The notes: generated by a model not told the origin, from the sequence alone. A stretch of DNA of 64,000 nucleotides from Verrucomicrobiota bacterium (GCA_039818205.1 JBCBUK010000013.1:1-64000), one strand, 5' to 3'. Counted from the stretch's first letter, positions 1-64,000 are shown. Translations and numbers: made by a program.

Positions 1-66
1 CCTGGCACCGCCGGCAGCCTAGAGCTGCATCCGACGTAGACCAGGCGAGGTGCGATGGTTCGCTTT

Positions 67-939
67 CTAGCCGAGTTCGAAGGTGGTGATTCCGAAGATT
101 TGGCTCCAGGGAAGGTCGGGCGTGGAACCATAGTACATGCGTGCGCAGCCGAAGACCTCTTTCATGTCGCGGTCGGCGGCGAGTTTGAATGTGGCCTCAT
201 TGACTTCCGGGATATCCCAGAAAATTGGTTCGCCAGCGGCTCGATCGGCAAGCGCATCGAGGAGTGCGGCGGCGATTTCGGCATCATCTGCGAAGAGTGG
301 CCCGATTTTGTAACCAATTTGGCATGAGCGAATTACGCCGTAGCCAACGATCTTTCCGTCTTTAACCGCGCCGAGAGCCAGGCCTGTTTTCGGGGTGATC
401 CACTGGCGCAGAAAGCGTTCGCGAGGAAATCCGAAGTGGGCGTGGTCGTAGGCCGCAATCGCATCGAAGGGCGCGGCGGATAGTTCGGTCAGGAAAGAGG
501 CGGGTTGGCTCGGGCGGCCAATTCCCTCCATCCTGAGGGATCGGTGGATAAACTGGAAGCCGCCTTTGGCATACCAATCCTGCATGGTGAAAACGCCATC
601 CATGCCGATCGGAGCACCTGGCTTGAGGCGGGCGGCTAAGGCATCGCGGCGGTGATACCACAGGCGTGTGCCGATGCCTTTGCCTCGGAGATCTGACCGA
701 ATGATGAAGAATCCCATGAACCCAAACTCCTGGCCATAGGCCACGATCGAGCCGGTTCCCACGACCTCGTCATCGAGGCAGGCGACGATATATCCGTCGG
801 GATCGGTATCCCAAAAAATGTCGGCGTCGTCCTTGCCGGGATTCCACCCTTCGGCGGTGGCCCAGGAAACGGCGAGATCCAGTTCGTCTCGTTGCATTGG
901 GCGGAAGCGCAACGCGTTCAACAGTGCCTCGTCTTGCAT
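67..939 (-). CDS. GNAT family N-acetyltransferase (YitH-like, two-domain)
   Basis: Acetyl-CoA motif 'FFIIRSDLRGKGIGTRLW' and second domain 'GYKIGPLFADD'. Likely start is ATG at 939 (MQDEALL); the ORF track extends to 1134. Confidence 0.85.
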   Translation of the reverse strand: MQDEALLNALRFRPMQRDELDLAVSWATAEGWNPGKDDADIFWDTDPDGYIVACLDDEVVGTGSIVAYGQEFGFMGFFIIRSDLRGKGIGTRLWYHRRDALAARLKPGAPIGMDGVFTMQDWYAKGGFQFIHRSLRMEGIGRPSQPASFLTELSAAPFDAIAAYDHAHFGFPRERFLRQWITPKTGLALGAVKDGKIVGYGVIRSCQIGYKIGPLFADDAEIAAALLDALADRAAGEPIFWDIPEVNEATFKLAADRDMKEVFGCARMYYGSTPDLPWSQIFGITTFELG

Positions 940-1061
940 TGATCGGAACATTGACAGAATATCTTGGCTTGGAAAACGGAAAAATCGGTTGGGGTCGGCG
1001 TCAGTATCTGAACGTGAACAGCGCATTTGACAAATGCGGATGAATTTGGCCATGTTGGACC

Positions 1062-2045
1062 ATGGCAGTAGCCCTTGATTACGAACCATTGGTATTCGCT
1101 CCGCGTGCGGAAGGCGATGCGCAGCTGAGTGCAATCCAGGAAGAGATCCTGGAGCTTAAGCGTGAGCGCAACGCGGTTATCCTGGCGCATAACTATCAGA
1201 TTGACCCGATTCAGCAGGTCGCCGATTACGTTGGGGATTCGCTAGGCTTGTCCTATCGTGCCGCGGAAGCCGACGCGGATGTCATTGTGTTCTGTGGCGT
1301 TCATTTCATGGCGGAGACGGCGAAGATTGTGAACCCGGGAAAGACGGTTCTATTGCCGGAGATGGAAGCGGGTTGCTCGCTTTCGGATAGTTGTCCGCCC
1401 GAGAAGCTGGAAGCTTATCAAAAGGCGAATCCGGGTCTTTACACGATAGCTTACATCAATTGTTCGGCGGGGGTGAAGGCTTTGAGTGATGTGATCTGCA
1501 CCAGTGGAAATGCCATGAAAATGGTAGAGAACATTCCGGCGGATCGCGAAATTCTTTTTGTTCCCGACCAGAATCTGGGCCAATGGGTGAGCAAGCAATT
1601 GGATCGCCCGATGCGTTTGTGGCCGGGGAGCTGTTACGCCCATGTGCTGTTCACGACGCGCGCCATTGAGAAGGTAAAGCTCAAGTTTCCGGGCGCGCCC
1701 GTGGTGGCGCACCCGGAATGTGTTGAGGCCGTCCGCGATTTGGCGGATGAGGTTTGCTCGACGGAGAAGATGGTTGGGTTCTGTCGGGAGCATCCCTCGG
1801 AAACGATTATTGTTGTGACCGAGACGGGCATGATCCATCGCCTCCAGCGCGAGATCCCGGAGAAGACTTTTGTCGCGGGGCCTACCGATACTTGTGCGTG
1901 TAATGACTGTCGCTATATGAAGATGAATACCGTCGAAAAGCTACGGGATTGCCTGCGCGATATGGCGCCGGAAATCACGATGGACGAGTCGCTGCGCGAG
2001 CGGGCCTACACGCCAATTAAGCGGATGCTCGATTGGTCACGCTAA
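1062..2045 (+). CDS. nadA: Quinolinate synthase
   Basis: Motifs 'ILAHNYQ', 'VFCGVHFMAETAK', 'AGCSL', 'YINCSA', 'AHPEC', 'CRYMKMNT'. Confidence 0.97.
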   Translation: MAVALDYEPLVFAPRAEGDAQLSAIQEEILELKRERNAVILAHNYQIDPIQQVADYVGDSLGLSYRAAEADADVIVFCGVHFMAETAKIVNPGKTVLLPEMEAGCSLSDSCPPEKLEAYQKANPGLYTIAYINCSAGVKALSDVICTSGNAMKMVENIPADREILFVPDQNLGQWVSKQLDRPMRLWPGSCYAHVLFTTRAIEKVKLKFPGAPVVAHPECVEAVRDLADEVCSTEKMVGFCREHPSETIIVVTETGMIHRLQREIPEKTFVAGPTDTCACNDCRYMKMNTVEKLRDCLRDMAPEITMDESLRERAYTPIKRMLDWSR

Positions 2046-2047
2046 GT

Positions 2048-3859
2048 TTAAAAGGGCGGATCAATACAGACGTAGTCGACGCGAATATCGATGTCGTTGG
2101 CGTTTGGGTCGCTGCTACTAATTGCGATATTTCGACGCGTGAAGGTTCGGTAGTTCTTCGTTAGCGGGATCGGTATCGATCGGTTCAGGCCGATCGATAC
2201 TGGCGGACCTGTTCCGACAATGGCCTGGTTTCCGCCGCCGGTGGTCGCTTCGATGTTCAGGTCTGCCGTGTTAAATGCAGTGCCGCTGGATTTGGCATAC
2301 GCGGTATCCAGCACGCTTTCCAAGGGGAGGATGCGACGAGTGGCATCGATCAGTTCTCGGTGGCCTGATCCGCCGTTGTAAGCATCGACACCGCGTTCTC
2401 GGATGAATCCATGCTGTTTGGGTTGTAAGTGAGCAACCCCGATTGCAGACGCGAGTCCATCGTGCTGATTGGGCCCGAGATCGTGTAACTGATAGCCGAT
2501 GCCAGCGTCAAGTGGATGGCAGGCGATCAGGTTTGCTGTTCCTTGCTTGGCAACCCAACCCGCGCTACCATCTTGTCTTAGCTCGCTGATGTCTTCCATC
2601 GATAAAGCTTTTTGATGCAAAGTAAACTCCGACAGTGAGCCCTTGAAGAAGTTCGAGGAGCCGTTGACGCTTCCTAGGAATAGGTTGTTAGGGTTACTGA
2701 GGCTGCCGATGGCTGAGGTGTCGCCGGTTGCGCTTAGTTGGCCATCGACATAGAGAGTTAAGCCATCGGATGCTCCAGGATTGCAAACCAATGCTAGGTG
2801 ATGCCATTGGTTGTCATTGTAAACTTGCGAGCTCGAGATGCCGTTGCCAATGCTCCCGTCGCTTAGGCTGGCCACAATGAGTCCGCTAGCGTCCAAACGA
2901 ATCTCGAAGAAGCTTGCGCTGGCGCCTTTGCGTAGGAGAACGCAATTGGAGTCTGCGGATCGAAAGGAGAGTGAGATCGACCAACTGCTGCTCATGGTTT
3001 GGTCGAATATCGGCCCGAAGTCTATTGTTCCGGTCGAGCCATCGAGGTAAACGCCATAGCGTGCTGAGGGTGTGAGGGCGGTGCTGCTCGGTATGATCTG
3101 TTGGTCAACGTAGGCCTTTACGCTACGCTGGGTTGGAACGTGAGTTGAGCTTTGCGAGGCAAAGTTGCCTTCATCGATCAGGTCGGCCGTCGCCGCAGTT
3201 CCGAGGCCAAGGTTGGACCTTGCGGTATCTGGATTACTGATATCTGCGAGGTTCTCACTCTGGCGTAGGAAGCGATCGTCGCTTTGAGTTGCCGTGTAGA
3301 ACTGCTGAATCTCACTTGTTGGTGGGCTCAGTTGGCTTTGCCCGCCTCCTAGAATTCGAATTGGGCCAGCGGCTACCGTTCGGACGCGGGATTCGCTGCC
3401 ATTGAGCGTAACGGAGATCGTCAGCCAGCGGTCGCCAGGAGCCAGCGCGGTATCGCTGGAGTCAAAAGTGATGACTGAGTGGGCCCGATCCTCTGCCAGA
3501 GAATCCCACTCCTCAAGGGTAAGGGTTGAGTCAATTGCGCTGGCAGACATTGTCTTCTGGACGATCGGGGCGATGTCGGCGGCTGGCCCACGAAGGTCGA
3601 TCTCTTCGAATGTGTCGACGTCGAAATCTTGTGGTTGCTCGGTGTGCATCGGCTTGATCTCAACGACGATCCGCTCAATGCTAGAGAGATCGCTTAGCAA
3701 TAATCCGTCGTTAAAGAACGCGATCTCGATCTGAGTCGTGTCACCGGAGCGGATTTTTGGGATGAAGTCGGGTATGTCGCTTCGAAGTTGGTCAGTAATG
3801 CTATCGAACTTGAAAAGGTCCGCAGCGATACGAATGCGTGCTGGTTGTATGAGGGACAT
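2048..3859 (-). CDS. Phage fibre/spike-like protein with LamG (concanavalin A-like) domain
   Basis: Tail-fibre repeat-like 'FLRQSENLADISNPDTARSNLGLG'; LamG hallmarks 'YNDNQWHHLALV', 'LTLYVDGQ', 'FFKGSLSEF'. Last gene of the phage module. Confidence 0.75.
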   Translation of the reverse strand: MSLIQPARIRIAADLFKFDSITDQLRSDIPDFIPKIRSGDTTQIEIAFFNDGLLLSDLSSIERIVVEIKPMHTEQPQDFDVDTFEEIDLRGPAADIAPIVQKTMSASAIDSTLTLEEWDSLAEDRAHSVITFDSSDTALAPGDRWLTISVTLNGSESRVRTVAAGPIRILGGGQSQLSPPTSEIQQFYTATQSDDRFLRQSENLADISNPDTARSNLGLGTAATADLIDEGNFASQSSTHVPTQRSVKAYVDQQIIPSSTALTPSARYGVYLDGSTGTIDFGPIFDQTMSSSWSISLSFRSADSNCVLLRKGASASFFEIRLDASGLIVASLSDGSIGNGISSSQVYNDNQWHHLALVCNPGASDGLTLYVDGQLSATGDTSAIGSLSNPNNLFLGSVNGSSNFFKGSLSEFTLHQKALSMEDISELRQDGSAGWVAKQGTANLIACHPLDAGIGYQLHDLGPNQHDGLASAIGVAHLQPKQHGFIRERGVDAYNGGSGHRELIDATRRILPLESVLDTAYAKSSGTAFNTADLNIEATTGGGNQAIVGTGPPVSIGLNRSIPIPLTKNYRTFTRRNIAISSSDPNANDIDIRVDYVCIDPPF

Positions 3860-3888
3860 GATGATTGTGTAAGCTTTGGAATGCAGAG

Positions 3889-4350
3889 TTAAAGGCCGGA
3901 AAGCTCGTCGCTTTTGATCTTCTTCTTGCGGTAGGAGAGGAGAGCGACTCCGACCGAACGGCTGGTGAAGGGCGTTGTTCTAGGATTGTCCGGGATGGAA
4001 ACCGGAAGATCTCCTCGCGAGATAGCAATCAGGCGGTCTAGTGCCTGGTCGATCAGGTCGTCGTGCTTCTCCGTCAGGGTGAAGCCAAGCAAGCGGCTTT
4101 CGAGGGATTGCAGGCACAGTATCGCTGCGGTTTGGAGGTGCTCCGGTGGCAGGTGTTCTGTGTTTTCGCTTAGTTGGTTAAGGGGGTTGTTCAGTATCGC
4201 TTCGCGGATGCGTTGTGTCGCAACTTGAGCTGCGATGATGAACGGGTCGCTACTTGATCCTTGGTTTGGGCGAACTAGAAACGCTTCGCGCTGAGCCGGT
4301 GAGAGCAGTGGTTGAAGGGCGTCGACTGAAAGGGATATCCAGGTGGTCAT
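3889..4350 (-). CDS. Mu gp36-like (DUF1320-like) head completion/adaptor protein
   Basis: 153 aa directly after the capsid gene; pattern 'LPPEH..A..L.L..L..RL...DQALDRLIAISRGDLPVSIP' typical of gp36-like proteins. Confidence 0.7.
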   Translation of the reverse strand: MTTWISLSVDALQPLLSPAQREAFLVRPNQGSSSDPFIIAAQVATQRIREAILNNPLNQLSENTEHLPPEHLQTAAILCLQSLESRLLGFTLTEKHDDLIDQALDRLIAISRGDLPVSIPDNPRTTPFTSRSVGVALLSYRKKKIKSDELSGL

Positions 4351-4378
4351 GGTGTGAACTTTGTATTGAAGAGTTAGT

Positions 4379-4410
4379 GCAGGTAGCGTCGAATGCTCGA
4401 CGCCACCTGC
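4379..4410 (-). terminator. 14-bp stem-loop just downstream of the major capsid gene (mRNA stabiliser or weak terminator)
   Basis: Minus strand GCAGGTGGCGTCGA-gcat-TCGACGCTACCTGC with one G-U pair; no U-tract follows. Confidence 0.55.
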
Positions 4411-4417
4411 TGGAGGG

Positions 4418-5341
4418 CTAGGAAGAGGAAACGTTTAGTTTTCGGACTCCGAGGCTGCTGGTGGCAATGACGGTGCTGTAGTGTTCGACTGTGAGGTCGG
4501 TGAACTTCGTGTGTTCGTCACGGTAGACGCGGTAGGCGCCGTTATCCGTTGGTGTAATGAATCGCTTCAGGTTTGAGGGTTCATCTTTGCTGAGGGTCTG
4601 TTGGCCATAGAATGCAAAGATGGAGTTGCCGACGACGCGGTTCTTGGTGGTTGCGGAGTGTTGGTAGCGCGTTGAAAGGACGCGGATGTCTTCCAGGAAC
4701 AACTTCTGAGCCAGGTCGGTTGTGGTGTAGCTTGCTCCGGCGTTGGCGCCCGCATTGTTCTGGCTCTCGTATGCTGACGCTCGGAGATCCCAGGCGCCTT
4801 CCCCAAGAATGACGCGGTTGGGCCGGATGCCGGACTCGTCGGTCGCAGTGATTAGTTCGGAGCGCAGGTCGCCATCCGGGTTGCTGGAGTTGTTCCAGAT
4901 TACGTTGGAGCTGGCAGCGACGTTATCGAGCACGTTGATCGCGCGACGAAGTTCGTTGCGGAGAAGCCGTTGCAGGAGGACTTGGACGGTTCGCTCCTCC
5001 CAGTCGTCGGAGGTTATCTCGTCGTGATCGACACGCACCGTCAGCCCCTTGTTGAGGGTTTTGGATTGAACGCTTTTACCGGTATATTCTACCCGCTTGA
5101 ATGCGCTTCCGATTGCACGGACGTCGTCGGTTTCGGAGAAGAAGGCCTCGGCGTTGTCGGCGCGTTTGAACTCAAAACGCCTGCCAACGGAGATGCTTGG
5201 CGCGACGAAGTCGAGTAACGATGCCAGGTTCTCTGGGTCTCGCCAGCCGACAGTAAACGCGGTGAGCGCTTCGCTAAAGTGAGCGGCGTTGAACCGGCTT
5301 TCGTTGGCAACTTGAATTTCGTTGTTTGCAGTTGTGGTCAT
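4418..5341 (-). CDS. Major capsid protein (HK97 fold predicted)
   Basis: 307 aa, after protease and cement and before gp36-like. 'GIRPNRVILGEGAW' resembles the PNxxxxG segment of Mu/lambda-type capsid proteins; followed by a hairpin. Confidence 0.75.
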   Translation of the reverse strand: MTTTANNEIQVANESRFNAAHFSEALTAFTVGWRDPENLASLLDFVAPSISVGRRFEFKRADNAEAFFSETDDVRAIGSAFKRVEYTGKSVQSKTLNKGLTVRVDHDEITSDDWEERTVQVLLQRLLRNELRRAINVLDNVAASSNVIWNNSSNPDGDLRSELITATDESGIRPNRVILGEGAWDLRASAYESQNNAGANAGASYTTTDLAQKLFLEDIRVLSTRYQHSATTKNRVVGNSIFAFYGQQTLSKDEPSNLKRFITPTDNGAYRVYRDEHTKFTDLTVEHYSTVIATSSLGVRKLNVSSS

Positions 5342-5373
5342 AATTTTGAATCTTTCTGGTTGTTGGTTTGGAG

Positions 5374-5916
5374 TTAAGATAGGGCGATGATCTTGTCTGG
5401 TGCGGCTTCAAGCGCGGTGCCGAGGTTCGCGACATCAGTGCCGGCGTTGCCGCTGAATGCTGCGACGATGGCAGTTTTGCGGGGAGTGCTGGCCGCGACC
5501 TCGATTGGTTGGTTGTCGCCACTGGTTGCGGTAAGTGCGTGCCCGACAAAGTAAGCGATGCCTGGGCTGTTTGGTTGGTTTTGGACTTTTCCGGAGGCGG
5601 CCGTATAGACCTCGCTGCCTGCGGCGATCGGCTCGCGTGCAACCATGATGATGGTGGTTGACGAGCCGCTTAGTAGCTGAACGTTGACCGGATCGCCGAC
5701 GCTCCCTTGGTCGTTTACAACGCCAACTGGAAAGTCGGTTGTGCCGCAGGCTTCGATCTGGCTTTCGCTCGATCCATAAGTGACGAGTAGGTTCCTGCTA
5801 TCGAGAGCGTCCTCAAGAGTTCGAGTTATGCTGCCGGCGTGAGTGCCAACTGCGACGTTCGCGAAGACGGGTTTGCGGCGGAATAGCTGCTTGATGAACT
5901 TGATAATTGATTTCAT
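5374..5916 (-). CDS. Capsid cement/decoration protein (DUF2190-like)
   Basis: 'PVGVVND..GDPVNVQLL', 'MVAREPIAAGSEVYTAASGKV', 'VGHALTA..DNQPIEV'; between protease and capsid. Probable start MKSIIKF at 5916. Confidence 0.7.
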   Translation of the reverse strand: MKSIIKFIKQLFRRKPVFANVAVGTHAGSITRTLEDALDSRNLLVTYGSSESQIEACGTTDFPVGVVNDQGSVGDPVNVQLLSGSSTTIIMVAREPIAAGSEVYTAASGKVQNQPNSPGIAYFVGHALTATSGDNQPIEVAASTPRKTAIVAAFSGNAGTDVANLGTALEAAPDKIIALS

Positions 5917-5977
5917 AGTTTTTGGTAGTTGATGGTGGTTGTTGGATGAGTGCACACGGGCATAGTGCCCGACTGCG

Positions 5978-6865
5978 TTAGAAAATGTTTTCGCTGTCGA
6001 AGAGCTCTGGCTGCTGGCTTTTGAGCTTGCTCCACGCGGTGGTGAAATCTTCCCCGGTTTTGACTACTCGATCGTTGACCAATGCTAAGAGGTCGTTGCT
6101 TGGGTTCGTGGAGTTGCACGCCTGTCGCAAGTTGGCGGTGATTGTTGCCGTCTTAACAACTGTATCTCGTTCGTTGAGCTTGGTGCGGGTGGCATCAAAG
6201 TCGGTTGAAAGGTCGTTCTCCCAGTGGACACGTTCGTTTGGTGCGATGTAGCCCTCGATGACTGCGGTATCTATGAGCTCGGTGATTGCGCGTTCCTGCT
6301 GCTCGATGGTAACTTGCTTTGGTGGGCCACTTGGAAACCAATCGCCATCTTGTATGTCGGCAAGTTTGGGAGTTTCGTTTGCGATCACGTCCCCGGGAAT
6401 GTTAGGATGATTGGTAAGGCCGATTGAGATCAACCGGGTGGGTCGGTAGCTGCCGTCGAGGTTCTCTCCCATTGCCCAACGGGGGGAGACGTGTTTGTAG
6501 AATGCATTGCGAAGGAGGTTCTTTCCTTCGTAAGACCAGCGAGGGAGGCCGTAGAGGCCGTTTTGGCGGGCTTCGAGATCAACAATCCAGGCATAGGCTC
6601 GAGTGTCGGTATGTCCGCTTTGTCCGGAAAAGTTTGCGTCGTCAGGGTGTCCGATGAAGACTGGTAGCCCGCCGAACTTGCGTGCAAGCCGTCCGCGAAT
6701 CGATTTGAAGTATTGAACAATTTCTCTGGCGGAGGTCTGATCGAAGCGCTGGAGTCCCTGTTCGTGTGGCCAGTCGCCGTACTCCGCGATGCATATCCAG
6801 GTACGAGGGCAAAGGTTGTTTGAGGGGATCTCGGTCGTGTATCCGTTGTTTATGTTATGATTCAT
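5978..6865 (-). CDS. Mu gpI-like prohead protease with C-terminal scaffold region
   Basis: 'PVFIGHPD', 'AYAWIVDLEAR..GLY', 'YKHVSPRW', 'LISIGLTNHPNI' (Mu-like protease family). Confidence 0.88.
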   Translation of the reverse strand: MNHNINNGYTTEIPSNNLCPRTWICIAEYGDWPHEQGLQRFDQTSAREIVQYFKSIRGRLARKFGGLPVFIGHPDDANFSGQSGHTDTRAYAWIVDLEARQNGLYGLPRWSYEGKNLLRNAFYKHVSPRWAMGENLDGSYRPTRLISIGLTNHPNIPGDVIANETPKLADIQDGDWFPSGPPKQVTIEQQERAITELIDTAVIEGYIAPNERVHWENDLSTDFDATRTKLNERDTVVKTATITANLRQACNSTNPSNDLLALVNDRVVKTGEDFTTAWSKLKSQQPELFDSENIF

Positions 6866-6872
6866 TGCTTTG

Positions 6873-8048
6873 TTACTTTGTGGTGCAGAGTTTTGTGTTG
6901 ATGATGGCTTGGATCAGCTCGACGATTTTGTTTGGGAGCGTTTGCGTTAGTGCCTCGAAGTTGCTTGGGTTTTGTTGCGTCGTTTCTTGCGATTCTGGCG
7001 GGAGAATCCTTATGGTGGCATGCGGCTCTTCGTTGAAGAGATGTTTGATTACATAGCGATCGACTTGCTTGTTGAGCGTCTCGGAGAGCTGGATAATGTC
7101 GTCCCGCTCGATGAGTGCGGTTTCCCGGGCCTGGAGAGAGATGCCGGCTCCGTTCTCAGTGATGGTTCCCATGGGAGCGCCTCGCCAAAGAGTGGCGATT
7201 GCTTGGTCCATCCGGTTGATCAGTTCGGGATAGGGAAGGGAGCCGCTGCTGGAGAGATCGATTGCTTGAATATCTGTTCCGTGAGACATCAGGGCATTGA
7301 ACTCTGCGCCAAAGGATTGGACGGCCTCTCGGGCGGCGTCCCACTCTGCTGAACCGGGCGTGGCGTCGGTAGTCCCACGAACACCGGGCATTCCGTTGCG
7401 CTCGCAGTAGACGAGCCAGTCGCGTAGCGGTAGGTGTTTGAACAGGTAGGCAATTGAGCTGGCTTCCATGAGGCCTTCGCCGGTCGTTACCATCCATTCG
7501 CCTTCATTAAGTGACTCGGCTCTCGTTTGGCTCTGGTCGGTTTGAAATCGCAATCGGCCCGTCGAGTTTTCGAAGAACCAAAGTGGCACGAAGCGAAACG
7601 AAGCAGTAAGCATGGGCTCCTGGCCGGCTCTTGGCTCCCAGACGATCTCGTGGACTGCGTAGTGTTTTCCGACAGCATCCATCATCTGGGTGAGTAATAG
7701 GTTTAGACCGCCCCGCTGGTTCTCATCGACAGCGTTGGTGCAGTTAAGGCTTCGGTAGAAGTGTTCGAGGGCGGCTTTGTGTTGCAAAGCTTTTGGGGAG
7801 TTGCTGTGGGTCGTTATCTCCCAGCCGAAGCGTCCGGGGCTCTTTTTTCTTTTGCTAGAGACGGCTTTGATGATGTCGTCTCGCTGTTCAATGGTTTCCC
7901 AAAGCCTGGCGGCTTCAGCGAGATTGCCGGAGTGGAATGAGTCGAGTTTCCGAATCAAGCTTTCCGGGGAAAGTGAGCGGACTGGGTTGAATGCGCTGCG
8001 TCTACTTTTGAGTAGTCGCGAATTTGGTAGCTGTGTGTGAGTTTTCAT
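6873..8048 (-). CDS. Portal protein (Mu gp29/DUF935-like)
   Basis: 'MMDAVGKHYAVHEIVW', 'DWLVYCERNGMPGVRG'; directly after TerL. Confidence 0.88.
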   Translation of the reverse strand: MKTHTQLPNSRLLKSRRSAFNPVRSLSPESLIRKLDSFHSGNLAEAARLWETIEQRDDIIKAVSSKRKKSPGRFGWEITTHSNSPKALQHKAALEHFYRSLNCTNAVDENQRGGLNLLLTQMMDAVGKHYAVHEIVWEPRAGQEPMLTASFRFVPLWFFENSTGRLRFQTDQSQTRAESLNEGEWMVTTGEGLMEASSIAYLFKHLPLRDWLVYCERNGMPGVRGTTDATPGSAEWDAAREAVQSFGAEFNALMSHGTDIQAIDLSSSGSLPYPELINRMDQAIATLWRGAPMGTITENGAGISLQARETALIERDDIIQLSETLNKQVDRYVIKHLFNEEPHATIRILPPESQETTQQNPSNFEALTQTLPNKIVELIQAIINTKLCTTK

Positions 8049-8062
8049 GGTTGAGTTGACGG

Positions 8063-9448
8063 TTAGCGGTGGTTGTGGCGAAAGGGCGCAATGGGTTCGA
8101 AATGGGTCGCTTGTGTAGGTTGGTTCGTGGCGTGGAGGGCGAGGGCGAGTGCCCAGAATCGGTCACCGTGTCCAAATGCGGAACGGCTTGCGGCCAATCG
8201 AACATTTCCTGCTTGGGTTGTTTGCTTCTTTACTGAGCGGAGATCCGCGCGGATCTCTTTGTCTCCTGGGATTCGAATGCGACGGGCTTCAAAGGCGGAT
8301 CTCAGGGGATAGGCGAGGGCTTCCTTGGTTGCGGCGGTGAAGGTGATGCCTTCGATGAGGTATTTGCCATAGCGTTGACGGGCGCGCTCGGTGAACTGTC
8401 GCCCAATGCCGGTTTGGTCGATACAAACCCGACGAAGTCCTTTCAGCTTAAGGAACTTATGAAGAACAGCTTCCTGTTGATCGAATGGCTCTTGGGCGAG
8501 GCATGTAACTTTGCGTGAGAAAGTAAAATCGTTCAGTTTTTCAATGAGCCAGAAAACCGTGAGATCGTTGTCCCGTCCGATATCGACTCCCAGGTAGTAG
8601 GTAGCGCCTTCGCGTTGGAACCCGGAGATTCGATTGGTTGGCGAGAGCCGAAGTTCCCATTTTTCTTCTTCAGCATACTCGGCGGCCCTGATAAGGTCCC
8701 AGGAGAGGAAAGCGGTTTGATCGTCTGCTGGCTGGCAACAATATTCTTGTTGGAAGGATTCCTCGTCGGCGCAACTTTGCCGCACAGAGTTGAAATAGTC
8801 GCCACGATCCATTTCTTGCCGAGGATCGTCGACCGGGAGGCGAGATTGAAGTCGTTCAAGGAATCCGTCCTCGAGGGCATCTTCGAGTGTTACACGGTGA
8901 AGCGAGATGCCTTTTCGGTTGTCGCCGTGACGCGCTTCGTTGACGAGACTATTGAAGTAGTTGTGTGCTCCGCGGTGGGTGGAAATGATCTCGAGTTGCC
9001 CGCCCCAAGTTGTTCCGGGTTGTGCAATTGAATAGAGTTGGCGGGGGTTTGTATGAAGTGCAAACTCGTCGAGTACCCGGTGTCCCCGTTTGCCGGCCTG
9101 GGCGTCGGGGCTGCTGGTTAATGAATGGATTTGGGTTCTGTTGGCTAGTGTTAATCGTTCACTGTGATTGCGTTGATTTGATTCGAGGGTCGGCGTTGCT
9201 AAGTGAATGGCTTCAGCGAACAGTTGGCAGTCATTGAGGAAAAGCTTTGCCTGCACCGCATCACGGGAGGCAACCCAAGTGTCGTGATGTTGCCCTGTGG
9301 TGCAACTGCGGCGGACGCAGTTATAGGCAGTAGCCCATGAGATGCCGACCTGGCGTGACTTTTCCATGATCTTGATTGGCGAGCGGTCTTCGATCCACCG
9401 ACGTTGGTAAGGTAGAAACAGTGGTTGTTGTGCTAGTGGTTGACTCAT
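8063..9448 (-). CDS. Terminase large subunit (Mu gp28-like)
   Basis: 'FLPYQRRW', Walker A 'EKSRQVGISW', Walker B 'RVLDEFA', motif III 'ISTHRG', nuclease 'LGVDIGR', 'CIDQTGIG', 'GHGDRFWALALA'. Confidence 0.95.
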   Translation of the reverse strand: MSQPLAQQPLFLPYQRRWIEDRSPIKIMEKSRQVGISWATAYNCVRRSCTTGQHHDTWVASRDAVQAKLFLNDCQLFAEAIHLATPTLESNQRNHSERLTLANRTQIHSLTSSPDAQAGKRGHRVLDEFALHTNPRQLYSIAQPGTTWGGQLEIISTHRGAHNYFNSLVNEARHGDNRKGISLHRVTLEDALEDGFLERLQSRLPVDDPRQEMDRGDYFNSVRQSCADEESFQQEYCCQPADDQTAFLSWDLIRAAEYAEEEKWELRLSPTNRISGFQREGATYYLGVDIGRDNDLTVFWLIEKLNDFTFSRKVTCLAQEPFDQQEAVLHKFLKLKGLRRVCIDQTGIGRQFTERARQRYGKYLIEGITFTAATKEALAYPLRSAFEARRIRIPGDKEIRADLRSVKKQTTQAGNVRLAASRSAFGHGDRFWALALALHATNQPTQATHFEPIAPFRHNHR

Positions 9449-9544
9449 CGTGTGTTAGCGCTGTTTGTTCGGAAGGAAGCTTTGGGATGCAGAGTTGGGT
9501 AAAGAATCTCGACAGATACGGCGTCTTCGGGCATGCTATAGGCT

Positions 9545-9961
9545 ATGAAATCGTTATCTTCCCGTAGGCCCTTATTGGTTTTCGTTTTTGCAGTCTTGAC
9601 GGTCGTTACCGGATGGACTTTTGCTCAGAACAATTCAAATCAGTCCGGTCCGGTTCCGGTCACGGGCTATGATGTGATTCCGGGAAGGCCACAGCCAGGT
9701 GTTGGCCGTTTGTTGGATCGGGTTGAGACGAAGCTGAATCGCATTATTCAGCAGCAAGGTGGGCGCTACATTTTCTTAGTGTCTTCGGAAGACGATCTTT
9801 GGCGGTTGGATACTTACACTGGTAAGGTGGCGATTTTGAATCTTGTACGGGGTGCGGAGTGGGATACTTTGGATGTTCCCGAGAAAACGCTTCAGCCGGG
9901 TAATGCCTTCTATGAACAGTTTGTGCAGAAGTTGGACGGTATTAACTTCAACACGAACTGA
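9545..9961 (+). CDS. Hypothetical secreted protein inserted antisense between TerS-like and TerL genes
   Basis: 138 aa with signal peptide (MKSLSSRRPLLVFVFAVLTVVTGWTFA|Q) and 'LWRLDTYTGKV'. Confidence 0.7.
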   Translation: MKSLSSRRPLLVFVFAVLTVVTGWTFAQNNSNQSGPVPVTGYDVIPGRPQPGVGRLLDRVETKLNRIIQQQGGRYIFLVSSEDDLWRLDTYTGKVAILNLVRGAEWDTLDVPEKTLQPGNAFYEQFVQKLDGINFNTN

Positions 9962-9999
9962 GTTTCGCTGGTATCACCGTTGTCGCGCCCACTTGAGCG

Positions 10000-10377
10000 C
10001 TAGAGCAGGTTGAGCCGACGTTCGATTTCTCGCAATGTCGCGGGTGGTATGCCGGACTCGTCGTCTTTCGGTTGGTGAGTCTGATCGAACTGGTGTTTCT
10101 TCATGCTGTACTCGCCGTGTTTGATCGCGCCCTCGCGGAACTTGAACTCAACGGACTTAAGCTGGACGAGTGAGGCGCTTAGTTTTTGAAGGATTGCGAC
10201 GAGTGAGGCGAGCTCAGTCGTATCGGGCTTGGGGTCATGCACGAAGCAGTGGCGTAGTGCCTCCCAGGCTCGGTTGATTGAGTCGGTCGCGGCGGAGTAG
10301 CCCGGGCAGGTGAGTTCGAGCATTTGCTCGGTTTCGAGTTGATCGTCGAGGAGTTGTTCGGTGTCAAAGTTTGTCAT
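10000..10377 (-). CDS. Putative small terminase (Mu gp27/DUF3486-like, short)
   Basis: Upstream of TerL, helical, C-terminus 'GIPPATLREIERRLNLL' resembling gp27-like tails. Probable start MTNFDTE at 10377. Confidence 0.55.
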   Translation of the reverse strand: MTNFDTEQLLDDQLETEQMLELTCPGYSAATDSINRAWEALRHCFVHDPKPDTTELASLVAILQKLSASLVQLKSVEFKFREGAIKHGEYSMKKHQFDQTHQPKDDESGIPPATLREIERRLNLL

Positions 10378-10404
10378 GGTTCTATTTATTTTCTTAGGAA
10401 ATTG

Positions 10405-10488
10405 GACTTTGCCGGGCAAAGTCATGGGTTGCACCTAAGGCTTAGGTGTTTCTGTTTGTAGGAGTGGTAGAACTTTGCCCGGCAAAGC
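10405..10488. promoter_or_regulatory. Three adjacent palindromes upstream of the TerS-like gene
   Basis: GACTTTGCC-G-GGCAAAGTC (10405-10423), CACCTAAG-G-CTTAGGTG (10432-10448), ACTTTGCC-C-GGCAAAGC (10472-10488). Confidence 0.65.
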
Positions 10489-10493
10489 TTGCT

Positions 10494-10808
10494 TTATGGG
10501 TGGCGGTGGATTCGGTCGAGCTCGGCTAGGCGTTGGCCGTGGAACTTGCTCTGAGCAATGAGTGCGGCTATGTGTTCGGCGTTTTCTCCCACGAGGCGTT
10601 GCAAGTTTGCGATATCTGACTTGGTGTCTCGTTGGTGTGCGTGCAGTTCTTCGCGGAGGTAACGCAGGTCGGTCTGGGTAGCGTAAGTTAGTTTTGGGTC
10701 TGGCTTTTCACGGAAGTGATCGCGAATGCGCAAGACCAGGAGGACGGCTCCCAGGAGCGAGATACTGCCGATTGTGACTAGACCGAGGATGTGGTTTGGA
10801 TCGGACAT
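10494..10808 (-). CDS. Membrane-anchored coiled-coil protein (positional equivalent of Mu gp25/DUF2730)
   Basis: N-terminal TM helix then coiled coil; lies between holin-like and TerS-like genes. Confidence 0.55.
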   Translation of the reverse strand: MSDPNHILGLVTIGSISLLGAVLLVLRIRDHFREKPDPKLTYATQTDLRYLREELHAHQRDTKSDIANLQRLVGENAEHIAALIAQSKFHGQRLAELDRIHRHP

Positions 10809-10865
10809 GTGGTGCTTGTATGCGGATATGATAACGAGTTGGAGCCTTTGCTCTGGAATGCAGAG

Positions 10866-11315
10866 TTAGAAGCGATTGTGTCCGGCGAGTGATCCACCGA
10901 AGTAGAGGCCGATGATTGCACTAAGCAGGTGCGTATCAAGTGGGGTAATGGTCAGGCCTTTTACTTCTTTCCAATGGATTTTTTCGACATCGTTGGTAAA
11001 GAACCAGAAGCCTTCTTCGATTTTCGGATAGCCAACTTGCATCAGGATATCGGGTCGCCAGATGGCGATAATTTTCGGCAGAGCAATAACCGATAGCACG
11101 CAGGTAAGCGCAATCACTCGCCGGGTCCATTGGAAACCGGAATTTGAGTAACGGCGTGCGGCATCGATGTAGCCTGCTTGTTCGTTGAGCGCCTGCATCG
11201 CCATGAGACGTTCTTCGCGTCTCGCAGCGTTGGACATCGCCCAGATCTTCATAACGCCACCGAGCATGGACGAGCCAAGCAGGGTGACGAGTTCAGCGGG
11301 AAAGGCCGGATTCAT
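10866..11315 (-). CDS. Putative holin-like membrane protein
   Basis: Three hydrophobic segments, 'FQWTRRVIAL', C-terminal 'AIIGLYFGG' like 3-TM phage/GTA holins; first gene of the module. Confidence 0.55.
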   Translation of the reverse strand: MNPAFPAELVTLLGSSMLGGVMKIWAMSNAARREERLMAMQALNEQAGYIDAARRYSNSGFQWTRRVIALTCVLSVIALPKIIAIWRPDILMQVGYPKIEEGFWFFTNDVEKIHWKEVKGLTITPLDTHLLSAIIGLYFGGSLAGHNRF

Positions 11316-11355
11316 TGTTTTGTTTTATTGAGTGGTTGCGGATTGTGTTTCGTCC

Positions 11356-11411
11356 TCGGGAACGTTCCCGAAGGATGTGTGTATGATATCAAATATCCGC
11401 TTAACGCTCAA
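11356..11411 (-). promoter_or_regulatory. Sigma70-like promoter plus downstream palindromic operator for the phage module
   Basis: Minus strand TTGAGC (11411-11406), 17 nt, TATCAT (11388-11383) with extended -10 TG. Perfect palindrome TCGGGAACGTTCCCGA at 11356-11371. Confidence 0.6.
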
Positions 11412-11665
11412 TGTGCCGGTTGGTTCCCGTGCTTGGGTGGGGCGCGTTTGCTTGGTTGGCTTGCCAAGCTCGAAACTGGGGGTATTCCGATATTATCCGT
11501 CACTGGTTTTTGCGCACCTTTGTCGTGGTTTACCGCCTTGCCGGAGAATTGTGTGCGGCCTATTACTGGGGGGTAGGGAATAACAGTCGGAGGAGGCATT
11601 TTTTTTGAAAAAAATTGATCCCGGACTTGGAAAACGGAGAGAAATCCGATTATTTTGAATCCATT

Positions 11666-12778
11666 ATGCGGATCGTCACTCGGGAAACGAATTTTCATCA
11701 AGGGATTGGTTTGCCTCCGGGAGAAGTGGTCGCGGTCGACGGAGCGGATACACCACAAACGCGGATTCGCTTGATGGCTTATAGCAAGGACAGCTATCTC
11801 GAGAAAAGCGGTGGCTCGATCGATGAGATGCTGTCGGAGGTTGGCAAGTGGACGGTTTGCTGGATCCACATTCAAGGTCTGGGTGATGCTCACCAGATAA
11901 CGGACCTTTGTGCACGTTTGAAGGTGCATCCCTTGGCGGTCGAGGACATGCTGAATACCGATTGCCGGCCAAAGTTGGATGAGTTCGACAATGATCTATT
12001 TATGACAACTCGGGCGGCGGTGTTTAAGGAATCCGAGGAGGCCGTCTACATGGAGCAGATTACGTTCTATGCGTCGGAGGGATTACTGGTGTCCATTCAG
12101 GAGAGTAACGAGCGCTTGTTCGATCCGGTGTTAAAGCGGATCCATAACAAGCAGGCGCGCATTCGCCAGCGTGGGGTAAGCTATCTCGCGTTTGCGCTCA
12201 TGGATGTTAAGAATGATTTTATCATGTCGATCCTCGATGAGATTGAAGACGACATCGTGGCGCTGGAGCAGGAGATGCTGGAGAAGACCGGTCATGGGCG
12301 TTCGCGGCATTCGGTCGGGGTCGGGATTGAGGAAATTTACCGGAAGAAGCGGGCAGTGCTGGCGTTGATGCGAATCCTCTTACCGATGCGTGACAATGCC
12401 AACCGGCTCGAGTATTTGGATCACCCGTTGCTGGATGAAGCCGATCGCTTTTTCTTCCGGGATTTGGCCGACTCGGCTCGCCGAGCGGTGGAGCGGATGG
12501 AACACAATCGCATCATCCTGCAAACGATGCAGGAATTTTCTCACCTGGAGCAAGAGCACCGCACCAATGAAGTGATGAAAGTGCTCACGATCATTGCGAC
12601 CCTGTTCTTGCCCCTCACGTTTATTGCAGGTGTTTATGGAATGAACTTTAGCCACGAAGCCAGCCCGTGGAATATGCCTGAGCTTTATTGGAAGTACGGC
12701 TACTTCATGTGCCTCGGGCTCATGGCGTTTGTCTTCATCGCATTCCTCGTCTTTTTTCGCCGTCGCGACTGGCTCTAA
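11666..12778 (+). CDS. corA: Magnesium/cobalt transporter CorA
   Basis: 'HPLAVEDML', 'RTNEVMKVLTII', 'GVYGMNF', 'MPELYWKYGY'. Confidence 0.95.
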   Translation: MRIVTRETNFHQGIGLPPGEVVAVDGADTPQTRIRLMAYSKDSYLEKSGGSIDEMLSEVGKWTVCWIHIQGLGDAHQITDLCARLKVHPLAVEDMLNTDCRPKLDEFDNDLFMTTRAAVFKESEEAVYMEQITFYASEGLLVSIQESNERLFDPVLKRIHNKQARIRQRGVSYLAFALMDVKNDFIMSILDEIEDDIVALEQEMLEKTGHGRSRHSVGVGIEEIYRKKRAVLALMRILLPMRDNANRLEYLDHPLLDEADRFFFRDLADSARRAVERMEHNRIILQTMQEFSHLEQEHRTNEVMKVLTIIATLFLPLTFIAGVYGMNFSHEASPWNMPELYWKYGYFMCLGLMAFVFIAFLVFFRRRDWL

Positions 12779-12870
12779 CCAACGTGCCGTTGGATCCAGT
12801 TTGGCACTCGCCAACCTGCGGTTGGATCCAGTTTTGCGCTCGCATTGCTCGCACGCCAACCTGCGGTTGG
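12779..12870. repeat. REP-like intergenic palindromic repeat CCAAC-N5-GTTGG(ATCC), 3 copies
   Basis: Copies at 12779-12797, 12811-12829, 12856-12870, between convergent genes. Confidence 0.7.
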
Positions 12871-12945
12871 GTCGATGGGTGCACGATCATGCCCGCCTAT
12901 AGGGCGAGGATGGAGTGGTCGGAATTGAACTCCCTGAAGGTGAGT

Positions 12946-13554
12946 CTAATTGCTGAAGACTTCCTTCAGGCCCGTCAGGTTATGGTAGTTGAGGCGTTTG
13001 GCGTGTTCGAAATACTCATCGCGCTTCGCTTCGTTCCCCGCGTAGTGGTAGGCGATGGCCAAGTTAGCGGGAATGGTCCCATAGTCTTTGCGCAGGTCCC
13101 AGGCGAGTTCGCCGTACTCGACGGCTTTGTTGTAGTTGCCTTCCATGAGTTCGATGGCGACTAGGCTTGCGTATGCCTCTGGGTTCTCCGGGACAATCGA
13201 GATAGCGCGCATATAATTTTGGCGGGCTTTGTCCGTGTTGCCGAGTATTCGATTCATGGCGCCCAGTCCGACGTAGGCATTGTCGCTTTCCGGATTGAGG
13301 CTGATTGATTTTTGGAAGCAGGCTTCTCCCTCTTTAATTCGATCGGTTTTAATGTAAGTCCAGCCAAGGGTGTTCCAGCCGTGGGAAGATTCAGGGTAAT
13401 CTCTAAGGTAGGCGTTTAGGTCTTCGACAACCAGATCGTATTGGCCCGAATAGAGTCGCTCTTCGATTTCGCTCAGCCGAATGATGTCTTCGCTTTTCGT
13501 GCAGCCAGCAAGTGAAATTGCGATGAGCAGTAGGGTTGCGAGTGGGCGAAGCAT
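12946..13554 (-). CDS. TPR-repeat lipoprotein
   Basis: Lipobox LAGC; TPR patterns 'GWNTLGWTY', 'AYVGLGAM', 'AYASLVAI'. Confidence 0.85.
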   Translation of the reverse strand: MLRPLATLLLIAISLAGCTKSEDIIRLSEIEERLYSGQYDLVVEDLNAYLRDYPESSHGWNTLGWTYIKTDRIKEGEACFQKSISLNPESDNAYVGLGAMNRILGNTDKARQNYMRAISIVPENPEAYASLVAIELMEGNYNKAVEYGELAWDLRKDYGTIPANLAIAYHYAGNEAKRDEYFEHAKRLNYHNLTGLKEVFSN

Positions 13555-13571
13555 GTGATTGGGCGCGGCGG

Positions 13572-13937
13572 TTAGGGTTCGTCGCGATGCTTGGATGAGG
13601 TGGCTTGTTTGATGACGCCGATCGCGAGCAGCGTAAGTGCGGATGCACCGACGATCTTGAGAATCGTTTTGGGTGTCGACGACTTGCCGGGCGCCGATTT
13701 CTTATCGGCTAGTTTATCAGGCTCCGCGGGCTTCTTGATCTTATATAAATTAGCCTGTTCGCGGAACTGTCGGACAAGTGGCAGTATCTTTTGTGCGGCG
13801 ACCACGGGCTTGCTCATCGCGATGGCGCGCTTGGTGTCGGGCACAAACGAGCTCACATCATCGCCTAGGCGCTGACGCTGTTCGGCAATGCGTTGCTGCA
13901 GCGCCTCTACTTCGGTTTTACCATTGCGCCCAGACAT
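13572..13937 (-). CDS. Hypothetical protein (YqjK/DUF3618-like)
   Basis: N-terminal coiled coil, C-terminal hydrophobic helix; third gene of a yqjDE-like cluster. Confidence 0.55.
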   Translation of the reverse strand: MSGRNGKTEVEALQQRIAEQRQRLGDDVSSFVPDTKRAIAMSKPVVAAQKILPLVRQFREQANLYKIKKPAEPDKLADKKSAPGKSSTPKTILKIVGASALTLLAIGVIKQATSSKHRDEP

Positions 13938-14281
13938 TCGGCATCCTTTTTGAGTTCGCTGCGGGTGGCGGTGAACGGTTTGTTTTGCTTGCTGGTGATG
14001 TTGTAGATCACGGTCAGGCAGACGCCCAATAAGATCAGGAAAAAGAGACAGGTTCCGCCCAGCACCCAGGCGCGGTATTCTTCCGGGGTTGCCAGGGCAA
14101 TGGCCACGATTCCCGCGACTCCGGCTAGGATCGAACAGGCCACCGAGATCGCCACGGAACCAATCAGGGTAGCGAGCTGCGCCTTCTCCTGCTGCACCTC
14201 CAAGCCAAACAGCTCGAGACGTGCTTCCACGATCTCAAGGATGGTCTGGCCGATTGAGGCCGCTTTGTCGAATGGGTTCAT
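13907..14281 (-). CDS. YqjE-like membrane protein
   Basis: 'ARLELFGLEVQQEK', two TM helices, 'PFTATRSELKKD'. Confidence 0.8.
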   Translation of the reverse strand: MNPFDKAASIGQTILEIVEARLELFGLEVQQEKAQLATLIGSVAISVACSILAGVAGIVAIALATPEEYRAWVLGGTCLFFLILLGVCLTVIYNITSKQNKPFTATRSELKKDAECLGAMVKPK

Positions 14282-14466
14282 TGAGCTGCTTGTTTGATGG
14301 CTTTGGCTATGCTTGGTCTTTCGTTCTGGGAGTATTTTCTATCGCCAGGGAAGAATAGCCAGTGTCGAATGTGTGCCTTTGTTTTCGGATGCGGGCAGAT
14401 CCACGTTAAATAGCGCGATTGCTAAACCAAAGTACCTTCGAGCCCTGATCGTCAATTGTTCCGATC

Positions 14467-14823
14467 TCAGTCCCGAAAGATGCGATCGATGATGATGCCG
14501 GTGAGGACTGCGATGCCGACGGATTTCCAGGGGTTGGCTTTGATGTATTCCTCGGTTTCCTCAATTGAGTCTTTGGCTTTGGCGGCGAACTCCTCGCCTT
14601 CGGCCTTAAGTTTATCCACCACATCATGGCCGTCAGTCTTGAGTTTGCTGACGACGTCCTCAAGTTGGCTGCGCAGGCCATCAATCTTTTCCTTGGCGAT
14701 ATCACTGGTGGCATCGGTGGCGTCGTGCGTGATGGCCTTGGCGTCATCGATGAGTTGTTTCAGGTCAGCAACAAGCTTGTCGCGATCCTGGGCAAGTTTT
14801 TCGGTGGAAGCATCTTCGGACAT
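14467..14823 (-). CDS. DUF883 family (YqjD/ElaB) ribosome-binding membrane protein
   Basis: 'EEYIKANPWKSVGIAVLTGIII' C-terminal signature. Confidence 0.88.
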   Translation of the reverse strand: MSEDASTEKLAQDRDKLVADLKQLIDDAKAITHDATDATSDIAKEKIDGLRSQLEDVVSKLKTDGHDVVDKLKAEGEEFAAKAKDSIEETEEYIKANPWKSVGIAVLTGIIIDRIFRD

Positions 14824-14869
14824 GCGGATTATCGTAAGCAGTGATTGGCCTTCATGTAGAGACTAAAAA

Positions 14870-14908
14870 CCAACGTGCCGTTGAATCCACCAACGTGCCG
14901 TTGGATCC
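14870..14908. repeat. Same REP-like repeat, 2 tandem copies
   Basis: CCAACGTGCCGTTGAATCC (14870-14888) and CCAACGTGCCGTTGGATCC (14890-14908). Confidence 0.7.
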
Positions 14909-15031
14909 GGTTTTGAGATATGGTTGGCTGCGACCGCTGCTTGCTGAAAAAGCGCGTTACTCGGTAGCAACGCGCTTTGATGGAAATGATGAACAATGGT
15001 CAGCGAACAATGCGCCCAGCGAAAGTTTCGG

Positions 15032-15292
15032 CTAGTAGGTGCCGAGGATTTCGTTGTGTCGCATGTGATACATTTCTGGGGTCATCGCGCCCTCCGAGTA
15101 TTGGCGATCGAGCTTCTGGAGCTGCATAACGCGCTTCTCGCTAGCAGTCATGGGCGGGCCAACAGGCTGGGATAGGCTTGGGTCACCGGTTTTGGTGGCT
15201 GGTTGAGCTGCTGGAGTGGAACTCTCGGTGCTTTCGCAGCCAGTGAGGGCGATTGTCAGTGCGACGATGGTTGTAATGAGTAGCGTTTTCAT
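15032..15292 (-). CDS. Small lipoprotein
   Basis: Lipobox LTGC; SHOCT-like C-terminus. Confidence 0.7.
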   Translation of the reverse strand: MKTLLITTIVALTIALTGCESTESSTPAAQPATKTGDPSLSQPVGPPMTASEKRVMQLQKLDRQYSEGAMTPEMYHMRHNEILGTY

Positions 15293-15404
15293 AGGCGTGT
15301 AGTTTCTGTGTTGAGAGCAATTCTAGTTCCAGGATCTGTCGGATCAAGTGTTTTTGGGAAGGGTGGCTGTGGGATTGATCCCGGGGATACTGTATGTATT
15401 TTCG

Positions 15405-15851
15405 ATGACTGTGTCCCAAGACGAAACTCATTTGAATAACCTGGCTATCGCTCACTACGCAATTGGCGGGGTTATGGTTCTATTCGCCTGTATGCCCCTG
15501 ATGCATATGTTTATTGGGCTCTCGATTGTTTTTGGCGGCGACGAGTTTTTTCCAGATGCGGAAGGTCAGCCGCCACCGTTTATCGGATGGTTTTTCTTCA
15601 TTATTGGGCTCCTGTTTTTCCTGTTGGGCCAGGCGATCGCAATTTCGGTCATCATTTCGGGTCGGTTTATAAAGCGGCGGAAAAATTACCTTTTTTCCTT
15701 TGTCTTGGCCTGTATCGTGTGTGCGTTTGTGCCGTTCGGCACGGTTTTGGGCGTATTTACGATCATCGTGCTCTCCCGCGACTCCGTTAAGAACTTGTAC
15801 GGTAGGCCGCGAACATCCCCGCCGGACCTGCCAAATACGTCCGTTTGCTAG
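15405..15851 (+). CDS. Hypothetical membrane protein
   Basis: Several TM helices, 'PFGTVLGVFTIIVL'. Confidence 0.75.
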   Translation: MTVSQDETHLNNLAIAHYAIGGVMVLFACMPLMHMFIGLSIVFGGDEFFPDAEGQPPPFIGWFFFIIGLLFFLLGQAIAISVIISGRFIKRRKNYLFSFVLACIVCAFVPFGTVLGVFTIIVLSRDSVKNLYGRPRTSPPDLPNTSVC

Positions 15852-16030
15852 CTCAAGGTCGCATTTGCCGATGGGCAACCAGTTGGGTGGCGGTGGATAT
15901 CAGTCTCGAATGGCTGAGCGAGTCAAAATGTCGCTACGACTAGGCTAATTCCTGGCCCCGTGAAGGGCTTGACATCGGGTGGCGCGGGTTCTTTATTACC
16001 TGATTCACAACTATCCGTACGACACGATAG

Positions 16031-16053
16031 GTGGGTTTCGACCCACTTTTTTT
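16031..16053 (+). terminator. Terminator-like hairpin in the nusA leader
   Basis: GTGGGT-TTCG-ACCCAC followed by T7, about 22 nt before the nusA ATG; TTGACA at 15969 upstream. Confidence 0.65.
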
Positions 16054-16075
16054 ATTTTTAGAAACCTTCAATCCG

Positions 16076-17323
16076 ATGAGTAACGAAATCCTTTCAGTCC
16101 TAGAATACATGGAAAAGGAAAAGGGGATCAGCCGCGAGGACATGATCACCACCATTTCTTCGGCGATTCGCAATGCTGCGCAAAAGGGTGTCAATGCAGG
16201 GCAGGAGCTCAAGGTTGAGATCAACCCTCGCAACGGCGCGCTCAAGGCGTGGGCCGAATTGACCGTGGTCGACTCCGTGAGTGATCCCTCGAATGAAATT
16301 CACGTTGAGAAGGCCACCATCTATAAGAATGACCCGCAAATCGGGGACAAAGTCTATCGTGAAATCGATCCCTCATTCTTGGGCCGGATTGCTGCGCAAA
16401 CTGCGCGCCAGGCCATCATGCAGCGGATTCGACAGTTCGAGAAGGAGCGTATTTTTGACGACTATAAAGACCAGGTTGGTGATGTCGTCTCGGGTATTGT
16501 TCGCCGCCGCGAGCGCGGAGACTTGATCGTTGATTTGGGCAAGGCCGAAGCTGTCTTGCCACCCCGTGAGCGTGTTCCCGGTGAGGACTACGCGCCGGGC
16601 GAGCGTATTCGCTGTCTCCTCCTCAAGATCGATACCACACCTCGTGGCCCAGAATTGATCCTTTCCCGTGCATCCTTGCACTTTGTCCGTCGCTTATTCG
16701 AGTTGGAAGTCACCGAGATCGCCGACGGCACCGTGGCCATCGAGGGGATGGCCCGCGAGCCGGGTTACCGTTCGAAGCTGGCGGTTCACAGCAAAGACCC
16801 GAAGGTTGACCCTGTCGGCGCCTGTGTGGGCGCGCGTGGTGCCCGGGTTAAAAGCATCGTCCGTGAGCTTGGCGGCGAAAAAATCGATATCATCAAGTAT
16901 GATCCCGATCCAATTGCCCTCCTTGAGGAAGCCATCAAACCAGCGATTCCACGAAACATTCGCATGGACGAGGAGCACCGCCGCATTTACTTCGAAGTCA
17001 ACGAAGAGGATTTATCCATTGCGATTGGCCGCCGCGGTCAGAATGCGAAGCTGACGTCCAAGCTCCTTGGATGGCGCCTGGATATCGGCAAGCTCAAGGT
17101 TCAGGAGCAAGGCTTTGAAGAGAAACGCCAGGAGGCGATTCTCACATTGGCTGAGCGCACTGGGCTTCCTGTCCCGAAGGCAGCTGTCCTCGTCGATAGC
17201 GGTCTAAACAACATTGAAGCCTTCGTTGGCGTTGAGGCCGATGACCTCATCGACATGGGCCTCACCGAAGAAGAAGCCGGTAAGGTTATATCTAAAGTAG
17301 CCGAATCAATGGCTGGTCAATAA
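16076..17323 (+). CDS. nusA: Transcription termination factor NusA
   Basis: '[11 protein letters not shown]', S1 and KH domains, '[11 protein letters not shown]', '[13 protein letters not shown]'. Confidence 0.98.
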
Positions 17324-17398
17324 AGCCAGCCGTTTTCCATCATCGCCGTCCTCGAAATTACCGCAATCAAGCCTAAGCAGAGATAATCGAAACTTTAT

Positions 17399-19897
17399 AT
17401 GAGCGTCCGAATATATGAGATCTCCCGTGAGCTCGAAATGGAGAACAAGGAGGTCATGGACATCCTGCGAAAGCGGGGGTTTGAGGTTAAGAGTGCCTCG
17501 AGTACCATCGACAACATCTCCGCGGAAGCCTTTATCGAAGAGCATAAGGCCAAGACCACGGCAGCAGCCAGTGAGCCCGCTCCAGCGGGGGCTCCAGCCG
17601 GTGCCGTAGCAGCGAAGCCAGCTCCCATACCGTCAGCCCCGAAGCCGAACATTCCTGCCGGAGCGATCGTGAAGTCCAAGGCGGACTTAGATCGTGAACG
17701 CCTGGCAAAGGAAGCAGCTGAGAAGAAGGCGGTCGAAAACGAGTTGGAAAAGCGCCGGCTCGACCGCGAAGCGGTCGCACAAAAGGCTGCCCCGGAGCCG
17801 GAGCAACCAACAGCGAAGACCCCGAAGATGCCGACCATGCCATCGGGCAAGTCTCCCGGTATGCCTTCGATGCCTCGCCCAGCTGGCACCAAGTCTCCCA
17901 ACATGGGTTCGGCGCCGCCGCCCGTGCCAAAGATGTCAATGCCAGCTCCGACAAAGCCGAAAGAGGAGCGCGCCCCAGATGTAACTTTGCCGCCTAAGGC
18001 ACCGCCGGCACCATCTATTCCTTCCCGTGAGGAGACCAAGAAGGTTGTCATTGGCGCGTCACAGCCCAACAAGCCAGCCTCCGTCGAGGAGGGTAAGGTT
18101 GTTGAGCAGGATGGTCAGAAGATCATTCAGGTTAAGCCTCCAATCGTTGTTCGCGACTTCGCTGGTTTGATTGGCATGAAGCCGTTCAAGCTGATTTCTG
18201 AGCTGATGGATTCGGGCATTTTTGCCGGAATGAACCAGACGATCGAGGAAGACGTTGCGGCGACACTGGCTGAGAAACATGGATTTAAGCTCGAAATTCG
18301 CCACCGCGGTGAGGAGCAAACCCAGCCCAAGAAAAACAAGGTAAAAGCCAAGGTCGACGACGACGATCCTGAGTTGCTGGAATCGCGTCCGCCGGTTGTG
18401 TGTGTGCTGGGTCACGTTGACCACGGTAAAACTACGCTGCTGGACTCAATCCGCAAAGCTAACGTGGTCTCTGGTGAGGCGGGTGGAATTACGCAGCATA
18501 TCGGTGCGTATCAGGTTGAGCAAAACGGTCATAAGATTACTTTCATCGACACCCCGGGTCACGCGGCGTTCTCTAAGATGCGTGAGCGTGGTGCGAATGT
18601 GACCGACGTTGCGATTCTGGTCGTTGCCGCGGATGACGGATTCATGCCGCAGACTGATGAGGCTCTCAAGTTTGCCCAGAAAGCCAACGTTCCAGTGGTG
18701 ATTGCCATCAACAAGATGGACGCCAAGGGCGCCAACATCGATCGGGTGAAGCAGCAGTTGCAGGAGCGCGGAATTGCATCGGAAGATTGGGGTGGTGAAA
18801 CACTCTGTGCGCCCGTTTCGGCAATAAACGGTGAGGGCATCGAAGAATTGTTGGAATTGGTTCTCCTCCAAGCGGAAGTTCTGGAGTTGAAGGCCAATCC
18901 GAAGTGTGATCCTCAGGGCATCATCATCGAGTCGCAAGTGGAGCAAGGTCGTGGTTCAACGGCGACCGTCATCGTCCAAAAGGGCACGCTCAAGGCGGGT
19001 TCAGCACTTGTTTGCGGGGCGACCTACTGTAAGGTTCGTGCAATGCTCGACGAGAATGGCAAGCAAGTGAAGTCTGCTCCGCCGTCGACGCCCGTGCGCA
19101 TCATGGGTTGGTCCGATGCGCCGGACGCGGGTAATGAGTTTATCACGGTCAAGAATGACAAGGTGGCTCGTCGCCAAGCCGAGGAAACCGCTGAGGTGCT
19201 GAAAAAGGAAAGCTTGGATCGCCAGGCCGCTGGTTCAGCTCCGATGAGTTTGGAAGATCTGCTTGGTCAGATCGACAGCAAGCAGCAGAAAACGCTACGG
19301 GTTATCGTTAAGGCCGACGTTCATGGTTCCATGGAAGCGGTTATCGGCATGCTCGAAGCCATCCACAGCGACAAGGTTTCGCTGGAGGTGCTGGAAGCTG
19401 ATGTTGGTCTCGTTTCGAAGAACGACGTGGTTCTCGCGGGTTCGTCCGAAGCAGCCGTCATTGCGTTCAACACCAAGATGGAGAATGGCGTTCAGGCGCA
19501 GGCCAAACACGGCGACGTCCGCATTATCCAGCACAACATCATTTACGAGCTTATCGACCAGGTAAAAGAGGCGATGGCCGAACTGCTCGAGCCCGAGTAC
19601 CGCGAAAACAAGTTGGGTGCCGCCGAAGTGCGCGCAGTATTTCCAGTGGCGAAGGGTTTTGCAGCGGGTTGTATGGTTACCGAAGGGATCCTCAAGCGCG
19701 ACGCGTTTGCCCGCCTCTTGCGCGGTAGCGACGTTGTGGCTGATGGACGAATCGGCACCTTGCGCCGCTTTAAGGACGATGCAACCGAAGTGCGGGCTGG
19801 CTACGAATGTGGTGCGGCGATCACCGGTTGTAACGATTACCAGGAAAAGGATGTCATCGAGGCGTTCGAGATCGTCGAATTCCGTCCAAGCCTGTAG
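17399..19897 (+). CDS. infB: Translation initiation factor IF-2
   Basis: '[12 protein letters not shown]', '[10 protein letters not shown]', 'DTPGH', 'INKMD'. Confidence 0.98.
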
Positions 19898-19988
19898 GAT
19901 TTAATTGAGCCGCGAAGAAGCGCGGATGGTAGACCAGGCACGGATATGGTGCTTGGTCTTCATTCGTTTTGGCTTTAACTTATCGAAT

Positions 19989-20357
19989 ATGCCTTCACGC
20001 CAAGTCAGGGTTAATGAGCTCGTAAAACGTGAGATCAGCCATGTGCTGCACACGAACTATCGCGAGCGTACGGTCAGTACGACGATCACGGAGGTCGACG
20101 TGTCTCCGGACCTGCGTGTCGCCCACGTCTTTTATTCCGTTATTGGTGATCAGGAGGCCGTTGCGAAGGCGGAAAAGTTTTTTGCCCAGGAGCATAAGAA
20201 CATTCGCCAGTTTTTGGCCAAGGCAGTCGTTTTGAAATATCTGCCGAAGCTGAAGTTCATTTTCGATGACTCCTTCGCGCGGGGCTCTCGCGTTCTGGAC
20301 TTGTTGGGTGAGATCGACGATGAGGAGTTGGATACCGACGACGAACCGAACAACTAG
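19989..20357 (+). CDS. rbfA: Ribosome-binding factor A
   Basis: 'RVNELVKREIS', 'ITEVDVSPDLRVA', 'PKLKFIFDDS'; follows infB. Confidence 0.93.
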   Translation: MPSRQVRVNELVKREISHVLHTNYRERTVSTTITEVDVSPDLRVAHVFYSVIGDQEAVAKAEKFFAQEHKNIRQFLAKAVVLKYLPKLKFIFDDSFARGSRVLDLLGEIDDEELDTDDEPNN

Positions 20358-20359
20358 TC

Positions 20360-21364
20360 ATGAAGTATTTTCCAGAGCAACACGATCGCTTTGCAGAGCT
20401 TTTAGAGGCGGTTAAGGATCGCCCGACGGCTGTGCTTGGGCATATGCGGCCGGACGGAGACTGCATTGGGTCCCAGGTTGCGTTGACGCGTGTGCTGCTT
20501 CAAACCGGCGTCGACGCGGTTGCCGTCAATCGTCATCCGGCGCCTCGGGACATCGCTCCCTTTGTGGGGGACACGCCATTGCTCCTTTGGGATGAGTTCA
20601 AGATGGACGGTCATGTTTCGATCAACGTTGACTGCGCCGATCCGATCCGGGTTTCCCAAAAGCTTGTGGATATTTTTCCCGAAACCTTGGCGAATATCGA
20701 CCATCACATTTCGAATCCAAGCTACGCGAAAATTAATATCGTCGAATCGCAAAGCGCGGCAACGGCTGAGCTCTTGGCGGGATTATTTTTTGATTTCGGA
20801 TTGCCGGTAGATGCGACCACCGCGCAGGCCTTATACGTCGGTATCGCGACAGACACTGGTCAGTTCCGTTTCCCGTCCACCACCGAACGTGTGTTCAAGA
20901 TTTGTTCGCAGTTGATGGACCACGGAGCCTCACCGAGCGAGGCAGCAAAATACCTTTTTGAGAACGAGCGTTTCAACAAGCTCGCCCTCTTGCAGCGTTT
21001 CCTGGCATCGCTTCGCCTTGAGCTGGAAGGCCGGGTTTGCATTGGGCGATTGCCGCTCACGGCCTATGAGTCAACCCACGCCTGGCGCGAAGAAGCCGAA
21101 GGCTTTGTTGACTACGCGCGGGACATTCAAGGAGTCGAGATCGGGATCTTACTTGAGGAATACGATGACGGAACCTTGAAGGGTAGTCTGCGGGCTAAGG
21201 ATCCGCACTACCGCGTCGACCAAATTGCTAAGCGTTTTGGCGGCGGCGGGCACGCGTGCGCGGCAGGTTTCAATGTCGATACCAACATCGAAACCTTTTA
21301 TCTCGATATTGTTGCGGCGCTCGCCGCGCATCTAGCGGAGGTTCAACCAATCGCACAGGCCTGA
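20360..21364 (+). CDS. nrnA: DHH family bifunctional oligoribonuclease/pAp phosphatase
   Basis: 'HMRPDGDCIGS', 'IDHH', 'TDTGQF', 'GGGGHACAAG'. Confidence 0.9.
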   Translation: MKYFPEQHDRFAELLEAVKDRPTAVLGHMRPDGDCIGSQVALTRVLLQTGVDAVAVNRHPAPRDIAPFVGDTPLLLWDEFKMDGHVSINVDCADPIRVSQKLVDIFPETLANIDHHISNPSYAKINIVESQSAATAELLAGLFFDFGLPVDATTAQALYVGIATDTGQFRFPSTTERVFKICSQLMDHGASPSEAAKYLFENERFNKLALLQRFLASLRLELEGRVCIGRLPLTAYESTHAWREEAEGFVDYARDIQGVEIGILLEEYDDGTLKGSLRAKDPHYRVDQIAKRFGGGGHACAAGFNVDTNIETFYLDIVAALAAHLAEVQPIAQA

Positions 21365-21431
21365 ATCTTAGCAGAGCAGGGTTGACCTCGAGAGAATACT
21401 GGCTGTCATCATTTGCTTCTCTTTTTATTCC

Positions 21432-22157
21432 ATGTCTCAATCCACTCCAGATTTCGAAGGCGTCTTGTTGATCGACAAACCACAGGGTTGCACCTCGCAC
21501 GATGTGGTCGATCGCGTCCGCCGGAAGTTGAAAATGAAGAAGGTCGGGCACGCCGGCACTTTGGACCCCAATGCGACGGGCCTGCTGATAATGCTGATCG
21601 GCAAGGCAACTAAGGTTTCCCAGTACCTTATGTCTTTGGACAAGGAGTATGAGGGCGTCATCAAGCTCGGCGAGATAACCAACTCCTATGATTCCGAAGG
21701 CGAAATCATGGAGACGCGCGATGTTCCGGAGCTCGACGAAGCCCGGGTCAACGAGGTGTTTGGCGAGTTCCTGGGTGACCAATACCAGACGCCGCCAATG
21801 TTTTCCGCGAAGAAAATCGATGGTGTGCCGCTCTACAAGCTGGCCCGAAAGGGTAAAGAAATCGAGCGTGAGCCTCGCTTTATTCGCATTTCCCGCATCG
21901 AGCTGACCAAGCTGGAGACTCCAGAGCTGACCTTCGAGGTCGCCTGCAGCAAGGGAACTTACATCCGAACGCTCGCACATGACATCGGTGAAAAACTGGG
22001 CTGCGGCGCGCACCTGTCAGCCCTCCGGCGCACCGTCAGCGGCAGTTTCAAGATTTCTCAATGCACACCGCTGGATAAGTTTGAGGACCTCACCGCCGTG
22101 GAGATCCGGCGCCGGCTGATTCCGATCTATCAAGCGGTCCCGAGCCACGTCTTGTAG
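21432..22157 (+). CDS. truB: tRNA pseudouridine(55) synthase
   Basis: 'GHAGTLDP', '[11 protein letters not shown]', '[10 protein letters not shown]'. Confidence 0.97.
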
Positions 22158-22192
22158 CTGGACGCCGGATTGAAACCCAATTGTCTGCGCAG

Positions 22193-23134
22193 ATGCCCAC
22201 CGTTCTCGAGTCCCTGGATCAAGTCAGCATCAGGCGCCCGTTACATTTGGCTTTGGGCATGTTCGACGGCGTGCACATGGGGCATCAGGCGGTGATCGAG
22301 TCGGCAGTTCATTCGGCGCAGCGAACCGAGGGAATTGCCGGGGTGCTTACTTTCGACCCGCATCCAAGCACCTTGTTTCGGCCGGACAACCCAACGCGCT
22401 TATTGCAGCCCCGCAGTGTGAAACAGCACCTCCTGGCTGAGCGCGGTGTGGAGCTCACGATTTTTCAGGAGTTCACCGAGGCTTTTGCTTCGGTCGACGC
22501 TAGTGACTTTCCCGCCATGCTCAAACAGCATGCGCCAACCCTAAAGTCGCTGCACATTGGCGAGAACTTCCGTTTTGGCCGGGGGCGCCAGGGGGATGTG
22601 AGCACCTTGGTCGAGATTTGCCGTCCGCTGCACATTGGGGTGTTCAGCGTGGAGCGCATCAAGCACAACGGCGAGCCCATCAGCAGTACCCGGATTCGGG
22701 GATCCTTGGAGAATGGGCAGATCGCTGACGTGAACGAGCTCTTGGGCTATTCTTATTTCTCGTTGGGGGAGGCTGTGCCCGGTCGGCAGCTGGGGCGCAC
22801 CATCGGCTTCCCGACTCTGAATCTTCGCTGGTCACCAGAATTAGAGCCGGGTAAAGGCGTCTATGTCGTCCGTGTGCGCAAAGACGAGCCAGGAGAGGTT
22901 TGGGAAAATGCGGTGGCCAACTACGGGCTGCGCCCGACGGTCGAGAATGCGGCGGTAGAACCGTTGCTGGAAGTGCATACGTTGGGAGACACTCAGCTGA
23001 CTACGGCTGATTCGCTCATCGTTGAGTGGCTCGATTTTATTCGGCCTGAGCAGAAGTTTGACTCGCTCGACGCTTTGAAGGCTCAGATCACTGCTGATAA
23101 GGCGGCAGCGGTCGCCTGGTTTGGCCAGGAGTAG
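22193..23134 (+). CDS. ribF: Riboflavin kinase/FAD synthetase
   Basis: 'GMFDGVHMGHQ', 'ISSTRIR', 'LGRTIGFPTLN', 'RPEQKF'. Confidence 0.95.
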   Translation: MPTVLESLDQVSIRRPLHLALGMFDGVHMGHQAVIESAVHSAQRTEGIAGVLTFDPHPSTLFRPDNPTRLLQPRSVKQHLLAERGVELTIFQEFTEAFASVDASDFPAMLKQHAPTLKSLHIGENFRFGRGRQGDVSTLVEICRPLHIGVFSVERIKHNGEPISSTRIRGSLENGQIADVNELLGYSYFSLGEAVPGRQLGRTIGFPTLNLRWSPELEPGKGVYVVRVRKDEPGEVWENAVANYGLRPTVENAAVEPLLEVHTLGDTQLTTADSLIVEWLDFIRPEQKFDSLDALKAQITADKAAAVAWFGQE

Positions 23135-23144
23135 GTGGGGCACG

Positions 23145-23170
23145 AAAAAGGCACGCAATTGATGCGTGCC
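23145..23170 (-). terminator. Intrinsic terminator after ndk
   Basis: GGCACGCA-5nt-TGCGTGCC with adjacent A5 (U-tract on the minus strand). Confidence 0.7.
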
Positions 23171-23199
23171 CTGGTAACAGAAAATGTGTTGGCGTTTGC

Positions 23200-23616
23200 T
23201 TAGCCGTAGATTTCGTCTTCGGAGAAGAAGCGTTTGATCTCAGCTGCGGCGGTGTCTGGGCCGTCGGAGGCGTGGCAAACGTTGATCATCATGGTCTCGC
23301 CCATGTCCCCACGGATAGTGCCTGCAGGCGCCTTGGTCGAGTCGGTTGGCCCGAGCAGTTCGCGCACCTGGTTGATCACGTCATCACCCTTGAGGATCAA
23401 CATGATGACCGGGCTCGAGCTCATGAAGGCTTCGATCTCAGGAAAGAATGGCTTGTCGGCGACGTGAGCGTAGTGCTCGCGCAGAATTTCTGGGCCGAGC
23501 TTGGCCATTTTGCAGGCAACGATTTCAAAACCGGCTTCAGCGAAACGATCCAAGGCCTTGCCCCAGAGTTTCTTTTCCATGCAGTCGGGTTTGAGGATGA
23601 TGAAGGTTTTTTCCAT
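23200..23616 (-). CDS. ndk: Nucleoside diphosphate kinase
   Basis: 'TFIILKPD', 'GTIRGD', 'NVCHASD'. Confidence 0.97.
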   Translation of the reverse strand: MEKTFIILKPDCMEKKLWGKALDRFAEAGFEIVACKMAKLGPEILREHYAHVADKPFFPEIEAFMSSSPVIMLILKGDDVINQVRELLGPTDSTKAPAGTIRGDMGETMMINVCHASDGPDTAAAEIKRFFSEDEIYG

Positions 23617-23866
23617 GGTTTCGTAGATGTTTAGCGCGTCACCATAGCCCTAGATTTCACGGTGACAAGGCCTTAGTTTTACCTGGGAGCCAGCGATCGA
23701 AAGTCTGACCGCCTGGGGCGAAGCTGCCTTTCATCGATTGGTCGGGAGTAGGAGTCGATTCCAACTGGTAAATTCGTAATGGCCTCGAAAACCGCCTATT
23801 ACACCCGAATTTCGCAATAAAATATTATGTCTTGTCGGCGCAATTTATAATGATATTCATCACAGT

Positions 23867-24535
23867 ATGGATGCTGATTCTTCTTCAAAAGCAAATACTG
23901 TGTGCCCGACTTGTGGGGCGTCGGTGCCGTCATCGCACCTGATTCCAGCGGGCGATAGCTTCGTTTGTCCAAGCTGCCGCGACCAATATTTGCAGGGGCT
24001 TAAAGAGACGGGTTCGATGAAGATCAACCAGGAGGACGAGGCGATCCGTCAGGAGTATATCAAGCACGAGGCATCGCTTAAGTCGGTCGGTCTTCTATAT
24101 TTTCTGGGCGCATTCTTTGTGCTGCTGGCTGGATTGATGGGGCTCGTTGGGGCGCTCGATGCCGGCTCGGGGCAAGGTGCTGAGGGAGCGGGATTCTTGA
24201 TTGGTTACACGGTGGCAATGCTTGTCATCAGTGGCTTGATGTTTGCGGTTGCCTTTGGGTTCCGGAAGCTGAAGCCGTGGGTGAAGATTCCGGGCACAAT
24301 CGTTGCCTGTCTTGGTCTGTTGAACTTTCCAATTGGCACGCTGATCAATGCTTACATCCTGTTCCTTATCTGGTCCAGAAAGGGACGCTTTGTCCTGACT
24401 CCGGAATACCAAGAGGTCATCGAGGCGACCCCACACATTAAATACAAGACCTCGATCGTTGTTTGGATCTTCTTGGGTATCCTGATTGTTCTGCTTTTGA
24501 CCGCGTTTCTCATCCCGCTGCTCGGGTCCATGTAG
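23867..24535 (+). CDS. Membrane protein with N-terminal Zn ribbon (paralog 1)
   Basis: CPTC...CPSC then TM helices, 'HEASLKSVG', 'FPIGTLIN'. Confidence 0.8.
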   Translation: MDADSSSKANTVCPTCGASVPSSHLIPAGDSFVCPSCRDQYLQGLKETGSMKINQEDEAIRQEYIKHEASLKSVGLLYFLGAFFVLLAGLMGLVGALDAGSGQGAEGAGFLIGYTVAMLVISGLMFAVAFGFRKLKPWVKIPGTIVACLGLLNFPIGTLINAYILFLIWSRKGRFVLTPEYQEVIEATPHIKYKTSIVVWIFLGILIVLLLTAFLIPLLGSM

Positions 24536-24605
24536 CGGTGATTTTTGAAAGTCCGCCTCCATGGGGTAGAATGTCGGTGTAACTTGATTTTAATTACGTC
24601 TCAGC

Positions 24606-25283
24606 ATGAGCACCGACTCCTCCCCAAAATCAACCGCTGAATGTCCCACTTGCGGGGCGTCCGTGCCACCATCGCATCTGATTCCGGTTGGCGATAGCTT
24701 CGTTTGTCCAACTTGCCGCGACCAGTATTTGCAGGGGATAAAAGAGAATGGTTCCATGCTTGTTCAGGATAACGAGGCGACTCGTCAGGAGTATTTAAAG
24801 CATGAGGCCTCCCTCAAGTCGGTCGGTACCCTCTATTGTATCGGTGCCCTCTTTCTCCTGTTGGGTGGAATCATGGAATTGACGATGGTGCTCACGACGA
24901 ACCAGAGCGAAGGCCTTAACAGCGCTTCGTTCACGCAAGGATTGATCGGTTTTGCCATCGGCTCGATTGTGGTTGTTACCGTGGTATTTGTTGTCGCCCG
25001 TGGCTTGCGTAAGATACGGCCCTGGGTGAAGATCCCCGGTACGCTTGTTGCCTCTTTGGGGCTGCTGAGCTTCCCGATTGGCACGTTGATCAACGGGTAT
25101 GTTCTCTACCTGATTTGGTGCAGGAGGGGGCGTTTTGTCCTGTCGCCAGAGTATCGGTTAATCATTGAGGCGACTCCGCACATTAAATCAAAGACCTCGA
25201 TCATTGTTTGGATCTTCTTGGGTGTCATCTTCGCCACTGTTCTGTTCCTTTGGTTGGTGGTTCCTACAGCCGCAACGAGATGA
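24606..25283 (+). CDS. Membrane protein with N-terminal Zn ribbon (paralog 2)
   Basis: Same motifs as 23867-24535. Confidence 0.8.
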   Translation: MSTDSSPKSTAECPTCGASVPPSHLIPVGDSFVCPTCRDQYLQGIKENGSMLVQDNEATRQEYLKHEASLKSVGTLYCIGALFLLLGGIMELTMVLTTNQSEGLNSASFTQGLIGFAIGSIVVVTVVFVVARGLRKIRPWVKIPGTLVASLGLLSFPIGTLINGYVLYLIWCRRGRFVLSPEYRLIIEATPHIKSKTSIIVWIFLGVIFATVLFLWLVVPTAATR

Positions 25284-25351
25284 TGGCGTTTTGATTCGAC
25301 GCTAGAAATCGGTCTCGGTAGACTTTTCCTAATAATAAACGCTAGAACCCA

Positions 25352-25774
25352 ATGACGCTTGATCAACAAGAGGCGAACAAGGCGCTGATGCGCGAGTTCA
25401 TCGACGTGGTTCAAAATCAGCATGATCTTGAGGCGATTGACCGGTTCTTTTCCCCGGATTTTGTCAACTACACGATCCAACCGCCCTTTCCCAAAAATCG
25501 AGAAGGGAGCACCGAGGTTCATCGAGCCCTCTTTGCGGGGATTCCCGATTTGAAAACGGTCATCGATGACCTCGCAGCCGATGGCGATAAAGTGTGGACC
25601 TACAAGACGATGTCGGGAACGCACGCGGGCGACCTCTACGGCATCCCGCCGACCGGCCAGGCGATTCGTTTCAAAGTCATCGATATCATGACCATTCAGA
25701 ATGGCAAAATCACCGAACACTGGCACGTGACCGATCTTGGACAGCTCCTCGATCAATTACGCGCGGAGCAATAG
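25352..25774 (+). CDS. SnoaL-like ester cyclase family protein
   Basis: 'ANKALMREF', 'IDDLAADGDKV', 'GTHAGDLYGIPPTG', 'GKITEHW'. Confidence 0.88.
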   Translation: MTLDQQEANKALMREFIDVVQNQHDLEAIDRFFSPDFVNYTIQPPFPKNREGSTEVHRALFAGIPDLKTVIDDLAADGDKVWTYKTMSGTHAGDLYGIPPTGQAIRFKVIDIMTIQNGKITEHWHVTDLGQLLDQLRAEQ

Positions 25775-25816
25775 TTCGGTGTTATTTGCCGCACACGGCG
25801 CGGCTAGAGCCTTTGC

Positions 25817-27091
25817 CTAGAATGGCCCGATGCGGTCGGAGCCAAACCACTTCTGGAGGCATTCAGGAACGGCAACTGAGCCGTCCTCCTGCAAGTTGTT
25901 TTCTAGCAATGCGGCGAGGACCCGTGGAATCGCGAGACCGGAGCCGTTCAGCGTGTGCAGAATCTCGGCTTTGCCACCCGTCGCGGGGCGGTAGCGGATG
26001 CCGGCACGGCGCGCTTGGAAATCGGTGAAATTCGAGCAGGAGGAAACCTCGAGCCAGCGCTTCTGGCCGCCAGCCCAGACTTCGAGGTCGTATTGCTTTG
26101 CGTGGGGGAAGCCGATGTCGCCCGTGCACATCAAGAGCACGCGATAGGGCAGACCGAGCTTTTGGAGGATGCGTTCGGCATCGCCACGGAGCTTTTCCAG
26201 TTCGTCGAAAGAGGTATCTGGGTGCACCCACTTGACCAGCTCAACCTTATCGAACTGGTGCAGGCGGTTGAGGCCACGGACATGGCTGCCCCAGCTTCCG
26301 GCTTCGCGGCGGAAACAGGGAGTGTAGCCGCAGCGGTAGACGGGAAGTTCTTTTTCCTCGAAGGTCTCCTCGCGGAAAAAATTGGTTACCGGCACCTCGG
26401 CGGTTGGGATCAAATAGAGATCGTCCTTGGTGGCGTGGTACATCTGACCTTCCTTGTCCGGAAGCTGTCCGGTTGCCGTGGCGCTGGCCGCATTGACTAG
26501 GAGCGGGGGCAATACTTCGGTGTAGCCATTGCTGTGTGCCTCATCGAGGAAGAAAGTGATCAGGGCGCGGACAAAGCGGGCCATGTCGCCCACGTAGAAG
26601 GGGAATCCAGCTCCGGTGGCTTTGACGCCACGCTCGAAATCGATGGCTTTGCTGAACCAGGCGATGTCCCAATGAGGAACGGCGCAGGCCGAGACCTCAT
26701 CAATGCTGCCGTGCTCGGCAGCAACCACGTTCTCGTCCTCCGTTTTACCGACGGGCACACTTTCGTGCGGGACATTGGGAATTTGCAGAAAGAGTGTCTT
26801 CCACTGGGATTCGACTTCGGCTGCAGCTGCCTCGAGGTCGCGAACCTCGTCCGACATGGCCTTCATTTTTTTGAGGGCTTCCTGGGCTTCGGGCGATTTC
26901 TTGTCCTTGATTTGCCCGAATTCCTTGGAGGCTGCCTTTTGCTCAGCACGGCGCGTCTCGGCTCTGGCGATGGCTGCGCGGCGCTTGTCGTCCAGGGCAT
27001 AGAGCTCATCCCACTCCACCGAAAATTTCTTTTTGGCGATGGCGGCTTTGAGCGCGTCGGGATTGTCACGGAGGAGTTTCAGGTCAATCAT
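25817..27091 (-). CDS. serS: Serine--tRNA ligase
   Basis: 'MIDLKLLR', 'LIPTAEVP', 'CFRREAG', 'HQFDKVE', 'HTLNGSGLA'. Confidence 0.98.
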   Translation of the reverse strand: MIDLKLLRDNPDALKAAIAKKKFSVEWDELYALDDKRRAAIARAETRRAEQKAASKEFGQIKDKKSPEAQEALKKMKAMSDEVRDLEAAAAEVESQWKTLFLQIPNVPHESVPVGKTEDENVVAAEHGSIDEVSACAVPHWDIAWFSKAIDFERGVKATGAGFPFYVGDMARFVRALITFFLDEAHSNGYTEVLPPLLVNAASATATGQLPDKEGQMYHATKDDLYLIPTAEVPVTNFFREETFEEKELPVYRCGYTPCFRREAGSWGSHVRGLNRLHQFDKVELVKWVHPDTSFDELEKLRGDAERILQKLGLPYRVLLMCTGDIGFPHAKQYDLEVWAGGQKRWLEVSSCSNFTDFQARRAGIRYRPATGGKAEILHTLNGSGLAIPRVLAALLENNLQEDGSVAVPECLQKWFGSDRIGPF

Positions 27092-27279
27092 GTCAGGGCT
27101 TCTTTGGAATTTGCAAATCCCGTTCATAGGGGCTTATAGGGAAATGAACAGCGCAAACTTCTGCTATTCTCCGGAATTTGATCGCATATTATTACCGAGG
27201 AGGCCCCGAGTTACATCGGTGTGAATTTGATTTCCATACTGGCAATTAGCCAAATTGATGTGATACCTTGCTCTCCAGA

Positions 27280-28023
27280 ATGCGCATCATTGCTCACCGG
27301 GGCGCCTCCGGAACTGCTCCTGAAAACACTATGGTTGCCATCAATCGAGCCTGGGAATTGGGCGCGGATGGTGTGGAAGTCGATGTCCACCTGACGGCGG
27401 ATAACGTTCCGGTGGTGATTCACGATGCCGATACTCTGCGTGTTTCGGGAAAGAAGCTGGTCGTTGGGCGCAGCACCTACGCGGAGCTGGCCGAGTTGGA
27501 TGTCGGTTCCTGGAAAGGCCCGGAGTTTGCCGGGGAGCGGATCCCGCGATTGGCCGACGTACTTGCATCGATGCCGCCGCGGAAGAATTTTTTTGTGGAG
27601 GTGAAGGACGTGCCTGGAATGGCCCTGGCCCGAGCACTTGATCCGATTTTTCGCGAGAATCCCCAGTTTGTCACGGAGCGCCAGGTCTATTTAATGAGTT
27701 TTTACCCGGACGCCTTGTGGACGGTTGCGACCCGTTTTCCGGATCTCACGCTCCTGCTGCTGGTGGATAATTTGAACCGGATTCCGCGCAAGCTGCCTAA
27801 GCGGTTGCCGGATGACCTCCTCCCCGTGCACGGGATTGGCTTTTCTCACCGGTTGGAATTGGAGGAAAAACGCCGTGAGCAGCTCATCAGTGCGGGGGCT
27901 ATTATGAATGTGTGGACCGTTAATGATCCCGCCGAGATGGAGAAGTGGGAATCCTGGGGATTCGATTTTCTCACCACCGACCACCCGGAATTGTTCGTCG
28001 AACAGCGTGTGGTTGAGTCCTAA
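27280..28023 (+). CDS. Glycerophosphodiester phosphodiesterase
   Basis: 'IIAHRGAS..APENT', 'EVDVHLT.D...VVIHD', 'WTVND'. Confidence 0.92.
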   Translation: MRIIAHRGASGTAPENTMVAINRAWELGADGVEVDVHLTADNVPVVIHDADTLRVSGKKLVVGRSTYAELAELDVGSWKGPEFAGERIPRLADVLASMPPRKNFFVEVKDVPGMALARALDPIFRENPQFVTERQVYLMSFYPDALWTVATRFPDLTLLLLVDNLNRIPRKLPKRLPDDLLPVHGIGFSHRLELEEKRREQLISAGAIMNVWTVNDPAEMEKWESWGFDFLTTDHPELFVEQRVVES

Positions 28024-28032
28024 ACCGCCGGA

Positions 28033-29172
28033 CTAGAGATCGCGGATCGTTTTGTAGTGCCGGGGGACGCGCTTGGTGATCGAGCAAAAGACTTCCCACG
28101 GGATCGAGTCGGACCACTTGGCGAACTCGCCGACCGATATGGAGCTGTTTGCCTGGTGTCCGATCAAGGTGGCGGTGTCGCCAACGGCGGCATCGGCGAG
28201 ATCCGTTACGTCAACGACCGTCTGATCCATCGTGATGCGCCCGAGCACGGGGCAGCGATGACCCCGAATGAGGACCGATGCGCGGTTACTAACCGTAAAC
28301 GGAATGCCATCGCCATAGCCAGCAGTCAGCACCGCGACCTTACTGCGGCGGCGTAGCTTGTGCGATTGGCCGTAGCTAATCGGGACTCCTGATGGGAGTT
28401 CTTTGATTAAGCTGATCTTTGCATGGAAACTGAGCACGGGTTCCACTTGTATACGCCCGAGAAGAGATCCGGAATAGGGTGCGTGGCCGAACTGAAGAAG
28501 ACCCACGCGGACCGCGTTGAACGGGCTATCGGGAGCCAGGGTGTCGAGTCCCGCGCTATTGTCGGCGTGGACCAACAAGCCGTTACCCGCGAGAGCTGGC
28601 AATTTGTCGATGACTGAGAGAAAGCGTTTGCGCTGGAGCAGGGTATACTCGGGGTCGCAGTCGGCGCTCGAAAAATGGGTGTAGACCCCTTCGAGTTGAA
28701 CATGCTTTGCACTGCAAAGCTGGTTGAACAGGGTTTCGACCTCGGTGTGCCAGACGCCGAGGCGACCCATGCCAGTATCAATCTTCAAGTGGGCGCGGAT
28801 GGGGCGTTTGGCTTTCTTGCCGACCTTCTCTAGCCGTGCGATCTCTTCGGCTGTTGATATGGTAGCGATCAAATCATAGTCGAGCAGGTGCGCCTCTTCA
28901 CCCGGCAAGACCGCGCCAAGGATCAGGATGGGCCAACCGGCGCCTATCTCGCGAAGCTCAGCGGCCTCGAATACATTGGCGACTCCAAAGGCATCCGCTC
29001 CACTTTGCATGAGTCGGGCCACCGTTTGCGGCATGCCGTGCCCATAGGCGTCGGCCTTTACGATCGCCATGTAGCAGATGTGCTGCGGGAGCGCGGCTCG
29101 GATCTTGCCGAGGTTGCGTTCAAGCGCGGCCAGATCTATTTCTGCCCAGCAACGATGGGTTGAGCCGTTCAT
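28033..29172 (-). CDS. alr: Alanine racemase
   Basis: 'IVKADAYGHG', 'HLKIDTGMGRLG', 'GYGDG', 'GRITMDQ'. Confidence 0.97.
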   Translation of the reverse strand: MNGSTHRCWAEIDLAALERNLGKIRAALPQHICYMAIVKADAYGHGMPQTVARLMQSGADAFGVANVFEAAELREIGAGWPILILGAVLPGEEAHLLDYDLIATISTAEEIARLEKVGKKAKRPIRAHLKIDTGMGRLGVWHTEVETLFNQLCSAKHVQLEGVYTHFSSADCDPEYTLLQRKRFLSVIDKLPALAGNGLLVHADNSAGLDTLAPDSPFNAVRVGLLQFGHAPYSGSLLGRIQVEPVLSFHAKISLIKELPSGVPISYGQSHKLRRRSKVAVLTAGYGDGIPFTVSNRASVLIRGHRCPVLGRITMDQTVVDVTDLADAAVGDTATLIGHQANSSISVGEFAKWSDSIPWEVFCSITKRVPRHYKTIRDL

Positions 29173-29243
29173 GCTAAAGGTCTGATTTCAAAGTCGTAGA
29201 GATTCAAGACGGAAATCGATTGCGGGAACGCGATTGGGCGGCA

Positions 29244-29900
29244 TCAGCCTTGGTGTGGCTTCGCATCCCATTTTGCAAAGGTGGCTTCCTCGACAACGTA
29301 GACGCCGGGCTCCTCACTTGGCTTGAGTAGGCCCGGCAGATTCAGGGTTGCTGCGTGATCTTGCATCGTGGGTCGCCATTCGATGGCGTGCGATGGCGGC
29401 TCCTGCCAAGCTTTGCGTTGGCGCAAGTAGATCAGTGGTTCGGGTAAATCGGCCAACGCCTCACTTTCAGCCGCTCGGATCGTGTCGGCTCCCGCCGGGA
29501 GCAAATTCCAGCGACCGTGCCGGAACTCTGAAATTACGGTTGGCTGGATCCCGCTGTTTTCCAAAGCCCATGCCCCGGCGGCAAAGTGGAGACCGCCGTA
29601 AACCCATACCGGAGCATTTTTCCAAGCGGGTAGTGCACGCCAGGTTCGAATTGCCATAGCCGATAGGCGGATGCCGAGAATGGACCCCGGGCCCTGGTTG
29701 TGAGCAAAGCCTTGAATATCTTGCAGGGAAAGATTTGCATCGCAAAGGCATTGGTCGACCCCAACAAATAATCCCTCGAGTGCTGCGGCATTGGGGGCGG
29801 CGGTTGCCAACCATTGTCCGGATTGCCAGATGCCAACAAAGCAGCTAGGTGATGCGGCATCGATCACCAGCAATGGCACGTTGGGTAAAGGCGGGGACAT
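29244..29900 (-). CDS. tsaB: tRNA t6A biosynthesis protein TsaB-like
   Basis: 'LLVIDAAS', 'GPGSILGIRL' (variant of GPGSFTGxR). Confidence 0.75.
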   Translation of the reverse strand: MSPPLPNVPLLVIDAASPSCFVGIWQSGQWLATAAPNAAALEGLFVGVDQCLCDANLSLQDIQGFAHNQGPGSILGIRLSAMAIRTWRALPAWKNAPVWVYGGLHFAAGAWALENSGIQPTVISEFRHGRWNLLPAGADTIRAAESEALADLPEPLIYLRQRKAWQEPPSHAIEWRPTMQDHAATLNLPGLLKPSEEPGVYVVEEATFAKWDAKPHQG

Positions 29901-29906
29901 CGTCGT

Positions 29907-30194
29907 TTAGCGAACTTCAATCCAGTCTTCACGGAACAGGCGTTCCAAATCGTCTTGAGCCAGGGCGATCCAGAGTTGCAATGCCTTTGAAAGGTCCTTC
30001 CCGGCGAGTTCGCGAACGGGCTCATCGGGGGCATCGGCTTCAAGCTGTAGGAGACCGCTGCGAAATACCGAGAGGCACCAGCCACTTTCAAGGTGCGTGA
30101 GCCAAACGTCAGGGGCTGATTCATCACCTTCCTCATCCTGTAATGATATCAGGATCTCCCGCATCCGTTCAGGACTCGGATTCAATTCGGTCAA
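29907..30194 (-). CDS. Hypothetical protein
   Basis: 95-aa ORF filling the gap between trkH and tsaB; start uncertain. Confidence 0.55.
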   Translation of the reverse strand: MTELNPSPERMREILISLQDEEGDESAPDVWLTHLESGWCLSVFRSGLLQLEADAPDEPVRELAGKDLSKALQLWIALAQDDLERLFREDWIEVR

Positions 30195-30239
30195 GCCGTT
30201 GCGGTCGGTTGTGTGGTGAATAGCGGAGACTGGTTGTGG

Positions 30240-31715
30240 TTAACTGAAGCGGCGCCAGAGTGCCGGAGCAAAAAGAACCAAAATTGCGTACAGTTCCAGG
30301 CGACCCATAATCATGAGTAGACTGAAGAATAGCTTCGTTGGTTCACGATAGAATCCATAATTACCCGTTGGGCCGACTTGTTCAAGACCGGGACCCACAT
30401 TAAAGAGCGTTCCAATAATGGAACTGATTTGGGTTTGGAATGCAATGTTGTGTTCCAGCAGGGCAAGAATCAGCAGACCCGCAAAAAAGCTGAGCCCCAG
30501 CAGAAGCAGGTAGGTGGTGACGTTGTCCTGGTCGTCCTTGTCGAGTACCTTGCCGTTGATGTGCAGGGGGCGCACAACCCGGGATCGGTAGGCCTTCTCG
30601 ATTTGAAGGCGGCAGACCTTAAAGCCGATCACAAAGCGGACCACTTTTGAGCCGCCAGCCGTCGAGCCAGAGCAGCCACCGATCACCATAAGCAGCATGA
30701 GGATGACGTGAGCCTCCGGTAGCCATTGTTGATAATCGGCGGTCGAATATCCCGTGGAGGTCATCAGCGAGACGACTTGAAATGCTGCCGCCCGCAACGA
30801 TGCTTCCCAGTCTTCGGTTTGGCCGAGTTCCAAGAGAAGCATCGCGGTGATGATCATCGTCGAGACGAATAGAATGCCAAGATAGGCAATTAGCTCGGTG
30901 TTCGTCCGAATGGTGCGAAAACGGCCGTGAAGAATTCGCAGCAAGACAAAGAAACTGGTGCCGCCCAGTATCATAAAAAGAATACACGCCCATTGAATCC
31001 AGGGACTTTGGAAGGCCGCCATGCTCGAGTTGTAAGTACCAAATCCCCCGGTGGCGATTGTGGTGAACATGTGGCAAATCGCGTCATACCAATCCATGCC
31101 CAATGCACGATAGGTCAGCGCACAAGCGGCAGAGAGGCCTAAATACAAATACAGAATCTGCAGAACGCCTTGTTGGATCTTGCCCGATTCCATGTCAGTC
31201 GATGCCGCGCTGGATTCATTTGTGTAGAGGATCTTTGCGCCGGCGCCGAGAAAGGAAAGAATCGCCACAAAGAAGACGACAACGCCCAGGCCGCCGATCC
31301 ATTGGCTCAGGCATCGCCAGAACATCAGGCTCTTGGGTAGCTCGTTGAGGTCTCCGAACACCGAGGCGCCGGTGGTCGTGAGTCCGGAGGTGGACTCAAA
31401 TACACTGTCGCCGAAGGTGCTGTCGGGCAGGATCAAGTAATAGGGTAGGGCGCCAACGAGACTGGCAATGATCCATCCGATGCCGATGGTTGCCAGAGCT
31501 TCTTTGCGAAACATCTTTGGTGTCGCGTTGCGGCCGAGGTAGGCCATAGCGATCGATAAAATTGCGGCAATGGCAACACTGGTCAGCCACTCTTCGCGGG
31601 CGAGTTTATCCGTCTCCCCATAAAAAGCCTCACCCACAATGAAGCTTGCGAGGAAGGCAATGGCCACCGTCGAGAGAATGACGCTGAGCAACTTGAAGAT
31701 GATCGGATAGTTCAC
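30240..31715 (-). CDS. trkH: Trk potassium uptake membrane protein
   Basis: 'FESTSGLTTTGAS', 'QWIGGLG', 'GCSGSTAGG', 'NVGPG', 'GRLE'. Confidence 0.95.
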   Translation of the reverse strand: MNYPIIFKLLSVILSTVAIAFLASFIVGEAFYGETDKLAREEWLTSVAIAAILSIAMAYLGRNATPKMFRKEALATIGIGWIIASLVGALPYYLILPDSTFGDSVFESTSGLTTTGASVFGDLNELPKSLMFWRCLSQWIGGLGVVVFFVAILSFLGAGAKILYTNESSAASTDMESGKIQQGVLQILYLYLGLSAACALTYRALGMDWYDAICHMFTTIATGGFGTYNSSMAAFQSPWIQWACILFMILGGTSFFVLLRILHGRFRTIRTNTELIAYLGILFVSTMIITAMLLLELGQTEDWEASLRAAAFQVVSLMTSTGYSTADYQQWLPEAHVILMLLMVIGGCSGSTAGGSKVVRFVIGFKVCRLQIEKAYRSRVVRPLHINGKVLDKDDQDNVTTYLLLLGLSFFAGLLILALLEHNIAFQTQISSIIGTLFNVGPGLEQVGPTGNYGFYREPTKLFFSLLMIMGRLELYAILVLFAPALWRRFS

Positions 31716-33061
31716 GTCAACAGCTTCAGCAGTTCATGCTCTCGATCTTCGCGAACGACCACCACGAGGCGATCTCCGGAAAGAATCTTATCGTCTGCCC
31801 CAGGCACCTTGGCTTGGAACTTGTGCAAGAGAACCACGATAACCGCGCCCTTGGGGAAGGAGATCTCCTTGATCTGCCGATTGATGACCGGACTTCTATC
31901 CGATACCCGGATTTCCAAAATTTTCGCGCGGCCTTCGGGGAGCGATGCCAGCTCGGTAAAGGCATCGGTGGAGATATATCGCATGATCTCGGACACGGTT
32001 GCTTGACGTGGTGCGACAGCCAGCTCCACGCCCAAGGTCAGCCGTAGCTGATCGAGGATCTCCTCGTAGTCTGGTTTGTTGATGACCAATTGAACGTGGG
32101 CGGCCCCGAGTTGCCGCGCCTGTAGGCAGGTCATGATGTTGTCTTCGTCGTCCTTGGTGCAGGCCACGAAGTAGTCCGCCGAGCCGATTTGCTCCTCTTC
32201 CATCAGCCGAAGTGAGGTGGCGCTTCCGTTGATAACCGTTACGTGTGGAAAACGCTCCGCTAGTTTTTGGCACAGCTTGGGATCATGTTCGATGAGGCGA
32301 ATCTTAAACCGAGGATTCTTCAGGAGGCGGATCAGGGCGATTGCCGTTTCAGAACCGCCGAAGAGAACGATGCGCAAAAGGTCGGTTTTCTTCTCTGGCG
32401 CTAGATAGCCTTTGGTGTGCTGGAGTTGCTCGGGCGGTCCCACGAGCGTCACGCATTGTTCGGCTCGGATCACGCTATCAGCGGTGGGAACTTCCGAGCT
32501 ATCACCATCTTGAATCAAGGCGATCCGTACCCCCGCAGGCAGGCGAATGTCTTTCAAGGTCTTTTCGGTCGATTTCGAGCGGGCGCTCACGCGAATTTGT
32601 TGAACCTCGATCTCTCCCCGGGCGAAGTTTTCAACGGCGACTCGGCTTGGATTGCGAATTGATTTTGCTAGCTCGACCGCTGAGAGAGCTTCCGGATTGA
32701 GCAGGAAATCGATGCCAAAGTGAATCTGGTAGTTTACGATCGAGTTGTCCGAATAGGTTTGGTCGTGAATCCGAGCGATCGTGGTCTTTGCTCCGAGCGC
32801 TTTGGCCAGCGAGCATGAAATCAGGTTCGTGCGGTCATCGCTGGTCATCGCCAGAAAGAAGTCCGATTCTCCCGCGCCGCTGCGTTGCAACACTTCGGCC
32901 GAGGCGCCGTGATCTTCGACAACCCGCACGTCGAGAGACTCGTCGACTTCTTGCGCAATTTTGGGAGCCGATTCGATTACGGTGACGTCGTGCCCTTCCT
33001 CGCTCAGTTTCTCACAGAGGAATCGCCCGACCTCGCCGGCTCCAACAACAACAATTTTCAT
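31712..33061 (-). CDS. trkA: Trk potassium uptake NAD-binding subunit
   Basis: 'IVVVGAGEVG', two RCK_N/RCK_C pairs. Confidence 0.95.
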   Translation of the reverse strand: MKIVVVGAGEVGRFLCEKLSEEGHDVTVIESAPKIAQEVDESLDVRVVEDHGASAEVLQRSGAGESDFFLAMTSDDRTNLISCSLAKALGAKTTIARIHDQTYSDNSIVNYQIHFGIDFLLNPEALSAVELAKSIRNPSRVAVENFARGEIEVQQIRVSARSKSTEKTLKDIRLPAGVRIALIQDGDSSEVPTADSVIRAEQCVTLVGPPEQLQHTKGYLAPEKKTDLLRIVLFGGSETAIALIRLLKNPRFKIRLIEHDPKLCQKLAERFPHVTVINGSATSLRLMEEEQIGSADYFVACTKDDEDNIMTCLQARQLGAAHVQLVINKPDYEEILDQLRLTLGVELAVAPRQATVSEIMRYISTDAFTELASLPEGRAKILEIRVSDRSPVINRQIKEISFPKGAVIVVLLHKFQAKVPGADDKILSGDRLVVVVREDREHELLKLLT

Positions 33062-33222
33062 AGCGGCAAATGGATGACCACAGGATGCATCTCCCCACTA
33101 ATTTTCGCTCAAATTAGAGTGGGTATTCAGTCCCCGTTGTTTGGGCGCTTGATCGCGCAGTTGACAAATCGAATGGCATAAAAGAGGGAATTGTCGCAAC
33201 TCAGTTGCCTGAAGGGAAGCCT

Positions 33223-34164
33223 TTATTCGTAGGCTCGTTCGACGGAAAATCCGGCCCTTTTCAAGAGATTGATCACACCGTCGGTCCCGTAGAGGTGGGC
33301 GGCGCCAACGGCGAAGAAAATGCTTTCATCGGGGTATTTGCTAATCTCGTCGCTGATGCGGTCAGCCATCAGAAAATTACGGTTGTCGAGCAGCAGGCGC
33401 TCAAACTTTTGCTGAAGCTTGGTGTTTTCGTCCGCGTAGGTAACCATCAACTCTTGTAGCACATCTAGGTCTCCGGTGCGGTAGGCGTCCACCAGCACAT
33501 CGGTGTAATTAGTGCCGGATTCTCGCAGCTCCTTCATCGTTTCTAGCAGGGAATCAAATAGCTCGATCTGCTCCTGCCGCGAAAATGCCTCAAAGACCGC
33601 GAGCTGCTCTTCCGGTGTCTCGAGGGCTCCGACCCGCTTGCCCCGATCTTCCGCGATTGTGTAGAGCGCCATGTCCATCGCTTTGATGCCAGGATTGTTC
33701 AACTGCGTTTCCAGCAGCATGAGGGTCGCCGCGGCGGCCCAGACTTTGAACTGGAGGAACGGCGTTGGGTCGAGCGCGGGATTGATCTGTTTGAGTTCCT
33801 CGTCAAAGCGCTTCATGGTGCGAGATGGAAGGATGTTCTCGAGGGAATCTTCCGGGGGTAGCATCATCGCAGTGGCAGCGGTCGCCATGACTGCTGGGTC
33901 CATTGGAATCTCAGTGTAGACTGCATCGGACGCATTGAAGGCGTTCTGGACATCCTGACCAACGCGGGCAACACGGGCATCCGGCAAGTGGATAGTGCCG
34001 AATAGGTAGCTGGTGGGGGTGTTGGCCTTTTTTATCGTGAACAGGTAGGATCGACCTTGGTTGGCGTCCGAGCTTTGAGCTTTGAGACTAGCCGTACAGA
34101 GACCGAGCGCCAACAGCATGGGCCCGGCCCAGCGTATCCAGGACTGTGGTTTCAGGAAATACAT
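33223..34164 (-). CDS. TraB/GumN family exported protein
   Basis: Signal peptide, 'SYLFGTIH', 'ALETPEEQ', 'RN..MADRI', 'FFAVGAAHL'. Confidence 0.9.
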   Translation of the reverse strand: MYFLKPQSWIRWAGPMLLALGLCTASLKAQSSDANQGRSYLFTIKKANTPTSYLFGTIHLPDARVARVGQDVQNAFNASDAVYTEIPMDPAVMATAATAMMLPPEDSLENILPSRTMKRFDEELKQINPALDPTPFLQFKVWAAAATLMLLETQLNNPGIKAMDMALYTIAEDRGKRVGALETPEEQLAVFEAFSRQEQIELFDSLLETMKELRESGTNYTDVLVDAYRTGDLDVLQELMVTYADENTKLQQKFERLLLDNRNFLMADRISDEISKYPDESIFFAVGAAHLYGTDGVINLLKRAGFSVERAYE

Positions 34165-34283
34165 GAGGAAGATATTGAAGGACGATCTGGATAAGTCCAG
34201 ACGAGACAACGCCGCCGCCAGGAGGCCAAATTGGGCAAAAAAAAGGTTTCCTGGACCCCGAAAATCGGATGATCATGGTCGCC

Positions 34284-35690
34284 ATGGCAAATTCTGACAA
34301 ACAGGCGACTTGGGGTGGACGGTTTTCCGAAGGCCCAGCAGAGCTCATGCAGCGCTTCGGCGAAAGTGTTTCGTTTGACGCTCGCTTGGCGCCCTTTGAT
34401 GTCCAGGGGAGCAAGGCCCACGCGGCCATGCTCGCCAAGGTCGGGATTATCACCGAGGCCGAGCGGGAGGAGATTCACAGTGGCCTGGACGAGGTCTTGG
34501 CCGAGATCGTCGCTGACGATTTTAACTGGGACATCGCTTTCGAAGATGTGCACATGAATATTGAGCAGGCCTTGACGCGGCGCGCACCGGCCGCGGCCAA
34601 GCTCCACACGGCGCGCAGTCGGAACGATCAGGTCGCGACCGATATGCGCCTCTTCTTTAAGCACGCCTGCGTAGAGATCCAATTGCGACTGAGCAAAGCG
34701 ATTGATGCCCTGTTGACTTTGGCTGAAGCAAATCAGGAGGTCTACATACCAGGCTACACTCACCTGCAGCGTGCCCAACCGGTTTCGGTTGCCCACCATT
34801 TATTGGCCTACGTGGAGATGTTTGGACGCGACCACGAGCGTATTGCCGAAGTCGCTGACCGGGCGAATTGGTGCCCACTTGGCTCCGGCGCGATTGCGGG
34901 AACGACTTTGCCGATCGATCGCGAGTTCACCGCAAAGGCGCTCGGTTTTGTCGACGCCGACGGAAACCCTCGGGTCACCCGCAATAGCATGGATGCGGTT
35001 TCGGATCGGGATCTGTTTATTGAGTTCGCCAGTGCTTGCGCTCTGTGCGGGGTTCACTGGTCACGCCTGGCTGAGGACGTGATTCTGTGGAACAGCGCCG
35101 AGTTTGGCTTCATCGCCCTGCCGGATAGCTTTACGACCGGCTCTTCGCTGATGCCGCAGAAAAAGAACCCGGACAGCTTTGAGTTGCTACGAGGCAAGGC
35201 AGCGCGCCTGCAAGGCCACGTAACCGCGCTGATGGCCATGGTGAAGGGGTTGCCGCTGACTTACAACCGCGACCTCCAAGAGGACAAGCCACCGGTTTTT
35301 GATGCCTACGATCAAACCCTGATCTGCCTCGACGTGGTGGCTGGTTCGCTCGATGGGGCGACCTTCAATGTGGCAAACTGCGCGAAAGCGGTGGGTGATC
35401 CTGCGCTCCTGGCAACGGACCTCGTGGATTACCTGGTGGTGCGTGGGGTTCCATTTCGTGATGCGCACCACGTCATTGGCGCGTTGGTTGGGCTTGCGGA
35501 AAAGAAAGACGTGCCGCTCGATCAATTGACCATCGATGATGTGCAGGGGGTCAACGCGGTGTTCGATACCGATTGGGTCGAGGTCTTTGACGTGCGCCGT
35601 GGCCTCCAGAATCGCGAGCGCACCGGTATGCCCGGGCCGAACCAAGTCGCCGCTCAGCTCGCCGCCTGGCGCGCGAAGATGGGCGGGTAG
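34284..35690 (+). CDS. argH: Argininosuccinate lyase
   Basis: 'WGGRF', 'HTARSRNDQ', 'GYTHLQRAQ', '[12 protein letters not shown]'. Confidence 0.98.
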
Positions 35691-35723
35691 AGCATTAGAT
35701 TGAACTAGCTATTGAATAGCATC

Positions 35724-35948
35724 ATGAGAGCGATTTTTCACATGGTTCTGTTCACGTTATTTGGTGGAGTGTGGGTCAGTTTCATTTGGTTCATTTTTGG
35801 TCCAGGTGAAGCAAGTATTTTCGAGATATCTGATCAGGGTGATTTAGCAGTGTCCAATCAGTTTTATTATGCATCCTCCCTTGGCGGTGCCTGTGGCTTC
35901 ATTTTGTATTTCCACTCTAAGGGTTCTTTATCCATGCTGCCTGAGTAG
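35724..35948 (+). CDS. Small hypothetical membrane protein
   Basis: Two hydrophobic segments; AT-rich; weak support. Confidence 0.35.
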   Translation: MRAIFHMVLFTLFGGVWVSFIWFIFGPGEASIFEISDQGDLAVSNQFYYASSLGGACGFILYFHSKGSLSMLPE

Positions 35949-36032
35949 GAATCGTCAGATTGGCATTTGCCCGTGGTCATCGGCGAGATTTAGACTGCTC
36001 TCGCTGCTACCGTGGAGGTGATATTCACCTGC

Positions 36033-36302
36033 ATGAATTTGAGCGACGACCTGCCGCCCCGATGGATCATTATCAAGGGCGGATTGTTTGCACTCATTCT
36101 GCTGATTGCATCTGTGTTGGTGGTGATTGATCAACGGATGTGGATACGGGCGTTTCTGGTGCTAATCGTCATCTGGAGTTCGGCGCGCCTCTACTACTTC
36201 TGTTTCTACGTGATTGAGAAATATGTCGACGGCGACTACAAGTTTGCCGGCGTTTGGTCAGCGATTCGATTCTTGTGGCGCAAGCGTCGCAAAAAGTCCT
36301 AG
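36033..36302 (+). CDS. Small membrane protein
   Basis: 'ARLYYFCFYVIEKYVD..YKFAG' after two TM helices. Confidence 0.7.
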   Translation: MNLSDDLPPRWIIIKGGLFALILLIASVLVVIDQRMWIRAFLVLIVIWSSARLYYFCFYVIEKYVDGDYKFAGVWSAIRFLWRKRRKKS

Positions 36303-36646
36303 CCGAGCATGTCGCCCTTCCATCCCCACATGGAGCGTTGGACGTCGTTGAATTTCACGTAAATGCGTTCCTTGGGAATGTCGGCAACGGATTCCACCAG
36401 ATCACAGAGATCGCGGCAGATATCCTTGGTTTTGTCGCCAGAGATGCCGATGGATTTAATTTCAAGAAATGCTGTGGGGCCGTGTTCGCCACCGAAGATC
36501 ATGGGCACGTCGGTCTTGATCGAAACCATCATGAACTCCTCGCTTTTGCCGAGGCCTTCGGAAACGATTTTTGAACTTTGCAGGAGCAACTTATTTTGAG
36601 CGTCCTGGTCGAGCAACTGATTGGTCTGGAGGTTTAAATGAGGCAT
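36299..36646 (-). CDS. MIF/phenylpyruvate tautomerase family protein
   Basis: Starts M-P (catalytic Pro1), 'LGKSEEFMMV', 'EIKSIG', 'RIYVKFND..MWGWKG'. Confidence 0.9.
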   Translation of the reverse strand: MPHLNLQTNQLLDQDAQNKLLLQSSKIVSEGLGKSEEFMMVSIKTDVPMIFGGEHGPTAFLEIKSIGISGDKTKDICRDLCDLVESVADIPKERIYVKFNDVQRSMWGWKGDMLG

Positions 36647-36759
36647 AATTAACAGGTTAAGGAAGTCTTCTAGCGTTGTCGAGCCCGCGCGAGGGGCTCC
36701 GAATTGGCTTGTCAATAATAGGATCTCGGTTAACATCTTCGTAGAAACCAAGAAACCCA

Positions 36760-37479
36760 ATGTCCGATACACATCTATTTGAAAAGTGCCGGGCTTATTT
36801 AACGAGTTCAACGCGACCTGGCGAAGCGGTTAATGACCACCTGCCACGTGCCGCAATTACTTTGTCTCGACAAGTAGGCGCCCGGGGAACGACCGTCGGT
36901 CAGCATCTCGTGGAGTTGCTCAATGACCAACAACCCACGCCCGACCCTCTCTGGACTCTGTTCGACAAGAACCTAATCCGGCGAGTGCTCGATGACCATC
37001 ATTTGCCGGGCTACCTCGAGCGCTTTATGACGGAGAGTCGAGTCAGCGAGCTGCAGTCTACGATTAATGAAATAGTCGGCCTGCATCCCTCTCTGTGGGA
37101 TTTGCACGAAAAGATGGGTGACACGGTCGTCCGTCTTTTGACGCGCGGTCACTCGATCATCGTGGGTCGGGGCGCGTGTGTTGTGGGGGCCGGTTTGCGC
37201 AACGTGCTCAACGTTCGTTTAATCGGGTCCACGAAACATCGCTTGATGCACATCCAGCATAAGTTCTCGCTCACAACCAATGAAGCCGCAGCGCGCTTGC
37301 GCGAAGACGATCGTAATCGCCACGATTACTTCAAGGCGCACTTTGGGCGCGAGATCGATGATCCGGAACTGTATCATCTGGTGCTCAATACCGACGATTT
37401 AGCAGACGAGGAAATCGCTGGTTTCCTGGCCGATGCCGCTATGCGCCACGCCCGCGCAAAGTTCGATATCGTTGTTTAA
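36760..37479 (+). CDS. Cytidylate kinase-like family protein
   Basis: 'ITLSRQVGARG', 'IIVGRG', 'DPELYHLVLNT'. Confidence 0.85.
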   Translation: MSDTHLFEKCRAYLTSSTRPGEAVNDHLPRAAITLSRQVGARGTTVGQHLVELLNDQQPTPDPLWTLFDKNLIRRVLDDHHLPGYLERFMTESRVSELQSTINEIVGLHPSLWDLHEKMGDTVVRLLTRGHSIIVGRGACVVGAGLRNVLNVRLIGSTKHRLMHIQHKFSLTTNEAAARLREDDRNRHDYFKAHFGREIDDPELYHLVLNTDDLADEEIAGFLADAAMRHARAKFDIVV

Positions 37480-38471
37480 CGGTTGCGTTCGTCGTCGAAG
37501 AAAAAATCGAGTCCGATTGGGTAGTGGTCACTGCCCAAGTCCGGGCCGATATATTGGTCCACTGGCTTCAGCTGATCGGACAGGAAAAAGTGGTCAATTG
37601 GTATCCACAAAATTGGATTCTGGGTGGGCCAGGTGCGCCGCGGAAAGACACTGGTAACGACCGGATCTAAGCGGCTTTGCAATACAAAGTCATCGTAAAA
37701 CACTGACCATGGTGTCGTATTGAAATCGCCCATAACGAGCACGGGCGCTTCGATGGCGCTCTCACTGCTGAACCGCGCAATGGCTTTGAGGGCGTCGTCA
37801 CGGTAGTTCCAGGAGCGTTCGTTGATGGGAGATAGCGCATGGACAAGCAGCAGCATGAGTGGCCCGTCGGGCGTCGATACTTTGTAGGGCAGCGATCCGA
37901 TGCCGGCGAACCCATGCTTTTGTCTAGAGTCGGTCGGTGGATATTTGCTGAGTACCGTGGTTCCGTAGCGATCGCCCCAGAGTTGAGTTCGCTGATAAGG
38001 TAGGATGTCCTTGAGGCCGTCGAGGGTGGGGCGCCATTCATCGGTGATCTCAATCAGCGCAACGAAATCTGGTTCCTGTTCGCGGATCCAGCGTTCGGTT
38101 CGAGAAATCTGTGCATTCTGCGTGTAGACGTTGATGCTCACCGCCCGGTAGACTCGCCCCTCGGTTTGGAAACGCTGCGGGTTGAAATTAAAGATGTAGT
38201 AGCCGTTCCAGAGAAATACCAGGAGGTTAAGCACGAGCAGTACGTGGTAGCGGCGCCAAGCAGCGATCGCGCAGATGATCAAGGCGGCTAAATAATACTG
38301 CATTTTGAAATTTGCGAATAGCTCGATCCGCCAATCCTCCCGTCCCCAGAATCCTGCGGCCGTCATCGCGACGAGGAGGACCCAGGCGATGAAAAGTACG
38401 AACCGCTCGAAGCCGTGCCAAGTGAGCCACTTGCGGCGGGTTCGGGAAATCATGGTTCCATCCGAACTCAT
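37476..38471 (-). CDS. Membrane-anchored endonuclease/exonuclease/phosphatase family protein
   Basis: N-terminal TMs, 'SINV', 'VMGDFNTTPWS', 'IPIDH', 'GSDHYPI'. Confidence 0.88.
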   Translation of the reverse strand: MSSDGTMISRTRRKWLTWHGFERFVLFIAWVLLVAMTAAGFWGREDWRIELFANFKMQYYLAALIICAIAAWRRYHVLLVLNLLVFLWNGYYIFNFNPQRFQTEGRVYRAVSINVYTQNAQISRTERWIREQEPDFVALIEITDEWRPTLDGLKDILPYQRTQLWGDRYGTTVLSKYPPTDSRQKHGFAGIGSLPYKVSTPDGPLMLLLVHALSPINERSWNYRDDALKAIARFSSESAIEAPVLVMGDFNTTPWSVFYDDFVLQSRLDPVVTSVFPRRTWPTQNPILWIPIDHFFLSDQLKPVDQYIGPDLGSDHYPIGLDFFFDDERNR

Positions 38472-38537
38472 TGGCCGACCCTTTCGGTAGCACGAAAAAG
38501 GCTTGCAGCACCGAACGGGAGCTGGCGCCTTTGTCCT

Positions 38538-38933
38538 ATGCGTCGACTTTCCATCATTTGCTTTGGTCTACTCGTCTTGCTGGGCGGCTGTCAAACCATG
38601 CCGTCGTCAGATTCCGCAGTTCCGAGCGGTGCAGTTTACCATTTTGTGGCCATTTGGCTCAAGAATCCCGAAGACGAGTCCGCGCGTGCGGCTATTGCTG
38701 AAAAGTGCGTTCTCTGGCGGAGCTATCCGGGTGTCCGCTCGGTAACTTTTGGCCAGGGCCTGCCGGGAGGGCGCTCCATTGTTCAAGATTACGACATGGG
38801 CATCCTGATGGTTTTTAAAAGCGAGGCGGCTTTGCGTAAGTATGAACAGGATCCGGCGCACAAAGAGGCGGTAAAGACCGTCCTTGCTCCGGTGGCGGCC
38901 AAGGTCCAGGTCTATGATTTCAAGGTCGAGTAG
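38538..38933 (+). CDS. Dabb (stress-responsive A/B barrel) lipoprotein
   Basis: Lipobox LGGC, 'HFVAIWLK', 'YEQDPAH', 'VYDF'. Confidence 0.8.
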   Translation: MRRLSIICFGLLVLLGGCQTMPSSDSAVPSGAVYHFVAIWLKNPEDESARAAIAEKCVLWRSYPGVRSVTFGQGLPGGRSIVQDYDMGILMVFKSEAALRKYEQDPAHKEAVKTVLAPVAAKVQVYDFKVE

Positions 38934-39020
38934 GCGATTCCGGCGCCTCAATAAGTTCGAGTGGCGTTGTCTTGCCGCTTGACCTTTTCATTGTGGCCCG
39001 CATCTTGCGTCAAATTGTCT

Positions 39021-39692
39021 ATGTTTCAACGCACGATTGTATTACTGGTTTCGCTGGCTGCCGGGTCTTTGACTTGGGCGCAGGATTCATCGTCGAGCCG
39101 TCCGCTTCCCCACGAGGAGATGGCGACCCAAGATGCTCAGGACACCCAGCAAGTGGGTGCTACCATTGCCAACCCTGGGCATGAGGTCCACGACAGTGAC
39201 GGTTGGGACTGGCTGCCGACGCTTGATTGGGAGTTCCGCTTCAAAGAGGATCAGCCCAATTTTGCGATCAACGCGACCATTTACGCCTACCATTTTAATC
39301 CTGAACTGGAACCATTTGAGGAGCCGCTCAACGACTGGACATGGGGCATCGGTTTTAATTACGAGCTGATCCGTGATCCAGATTTTATCTGGTCGGTCAA
39401 TGCCGATATCGTGCCCTTCGACTCGACGCGTGACTTTGCGGCCGACATTGGAACCTCGATTCAATGGCACAACCCGGTCGTCGATGTGGGCGCTCAGTTC
39501 ATGATTTTATACAAGCGGAATTTCGAGAATGAATGGGGCGTTCCAGTTGGGCCAGCGTTGTTCCCATACCTGCAGCGGGAGTTCGATTTTTTTGCTCTTC
39601 GGATGTATTGGATTCCGCCGGTTCGGAAGGCTTCCGACAACCAGGTCATCTTCCAGGTAATGGTTCCCATCGGAACGACCAGCGGCCTCTAG
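39021..39692 (+). CDS. Putative outer-membrane beta-barrel protein
   Basis: Signal peptide; alternating aromatic strands ('YAYHF', 'WGIGFNYE'). Confidence 0.55.
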   Translation: MFQRTIVLLVSLAAGSLTWAQDSSSSRPLPHEEMATQDAQDTQQVGATIANPGHEVHDSDGWDWLPTLDWEFRFKEDQPNFAINATIYAYHFNPELEPFEEPLNDWTWGIGFNYELIRDPDFIWSVNADIVPFDSTRDFAADIGTSIQWHNPVVDVGAQFMILYKRNFENEWGVPVGPALFPYLQREFDFFALRMYWIPPVRKASDNQVIFQVMVPIGTTSGL

Positions 39693-39706
39693 TCGCTGTC
39701 GCTGCT

Positions 39707-40978
39707 TTAAAACGTAATAGCAGACTGGAAACCGACGACGACCGCATTGTCGATAGTCGTGAGCCCATTGGGGCGTATTATGTATTGCAAATCGGGCTGA
39801 AACTGCAGCCAGGGCGTTACCTGGATTAAGTAGGTGAGCTCGAGGTTGGTTTCGTGGTTCTGCCCATTGAGTGCGCGGCTAAACCAAGCGCGTGCTGCGC
39901 CAAAGGCAAGGGAATCCTCGGTACGGCCCGGAAAAATGCCTTGGTAGACGAACCCTCCAGATACAAACCACGGGATCGGAGCCATGCGTTGGGGCCCTGA
40001 CCACGAGCCTTGAGCCCAGAGGGTCAGGCCCAGGTCATCGGAATCCTCGCCGGCGATCAATTGCTGTTCCAGGATTACCCAGGCCGCGCCTAGACCATTG
40101 TTTGTTTGGGCGCCATTTTGAGGCGGGTTAAGGAGGTCGAATTTCGCAGTGTCGTAGTAGCCGCCGAGGGTTGCCTTACCGACCAACGATTCTTCGCCGA
40201 AGAAATCAGCCTCCCAGCGGTGATCCACTTCTGCCATGAAAAGGGTTCCGCGTAGCGGGTTGAAGTGGAAGTCGACCCCACGCTTCGAGGGATCGGTGAT
40301 ATCCGAACGCGACGTATTGGCGAGGCCCAACGAAACTGACCACCGTTCGGTGATTTTGCCATCCATTTGCACCATCCACAAGGCGCCGGGCTCCCCCTCG
40401 AAGTTGACGTTGTTCTCAGTGAGGCTCCACGGTGTGTCGTCGTAGGCGAGGCTCACATAGTTGTACCAGATTGCGCTGTCCGAGAAGTAGTCCCCCGGGG
40501 TAATGCGGCCAACACGGAAACTGATGCCGTCTACCTCCCGCGCGAGATAGAGCTCGGCGAGGCCGACCGGGACAACGCCGCTGAACAGATTGGACGGCGC
40601 TATGGCGCTTCCGATGTTGGAGGATAGATCGCGCCCCTCGGCGTTGTAGCCGGTGCCAAATAAACGCCATCCCTCGAGTCCCGGGTCTCCAATCAGTTTC
40701 TCGAGATCGATGTCGAAGCCAAAGAATCCAAGCGTCGAATACTGGGTGGCCGATTCGAGCCCGCCCGTAGGGTTGGATAGAACATCGACTGAATAGTTTG
40801 CGATGAAGGTGATGCCTTGGTCGCGTTTTAGATCGGCTCGCCAGTCGTTAACGTCAATCAAGTAGTCTCGGGAAAGCCAATCGGTGACTGGCGGATTCTC
40901 AATCTCGGGTGGCTTTACCTTTTGACCGCGCGCAGCGGGAGGAGTGAGCGCAACCACCAGGCAACAAATAACGATCAT
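39707..40978 (-). CDS. OprB family carbohydrate porin
   Basis: 'SNPTGG', 'LELTYLIQVTPWLQFQPDLQYIIRP', terminal Phe; start uncertain. Confidence 0.88.
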   Translation of the reverse strand: MIVICCLVVALTPPAARGQKVKPPEIENPPVTDWLSRDYLIDVNDWRADLKRDQGITFIANYSVDVLSNPTGGLESATQYSTLGFFGFDIDLEKLIGDPGLEGWRLFGTGYNAEGRDLSSNIGSAIAPSNLFSGVVPVGLAELYLAREVDGISFRVGRITPGDYFSDSAIWYNYVSLAYDDTPWSLTENNVNFEGEPGALWMVQMDGKITERWSVSLGLANTSRSDITDPSKRGVDFHFNPLRGTLFMAEVDHRWEADFFGEESLVGKATLGGYYDTAKFDLLNPPQNGAQTNNGLGAAWVILEQQLIAGEDSDDLGLTLWAQGSWSGPQRMAPIPWFVSGGFVYQGIFPGRTEDSLAFGAARAWFSRALNGQNHETNLELTYLIQVTPWLQFQPDLQYIIRPNGLTTIDNAVVVGFQSAITF

Positions 40979-41072
40979 CCACCGCCACGGTAGATGGACA
41001 AATTTTGTTATATTAGCGTAACGGGCTAATTCAGCGTTGCGGCGCATCGGGGAGAGACCCTATGCTCTGGAA

Positions 41073-42470
41073 ATGAAACAGGTCAAGCATCTCGATGAGC
41101 ATAACGAACCCCTGAACTTTACCTATGCCGACCGTCACATGGATCAGACGGTCTCCAAATACGCCATTCCCGAGGAGGGGATGGACGCTCGTGTGGCCTA
41201 CCAGGTCGTCAAGGACGAGCTGAATCTTGACGGCAACCCCGCGTTGAATCTCGCCAGTTTCGTCACAACGTGGATGGAGCCTGAAGCCGATCAGCTCCTT
41301 CATGAAACGGCCAACAAGAATCTCGTCGACCAAGACGAGTACCCGCAAACCGAGGAGATTCATCAACGGGTCGTGAGCATGATGGGCCGCATGCTCAATG
41401 CGCCGAAAGAATGTGAGCCCGTTGGCACCTGTACGGTGGGTTCCTCCGAAGCAATTATGCTTGGCTTGCTTGCACATAAGTGGAGCTGGAAAAAGCGCCG
41501 CGAAGAGGCGGGCTTGTCCAAAGAGAATCCGAACGTTGTTTTCTCGGCCGATGTGCACACCTGCTGGGAAAAGTTTGCGCGTTACTTTGACGTCGAGATG
41601 CGAGTGGTTCCGTTGAAGAAGGACCAGTTCTTTATGACCGCTGACCAGCTTCCCGAGTATGTCGATGAGAATACCATCGCGGTCGGTTGCGTTATTGGAA
41701 CGACGTTTACTGGACAGCTTGACGATGTTCGCGGAATCAATGATTACCTCCTCAAGTTGAAGGCCGAAAAGGGTTGGGATATTCCGATCCACTGCGATGG
41801 CGCTAGCGGAGGTTTTGTCGCCCCGTTCGTCTACCCTGAGGTCGAGTGGGACTTCCGCCTAGAACAGGTGAAGTCCGTCAACATATCGAACCACAAGTTT
41901 GGCCTCGTTTATCCCGGAATCGGAACGGTGGTCTTCCGTGATCGGAGTGACCTACCCGAAGAGCTCGTGTTTAACATCACCTACTTGGGCGGTTCCATGC
42001 CGAACTACAGCCTCAACTTTTCCCGCGCCTCGTCGATGGTGCTGCTCCAATACTACAACTTCCTTCGCCTCGGCCAGGAAGGATACCGCCGCATCATGAA
42101 GAACATCATGGACAATGCGCAGTATCTTGAAGGTAAGCTGATGGAACTTGGTGTGTTTGAGCTGCTCAATGAGTCGAAGTATCTCCCAACGGTGACGGTT
42201 CGCCTCAAGGACCACAGCGCGCCGAACAAAATCATCTATATTTTGAGTGATCTCCTCCGTCAGTACGGTTGGATTGTGCCCGCTTACGCTCTTCCGCCCA
42301 GTGCGGACGAAGTGCATGTTCTCCGCATGGTGGTGAAGGAGAACTTCTCTCGCGACATGGCTGAGAAGTTCGCTGAAGATATGAAACTTTGCCTCGCAAC
42401 GTTGGAAGAACGCGCGACGGATTACGACAAGCTCATCGCTGAAACCAAAGATAAAGGGCGGATCTGCTAG
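41073..42470 (+). CDS. gadB: Glutamate decarboxylase
   Basis: 'LDGNPALNLASFVTTWME', 'GSSEAIML', 'IHCDGASGGF', 'SNHKFGLVYPG'. Confidence 0.93.
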   Translation: MKQVKHLDEHNEPLNFTYADRHMDQTVSKYAIPEEGMDARVAYQVVKDELNLDGNPALNLASFVTTWMEPEADQLLHETANKNLVDQDEYPQTEEIHQRVVSMMGRMLNAPKECEPVGTCTVGSSEAIMLGLLAHKWSWKKRREEAGLSKENPNVVFSADVHTCWEKFARYFDVEMRVVPLKKDQFFMTADQLPEYVDENTIAVGCVIGTTFTGQLDDVRGINDYLLKLKAEKGWDIPIHCDGASGGFVAPFVYPEVEWDFRLEQVKSVNISNHKFGLVYPGIGTVVFRDRSDLPEELVFNITYLGGSMPNYSLNFSRASSMVLLQYYNFLRLGQEGYRRIMKNIMDNAQYLEGKLMELGVFELLNESKYLPTVTVRLKDHSAPNKIIYILSDLLRQYGWIVPAYALPPSADEVHVLRMVVKENFSRDMAEKFAEDMKLCLATLEERATDYDKLIAETKDKGRIC

Positions 42471-42551
42471 TTTTGGGTATTAGTGATTTCTTGATCATTT
42501 TTTGACAGTTTAGCAAGTTGACCTGGGACGCATGTGCGATAATAGTTACGC

Positions 42552-43133
42552 ATGCGTTCTCTGCTTGCTTGCTTATCGATCTCTATGTCCGCGTTGGCTT
42601 CTCATGCGGCTTTGGTAGTGAATTTTGATCAGGTTGGGCCGGACGTCGTTGTCTCGACGTTTGGGTCAATCGATTTGACCGGAGCACCAATTCCAACCCC
42701 TTTTAATTTGAGTGGCGCGGGCGTACAAGCTGCAGCTGGCGACTTGGTTGTAAGCGGGTCGGTGTTTGGTGAAAGTTATTTCGGTTTTTTCACTGTGGTG
42801 CCCGGTCCGCTTGGTCCATTTGGGCTGACATTCGCTAGTGGTGAAGGGGGCGACGCTCTCGCCATTCTAAGTTCTAGTAACGAGCTCGTGCTGCCCACTG
42901 GTTACGTTTCCAATACGAATATCAATGCGAGTTCTGTTTACTTTGGGCACACATTTGCAACTATTGGGCTTACGCCGGGAACCTACGTGGGGACGTTGAC
43001 CAATGGCGATACCGCTACAATCAACATTGGGGTTGTTCCTGAACCCTCGACTTATATCGCATTTGGCGGCTTTGTTGGATTGTCTGCTTTCGTTTGCTAT
43101 CGCCGCGGGTTATCTAAGTCCGCAGCAAGTTAA
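42552..43133 (+). CDS. PEP-CTERM exosortase-target protein
   Basis: Signal peptide; C-terminal 'VPEPSTY' + TM + RR. Confidence 0.88.
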   Translation: MRSLLACLSISMSALASHAALVVNFDQVGPDVVVSTFGSIDLTGAPIPTPFNLSGAGVQAAAGDLVVSGSVFGESYFGFFTVVPGPLGPFGLTFASGEGGDALAILSSSNELVLPTGYVSNTNINASSVYFGHTFATIGLTPGTYVGTLTNGDTATINIGVVPEPSTYIAFGGFVGLSAFVCYRRGLSKSAAS

Positions 43134-44544
43134 AGCGGCGTGGGTCGAGGAACTGATCGAGCACTTGCTCACGCGATGCGTATGAGAGGGGCTCGATCTC
43201 TGAGGCAGCGACCTTCTGATAAATGTTGAACAAATTTTCGCCGTACTGCTCGAGGCTAAATGCCTCGGCGATTAATTCACGGTTTGCGATAATCGTTGCC
43301 TGCGACGGTCGCTCGAGGACATTCGGCTTAATTGCCTCACGTGCAGAGGAATCATTGTTGAGGCGCGTGATGACCTTTTCCTGAAGCGGTTCAGAAAGTC
43401 GACCAAACTCGATGCGTTCTCCAGCCGTCATCGAGGCAAATGCAATCTCAACGGCGTGTCCCGGCATATCACGGTTGTAGGCGGCGTAGTAGGCGCGCAG
43501 GCCCTGTTCGAGGGTCGCCCGAACGGTGTCTTCTCCAAGCCAGCTAGTCGGCACCAGCATGCGATCGTAAAGATTGTTTAGCTCCACCCCTGCCTTCGAA
43601 AAATCGCTGGTAATGTCTGGGATGTTCCGCCCGACGAGCGGTTGGTCGAACAAATAAGGCTCAAGAAAGGCCAAGCCAAATCCTTCAGCGACACTAGTAG
43701 TGATGATTGCGTCTGCGCCTGCCATCATCGCTGGAAACGATATGTCGGTTTCCTCCCCCAGCGCAAAACGAACGGGTAGGCCGATGCCTTTGGCGAACTC
43801 GCGCCAGCGATTGTGAATCGGTTTGGCGGTCGGGTTCGATGGGCTCAGGGTCGTGGCCAACACGGTATCCTCATCAGCAATCGCCGCCCACAGGAGTATC
43901 TCACCAAGGTTCTTGCGGCGAATCGCCCGCGTTGGGTAGAGAAGTAGACGCTTGTCCGAAAACTCCGGCAATGGTTGCTTCTCAACGTTGAGCTTGTTCA
44001 ACGATACCGGATTGGGTAGTAGATGCAAACTTTGCGATGCAAAGCCACAGTCAGTCAGATAACTCAGATCACGTGAATTGAGCAGACCGTAATGCACTTG
44101 CGATCCCTGCGGATAGAGCTTCTTCAGGTTGGGAATCAGCTTCTCCATTGAGGCGTAATTGCTCGGGCGCCCGTCCTCGGCGAAATCATGGACCTGCAAC
44201 AGCACGGGTTTCTCGGCTGCAATGCGATCGATCACCTGCGGTATAGCGGTGTTTTTGCCAAGGCAATGATTGTGGATATGCCAGATGTCGGGTTCACCCT
44301 CGAGCGCATCACGAGCCGCCTTGCGCATGTTGAACCACAACGCGCCAGGATCAGGTTTCTCGTTGGGCTGTGTGTAAGCCAAACCGGGTACAACTGTATG
44401 AGGCAGGGCGGCATCACCGGTGTACGGCTCGCTGGTCAGAGCAACCATTTCCACGTCCCGCCCTTGCAATGCCGCAAAAGCGTTTTCCATAACCCGGGTG
44501 ACTCCGCCGGGCTTGAGATGATAGTGAACAGTGGCTACACGCAT
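43114..44544 (-). CDS. GT-B glycosyltransferase adjacent to gpgS
   Basis: 'HYHLKPGGVTRV', 'YPTRAIRRKNLGE', 'TTSVAEGFGLAFLEP'. Confidence 0.8.
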   Translation of the reverse strand: MRVATVHYHLKPGGVTRVMENAFAALQGRDVEMVALTSEPYTGDAALPHTVVPGLAYTQPNEKPDPGALWFNMRKAARDALEGEPDIWHIHNHCLGKNTAIPQVIDRIAAEKPVLLQVHDFAEDGRPSNYASMEKLIPNLKKLYPQGSQVHYGLLNSRDLSYLTDCGFASQSLHLLPNPVSLNKLNVEKQPLPEFSDKRLLLYPTRAIRRKNLGEILLWAAIADEDTVLATTLSPSNPTAKPIHNRWREFAKGIGLPVRFALGEETDISFPAMMAGADAIITTSVAEGFGLAFLEPYLFDQPLVGRNIPDITSDFSKAGVELNNLYDRMLVPTSWLGEDTVRATLEQGLRAYYAAYNRDMPGHAVEIAFASMTAGERIEFGRLSEPLQEKVITRLNNDSSAREAIKPNVLERPSQATIIANRELIAEAFSLEQYGENLFNIYQKVAASEIEPLSYASREQVLDQFLDPRRFNLLRT

Positions 44545-44602
44545 TGGTGCTAAGCAATTATGCCCCGAGATGGTGGGCGATGATTCTGCAGTATCGTATC
44601 AC

Positions 44603-45577
44603 CTAGTAGCCCATCTTTTCGCGGTATTGCGGAATCTCGATCATTGGCGGTCGCTCTTCTTCAACGATGTTGTACTTGGTTTGCTCGTACTGTTGGTCGT
44701 TGACTTGGAATTGCCGCAGGATGTTGTGCATTTCCGGCAGCTGGCCTTCCATGCCCATTCCTTGCATCCGACCGAGGAAACTCTGCAGAATACCAAAACT
44801 CATTTTACCAAGTGACAGCGTTTCCTGGTTGCGGTGCACACGCTTGTCCAGGTCGGTCTGTCCAAAAGCTTCGAGTCCCCATTCCTTATAGACATCCATG
44901 ATATGCGATGTCTCGACTCCGTAGCCAATCGGGAAAGGCAGGCGCTCCAATACATGACGACGCACGGCGTATTCTCCCGATAGTGGTTGGACCAAGCCAG
45001 TCAACTCTGGATAAAAAAGCGAGAATAGCGGACGGACGAGGATCTCGGTCACACGGCCGCCACCAGATGGGCGAACACCTTGGGAGAACGCTAATGGGCG
45101 GTCATAGAACGCCTTTACGTAGCTGATCTCCTCGCGGTAAAGCAGGGGAGCGACGAGGCCGTAGCAGAAGCGCGGGTGGATGTTTTTGATGTCAGCGTCG
45201 ACGTAGCAAATGATGTCACCTTTGAGTTGGTGAATTGCCTTCCACAGGTTCTCTCCCTTGCCGCGTTTGTGTCCTTGCTCAGGTAGAATGTCGCCCGCAA
45301 AATAGGTGTCGGCTCCGAACGATGAAGCGACTTCCAAAGTTTTGTCCGTCGATCCCGAATCGATCACCGCAATTTCGTCCACGAGCGGATAGCGTTCCAT
45401 CAGCTCGGAGCGGAAGATAACGATCTCTTTTCCGATCGTGGCTTCTTCATTCAGCGTTGGAATGCAGAGGGAAACGGTTAGGCCCGTTTTCTCCTTTTGT
45501 TTCAACAACTCCAGTTGGTCAAAAAACTGGCTGTGGTGAAACGTGTTTCTTTTAATCCATTTCTCAATCTTCGGCAT
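44603..45577 (-). CDS. gpgS: Glucosyl-3-phosphoglycerate synthase
   Basis: 'IPTLNEEATIG', 'DSGSTD', 'GKGENLW', 'GGRVTEILVRPL', 'QPLSGEYA', 'GYGVE'. Confidence 0.9.
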   Translation of the reverse strand: MPKIEKWIKRNTFHHSQFFDQLELLKQKEKTGLTVSLCIPTLNEEATIGKEIVIFRSELMERYPLVDEIAVIDSGSTDKTLEVASSFGADTYFAGDILPEQGHKRGKGENLWKAIHQLKGDIICYVDADIKNIHPRFCYGLVAPLLYREEISYVKAFYDRPLAFSQGVRPSGGGRVTEILVRPLFSLFYPELTGLVQPLSGEYAVRRHVLERLPFPIGYGVETSHIMDVYKEWGLEAFGQTDLDKRVHRNQETLSLGKMSFGILQSFLGRMQGMGMEGQLPEMHNILRQFQVNDQQYEQTKYNIVEEERPPMIEIPQYREKMGY

Positions 45578-46736
45578 CGCAAAGTCCTCCATCGATGGCT
45601 TGTAGCAGGGTGATGAGTTGAGCCAGGCCGGTGAAAATCGGATCAATCTCAATGGTTTCTAAATTGCCGTGGCGATTCTCTCCCTGGGTTAGCCCAATGA
45701 CGAGCGAAGGGATTTCGCGACTGATCATGGCGCTGAGCTCTCCCGTGGAAGGTGCGGCATGGTCCTCCACTTCCAGTGCCTTTAGAATCCTGCGTCCGGT
45801 TTTAACCAGTGGGTGCTTGAAGCTGATCGAGGTGTTTTTGCGTTTGGCCACGATGTTCAGGTCGATCGATGCTCCGGAGATAGAGCTGGTCTCAGCAACG
45901 ACATCCTCAATTTGCTCGAATACCTGCGCAGCAATTCCGGAGCCTTCACTGCGGACCTCGAACCGTAATTCAGCGGTGCGCGAGGGAGTGTTGTAAGTCG
46001 TCCCGGCGTCGACGGATCCCAATATGATCTGCGTCACGGGATCGGTTGGCAGCGGGATCTCTTGAATCTTGGTCAGCAGGCGGTTGAGCACTGGAATAGC
46101 ACCCCCGCTGGAAAGGCTTCCGGCCGATGCCTTCCGCGAAATTGAGCACTCGATGAGGCCGCGAATGACTCCCAATGAGCTGTAGCTAAGACGCCCGAGG
46201 GTGCCGCCTTCGCAGATTACTCCGGCTCGCATCGAAAGGCATTTGTTATCTAGGAAGAAGCGCATCCCCTCAATGTCGCCACGCCCCATGCTCCGGGTGC
46301 TTCCAAGGAGGACAATGTTGTCGTCGAATTGAATGTCGAGCTGATCGAAGAGAGTGGGCAAGGTCGCGACGGCGGCACAGCCCAGCGAATTGTCCATGAT
46401 GCTTGGCCCAGTGATCGAGTTTGGCGAAACGGATATCGCATGGTCGACCGATTTGGCAAAAGGAGAATCTAAGTGTGCGCTAACGAGGATGTTTCGATCA
46501 CCCTTCTTCCCCGGCCAGATGCCAGCAGCATTGCCTTTCTCGTCGGTGGCGACGCTTTGGCAGCGGGCTTCGATCAAACGGTCCATCATGAAGCGGGCCC
46601 GCTCCGCCTCATCAAAGGTCGGCGACGGAATCTCACTAAACATTACGGCGTTTGCCAAAAGCAGTTCACGCTTGGAGGACAGGCGTTCCTGGAGATCAGG
46701 AAGCGCCGCTAAGAGGTCATTAATAGCGTCAGGCAT
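45564..46736 (-). CDS. M20/M28 family metallopeptidase-like protein
   Basis: 'IPSPTFDE', 'SAHLDS', 'GPSIMDNSLG', C-terminal 'RHGNLE'; some metal ligands look atypical. Confidence 0.75.
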   Translation of the reverse strand: MPDAINDLLAALPDLQERLSSKRELLLANAVMFSEIPSPTFDEAERARFMMDRLIEARCQSVATDEKGNAAGIWPGKKGDRNILVSAHLDSPFAKSVDHAISVSPNSITGPSIMDNSLGCAAVATLPTLFDQLDIQFDDNIVLLGSTRSMGRGDIEGMRFFLDNKCLSMRAGVICEGGTLGRLSYSSLGVIRGLIECSISRKASAGSLSSGGAIPVLNRLLTKIQEIPLPTDPVTQIILGSVDAGTTYNTPSRTAELRFEVRSEGSGIAAQVFEQIEDVVAETSSISGASIDLNIVAKRKNTSISFKHPLVKTGRRILKALEVEDHAAPSTGELSAMISREIPSLVIGLTQGENRHGNLETIEIDPIFTGLAQLITLLQAIDGGLCDAED

Positions 46737-46835
46737 AGCTCGGGATTGAATTTACAGGCATAGCACATCCCCTGCCAATTGTTTTTTATCGCCGTGGGTT
46801 TCCGGGATGCTAGTTTGGATCCACTATTATACCTC

Positions 46836-47306
46836 ATGGCGTCGATCAAGCACCACCGAAAAGCTGCGCAGCCTATCCCAATTGGTTGGAAAGAGACCAT
46901 TGATTTGCCGGAATGGGGAATTCGCAATCTTGTCGCCAAAGCGGATACTGGAGCCAAGAGTTCTGCCATTGATGTGCGTGACATCGAATCGTTGCCCGAT
47001 GGCAAGGTACGGTTTGTGATCTCGGTCGACCGCCGAAATGAGACCTTGCAGCAAACCGTTGTTGCCGACGTGGTTAAGGAGCAAAAGGTTAAGTCCAGTA
47101 ATGGCGTGATTCAGCATCGCTTGAAGGTGGATACCCTGCTACAGATTGGACCAATCCAAAAGCGAGTGACATTTTCGCTGGTGAATCGACACCGCATGAT
47201 CTGCCGAGCCATCCTCGGGCGGGAAGCCCTCGCTGGAGACTTTGTCGTGGATTCAGTCAGGAAGTATATCCACGGAACCCGTAAACGCCCCGTAGTTGAA
47301 ACCTAA
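46836..47306 (+). CDS. RimK-associated putative protease (retropepsin-like, RimB-like)
   Basis: 'IGWKETIDLP', 'AKADTGAKSSA', 'ILGREAL'. Confidence 0.85.
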   Translation: MASIKHHRKAAQPIPIGWKETIDLPEWGIRNLVAKADTGAKSSAIDVRDIESLPDGKVRFVISVDRRNETLQQTVVADVVKEQKVKSSNGVIQHRLKVDTLLQIGPIQKRVTFSLVNRHRMICRAILGREALAGDFVVDSVRKYIHGTRKRPVVET

Positions 47307-47314
47307 TCGACAGT

Positions 47315-47710
47315 ATGTTTGATCATATCGGCTTTTTCGTCTCGGACTTTGAAACCTCGATCGCGTTCTACGAGGCATGTTTGGAGCCACTTGGAATCAC
47401 GGTCGTCCAGCGTCAGCCAGATTTCAATGCGGCGATCCTTGGCGGCGAGGAAATGTTTCCGTTCATCTGGATTGGTGGTACACCGGAGGACGGTGATTAT
47501 CACGGAACACCGTTAAAACGTGGCTCCAATCGGCCCATGCACCTCGCCCTGAAGGCTCCCAGTGAACTTGCTGTGCGCGAGTTTTACTCCCGTGGGCTTG
47601 CCAGCGGTGGGCGTTGTAACGGAAAGCCCGAGGACTGTGGCGACGGCTACTTCGCGGCCTACCTGATCGATCCCGATGGCAACAATATTGAAGCCGGAAT
47701 TCGTCAATAA
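47315..47710 (+). CDS. VOC/glyoxalase family protein
   Basis: 'MFDHIG', 'HLAL', 'YFAAYLIDPDGNNIEA'. Confidence 0.9.
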   Translation: MFDHIGFFVSDFETSIAFYEACLEPLGITVVQRQPDFNAAILGGEEMFPFIWIGGTPEDGDYHGTPLKRGSNRPMHLALKAPSELAVREFYSRGLASGGRCNGKPEDCGDGYFAAYLIDPDGNNIEAGIRQ

Positions 47711-47733
47711 TCATTAAACCAAAACGACTCCCT

Positions 47734-48924
47734 ATGGACCCACTGAAGATTGCGATTCTCTCCCGCGCCCCTCGCTGTTACAGTACTCGACGTTTACGTG
47801 AAGCATGCAATCAACATGGCCACTTACCCAAGGTACTCGACCCGCTGAAGTTCGGTCTCTACGTCGAATCACGCAACCCAACCGCAACCTTCCGTTCACG
47901 ACGATTGAGTGAGTATGACGCGGTGATTCCCCGCATTGGGGCTTCAGTCACATTCTATGGTGCCGCGGTGGTCCGCCAGTTTGAACAAATGGGCGTTTGG
48001 AGCGCGAACACATCGCAGGCGATCATTGTATCCCGTGACAAGTTGCGCTCACTTCAGGTTCTCAGCCGCTACGACCTGGGCATTGCTCCATCGGCCTTCG
48101 TCCGGGATCGAAAAGACGTCCTCCCAGCAATTGAGCGCGTTGGCGGCGCCCCGGTCATCATCAAACTCCTTGAAGGCACGCAAGGCGTTGGTGTGATCCT
48201 CGCCGATTCAATCAAGATTGCCGAAGCCATCATCGAAACACTGCAGTCGAAGTCACTCAACGTGCTGATCCAGAAATTCGTGGCCGAGAGCCGAGGTAAG
48301 GACATCCGCGCCTTTGTGGTCGGAGACCGTGTCGTGGCCGCCATGCGCCGGATGGCCGTTGGCTCGGAGTTTCGCAGCAACGTTCACCGCGGTGGCAACA
48401 CTGAGAAAGTCGAGCTGTCCGAAGAGTATGAGCGCACGGCGGTGCGCTCCGCTCAGATTCTCGGTCTGCGGGTTGCTGGAGTCGATATGTTGGAGGGCGA
48501 GAACGGCCCGGTCATCATGGAGGTAAATTCTTCGCCTGGCCTGGAAGGCATCGAAACCGTGACCAAGGTCGATGTCGCCGGAGCGATTGTGGAGTATCTG
48601 GTCGAGAATGTTCGCTTTGATGACCTGGACCTTCGCCAGCGCCTGGGCTTGGCCCGTGGGTTTCAGGTCGCCGAGTTTACGGTGGGAAGTCATTCGGAGC
48701 TCGAGGGGAAATCGATTGGTGGGAGCGGTCTGCGTGAGCGCGATGTCATCGTCCTGAGTATTAACCGAAGTGGACAAGTGATCGCAGCTCCCAAGGGCGA
48801 CGATATGATTCAAGCGGGCGACGTCCTGCTCTGCTACGGACGGAAAAACACCCTCCAGGATTATCTACCGCTGAAAAAACACCCGAAGAAGAAGCGTAAA
48901 AAGAAGAAGGATAACGATGCCTGA
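47734..48924 (+). CDS. rimK: RimK family ATP-grasp glutamate ligase with C-terminal TrkA-C (RCK_C) domain
   Basis: 'YSTRRL', 'IPRIGAS', 'EGTQGVGV', 'EFRSNVHRGG', 'EVNSSPGLEGIE', then 'SELEGKSIG..LRER.VIVLSINR..I.APKGD..IQAGDVLLCYG'. Confidence 0.92.
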   Translation: MDPLKIAILSRAPRCYSTRRLREACNQHGHLPKVLDPLKFGLYVESRNPTATFRSRRLSEYDAVIPRIGASVTFYGAAVVRQFEQMGVWSANTSQAIIVSRDKLRSLQVLSRYDLGIAPSAFVRDRKDVLPAIERVGGAPVIIKLLEGTQGVGVILADSIKIAEAIIETLQSKSLNVLIQKFVAESRGKDIRAFVVGDRVVAAMRRMAVGSEFRSNVHRGGNTEKVELSEEYERTAVRSAQILGLRVAGVDMLEGENGPVIMEVNSSPGLEGIETVTKVDVAGAIVEYLVENVRFDDLDLRQRLGLARGFQVAEFTVGSHSELEGKSIGGSGLRERDVIVLSINRSGQVIAAPKGDDMIQAGDVLLCYGRKNTLQDYLPLKKHPKKKRKKKKDNDA

Positions 48925-50017
48925 CCTCGTTAAGCTAACGCCTAATGCCAAAGCCGAGACGATTCGATTGGGCGGCAAAGAAATTTCCCCGGGCGAGTCC
49001 AAGAGCGTCCGCCTGAAGATTTCGGAAACCTATACGGGTGATGAGATCGCTCTTCCCGTGCGCGTTATCAATGCGCGCAAAACGGGACCGAAGGTATTTG
49101 TTTCGGCGGCTATTCATGGCGATGAGATCAACGGTACGGGCATTGTCCATGATCTGCTCTACGATGAGCCGCTCGATATCCATGCCGGTGCCCTATTCTT
49201 GATTCCGGTCGTTAATGTGTTCGGTTTCGAGACCCATGAGCGTTACCTCCCTGATCGGCGAGATCTCAACCGTTCCTTTCCAGGCAGCGAATCCGGTAGC
49301 TTGGCCGCCCGGATTGCATCAATTTTCATGCGCGAGATCGTCCAGCAATGCGACTATGGGATTGATCTGCACTCCGCCGCTTTTCAGCGAACCAACTATC
49401 CGAATATCCGCGCAGACTTGTCCTCGCCAGCGGTCCGCAAGCTGGCCCTGGCATTTGGCTGTTCCCTGATTGTCGACGGAAAGGGCCCCGAAGGTGCGCT
49501 TCGACGCGAGGCCTGCAAAGCTGGTTGTCCCACCATTATTCTTGAAGCCGGTGAGCCCTGGAAAATGGAGCCCGGTATTCTGGAATTGGGTGTTCGGGGT
49601 ATTCGCAATGTGTTGAAAGAATTGGATATGCTGGCGGGCGAAATCGTGCCGCCTCCCTACCAGATTCGCTCGAAGAAGACCGTTTGGGTCCGGGCAGAAG
49701 TGGGCGGGATACTCCGCTACCACATCGGAGCTGGTGAATGGGTCGAAGAAGGTCAGCCCATCGCGACCAATTACTCCATTCTGGGAAAAGCCCAATATAC
49801 CTTGGTTAGCCCGGCGGATGGCGTCATTTTGAGTTTGGCAACCTTGCCTGCGGTCAAACCTGGCGAACCAGTGGTCCACATTTCAGTTCCGACGAGCAAT
49901 AAGCGAGCTCTCAAGAAGAAGTTGAGCCGCCACCAAGGCCTGAGTGCCCGGGTCCGGCAGGATTTAGCCACAAACATCGCTCTGACCAAACACGACGCCT
50001 ACGACGCGACCGACTAA
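48917..50017 (+). CDS. Succinylglutamate desuccinylase/aspartoacylase family (M14) protein
   Basis: 'AAIHGDEING', 'RRDLNRSFPG', 'IDLHS', 'LEAGE'. Confidence 0.9.
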   Translation: MPDLVKLTPNAKAETIRLGGKEISPGESKSVRLKISETYTGDEIALPVRVINARKTGPKVFVSAAIHGDEINGTGIVHDLLYDEPLDIHAGALFLIPVVNVFGFETHERYLPDRRDLNRSFPGSESGSLAARIASIFMREIVQQCDYGIDLHSAAFQRTNYPNIRADLSSPAVRKLALAFGCSLIVDGKGPEGALRREACKAGCPTIILEAGEPWKMEPGILELGVRGIRNVLKELDMLAGEIVPPPYQIRSKKTVWVRAEVGGILRYHIGAGEWVEEGQPIATNYSILGKAQYTLVSPADGVILSLATLPAVKPGEPVVHISVPTSNKRALKKKLSRHQGLSARVRQDLATNIALTKHDAYDATD

Positions 50018-50060
50018 ATTTTGGGAACCCAAATGGCCATCGGCGGTCCACACCTAAACT

Positions 50061-50204
50061 ATGATCAAGAAAACCATCGCAATTTTATCCGTCGTCGCAT
50101 TCTCAGCAGCCATCGCTTCGGCGTGTCCATGCAAGGGCGGCGATAAAGGCAAAGACGGCGGTAAAACTGGCGTCACGAGCGAATACAGCGTTTCTGCTCG
50201 CTAG
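50061..50204 (+). CDS. Small secreted peptide or lipoprotein (47 aa, absent from the ORF track)
   Basis: MIKKTIAILSVVAFSAAIASA|CPCKGGDKGKDGGKTGVTSEYSVSAR; clear signal peptide. Confidence 0.65.
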   Translation: MIKKTIAILSVVAFSAAIASACPCKGGDKGKDGGKTGVTSEYSVSAR

Positions 50205-50211
50205 AAGCCGT

Positions 50212-50964
50212 CTACAGATTTTTTTCTGCCATCAAAGCCGCACCGGTAATCCCGGCGCGGTTTTTTAGTGTCGCGAAATGAAGGGGGCAGGGTGATTTTA
50301 GATAGTCTTCTATCTTGTCTCCTCGTTTTGCAAGTCCCCCGCCAACAATGATTTCTGAAGGCCGAGTAATGAAGTGGATCGCCTCCAGGAACTGGTTGAA
50401 TCGACCGGTCCAGTCGGACCAACTCAGATCCTTCTTCTTGCGAACGGAATCAGCAGCGTAGTGCTCGGCTTTGCCGAATTTTCCGTCATGATACTCCATG
50501 ATCATGTGGCCAAACTCGGTATTTTCCACGAGTTTTCCATCCGTGAACAATGCTGAACCGATGCCTGTGCCGATGGTAAGGAAGAGCATAACACCGGTTT
50601 TGTCTTGGCCGGCTCCAAAGCGCATTTCGGCGACGCCAGCCGCGTCGGCATCATTGATTAGGTAGGCAGGTTGTCCAAAAATATCGGCTAAATCTTTGCC
50701 TAATTCTTTGCCAATTAGAGACTTGTGGAGGTTTGCTGCAGTTTGGATCTGCTGGCCCTGGATAACGCCGGGAAATCCGCATCCCACGGGCCCCTTCCAC
50801 TGAAAGTGATCGGCGATCTGGCTCAGCGTCTCCATGATCGCTTCGTATTTCGCCGGTTGAGGTGTCTCTATTCGGTGACGTTCCGAAACCCACTCGCCAG
50901 TTGCCGTGTCGACCACCGATGCTTTAATTCCTGATCCGCCGATATCGATACCGAGTAGCTCCAT
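50212..50964 (-). CDS. ppgK: Polyphosphate glucokinase (ROK family)
   Basis: 'GIDIGGSGIK', 'RIETPQP', 'NDADAAGVAE', 'GTGIGSALF', 'NTEFGH'. Confidence 0.9.
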   Translation of the reverse strand: MELLGIDIGGSGIKASVVDTATGEWVSERHRIETPQPAKYEAIMETLSQIADHFQWKGPVGCGFPGVIQGQQIQTAANLHKSLIGKELGKDLADIFGQPAYLINDADAAGVAEMRFGAGQDKTGVMLFLTIGTGIGSALFTDGKLVENTEFGHMIMEYHDGKFGKAEHYAADSVRKKKDLSWSDWTGRFNQFLEAIHFITRPSEIIVGGGLAKRGDKIEDYLKSPCPLHFATLKNRAGITGAALMAEKNL

Positions 50965-51167
50965 GATTTGTCGTATTTAATTTTGTCGGATCGGCCTCAT
51001 TCACTGTTGACCAAGCCGTTTTACCTAACATCGTCATCATTAGTGAATTCGATCACTATGCGCAAGTCTCACAACCACCATTTTGGTTTGCTCGTAATTT
51101 GCTTGAATTTGCTCAACCCGATTGCTAACGTCTCGCTTAAACATCCACTTCCACAATTTTGTTGATC

Positions 51168-52004
51168 ATGAAATTCCTGAAAGTTGCAACCCTAGCAGCG
51201 GTTACCGCGCTGTTCCTTTCTAATGCCGCTCAAGCTCAAGAAAAGGTCGGCATCATCAAGGCATTCCTCGTTAAGGGAAATGTCTCCTTGGTTAACAACG
51301 CCACTGGCGCAACCGAGCCACTCTCTCGCGGTCGGGAATTTAACCAAGGCTACACCGTCGTCACCGGCTCGGACTCCACCGCACTCCTTTTGTTCTCCAA
51401 TGGCGCATCGATTAACGTTTCGCCTGACTCCAAACTCAACGTTACCGAGTTTGAACAAGCGGCTTACGATCCAGAGCTTGGCAGCTTCCTCCGCCTGAAG
51501 GCTGACCCAAGTGTCTCGAAGACCGTCACCAATCTCGAATACGGTGAAGTCATCGGTGAGGTTCGCAAGCTCTCCGCTGGTTCTTCTTACACGGTCAACA
51601 CTCCAGTTGCATCCGCAGGTATCCGCGGAACCGTTTGGGTCGTGAGCTTCAACCCAACCACCGGTCGTTTCGAAACCACCAATGTAACCGGTGATGTGTT
51701 TGTGACGCTTTCATCCGGTCAAGTTATTCCAGTTCCCGCGGAGCAGACCTACGTTTTGGTCAATTTCAATGGCGCTCTTGAAAGTGCAAATCCGGCAGCG
51801 CTCGCCAGAGCCCGTCAGTTCTTGCGCATTGTTGAGTTCTTCAACCGCAACGTTCCTTCGATCCCACCAATCATTGTTGACCCGAACACCGCGGTCATCA
51901 CTCAGGACACCGGTGAAGTTCCTTCGGAGAACATCCCAGTCCCTAGCGTAGGTAACGGACCGACTCCGACTACTACGCCTACGTCAACCGATGACGTTGA
52001 GTAA
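51168..52004 (+). CDS. FecR-domain exported protein
   Basis: Signal peptide, 'VVTGSDS', 'VNTPVASAGIRGT'. Confidence 0.8.
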   Translation: MKFLKVATLAAVTALFLSNAAQAQEKVGIIKAFLVKGNVSLVNNATGATEPLSRGREFNQGYTVVTGSDSTALLLFSNGASINVSPDSKLNVTEFEQAAYDPELGSFLRLKADPSVSKTVTNLEYGEVIGEVRKLSAGSSYTVNTPVASAGIRGTVWVVSFNPTTGRFETTNVTGDVFVTLSSGQVIPVPAEQTYVLVNFNGALESANPAALARARQFLRIVEFFNRNVPSIPPIIVDPNTAVITQDTGEVPSENIPVPSVGNGPTPTTTPTSTDDVE

Positions 52005-52026
52005 ATTCGGATCGTAAAGTTTTTCG

Positions 52027-52054
52027 AAAACCCCGGATACGTCCGGGGTTTTTT
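52027..52054 (+). terminator. Intrinsic terminator
   Basis: AAAA-CCCCGGA-TACG-TCCGGGG-TTTTTT. Confidence 0.85.
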
Positions 52055-52111
52055 GTTGGCAGATGCTTTGCGCGAGTTGACAGATGAACGTTTCCGCAGA
52101 TGCTTCTTCTC

Positions 52112-52675
52112 ATGTCTGAGCCTGAAGCGCCGTTTTTAATCATCAGTTCCAGCCTTAACCCGAGTAGCCGTAGCCGGATCCTTGCGAATGCGGTTCGCCA
52201 TGACCTGGAAAGCGCAGGGGAGCCGGTTGACTGGGTTGATTTGGCGGAAGTCGAGCTTCCGCTTTGTGATGGCGGTGCAGCCTATGGACACGAAAACGTG
52301 TCAATACTGACCGAGCGGATCCTGGCTGCGCGGGGGATATTGGTGGCGACCCCAATTTACAATTACACCATCAATGCGGCCTTGAAAAATCTGATTGAGC
52401 TAACGGGGCGAAATTGGACCGGCAAAGTCGTCGGTTTCGCCTGTGCGGCCGGGGGCCAAAGTAGCTACATGGCCGTCCTGCCGGTCGCAAATAGTCTGAT
52501 GGTGGATTTCCGTTGTGTCATCATTCCACGATTTGTTTACGCGACGGGACAGCATTTTGAAGGTCCCGAGATTTCAGACTCCGATTTGCGCGCGCGGGTG
52601 AGCCGTCTCAGTAGTGACCTGGTTCAATTTAGCAATGCGCTGTTTGGCCTGACCGAGCAGGCGCCGGTGGAATAG
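52112..52675 (+). CDS. NADPH-dependent FMN reductase
   Basis: 'SSSLNPSSRS', 'ATPIYNY..AALKN'. Confidence 0.88.
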   Translation: MSEPEAPFLIISSSLNPSSRSRILANAVRHDLESAGEPVDWVDLAEVELPLCDGGAAYGHENVSILTERILAARGILVATPIYNYTINAALKNLIELTGRNWTGKVVGFACAAGGQSSYMAVLPVANSLMVDFRCVIIPRFVYATGQHFEGPEISDSDLRARVSRLSSDLVQFSNALFGLTEQAPVE

Positions 52676-52751
52676 CCCACGCACGCCTGCCCGTTGGCCT
52701 TTCCGGGCCAGTCAATCTGACGAGAAAGCGTGGGGGTGTCGACGCTTGCTC

Positions 52752-53111
52752 CTAGTCTTTTTTCTGAAGGAGGAGTAGCTCCACACGCTTTACTTCGACG
52801 AGGATGCGGTTGGTGTGCATTTCCATCCAAAAGAATACCTTGAGGAAGGCGTTGAGGGCCATGCCGATGACAGCGAGGCCGGCCCAGAGGATCTGGCTAT
52901 GGACGGTCTCTGCGTGGAAGCATTCGATGGCTCCCCAAAGGAAGAGCGCAAAGCCGGTGATTCCATAGAGAAGGCCGACAACATTCACCCATTTGCGCCG
53001 TCCCCGGAACGGGGCAATGGCTTCTTGCATGAGTGAGGGTTGAGCAAACAATTCTTGGCTCTCGTGGGACTCTTTGAGTGCCTGTTGGATTTTTTCGTCG
53101 ATGCTATTCAT
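52752..53111 (-). CDS. Putative membrane anti-sigma factor
   Basis: Two TM helices, 'VKRVEL'; overlaps the ECF sigma gene. Confidence 0.7.
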   Translation of the reverse strand: MNSIDEKIQQALKESHESQELFAQPSLMQEAIAPFRGRRKWVNVVGLLYGITGFALFLWGAIECFHAETVHSQILWAGLAVIGMALNAFLKVFFWMEMHTNRILVEVKRVELLLLQKKD

Positions 53112-53658
53112 TTTGATGCCTTTCTAGATAGTATTTTAGATTTTTTCGGACGGTGAATAGGCGGGATTTAACGGTTCCAGCGGGGATGTTGATTATCTTG
53201 CTGATCTCTTTAATCGTTAATCCGGCCTCGTAAAAAAGTTGGAGTAGCTGCTGATCGCTGGCAGGAAGGGATTGGATGGCTTCGCTGAGGCTGTTCGCTT
53301 GTTCGCTGATCTCCGGGGCATGCTCAGCCGTGAATTCAAGCTCAAGAGAAATTGCATTCGCCTTTGTGCGTTCGCGCTGTTGTTGCCGAATCCAGTCAAT
53401 GGAGCGCCGTCGCACGATGGAAAACGCCCACGCCGGGAAACTGCCTGGCTCCTTTAGGCGATGCAAACTGCGCGCAATGGTGAGCCATGATTCCTGGGTC
53501 ACTTCGTCGGCGCCGTCGCGATCTTTGACGGAGTACCAAGCCATGCGGAGGACATCGTTCGCCCAAAGCTCGCACAGGTCCGTAAAGGCCCGTTGGTCGC
53601 CGGCTTTGGCCTTGATGACCAACAGTTCGGAGAGAACATCTTTGGAATCCCGATTCAT
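53104..53658 (-). CDS. ECF RNA polymerase sigma factor
   Basis: 'ADEVTQESW', 'SFPAW', 'GTVKSRLF'. Confidence 0.92.
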   Translation of the reverse strand: MNRDSKDVLSELLVIKAKAGDQRAFTDLCELWANDVLRMAWYSVKDRDGADEVTQESWLTIARSLHRLKEPGSFPAWAFSIVRRRSIDWIRQQQRERTKANAISLELEFTAEHAPEISEQANSLSEAIQSLPASDQQLLQLFYEAGLTIKEISKIINIPAGTVKSRLFTVRKNLKYYLERHQNE

Positions 53659-53802
53659 GCTTTTACCCTATAAGTCGAATGAAACCATGAACGGGTTCAT
53701 TTTTTCTCAAGGGCGGTATTGATCGCTAGGATGATGGCTCGGTGACACAGCCGCCAGGGAAATACCGCTTGCGGTATCCTGACAAATGAAAAGAATGACC
53801 GG

Positions 53803-54630
53803 ATGCTTTGGGCCACACTATTGCGTTGTTTGTTCCTGATGGTTTTTATCTGTGGAATGCCACTTGGGGTGAATGCTCAGGAAACCGAGATTCAGCAACC
53901 CACGTTTCAACGTCCACTTCCGAAATTTTTGCCTAAAGGCGAGCTGCGGGTTGGAATCAATCCGGAGCAGCCGCCATTGATTTTTATTCAAAACAACCGC
54001 ATCATGGGGCTTGAGGCAGACTTGGCCCGCGCGTTTGCCAAGGACCTTGGCGTGCCGCTTAATTTCGTGGTGATGGAGTTCGAGGAGCTCATTCCAGCGT
54101 TGGTCGCCGGGAAGATCGACATCATTATGTCGGGGATGTCCGAGACCGAAGTGCGTTCCATCAAAATCAATTTTGCCACGCCCTACTTGGCAACCGGGCA
54201 GATGCCCCTGGTCCGCGCAAGCGACCTAACCCGTTACCCGACAACCATGGCACTGCTCAATACACAGGTGCGAGTCGGTGTCGAAGAGGGGACGACTGGA
54301 GATTTCTACGTGCGAGAAAATTTTCGCTATTGTGAACGGATCCCTTTCAAAGATATCCAGGCGGCCTCGGATGCCTTGGCAGCCGAACGTCTTGGAATGG
54401 TGATTGCGGATGCTCCGACGGTTTGGTGGCTCGCCGCGGAGCGCGAGGCAGCCGGCCTCGCACCAGTCCGTGCTTTACTGTCGCGAGAACTCATTAGCTG
54501 GGGCATCAGCAAAACCAATCCGGATCTCCAGATGGCGGCGGATTCGTTTTTGGTCCACCTTCAAGGGAGCGGCCAGCTTGACCAGATGATCGGTCGCTGG
54601 TTGCCTTACTTGGAGGCGATGAAGCGATAG
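53803..54630 (+). CDS. Amino-acid ABC substrate-binding protein (family 3)
   Basis: 'ELRVGI', 'GLEADLA', 'GKIDIIMSGMS.T..R'. Confidence 0.85.
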   Translation: MLWATLLRCLFLMVFICGMPLGVNAQETEIQQPTFQRPLPKFLPKGELRVGINPEQPPLIFIQNNRIMGLEADLARAFAKDLGVPLNFVVMEFEELIPALVAGKIDIIMSGMSETEVRSIKINFATPYLATGQMPLVRASDLTRYPTTMALLNTQVRVGVEEGTTGDFYVRENFRYCERIPFKDIQAASDALAAERLGMVIADAPTVWWLAAEREAAGLAPVRALLSRELISWGISKTNPDLQMAADSFLVHLQGSGQLDQMIGRWLPYLEAMKR

Positions 54631-54638
54631 TCCGCGGG

Positions 54639-57600
54639 TTACTTCTTGCGGTCCCACTTCGGACGAGGCGGATCGGCGAGGGCGCTGGCTTTACCGTGGA
54701 CGTGTCGGACTCCCGGTTTCGCCCGCAAGTTCTTGAACGCATCGGGACGAATCTGGCAATTGAGTGAGTTTGCCAGGTCGGCATGGAATGCGCGGTTGGG
54801 TGCTGTTAGGATGGCGAGCTTCACGCTGGTTGGGCCCTCATTATCCTGGAGATACTCCGACAGGTCTTGAGCGAAATTGTCGAGGCACTGCGGATCGTTA
54901 TCCACATAGAACGTAACCGACTCAATGAAGGCCGATAGGGTTGACTCAAGCCGAGCAATTCGGCTGCCATTCAGGCGGACCTCTTCGCGATCGCTGTCGT
55001 ATCGGATTTCTCCCTCCACGCATACGACTGCTCCGTTTTCAAGGTGCTGCATGTTTTGCTCGTAGGCATCCGGGAAGATATTGATCTGGTAGGCCGCACG
55101 TCGTGTTGAAAGCGTAAAGAACGCCCATGGTCGGTTGTCCTTCTTCGTGAGCTTCTTGGCAATGTTGTTAATCACGCCGCAGAGCCGGAAACTTTCGCGG
55201 TCCCATTGCTTGAGATCTTCATCCGGGCCAAAGCTATTGATGATATCGTCCAGTCCCGCGTAGGCATTCATCGGATGTCCGGAAACGTAGAAGCCCAGCA
55301 ATTCCTTTTCGGCCTGGAGCTTGTCGGTTTGCGTCATCTTTGGGCCGCGCGTGTTGTAGTGGTTGACGGAATCGGTGCTGGTTGTTTCCGCTTCAGGGGC
55401 GCCGAGTAGGTCGAACAGATTCGCTTGGCCCGACTCCCGGTCTTTTTGTAAGTCGGCGACCTCTGCCAGAATTCCTTCCAATGACTCGAGTAAGTGTTGG
55501 CGGTCGATCTTCGAGTAGTCGAAGGCTCCGGTTTTGATCAAGCATTCGACCACGCGTCGGTTGACCGCCTTGAGATCGACGCGTGAGGCGAAGTCATGAA
55601 AGTCTTCGAAGGGGCCGTTGGCATCGCGATCGGCTAAGATGACTTTCGCTGCCGCATCGCCAACGCCCTTGATCGCGGACATCCCAAAGCGAATGCGCCC
55701 GGTTTGGTCGTCGTCGGCTTTTTGTGTTTGTTCGCCCTGGACCGGCGTAAACATCTCGCGCGATTCATTGATGTCTGGCCCCAGGACTTCGATCTTCATG
55801 CTTTCAGCCTCTTCAATGAAATGAGAGACTTTGTCGGCATTCCCGAGCTCCGATGACAAGACCGCCGCCATGAACTCCGTGGGGAAATTGGCTTTCAGGT
55901 AAGCCGTCCGGTAGGACAACATCGCATAGGCGGCCGAGTGCGATTTGTTGAAGCCATATTGCGCAAATTTCTCGAGAATCCCAAAGATCTCTTTGGCTTG
56001 AGACGCGGAGATGTTGTTGTGCTCTTTGGCACCGTTGATGAAAATCTCCTTCTGGGCATCCATCACCGATTTGATCTTTTTGCCCATCGCACGACGCAAA
56101 ATATCCGCACCACCCAGCGTGTAGCCCGCGATAATCTGAGCGCTCTGCATCACCTGCTCTTGGTAGACCAACACACCATAGGTTTCTTCGACGAGCTCCT
56201 TGAGCAGCGGGTGTGGGACCTCGATCGTAGTCCGGTCCTTCTTACCGCGAATATACTGCGGGATGAACTGCATGGGGCCTGGTCGATACAAGGCGATGAG
56301 CGCCACAATCTCGTCGATGGACGAAACCTCGAGCTGACGGCACAACCCTTGCATACCACCGGACTCGAGCTGGAACACGCCGACCGTTTTCGCATTCTTC
56401 AGGAGCTGAAACGTTGCGGGGTCTTCCAGGCTGACCTTTTCAATATCGAATTCCTCGTTGCCAGGTAAGCGACGCACGTTGTCCTGTGCATCGGAAATCA
56501 CCGTCAACGTTTTCAAGCCAAGGAAGTCACACTTAAGTAGCCCAAGGTCCTCACTCGGCCCTTTGGGGTATTGAGTCGTGAGATCGCCTTCCTGCAGCGT
56601 AACCGGAATCAAATTGGTAATCGGCTGGTCCGCGATGATGACCCCGCAAGCATGCTTGCCGGTATTACGCACCATGCCTTCGATGACCTTCCCTTGTTCG
56701 ATGATCTTTTTGGCCACTGGGTTGATCTTCATCTCCGAGCGCAGTTCAGCCGATTTCTCGACCGCATCGTCCAGCGAGATGTTCAATTCATCAGGAACCA
56801 TCTTTGCAATCTTGTCGGCATCGCCGAATGGAATGTCGTTCACACGGGCCAAATCGCGAACAATCATTTTTGCACCAAAGGTACCAAAAGTAATGATGTT
56901 GGCCACACGGTCTTTCCCATACTTATCGCGGACGTAGTTTACCACGTCATCGCGGCGTCGCATGCAGAAGTCGACATCGAAGTCAGGCGGGCTTACCCGC
57001 TCAAGGTTTAGCATCCGTTCGAAGAGCAGCCCGAAGCGGAATGGGTCGATGTCAGTGATCTTCAAGACATAGGCGACCACACAACCAGCGCCGGATCCAC
57101 GTCCTGGACCAACCGGGATGCCGCGGTCCCGTGCCCACTTAATAAAGTCCCAAACGATGAGGAAGTAGTCGATGAATCCGGTGCCAATGATGATCGCAAG
57201 CTCGTAGTCGAGTTGCTCGCACACTTTGTTCTGGTAGGCGCCGTCCGCTGACTCCAAGTCTATCTCGCCGGCTACCAGCGCTCTGCGGAACGCATCGTAG
57301 TCGACATCGTAGCGTTCCTTTACGCCGTCTTTGCAGAGCTCAAAGAGGTAGAGCCCATTCTTACGGAATACAGCACGTTGGTCTTGCGAGAGTTCAATGG
57401 GCTCCTTGCCGTCACGCGTGAGGACGGCGTTTTTACTTTCAACGTAAATGTCGAGAATGCGGTCGAAATTCGCGATATCCTCATTGTAGGTGATCTCGAT
57501 TGGGCGCTCGTAAACGGGGTAGTGGTCCTCGCCGAACGGGAGTTTCACCTCGCACATCTCCGCAACGGCATTGGTGTTGATCAGCGCGTTTGGATCGTAT

Positions 57601-58385
57601 CGATCAAAGACCTGAGCCATCTCTTCGCGGCTCTTCAGGAAAAACTGTTGGCTGTCGTAGCGCATACGTTTTTCCTCATGCAGTTTTGCTCCCGTCTGGA
57701 TACAGATGAGGGAGTCGTGCGGCGCCCAGTCACCCGAGTTGACGTAGTGGACGTCGTTGGTGGCCACGACCTTCAAATCAAACTCTGCGGCAAGCTTCAA
57801 TAGATCGGGGATGATGCGTTGTTGCTCCTCGATCCCGTGATCCATGATCTCAATGAAAAAGAACTCCTTGCCAAAGAGGTCAACGAACCAACCACAGGCG
57901 TCTTTTGCAGCCGCGTAGTCGCCCTTCATCAGGTTTTGCGGAATCACCGCTGCCAAGCAGCCCGAAAAACCAATTAGTCCTTCGGAGTGTTCGGCGAGCT
58001 GGCGGCGAGACACTCGCGGGTTGCGATAAAAGCCTTCCGTGTGTCCAAGGCTCACCAACTTGGTCAGGTTTTGGTAACCCTTGAAGTTCCGGGCGAGCAG
58101 ACCCATGTGGTAGCTTTTCTGCTTGGCCCGCTCTTCATTGACGGTGCCGAGCTCATCTTCAAAAACCATATAGATTTCGCAGCCGAGGAGTGGCTTCACG
58201 CCCGCTTTGTCCGCCTTCTTGTAAAAGTCTGCCAGGCCAAACAGCACACCGTGGTCGGTGATCGCGATTGCCTTCTGGCCCAGTTGCGCCGCCTTCTCAC
58301 AGAGCCGGTCCGTGCGGCTACAGCCGTCGAGCAGGCTGTAGTCGGTATGAACATGTAAGTGGACGAACTCGGGGTCTTTGGACAT
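54639..58385 (-). CDS. dnaE: DNA polymerase III alpha subunit
   Basis: '[13 protein letters not shown]', 'GPGRGSGAG', 'PPDFDVDF', '[11 protein letters not shown]'. Confidence 0.98.
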
Positions 58386-58444
58386 AGATCAACCGACAGA
58401 TTGAGTGAGCTTATCCGAACAATCAAGGCGAAGCGCTTCACGGG

Positions 58445-58465
58445 TTATTCACAGGGTTATTCCCA
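58445..58465. promoter_or_regulatory. Tandem DnaA boxes upstream of dnaE
   Basis: TTATTCACA (58445-58453, consensus TTWTNCACA) and TTATTCCCA (58457-58465, one mismatch). Confidence 0.6.
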
Positions 58466-58511
58466 AGGCATCTGGGTTGCGTTTAAGGCCGAATTTTGAA
58501 TCATGCCCGCC

Positions 58512-59570
58512 ATGAAGATCTTCCAGTGCGACTCGTGTGGCCAACCACTCTTCTTTGAGAATACGAAGTGCGAGAAGTGCAGTAGTTCACTTGGCTACAT
58601 TTGGCGGGTCAATATGCTTAGCGCACTGGTTGAGAAGGGAGACGCTTGGGAGGCTATCGCGAACCCAGAAGCCGAATATCTGTATTGTCCAAACCACGAC
58701 CATGGAGCCTGCAATTGGTTAGTGCCCGCCTCAGCAGCCAATCCCTATTGCCGCTGTTGTGAGCTTAACCGAACGATTCCCAACTTGGAGATTCCCAAGA
58801 ACCTGTATGCTTGGCGAAAGCTTGAATCGGCGAAGCATCGGCTAGTCTATAGCCTTTTGCGCCTCGGGCTTCCCGTCGCTGCTAAGAAGGACGGAGATAA
58901 GGATAGCAAAGGTATCTTGTTCGATTTTCTGGCCGATATCGACGGGGAGGAGCCCGTGCTTACCGGGCACGCCAATGGAGTTATCACGGTAAATGTCGCG
59001 GAGGCCGATTCCGTTCACCGAGAAGCGGCTCGACGCAAAATGGGCGAGCCGTACCGCACTCTGATTGGCCACTTTCGGCATGAAATCGGGCACTACTATT
59101 GGGACGTCCTGGTCCGCGATGACGAGTCGATACTCGATGAATTTCGAGCCTTGTTCGGTGATGAAACTCAGAACTATAGCGACGCCCTGGAACGCCACTA
59201 TGCCGATGGTGCTCCCGACAATTGGCGGGATAATTTTGTTAGCAGCTATGCTTCAAGTCACCCGTGGGAAGATTGGGCGGAGACCTGGGCCCACTATCTG
59301 CATCTCGTTGATACGCTTGAAACCGCCTATTCGTTTGGAATGTCGCTCGATGCCAATTTGAAACCTCCCGCCGAGCTGAAAATGCAGGCGACATTTGATC
59401 CCTACAATCAACCGGACTTAGAACCGATATTGAAGGCTACCCTGCCAATCACCTTTGCGGTCAATAGTTTGAACCGCGGGATGGGCCAGCCCGACCTTTA
59501 TCCGTTTGTATTGCCGGATCCAGTGCTGAAGAAAATGCGCTTCGTGCACCAACTGATCCAGCCCGAATAG
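58512..59570 (+). CDS. Zinc-ribbon + zinc-binding metallopeptidase (DUF2248-like)
   Basis: N-terminal CxxC clusters, 'HFRHEIGHYYW', 'HPWEDWAETWAHYLH'. Confidence 0.88.
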   Translation: MKIFQCDSCGQPLFFENTKCEKCSSSLGYIWRVNMLSALVEKGDAWEAIANPEAEYLYCPNHDHGACNWLVPASAANPYCRCCELNRTIPNLEIPKNLYAWRKLESAKHRLVYSLLRLGLPVAAKKDGDKDSKGILFDFLADIDGEEPVLTGHANGVITVNVAEADSVHREAARRKMGEPYRTLIGHFRHEIGHYYWDVLVRDDESILDEFRALFGDETQNYSDALERHYADGAPDNWRDNFVSSYASSHPWEDWAETWAHYLHLVDTLETAYSFGMSLDANLKPPAELKMQATFDPYNQPDLEPILKATLPITFAVNSLNRGMGQPDLYPFVLPDPVLKKMRFVHQLIQPE

Positions 59571-59571
59571 C

Positions 59572-60561
59572 TTAGGCTGGTTGGTTCATTGAGATGCAGT
59601 GCAGAGCACCGCCTTCCTCAAGCAGGAGGCGAGAGTCGATGCCAATGATTTCACGGTCGGGAAAGCATTCGCCGAGTTGTTCCAGGCATCGGTTGTCCTT
59701 AGTGGTCTGGCCAAACGTTGGCACCAATACGGCACCGTTGATGATCACGAAATTGGCGTAACTGGCCGGAAGCTCATTGCCGTCTTTGTCGAGCACGGGA
59801 TCGGGTAGAGGTAACTCCACCAAATCGGGGAAGCGCTTTTTGAGTATCGCCCGGTTGTCAACGAGCTCGGGTACTTGATCACCAACGACACATACGACCC
59901 GATCTTCCGCCACGAAACGTGCGAGATTGTCGATGTGCCCATCGGTATCGTCATTGGGTAGTTCGATGGGTAACCAGATTATTTCGTGAATGCCGAAGAC
60001 CTCCTGAAAAACACGTGCATAGTCTTCCTTACTTGTGCCTGAATTGCGATTCGGGTTAAGCAAAACAGGGTCAGTCGTGATCATCACACCCTGACCGTTC
60101 ACTTCGATGGCGCCGCCCTCCAAAATAAGGCGCTGACTTTCGTGCTTTAGATCCAGGGAATCGGCCACGAGGCGGGGAACACAGTCGTCGAGGTCCCAGG
60201 GTTCAAACTTCCCGCCCCAGGCATTGAAGACCCAATCGGTGACCAGCAAACCAGTGTCCCGGTCGCGGACAAAAATTGGACCGTGGTCGCGACACCAGAC
60301 GTCGTTCGTTGGGTGGTCGTGCAGCTCTATGTTGTCCCACACTGCTTTGGCGTTTATGAGGTGCGAACGTATCGCAACGTGAGCCTCGATATCAGCGTTA
60401 ATGTGGACTGGTTGAAATCGGCTGACGGTCGCCGCGATCGCGGCAAACTTTTCCGCGATCGCTTCCGACTTTCCGGGCCAGATGTGCGACGATACCGGCC
60501 AGGACAACCACAAGGCAGCTTGCGGTTCCCATTCGGCTGGTAGACGTCGCTTCTCAGGCAC
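59572..60561 (-). CDS. aguA: Agmatine deiminase
   Basis: 'PAEWEPQ', 'WCRDHGP', 'LEGGAI', 'DDTDGHID', 'GGALHC'. Confidence 0.92.
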   Translation of the reverse strand: MPEKRRLPAEWEPQAALWLSWPVSSHIWPGKSEAIAEKFAAIAATVSRFQPVHINADIEAHVAIRSHLINAKAVWDNIELHDHPTNDVWCRDHGPIFVRDRDTGLLVTDWVFNAWGGKFEPWDLDDCVPRLVADSLDLKHESQRLILEGGAIEVNGQGVMITTDPVLLNPNRNSGTSKEDYARVFQEVFGIHEIIWLPIELPNDDTDGHIDNLARFVAEDRVVCVVGDQVPELVDNRAILKKRFPDLVELPLPDPVLDKDGNELPASYANFVIINGAVLVPTFGQTTKDNRCLEQLGECFPDREIIGIDSRLLLEEGGALHCISMNQPA

Positions 60562-60598
60562 GGATGAAGATTACTCAGAGTCCTTGGACTTCGCCGTC

Positions 60599-61909
60599 CT
60601 ACTCTTTATCGGTTACCGCAGCTTCCGCTTTCTTGGCTTCAGCTTCCACCTTCTCCGCAGCGGCTTTAGCAGCAGCATCCGCCTTTGCTTTTTCCTCGGC
60701 GGCCTTCTTCGCTAACTTTTCCTCGGCAGCTTTGGCTCGGGCCAGGGCGTCTTCCTTTTCCTTCGCAATCCGCGCAGCCTCTGCCTTGGCCTTCTTCTCG
60801 GCCTCGGCTTTTGCTTTGCGCGCGGCTTCCATCTTGGCCTTCTTATCGGCTTCCGCTTTCTTGGCCAGCTGCTTTAGGTGCGACTCAATATCGGTTAGCA
60901 TGCCGACTTTGGCTTTGCTGGTATATTCGGTTGCATAGCCGAAGACATCCTTGCCTTGGAAGGTGACGCGATGGACATAGCGGCCACCATTGAGGTCGGC
61001 GAGATAGTCGAGCGTGAACGGCATTCCCGAGGTCATGAGTTCAGTCAGAGCGGCCTCGGTTTCTTCATTGGTTGGAGCCAGAAAGTAGGCGATTTCCGTT
61101 GGGTTGAGTTCGGAAAAGGTAATTTCCTGATTGGATCGGAAGCTCGCAACGAAGGCAGTTGTTGGCAAGAGGTCCGACATCGGAGCAATGGTTTTCACGT
61201 TCACAGGGATCTTGCTCTGCATGATGGTGACAAGCGCGGCTTGGGCGGAAGCGTTGTTTGGGGCAAGGAGCTTGGCAGCCTCTTGCGGCTTCATTTTACC
61301 AAAGTTGATCTCTTTCTTTGACGTATACTGAACGGTGATCTGCCGGCCTTCGACCGTCAATAGCGGCTCACCACGAGCCGGAACGATGACGACTTCATTT
61401 CCGGTTACATTGACCTTCTGTGAACTGACATTGCCATCGGATTTGATCTTGTTGTCGATGGTTACGCCAATGCCCATCAAATAGCTGAGTGCGGTTTGGC
61501 CTTTGCGATCGCCGGGCAGAAGCGTTTGGGCAATCTTGCGGCGGTTCACGTTGCTGAAATCAATTGGGCTAGCGGTACCAACCGTGAGAATGATTTTGGG
61601 CGAGGCAGGAGTCGCAACCGGCTCAAGGGAAACGGGGATGCCCAAGCCCGAAAGGTAGACCAAAGCGGTTTGAGCACCTTCATTTTTGGGCGCGAACGTG
61701 CTGGCAACTTGTGCTGGGCTCAGGGAGCCCGAATCGGCAGCCTTGGTGGACTTGACCTGGAGCGCAATACTGAGGTCCTGAGGCTTGATCGCCTGCTTTT
61801 GGGAGGCCGCAGCCTTGTCGGCGGCGGTTGCGCTTTGAGGAGCCAAGGCGATAGCGCCGAGGACTAGGGCGAGGGTGATCCCTCCGATAAACGGTGGTAG
61901 CTTTTTCAT
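60599..61909 (-). CDS. Exported protein with four internal repeats and an Ala/Lys/Glu-rich C-terminal coil
   Basis: Signal peptide, repeated 'A..L.P.N...Q.AL..L...GIP' units, TolA-like low-complexity tail. Confidence 0.75.
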   Translation of the reverse strand: MKKLPPFIGGITLALVLGAIALAPQSATAADKAAASQKQAIKPQDLSIALQVKSTKAADSGSLSPAQVASTFAPKNEGAQTALVYLSGLGIPVSLEPVATPASPKIILTVGTASPIDFSNVNRRKIAQTLLPGDRKGQTALSYLMGIGVTIDNKIKSDGNVSSQKVNVTGNEVVIVPARGEPLLTVEGRQITVQYTSKKEINFGKMKPQEAAKLLAPNNASAQAALVTIMQSKIPVNVKTIAPMSDLLPTTAFVASFRSNQEITFSELNPTEIAYFLAPTNEETEAALTELMTSGMPFTLDYLADLNGGRYVHRVTFQGKDVFGYATEYTSKAKVGMLTDIESHLKQLAKKAEADKKAKMEAARKAKAEAEKKAKAEAARIAKEKEDALARAKAAEEKLAKKAAEEKAKADAAAKAAAEKVEAEAKKAEAAVTDKE

Positions 61910-61910
61910 A

Positions 61911-62792
61911 TTAATGATCGAGAAAACGTTCGGTTAAGCCGCCGTAGGCGTCGATGCGCCGGTCGCGGAAAAAGGGCCAGATGCGTCGGAAGTCTTCTTG
62001 GGCATCGAGATCTACTTCTACTACGGAAACCCCCTCCTCGTCGATGCCCATTCGCTGAATGATTTGTCCGTAGGGATTGCTGACGAAGGATTGACCCCAA
62101 AATTCGGTGTCGCCTTCGGTCCCAACTCGATTAACCGCGACGACATGGCAGCCATTGGCGACCCCATGTCCCTTCTGGACGGTTTCCCAAGCGTTGTGCT
62201 GCGCCTCGCCGAGTGCTTCCTTTTCATCGGGCAACCAGCCAATCGCAGTCGGGTAGAAGAGGATGTCGGCGCCGGCAAGCGCGGTCAAGCGGGCGGCTTC
62301 TGGATACCATTGGTCCCAGCAGATGCATAGCCCGAGCTTGCCAAACTGCGTATCCCATACCTGGAAGCCAAGGTCGCCTGGAGTGAAGTAAAATTTTTCC
62401 TCAAAACCCGGGTCCTGGGGAATGTGCATCTTTCGATACCTGCCGAGGAGCGAGCCATCGGCGTCGATCACCACCGCGGTGTTGTGGTAGAGGCCAGGTG
62501 CGCGCTTTTCAAAGGTCGGAACGAGAATGACAACGCCAAGCTCTTGGGCGATCTCCTGCATCAGGGCTGTGGTTGGCCCCGGGATCGGCTCCGCGAGATC
62601 AAAATTCGCGGTATCCTGCGTTCGGCAGAAATACTCGGTGTTAAACATCTCCGGCAAACAGATGACCTGGGCGCCTTGTTTTGCGGCATCAACAATCAAC
62701 GCTTTCGCCTTCGCAATATTCTGCGCGGGCTCCGGCAACATCGACATCTGTATGATCCCGACGGAAGTCCGTTGGGGCTTGGGACATGTCAT
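61911..62792 (-). CDS. aguB: N-carbamoylputrescine amidase (carbon-nitrogen hydrolase)
   Basis: 'CLPEMF', 'YRKMHIP.DPGFEEKFYF', 'ICWDQWYPEAAR', 'FFRDRR'. Confidence 0.9.
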   Translation of the reverse strand: MTCPKPQRTSVGIIQMSMLPEPAQNIAKAKALIVDAAKQGAQVICLPEMFNTEYFCRTQDTANFDLAEPIPGPTTALMQEIAQELGVVILVPTFEKRAPGLYHNTAVVIDADGSLLGRYRKMHIPQDPGFEEKFYFTPGDLGFQVWDTQFGKLGLCICWDQWYPEAARLTALAGADILFYPTAIGWLPDEKEALGEAQHNAWETVQKGHGVANGCHVVAVNRVGTEGDTEFWGQSFVSNPYGQIIQRMGIDEEGVSVVEVDLDAQEDFRRIWPFFRDRRIDAYGGLTERFLDH

Positions 62793-62886
62793 ACTCTTCA
62801 GCGAAGATTTTTGAGCATCGTGCTGCAAGCCTTGAATCATCATGCGCTTGTTACGATTCGGAGGAATTTTTTTGCGTGCCATGCCC

Positions 62887-63879
62887 ATGGACGCCAGCCA
62901 AGCTCCCCGTGTGAGTGATGCATCCGCACCTTTGAAATGTGGCGTAGCAGGCGTTGGCTACTTGGGCCAGCACCATGCGCGCCTCTACGCAGCGCTGCCG
63001 CAGACGGAATTGGTGGGCGTATTTGACGTTGATCCCAAACGGGCTGCCAAGATCGCCCAGGAACATGGGGGGCAGGTTTTTGAATCGCTCGACGCCCTCG
63101 GCTCAGCCTGTGATGCCGTGAGTGTGGTGGCACCGACAAACTACCATTGCGAAGTCGCCCAAAGCCTCCTTTCCCACGGCTGTCATTTACTGATTGAGAA
63201 GCCGCTCTGCAGCAGTCTGGAGGAGGCCGAGGTCATCTTAAATGCTGCTCGGCAGGCGCAGCGGATTGTTCAAGTCGGGCACATCGAGCACTTCAACCCG
63301 GTGATGAGCTTTTTGGAGAAAAATGTGGATAGTCCGCGATTCATCACCTGTGACCGCCTCGCTCCCTTCAAAATGCGTGGATTGGAGGTTGGCGTGGTGC
63401 TGGATCTCATGATTCACGATATTGGTGTCATCCTACAATTGGTAAAGTCACCGCTCGAGCGCGTAGATGCCGTTGGCGTGGAAGTGCTCACCAAGACGGA
63501 GGACATTGCGAACGCCCGGTTGACATTCGCGAACGGCTGTGTCGCCAATATCAATACCAGCCGGGTCAGTTTAAAGGCCGTGCGGGAGATTCGAGTCTTC
63601 CAACCGAATGCCTACCTCTCCCTGAATTTTGCTGAACAAAAAGGCCACTTGATCCGCAAGCCGAAGATCGGCAATACCGAGCTCAACATCCCCCATAAGG
63701 TTAAAATTCCGATTGAGAAAGGCGAACCACTTGCCCTGGAACTCGCGGGATTTGCGGAAGCGATCCAACAGCAGTCAGCTCCCAAAGTGGACGCCGAGCT
63801 CGGCAAAACCGCCCTCGAAGTGGCGCTCCAGGTGACGGAAAAAATCAAAGAAAGCAGCCTCAAAGCCTCGCAGTCATGA
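62887..63879 (+). CDS. Gfo/Idh/MocA oxidoreductase (GnnA-like)
   Basis: 'GVGYLGQHHAR', 'IEKP', 'VGHIEHFNP', 'LDLMIHD'. Confidence 0.85.
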   Translation: MDASQAPRVSDASAPLKCGVAGVGYLGQHHARLYAALPQTELVGVFDVDPKRAAKIAQEHGGQVFESLDALGSACDAVSVVAPTNYHCEVAQSLLSHGCHLLIEKPLCSSLEEAEVILNAARQAQRIVQVGHIEHFNPVMSFLEKNVDSPRFITCDRLAPFKMRGLEVGVVLDLMIHDIGVILQLVKSPLERVDAVGVEVLTKTEDIANARLTFANGCVANINTSRVSLKAVREIRVFQPNAYLSLNFAEQKGHLIRKPKIGNTELNIPHKVKIPIEKGEPLALELAGFAEAIQQQSAPKVDAELGKTALEVALQVTEKIKESSLKASQS

Positions 63880-64000
63880 TGAAAGTCGTTCAGTTCGTTT
63901 TTCCGCAAGACTCGCATTCGTCCGCCGCCCGATTGGGGAATGATGCCGGTTTGGATATCATGCTCGAGATTCAACAATCATCATTGAGCGCGGAATTCTC

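Follow-up and report, generated by a model that had tools for sequence, protein, structure and literature searches.

The window, that is, the entire 64,000-nucleotide stretch of Verrucomicrobiota DNA that was analyzed, carries a module of Mu-type phage head genes along which copies of a gapped palindrome are scattered (Table 1). Judged from sequence, the module is a vertically kept, domesticated Mu-type head operon resembling a gene transfer agent (GTA). A capsid match was detected in 128 of 301 Opitutales genomes, weak prophage matches included, with 11 of 12 genomes in f1, 22 of 24 in f3, 10 of 11 in f4, 15 of 17 in f8, and 7 of 8 in f19. The module is usually single copy, and its tree recovers genera g1 and g5 as monophyletic without resolving deep nodes. 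Where dS was finite, dN/dS ranged over 0.04-0.14 for the capsid gene, 0.05-0.14 for the portal, and 0.13-0.17 for the large terminase subunit (TerL), with looser values (∼0.29-0.72) for the cement, adaptor, and TerS-like genes; the structural genes show purifying selection, as expected of a GTA. Family searches of the locus, from nadA to corA, revealed no genes for integration, replication, or a repressor, and the queries used for tail genes gave none in the module. The product of the first operon gene might play a holin-like role. In three relatives (G001, G002, and G005) the module locus stops at the capsid gene; fibre-domain matches in G001 and G005 belong to ordinary prophages. No paper on an Opitutales GTA was found in literature listings that lack most subscription titles.

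Table 1. Module genes, palindrome copies, and candidate regulator operon. Positions refer to the window unless a genome and contig are named.
Feature	Position	Strand	Remarks
First operon gene, 149 aa membrane protein	10866..11315	-	phrog_38283 (function unknown); 89-91% identical in congeners
104 aa membrane/coiled-coil protein	10494..10808	-	one homolog weakly matches Rz-like spanin family, E 0.002
TerS-like protein, Mu gp27-like, putative small terminase	10000..10377	-	suggested by Atlas: 34% of one cluster carries PF11985 (score 0.93)
138 aa protein, hydrophobic N terminus, opposite strand	9545..9961	+	no family match
TerL	8063..9448	-	
Mu-type portal	6873..8048	-	PF06074
Mu I-like protease/scaffold	5978..6865	-	PF10123
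Cement/decoration protein	5374..5916	-	PF09956, slightly below cut-off
Major capsid protein	4418..5341	-	phrog_1005
Head-tail adaptor	3889..4350	-	phrog_195 matched by 3/6 homologs, best E 1e-6
Fibre-like protein, C-terminal laminin G domain	2048..3859	-	
Promoter-like site, extended -10	11383..11411	-	putative function; in stretch conserved in five g1 genomes
Palindrome, 1 mismatch	2607..2623		within fibre gene; not retained in G003
Palindrome, exact	3149..3165		within fibre gene; identical codon in G003
Palindrome, exact	3873..3889		on adaptor stop; 13 bases ahead of fibre start
Palindrome, 1 mismatch	4358..4374		7 bases ahead of adaptor start
Palindrome, 1 mismatch	6617..6633		within protease gene; identical codon in six/six congeners, G008, and motif-poor G015
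Palindrome, exact	6875..6891		final portal codons; 9 bases ahead of protease start
Palindrome, exact	7774..7790		within portal gene; identical codon in six congeners and G008
Palindrome, 1 mismatch	8508..8524		within TerL; identical codon in six/six congeners
Palindrome, exact	8774..8790		within TerL; identical codon in six/six congeners
Palindrome, exact	9479..9495		30 bases ahead of TerL start; between TerL and opposite-strand gene
Palindrome, exact	10406..10422		28 bases ahead of TerS-like start
Palindrome, exact	10472..10488		5 bases past stop of 10494-10808 gene
Palindrome, exact	10850..10866		overlaps stop of first operon gene; 41 bases ahead of 10494-10808 gene
Palindrome, exact, outside module	28704..28720		within alanine racemase gene
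Palindrome, exact, outside module	37674..37690		within Exo_endo_phos family gene
Palindrome, exact, outside module	44029..44045		within glycosyltransferase gene
Candidate binder, HTH_34 winged-helix regulator, MarR/ArsR-like fold	G000 C14:39460-39831		
Multi-pass membrane protein, uncharacterised, co-operonic with regulator	G000 C14:38823-39467		no Pfam or NCBIfam family

The palindrome is a symmetric gapped 17-mer with the refined consensus RCTYTGY-N3-RCARAGY. All thirteen module copies listed in the earlier note, nine exact and four with one mismatch, were verified, both those just ahead of starts and those inside fibre, protease, portal, and TerL coding sequence; no site falls in the capsid or cement gene. 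The window holds 12 exact matches, as compared to a mean of 0.10 and a maximum of 2 in 100 dinucleotide shuffles. Three of these lie in the remaining ∼54 kb, where the earlier note had counted one, and one-mismatch copies are found outside the module at 21558, 42386, and 45004. Genome-wide, 128 exact copies occur in 4.85 Mb, while other spacers (0-4 and 6-11) give only 1-8. The earlier note had set the module copies against an equal-base expectation (∼0.01 hits in 9 kb), but the proper background is the genome's own rate, since the motif is found genome-wide. That rate predicts 0.35 sites scored by position weight matrix for the module (9.3 kb), compared with 13 observed (Poisson p 1.5e-16), and the module is the densest 10 kb of the genome, the runner-up having 5 sites. 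The ∼180 further sites lie in host genes without shared function, mostly within coding sequence, so the motif does not mark the capsid locus alone. A codon-preserving shuffle confirmed the enrichment, with 91 exact coding sites observed versus 6-11 in synonymous shuffles. The suggestion that other dense clusters could reveal unlinked tail or lysis loci was not borne out in the 20 cluster loci of this genome (G000) and six of G003 and G008, ∼70 site-bearing G000 genes being left unannotated. The gene caller used was approximate, and the module was left out or corrected in genome-wide tests. Six spellings of the motif retrieved no paper from main texts with few subscription journals among them; supplementary regulon tables could hold it.

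Module sites are enriched 15-62-fold in seven of seven examined relatives having both motif and module. Four in-gene module sites fall at the identical codon in all six congeners, and five of six module coding sites score at the identical codon in G003 at dS from 1.5 to saturated, the conservation that the earlier note had proposed to check; by comparison, 5 of 17 clustered sites elsewhere in G003 are retained in G000. This codon comparison replaces a synonymous-site test (9/12 vs 118/797), which was set aside as biased because its four sites were picked for conservation. At the 7774 site the portal protein reads ALQHKA or ALRHKA, with different residues in motif-poor relatives. The leader between the promoter-like site and the first start codon contains a palindrome in four congeners and none in G000, and the spacer bearing the 10472 site is occupied in G010, G012, and G017 by an 88-89 aa phage gene not found in G000. 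Expansion of the sites, to 47-371 exact copies per genome, is confined to genus g1 (probably Cerasicoccus), G008, and G010; the nine site-rich genomes amount to about three independent lineages. Sites would have multiplied in this clade by point substitution, and alignments of the orthologous codons from motif-poor relatives contain no insertions. Regulator (see below) and module coexist with only 0-1 module sites in G012-G015, G016, G055, G099, and G117. G010 has 93 sites yet has lost TerL, portal, and capsid, and G029 (24 sites) likewise gave no match to these genes. Recent prophage DNA contained two weak sites in ∼135 kb versus 5.1 expected, a difference that is not significant.

The earlier note had seen no binding protein in the module and surmised that it may be host-encoded, in agreement with the lack of any regulator family there and with a candidate on contig C14, an HTH_34 protein encoded by all nine site-rich genomes. 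The palindrome is very probably the operator of this small host regulator, which would normally control its own operon only, and direct binding by the HTH_34 protein appears highly likely. Outside the expanded clade, consensus-like sites were examined at 20 loci in 16 genomes; 10 of these loci, in 10 genomes, adjoin the membrane-protein gene, an HTH_34 gene, or both. Of 15 HTH_34 loci inspected at the level of the order, 13 carry an operator at the regulator's own operon if the upstream sites in G012-G015 are counted; the G016 paralog is an exception, and the operator of G029 is weak (10 bits). Upstream of the regulator operon, tandem operators 18 bases apart are present in G000 (C14:38786 and C14:38804), G001, G002, G003, G005, and G010, single operators in G008, G016, and G020, and operator pairs ahead of a seemingly longer operon in G012-G015. 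The 18-base pairing recurs at 10 strong G000 sites, the remaining offsets in the range 17-40 giving 0-1; all five congeners also have it in the module, and tandem operators after nrdA (C2:144339) form a second conserved target. With a matrix built from the outside operators, each of the 13 module sites reaches at least 11 bits; its agreement with the genome matrix (r = 0.97) is partly circular because the outside operators were found with the same motif, the independent part being position beside the regulator only. Among 301 Opitutales genomes, 31 encode an ortholog, and all nine with at least 14 exact sites are among these carriers; G004 (72% complete, 180 sites) gave no match. Since 22 of the 31 carriers are unexpanded, the regulator alone does not account for expansion. 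All 21 homologs have the residues TDGNL in the recognition helix. No paper on HTH_34/PF13601 was found in literature that lacks most subscription titles.

Structure modeling of the regulator predicts a MarR/ArsR-type fold. Prediction of its dimer with the membrane protein scored 0.36 (best of three controls 0.00), with run-to-run agreement of at least 69% of contacts and partner pLDDT of at least 69; 116 of 157 solved pairs attained this mark, as did 2 of 215 mismatched ones, with scores at or below 0.60 in just 18 of the former and in both of the latter, and a regulator–membrane protein complex is weakly suggested. The pair is reminiscent of SdpR-SdpI of Bacillus subtilis, in which a small autorepressing winged-helix protein with a purely local regulon is encoded with a multi-pass membrane protein. 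However, the families differ, HTH_34 here being paired with a membrane protein outside Pfam and NCBIfam, and the match to NCBIfam NF033789 is weak (E 0.007), far below cut-off. Several other candidate binders were rejected. The TerS-like protein is unlikely because it is poorly conserved (33-39% identity within the genus, two invariant columns) and present in motif-poor relatives. A ParB-like gene (C9:101178) was not found in motif-rich G003, G008, and G010 and is present in motif-poor G016. LexA, XRE, and S24 repressors have no sites nearby; an SOS box is likewise disfavored, the best S24 gene (C4:242.7-243.3 kb) having none upstream and sites in repair genes falling mostly within coding sequence.

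Genome-wide, site enrichment over the half-site expectation declines with rising codon adaptation (28-, 24-, 18-, 12-, and 2.3-fold). A site-placement regression gave rate ratios of 0.31 for the first 600 bases of a run of co-oriented genes, 0.65 for each SD of CAI, and 1.76 for runs ending at a tight convergent junction, the interaction of the last 1.5 kb with a tight junction not being significant. Of all sites, 12% are found no more than 20 bases from a stop, versus 2.5% of random positions. Scarcity near promoters and in highly expressed genes is expected of a transcription roadblock. The bias of the ∼180 sites away from 5′ ends is odd for a classical repressor, and ordinary MarR/ArsR repressors are not known to be strong elongation roadblocks. 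The module transcript strand is richer in C than G, with eight of nine called module genes at the 95th-100th percentile of lagging-strand genes; excess over the flanks was observed in six of six g1 and none of five g5 genomes. G008 has four module sites and no such excess, and motif-poor G024 and G028 show it. Genome-wide, no Rut-like C-over-G skew was found upstream of sites, site-bearing spacers being G-richer if anything. Relative to transcription, the weaker half-site outside the module is upstream in 43, downstream in 36, and equal in 83 cases (6 vs 1 inside the module, p 0.125); orientation relative to replication is weak (35 vs 55, p 0.045).

The best reading, advanced with moderate confidence, is that a co-opted host repressor silences the capsid module at many sites. 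Across Verrucomicrobiota, the regulator would have one to a few operators, at its own operon. In the expanded clade its densest target would be the domesticated head operon, where sites precede six of the ten genes and fall within three or four. Dimers on these sites would most likely block transcription at many points and keep a costly operon silent, a roadblock being the probable mode of repression. Release of the regulator would lift silencing, plausibly through capture at the membrane partner, although such a role for the membrane protein is tentative, and help from Rho in silencing is an equally speculative addition.

The earlier note had compared the sites to mycobacteriophage stoperators; of this, multi-site silencing is retained, and the likeness to stoperators is functional only. 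In cluster A phages (L5 and TipsytheTRex), numerous copies of the repressor site are distributed among phage genes, where they are proposed to stop elongation (PMC9283540); each copy is an asymmetric 13-mer that lies in a short intergenic space, points in the direction of transcription, and is bound by a phage-encoded monomer. Both systems would place one repressor's site in many copies across phage genes. In contrast, the palindrome here is symmetric, unoriented genome-wide, and often intragenic, with a candidate binder encoded by the host and ∼180 further chromosomal sites. The Caulobacter GTA is controlled by RogA, GafYZ, and terGTA (PMC11150451), with RogA acting at the activators' promoter and a repeat terminator as the block. 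A domesticated head-packaging cluster silenced by a host repressor together with an elongation block inside the cluster would be common to both; here, however, the putative repressor would bind the structural operon itself, at 13 sites spread along it, and the module is Mu-type without tail genes found.

Other explanations keep the same binder but assign it another task. The sites could serve chromosome architecture or insulation, by organizing the nucleoid, tethering DNA to the membrane through the partner, or stopping read-through at terminator-less gene ends, with a silent module merely tolerating them. This is unlikely on balance, although sites are dispersed over core genes that share no function, are scarce near promoters and in genes of high expression, persist in G010 without the structural genes, and favor convergent junctions that are tight (259 junctions with gaps ≤30 have 43 sites, vs 13 at 203 with gaps >60, p 0.0017, leaving out 87 intermediate junctions with 10 sites). 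Noc and SlmA are precedents in which a dimer resembling a transcription factor has been put to use at sites dispersed over the chromosome, many of them intragenic. G008, a complete genome, does have just 4 of 47 sites in the quarter opposite dnaA; in G000, by contrast, the terminus is not clearly excluded (contig C8, with the skew switch, has seven strong sites in 225 kb, approximately the genome average), sites are more numerous than for Noc or SlmA, and one operon is strongly clustered. Architecture leaves unexplained both this top cluster (13 vs 5), with sites ahead of six genes, and the better retention of module coding sites. Even less probable is a packaging or transfer mark, the earlier note having suggested as an alternative a mark selecting or excluding the locus for packaging. 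In such a scheme the bound regulator would recruit terminase, nearby DNA would be transferred more, and sites would accumulate by molecular drive. DNA uptake sequences of Neisseria and Pasteurellaceae build up by such drive, and the palindrome resembles them in its many copies in core genes, in all three frames (52/47/19), altering proteins to fit and often right after stops. Uptake sequences are, however, ungapped asymmetric 9-12-mers in >1000 copies read outside the cell, unlike a gapped palindrome in 47-371 exact copies with a cytoplasmic candidate reader. A self-packaging locus would be densest, sites are scarce in recent prophage DNA (not significantly), and the genes that bear sites in G000 as well as in G008 comprise, among others, mutS, polB, recD2, a SNF2 helicase, and a long gene resembling UvrA, but this repair-gene bias lacks a proper denominator. 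Packaging is less likely because G010 has its sites without TerL, portal, or capsid, as does G029; moreover, the motif elsewhere is an ordinary autoregulatory operator, and tandem operators ahead of gene starts suit transcription control. A combined scheme is similarly improbable: the regulator as address system of the domesticated capsid, silencing the operon and, when released or re-bound, directing packaging to site-bearing DNA, with sites spreading through core genes by transfer-driven drive. Under this scheme, a second palindrome enriched in g5 modules would represent independent capture by another regulator.

Two further explanations concern the reader of the sites. That a different clade-restricted protein of the same specificity reads the expanded set, leaving the HTH_34 regulator to its own operon, is very unlikely. 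Regulator-bearing g5 and f2 genomes are unexpanded, and no clade-specific change is visible in the DNA-reading helix, consistent with a separate reader; against this, G000 has one HTH_34 match only, the outside-operator matrix recognizes every module site, and the 18-base tandem spacing is common to both sets. RNA hairpins or a REP/MITE-like inserted repeat can be given almost no credence. Some copies (10406 and 10472) could pair perfectly and many follow stop codons, but complementarity between the halves does not exceed chance (76 vs 86, 116 vs 119, 70 vs 79, and 44 vs 44 of 161), in support of the dimeric protein site preferred in the earlier note; the spacer is fixed at 5 bases and variable in sequence, and the insertion-free codon alignments speak against a mobile repeat.

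Silencing by a co-opted host repressor would put a name to a testable switch for a GTA-like capsid operon that many Opitutales retain, some of them with genomes of 0.7-1.0 Mb. In one clade, a local regulator's operator appears to have multiplied approximately a hundredfold inside coding sequence, changing proteins, while sister genera keep a small regulon. This expansion may serve as a natural experiment on the origin of global regulators or nucleoid proteins and on the possible part of host-encoded DNA roadblocks in shaping transcription in bacteria. The address-system scheme, if true, would amount to the equivalent of uptake sequences for a gene transfer agent.

The 17-bp palindrome RCTYTG-N5-CARAGY was first confirmed by a sequence check. 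All 13 module positions in the earlier note were correct (nine exact, four one-mismatch), but its count of a single exact copy outside the module was too low, since three of the 12 exact matches in the window (0.10 in shuffles) lie there. Genome-wide, 128 exact copies carry the 5-base spacer, against 1–8 at any other spacer of 0–11. No other spaced palindrome of the source genome is as strong (z 24, against 7.8 for the next unrelated word). A matrix scan thresholded at ∼10% false discovery gave 197 sites with consensus RCTYTGY-N3-RCARAGY. Motif density was not similar throughout: the module is the densest 10 kb of the genome, with 13 sites versus 5 in the runner-up and 0.35 matrix sites expected at the genome rate.

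By our own gene calls, 95 of the 128 exact sites lie inside genes, and the proposed codon-preserving control, using synonymous shuffles, returned 6–11 exact coding sites versus 91 observed. Four of the in-gene module sites, in protease, portal and TerL, occupy the same codon in all six genomes of genus g1, to which the source genome belongs, and five of six module coding sites also score in genome G003 at dS 1.5 to saturated. Motif-poor relatives align without gaps at in-gene module sites, often with different residues. Turnover is faster outside the module: of the 17 clustered G003 sites, five are retained in the source genome, as is one of six from G008. Complementary pairs between the halves occur at or below chance, so the motif is not an RNA hairpin, in line with the earlier note; judged from sequence, it is a protein site under selection.

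Features and their locations
Feature	Location	Description
Capsid module	window, near 2048..11315	membrane protein, small coiled-coil protein, Mu gp27-like protein, TerL, Mu-type portal, Mu-type protease, cement, capsid, adaptor, fibre
Degenerate direct repeats	window, near 11440-11470	counterpart of ∼9-base repeats in congeners
HTH_34 regulator gene	G000:C14:39460-39831	only HTH_34 match in source genome (G000)
Tandem operators	G000:C2:144339 (L225:1343-1377)	after nrdA, before small unknown gene and OsmC-like gene; conserved in g1 and g5
Strong site	G000:C5:51312 (L094:4312)	∼16 bases past stop of rho
Homologs of distant two-gene operon	C3:300066; C3:88306	presumably sulfur amino-acid enzymes
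Module remnant	G010:C4 (L127:9342-11381)	first four module genes are all that is left, intact and next to corA; 1507-aa STAND/HEAT-repeat gene in place of TerL-to-fibre
Long ORF	G000:C1:377972-426583	single ORF, ∼16,200 codons
parS-like palindromes	G000:C10:32127 and 32175	two, canonical, distinct from 17-bp motif

The module lies between nadA and corA, its gene order is conserved among relatives, its core genes are under purifying selection, and searches with the queries used turned up no tail genes. Of 301 Opitutales genomes, 128 have a capsid match, weak prophage hits included, and in several families with 0.7–1.0 Mb genomes almost every member has one. Phylogeny recovers g1 and a second genus, g5, as monophyletic, without resolution at deep nodes; since the closest titled capsid match is from Cerasicoccus arenae (L074, 78%), g1 is probably Cerasicoccus. 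In G001, G002 and G005 (L021, L022, L025) the locus has capsid as its last gene and lacks adaptor and fibre; selection thus acts on a head-only operon. The G017 module is split over two contigs, with TerL, TerS-like and fibre-like genes on one (L128) and portal to adaptor on the other (L042). Genomes of 0.8–0.9 Mb retaining the module include G022, G018 and G033 (L036, L037, L038); the first two carry two additional ∼130–155 aa genes ahead of fibre and a 578-aa gene behind it, those of G022 having no PHROG match.

Exact copies are abundant only in g1 (98–371 per genome), G010 (93) and G008 (47) and, more weakly, in G029 (24) and G111 (14); the remaining 292 of 301 genomes are motif-poor (0–13 each). 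Modules are enriched 15–62-fold in seven of seven examined genomes with both motif and module, and hold 0–1 exact sites in six motif-poor genomes examined. Neither motif nor module requires the other: site-rich G010 has lost most of its module, with no site at the remnant beside corA, and motif-poor genomes carry the module.

A binder encoded by the host outside the module, as previously suggested, has a candidate in the HTH_34 winged-helix regulator, whose operon is flanked by the motif. A tandem site pair, 18 bases apart, lies just upstream of this operon in the source genome and in five relatives; elsewhere the operator is single (G008, G016, G020), paired farther upstream (G012–G015) or weak only (G029). 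The same 18-base spacing is seen again at 10 strong sites of the source genome and in each of the five congener modules. A phylum-wide scan found a few distant genomes with one to three near-perfect copies, and 10 of 20 loci fetched from 16 such genomes adjoin a membrane-protein and/or HTH_34 gene, often on both sides. Each of the 13 module sites also scores with a matrix built from 24 such outside operators, a partly circular comparison. Of 301 genomes, 31 have the ortholog: all nine site-rich ones and 22 without site expansion. The DNA-reading helix is invariant among homologs, the modeled fold is MarR/ArsR-like with PH1061 closest, and a predicted complex with the operon's membrane protein (score 0.36; best control 0.00) weakly supports their association. 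The operators after nrdA are likely an ancestral regulon remnant. In some distant genomes (L199, L200, L207, L212) the regulator gene is followed by genes for proteins such as an HMG-CoA synthase-like enzyme, a B12 radical-SAM protein and an MpaB/Lcp-like oxygenase, which hints that the regulon concerns membrane lipids. In four distant genomes (L201, L208, L209, L210) the same two-gene operon carries a single copy with conserved flanks at its start; this could be an RNA element.

Site-bearing genes share no common function; several repair genes have sites in both the source genome and G008, an overlap lacking a proper denominator. Site enrichment falls from 28-fold to 2.3-fold as codon adaptation rises. 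Co-oriented gene runs carry few sites in their first 600 bases; sites are commoner in runs terminating at tight convergent junctions and cluster just past stop codons, with no orientation relative to transcription detected genome-wide. Recent prophage DNA, with boundaries set by eye, holds 2 weak sites in ∼135 kb versus 5.1 expected. Four congeners, but not the source genome, have a site downstream of a conserved promoter-like stretch and ahead of the first module start codon. Ahead of that stretch (L021, L022, L023, L025) stand three to four GAGCCAACT-like direct repeats of ∼9 bases, a candidate activator site. An unusual C>G excess marks the module transcript strand in six of six g1 genomes, is not seen in g5 or G008, and also occurs in motif-poor G024 and G028; no such skew was found ahead of sites genome-wide. 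Given how Rho acts, this composition could possibly aid termination behind a roadblock.

In g5, a second palindrome, YGTATY-N8/9-ATACR, defined post hoc, numbers 20–96 copies per genome, often at module gene junctions (L029–L033 and L039, from G009, G012–G015 and G024). The modules of G013 and G015 have three copies each (∼0.2 expected), that of G009 two and that of G014 one, with no strict match in that of G012; another regulator may have captured these modules independently.

The module array would work in the manner of a stoperator array, although it lacks the features defining that family (PMC9283540); control also differs from that of the Caulobacter gene transfer agent (PMC11150451). No literature was found on the motif, the HTH_34 regulator family or an Opitutales gene transfer agent, most subscription papers being outside the search. 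An architectural or insulating role of the sites seems rather unlikely, and a packaging mark with drive less probable still. The likeliest reading, at moderate confidence, is that the sites of a host regulator multiplied in one clade and that, within this clade-specific expansion, the candidate repressor was co-opted and would occupy many points on a domesticated capsid operon, keeping it silent.
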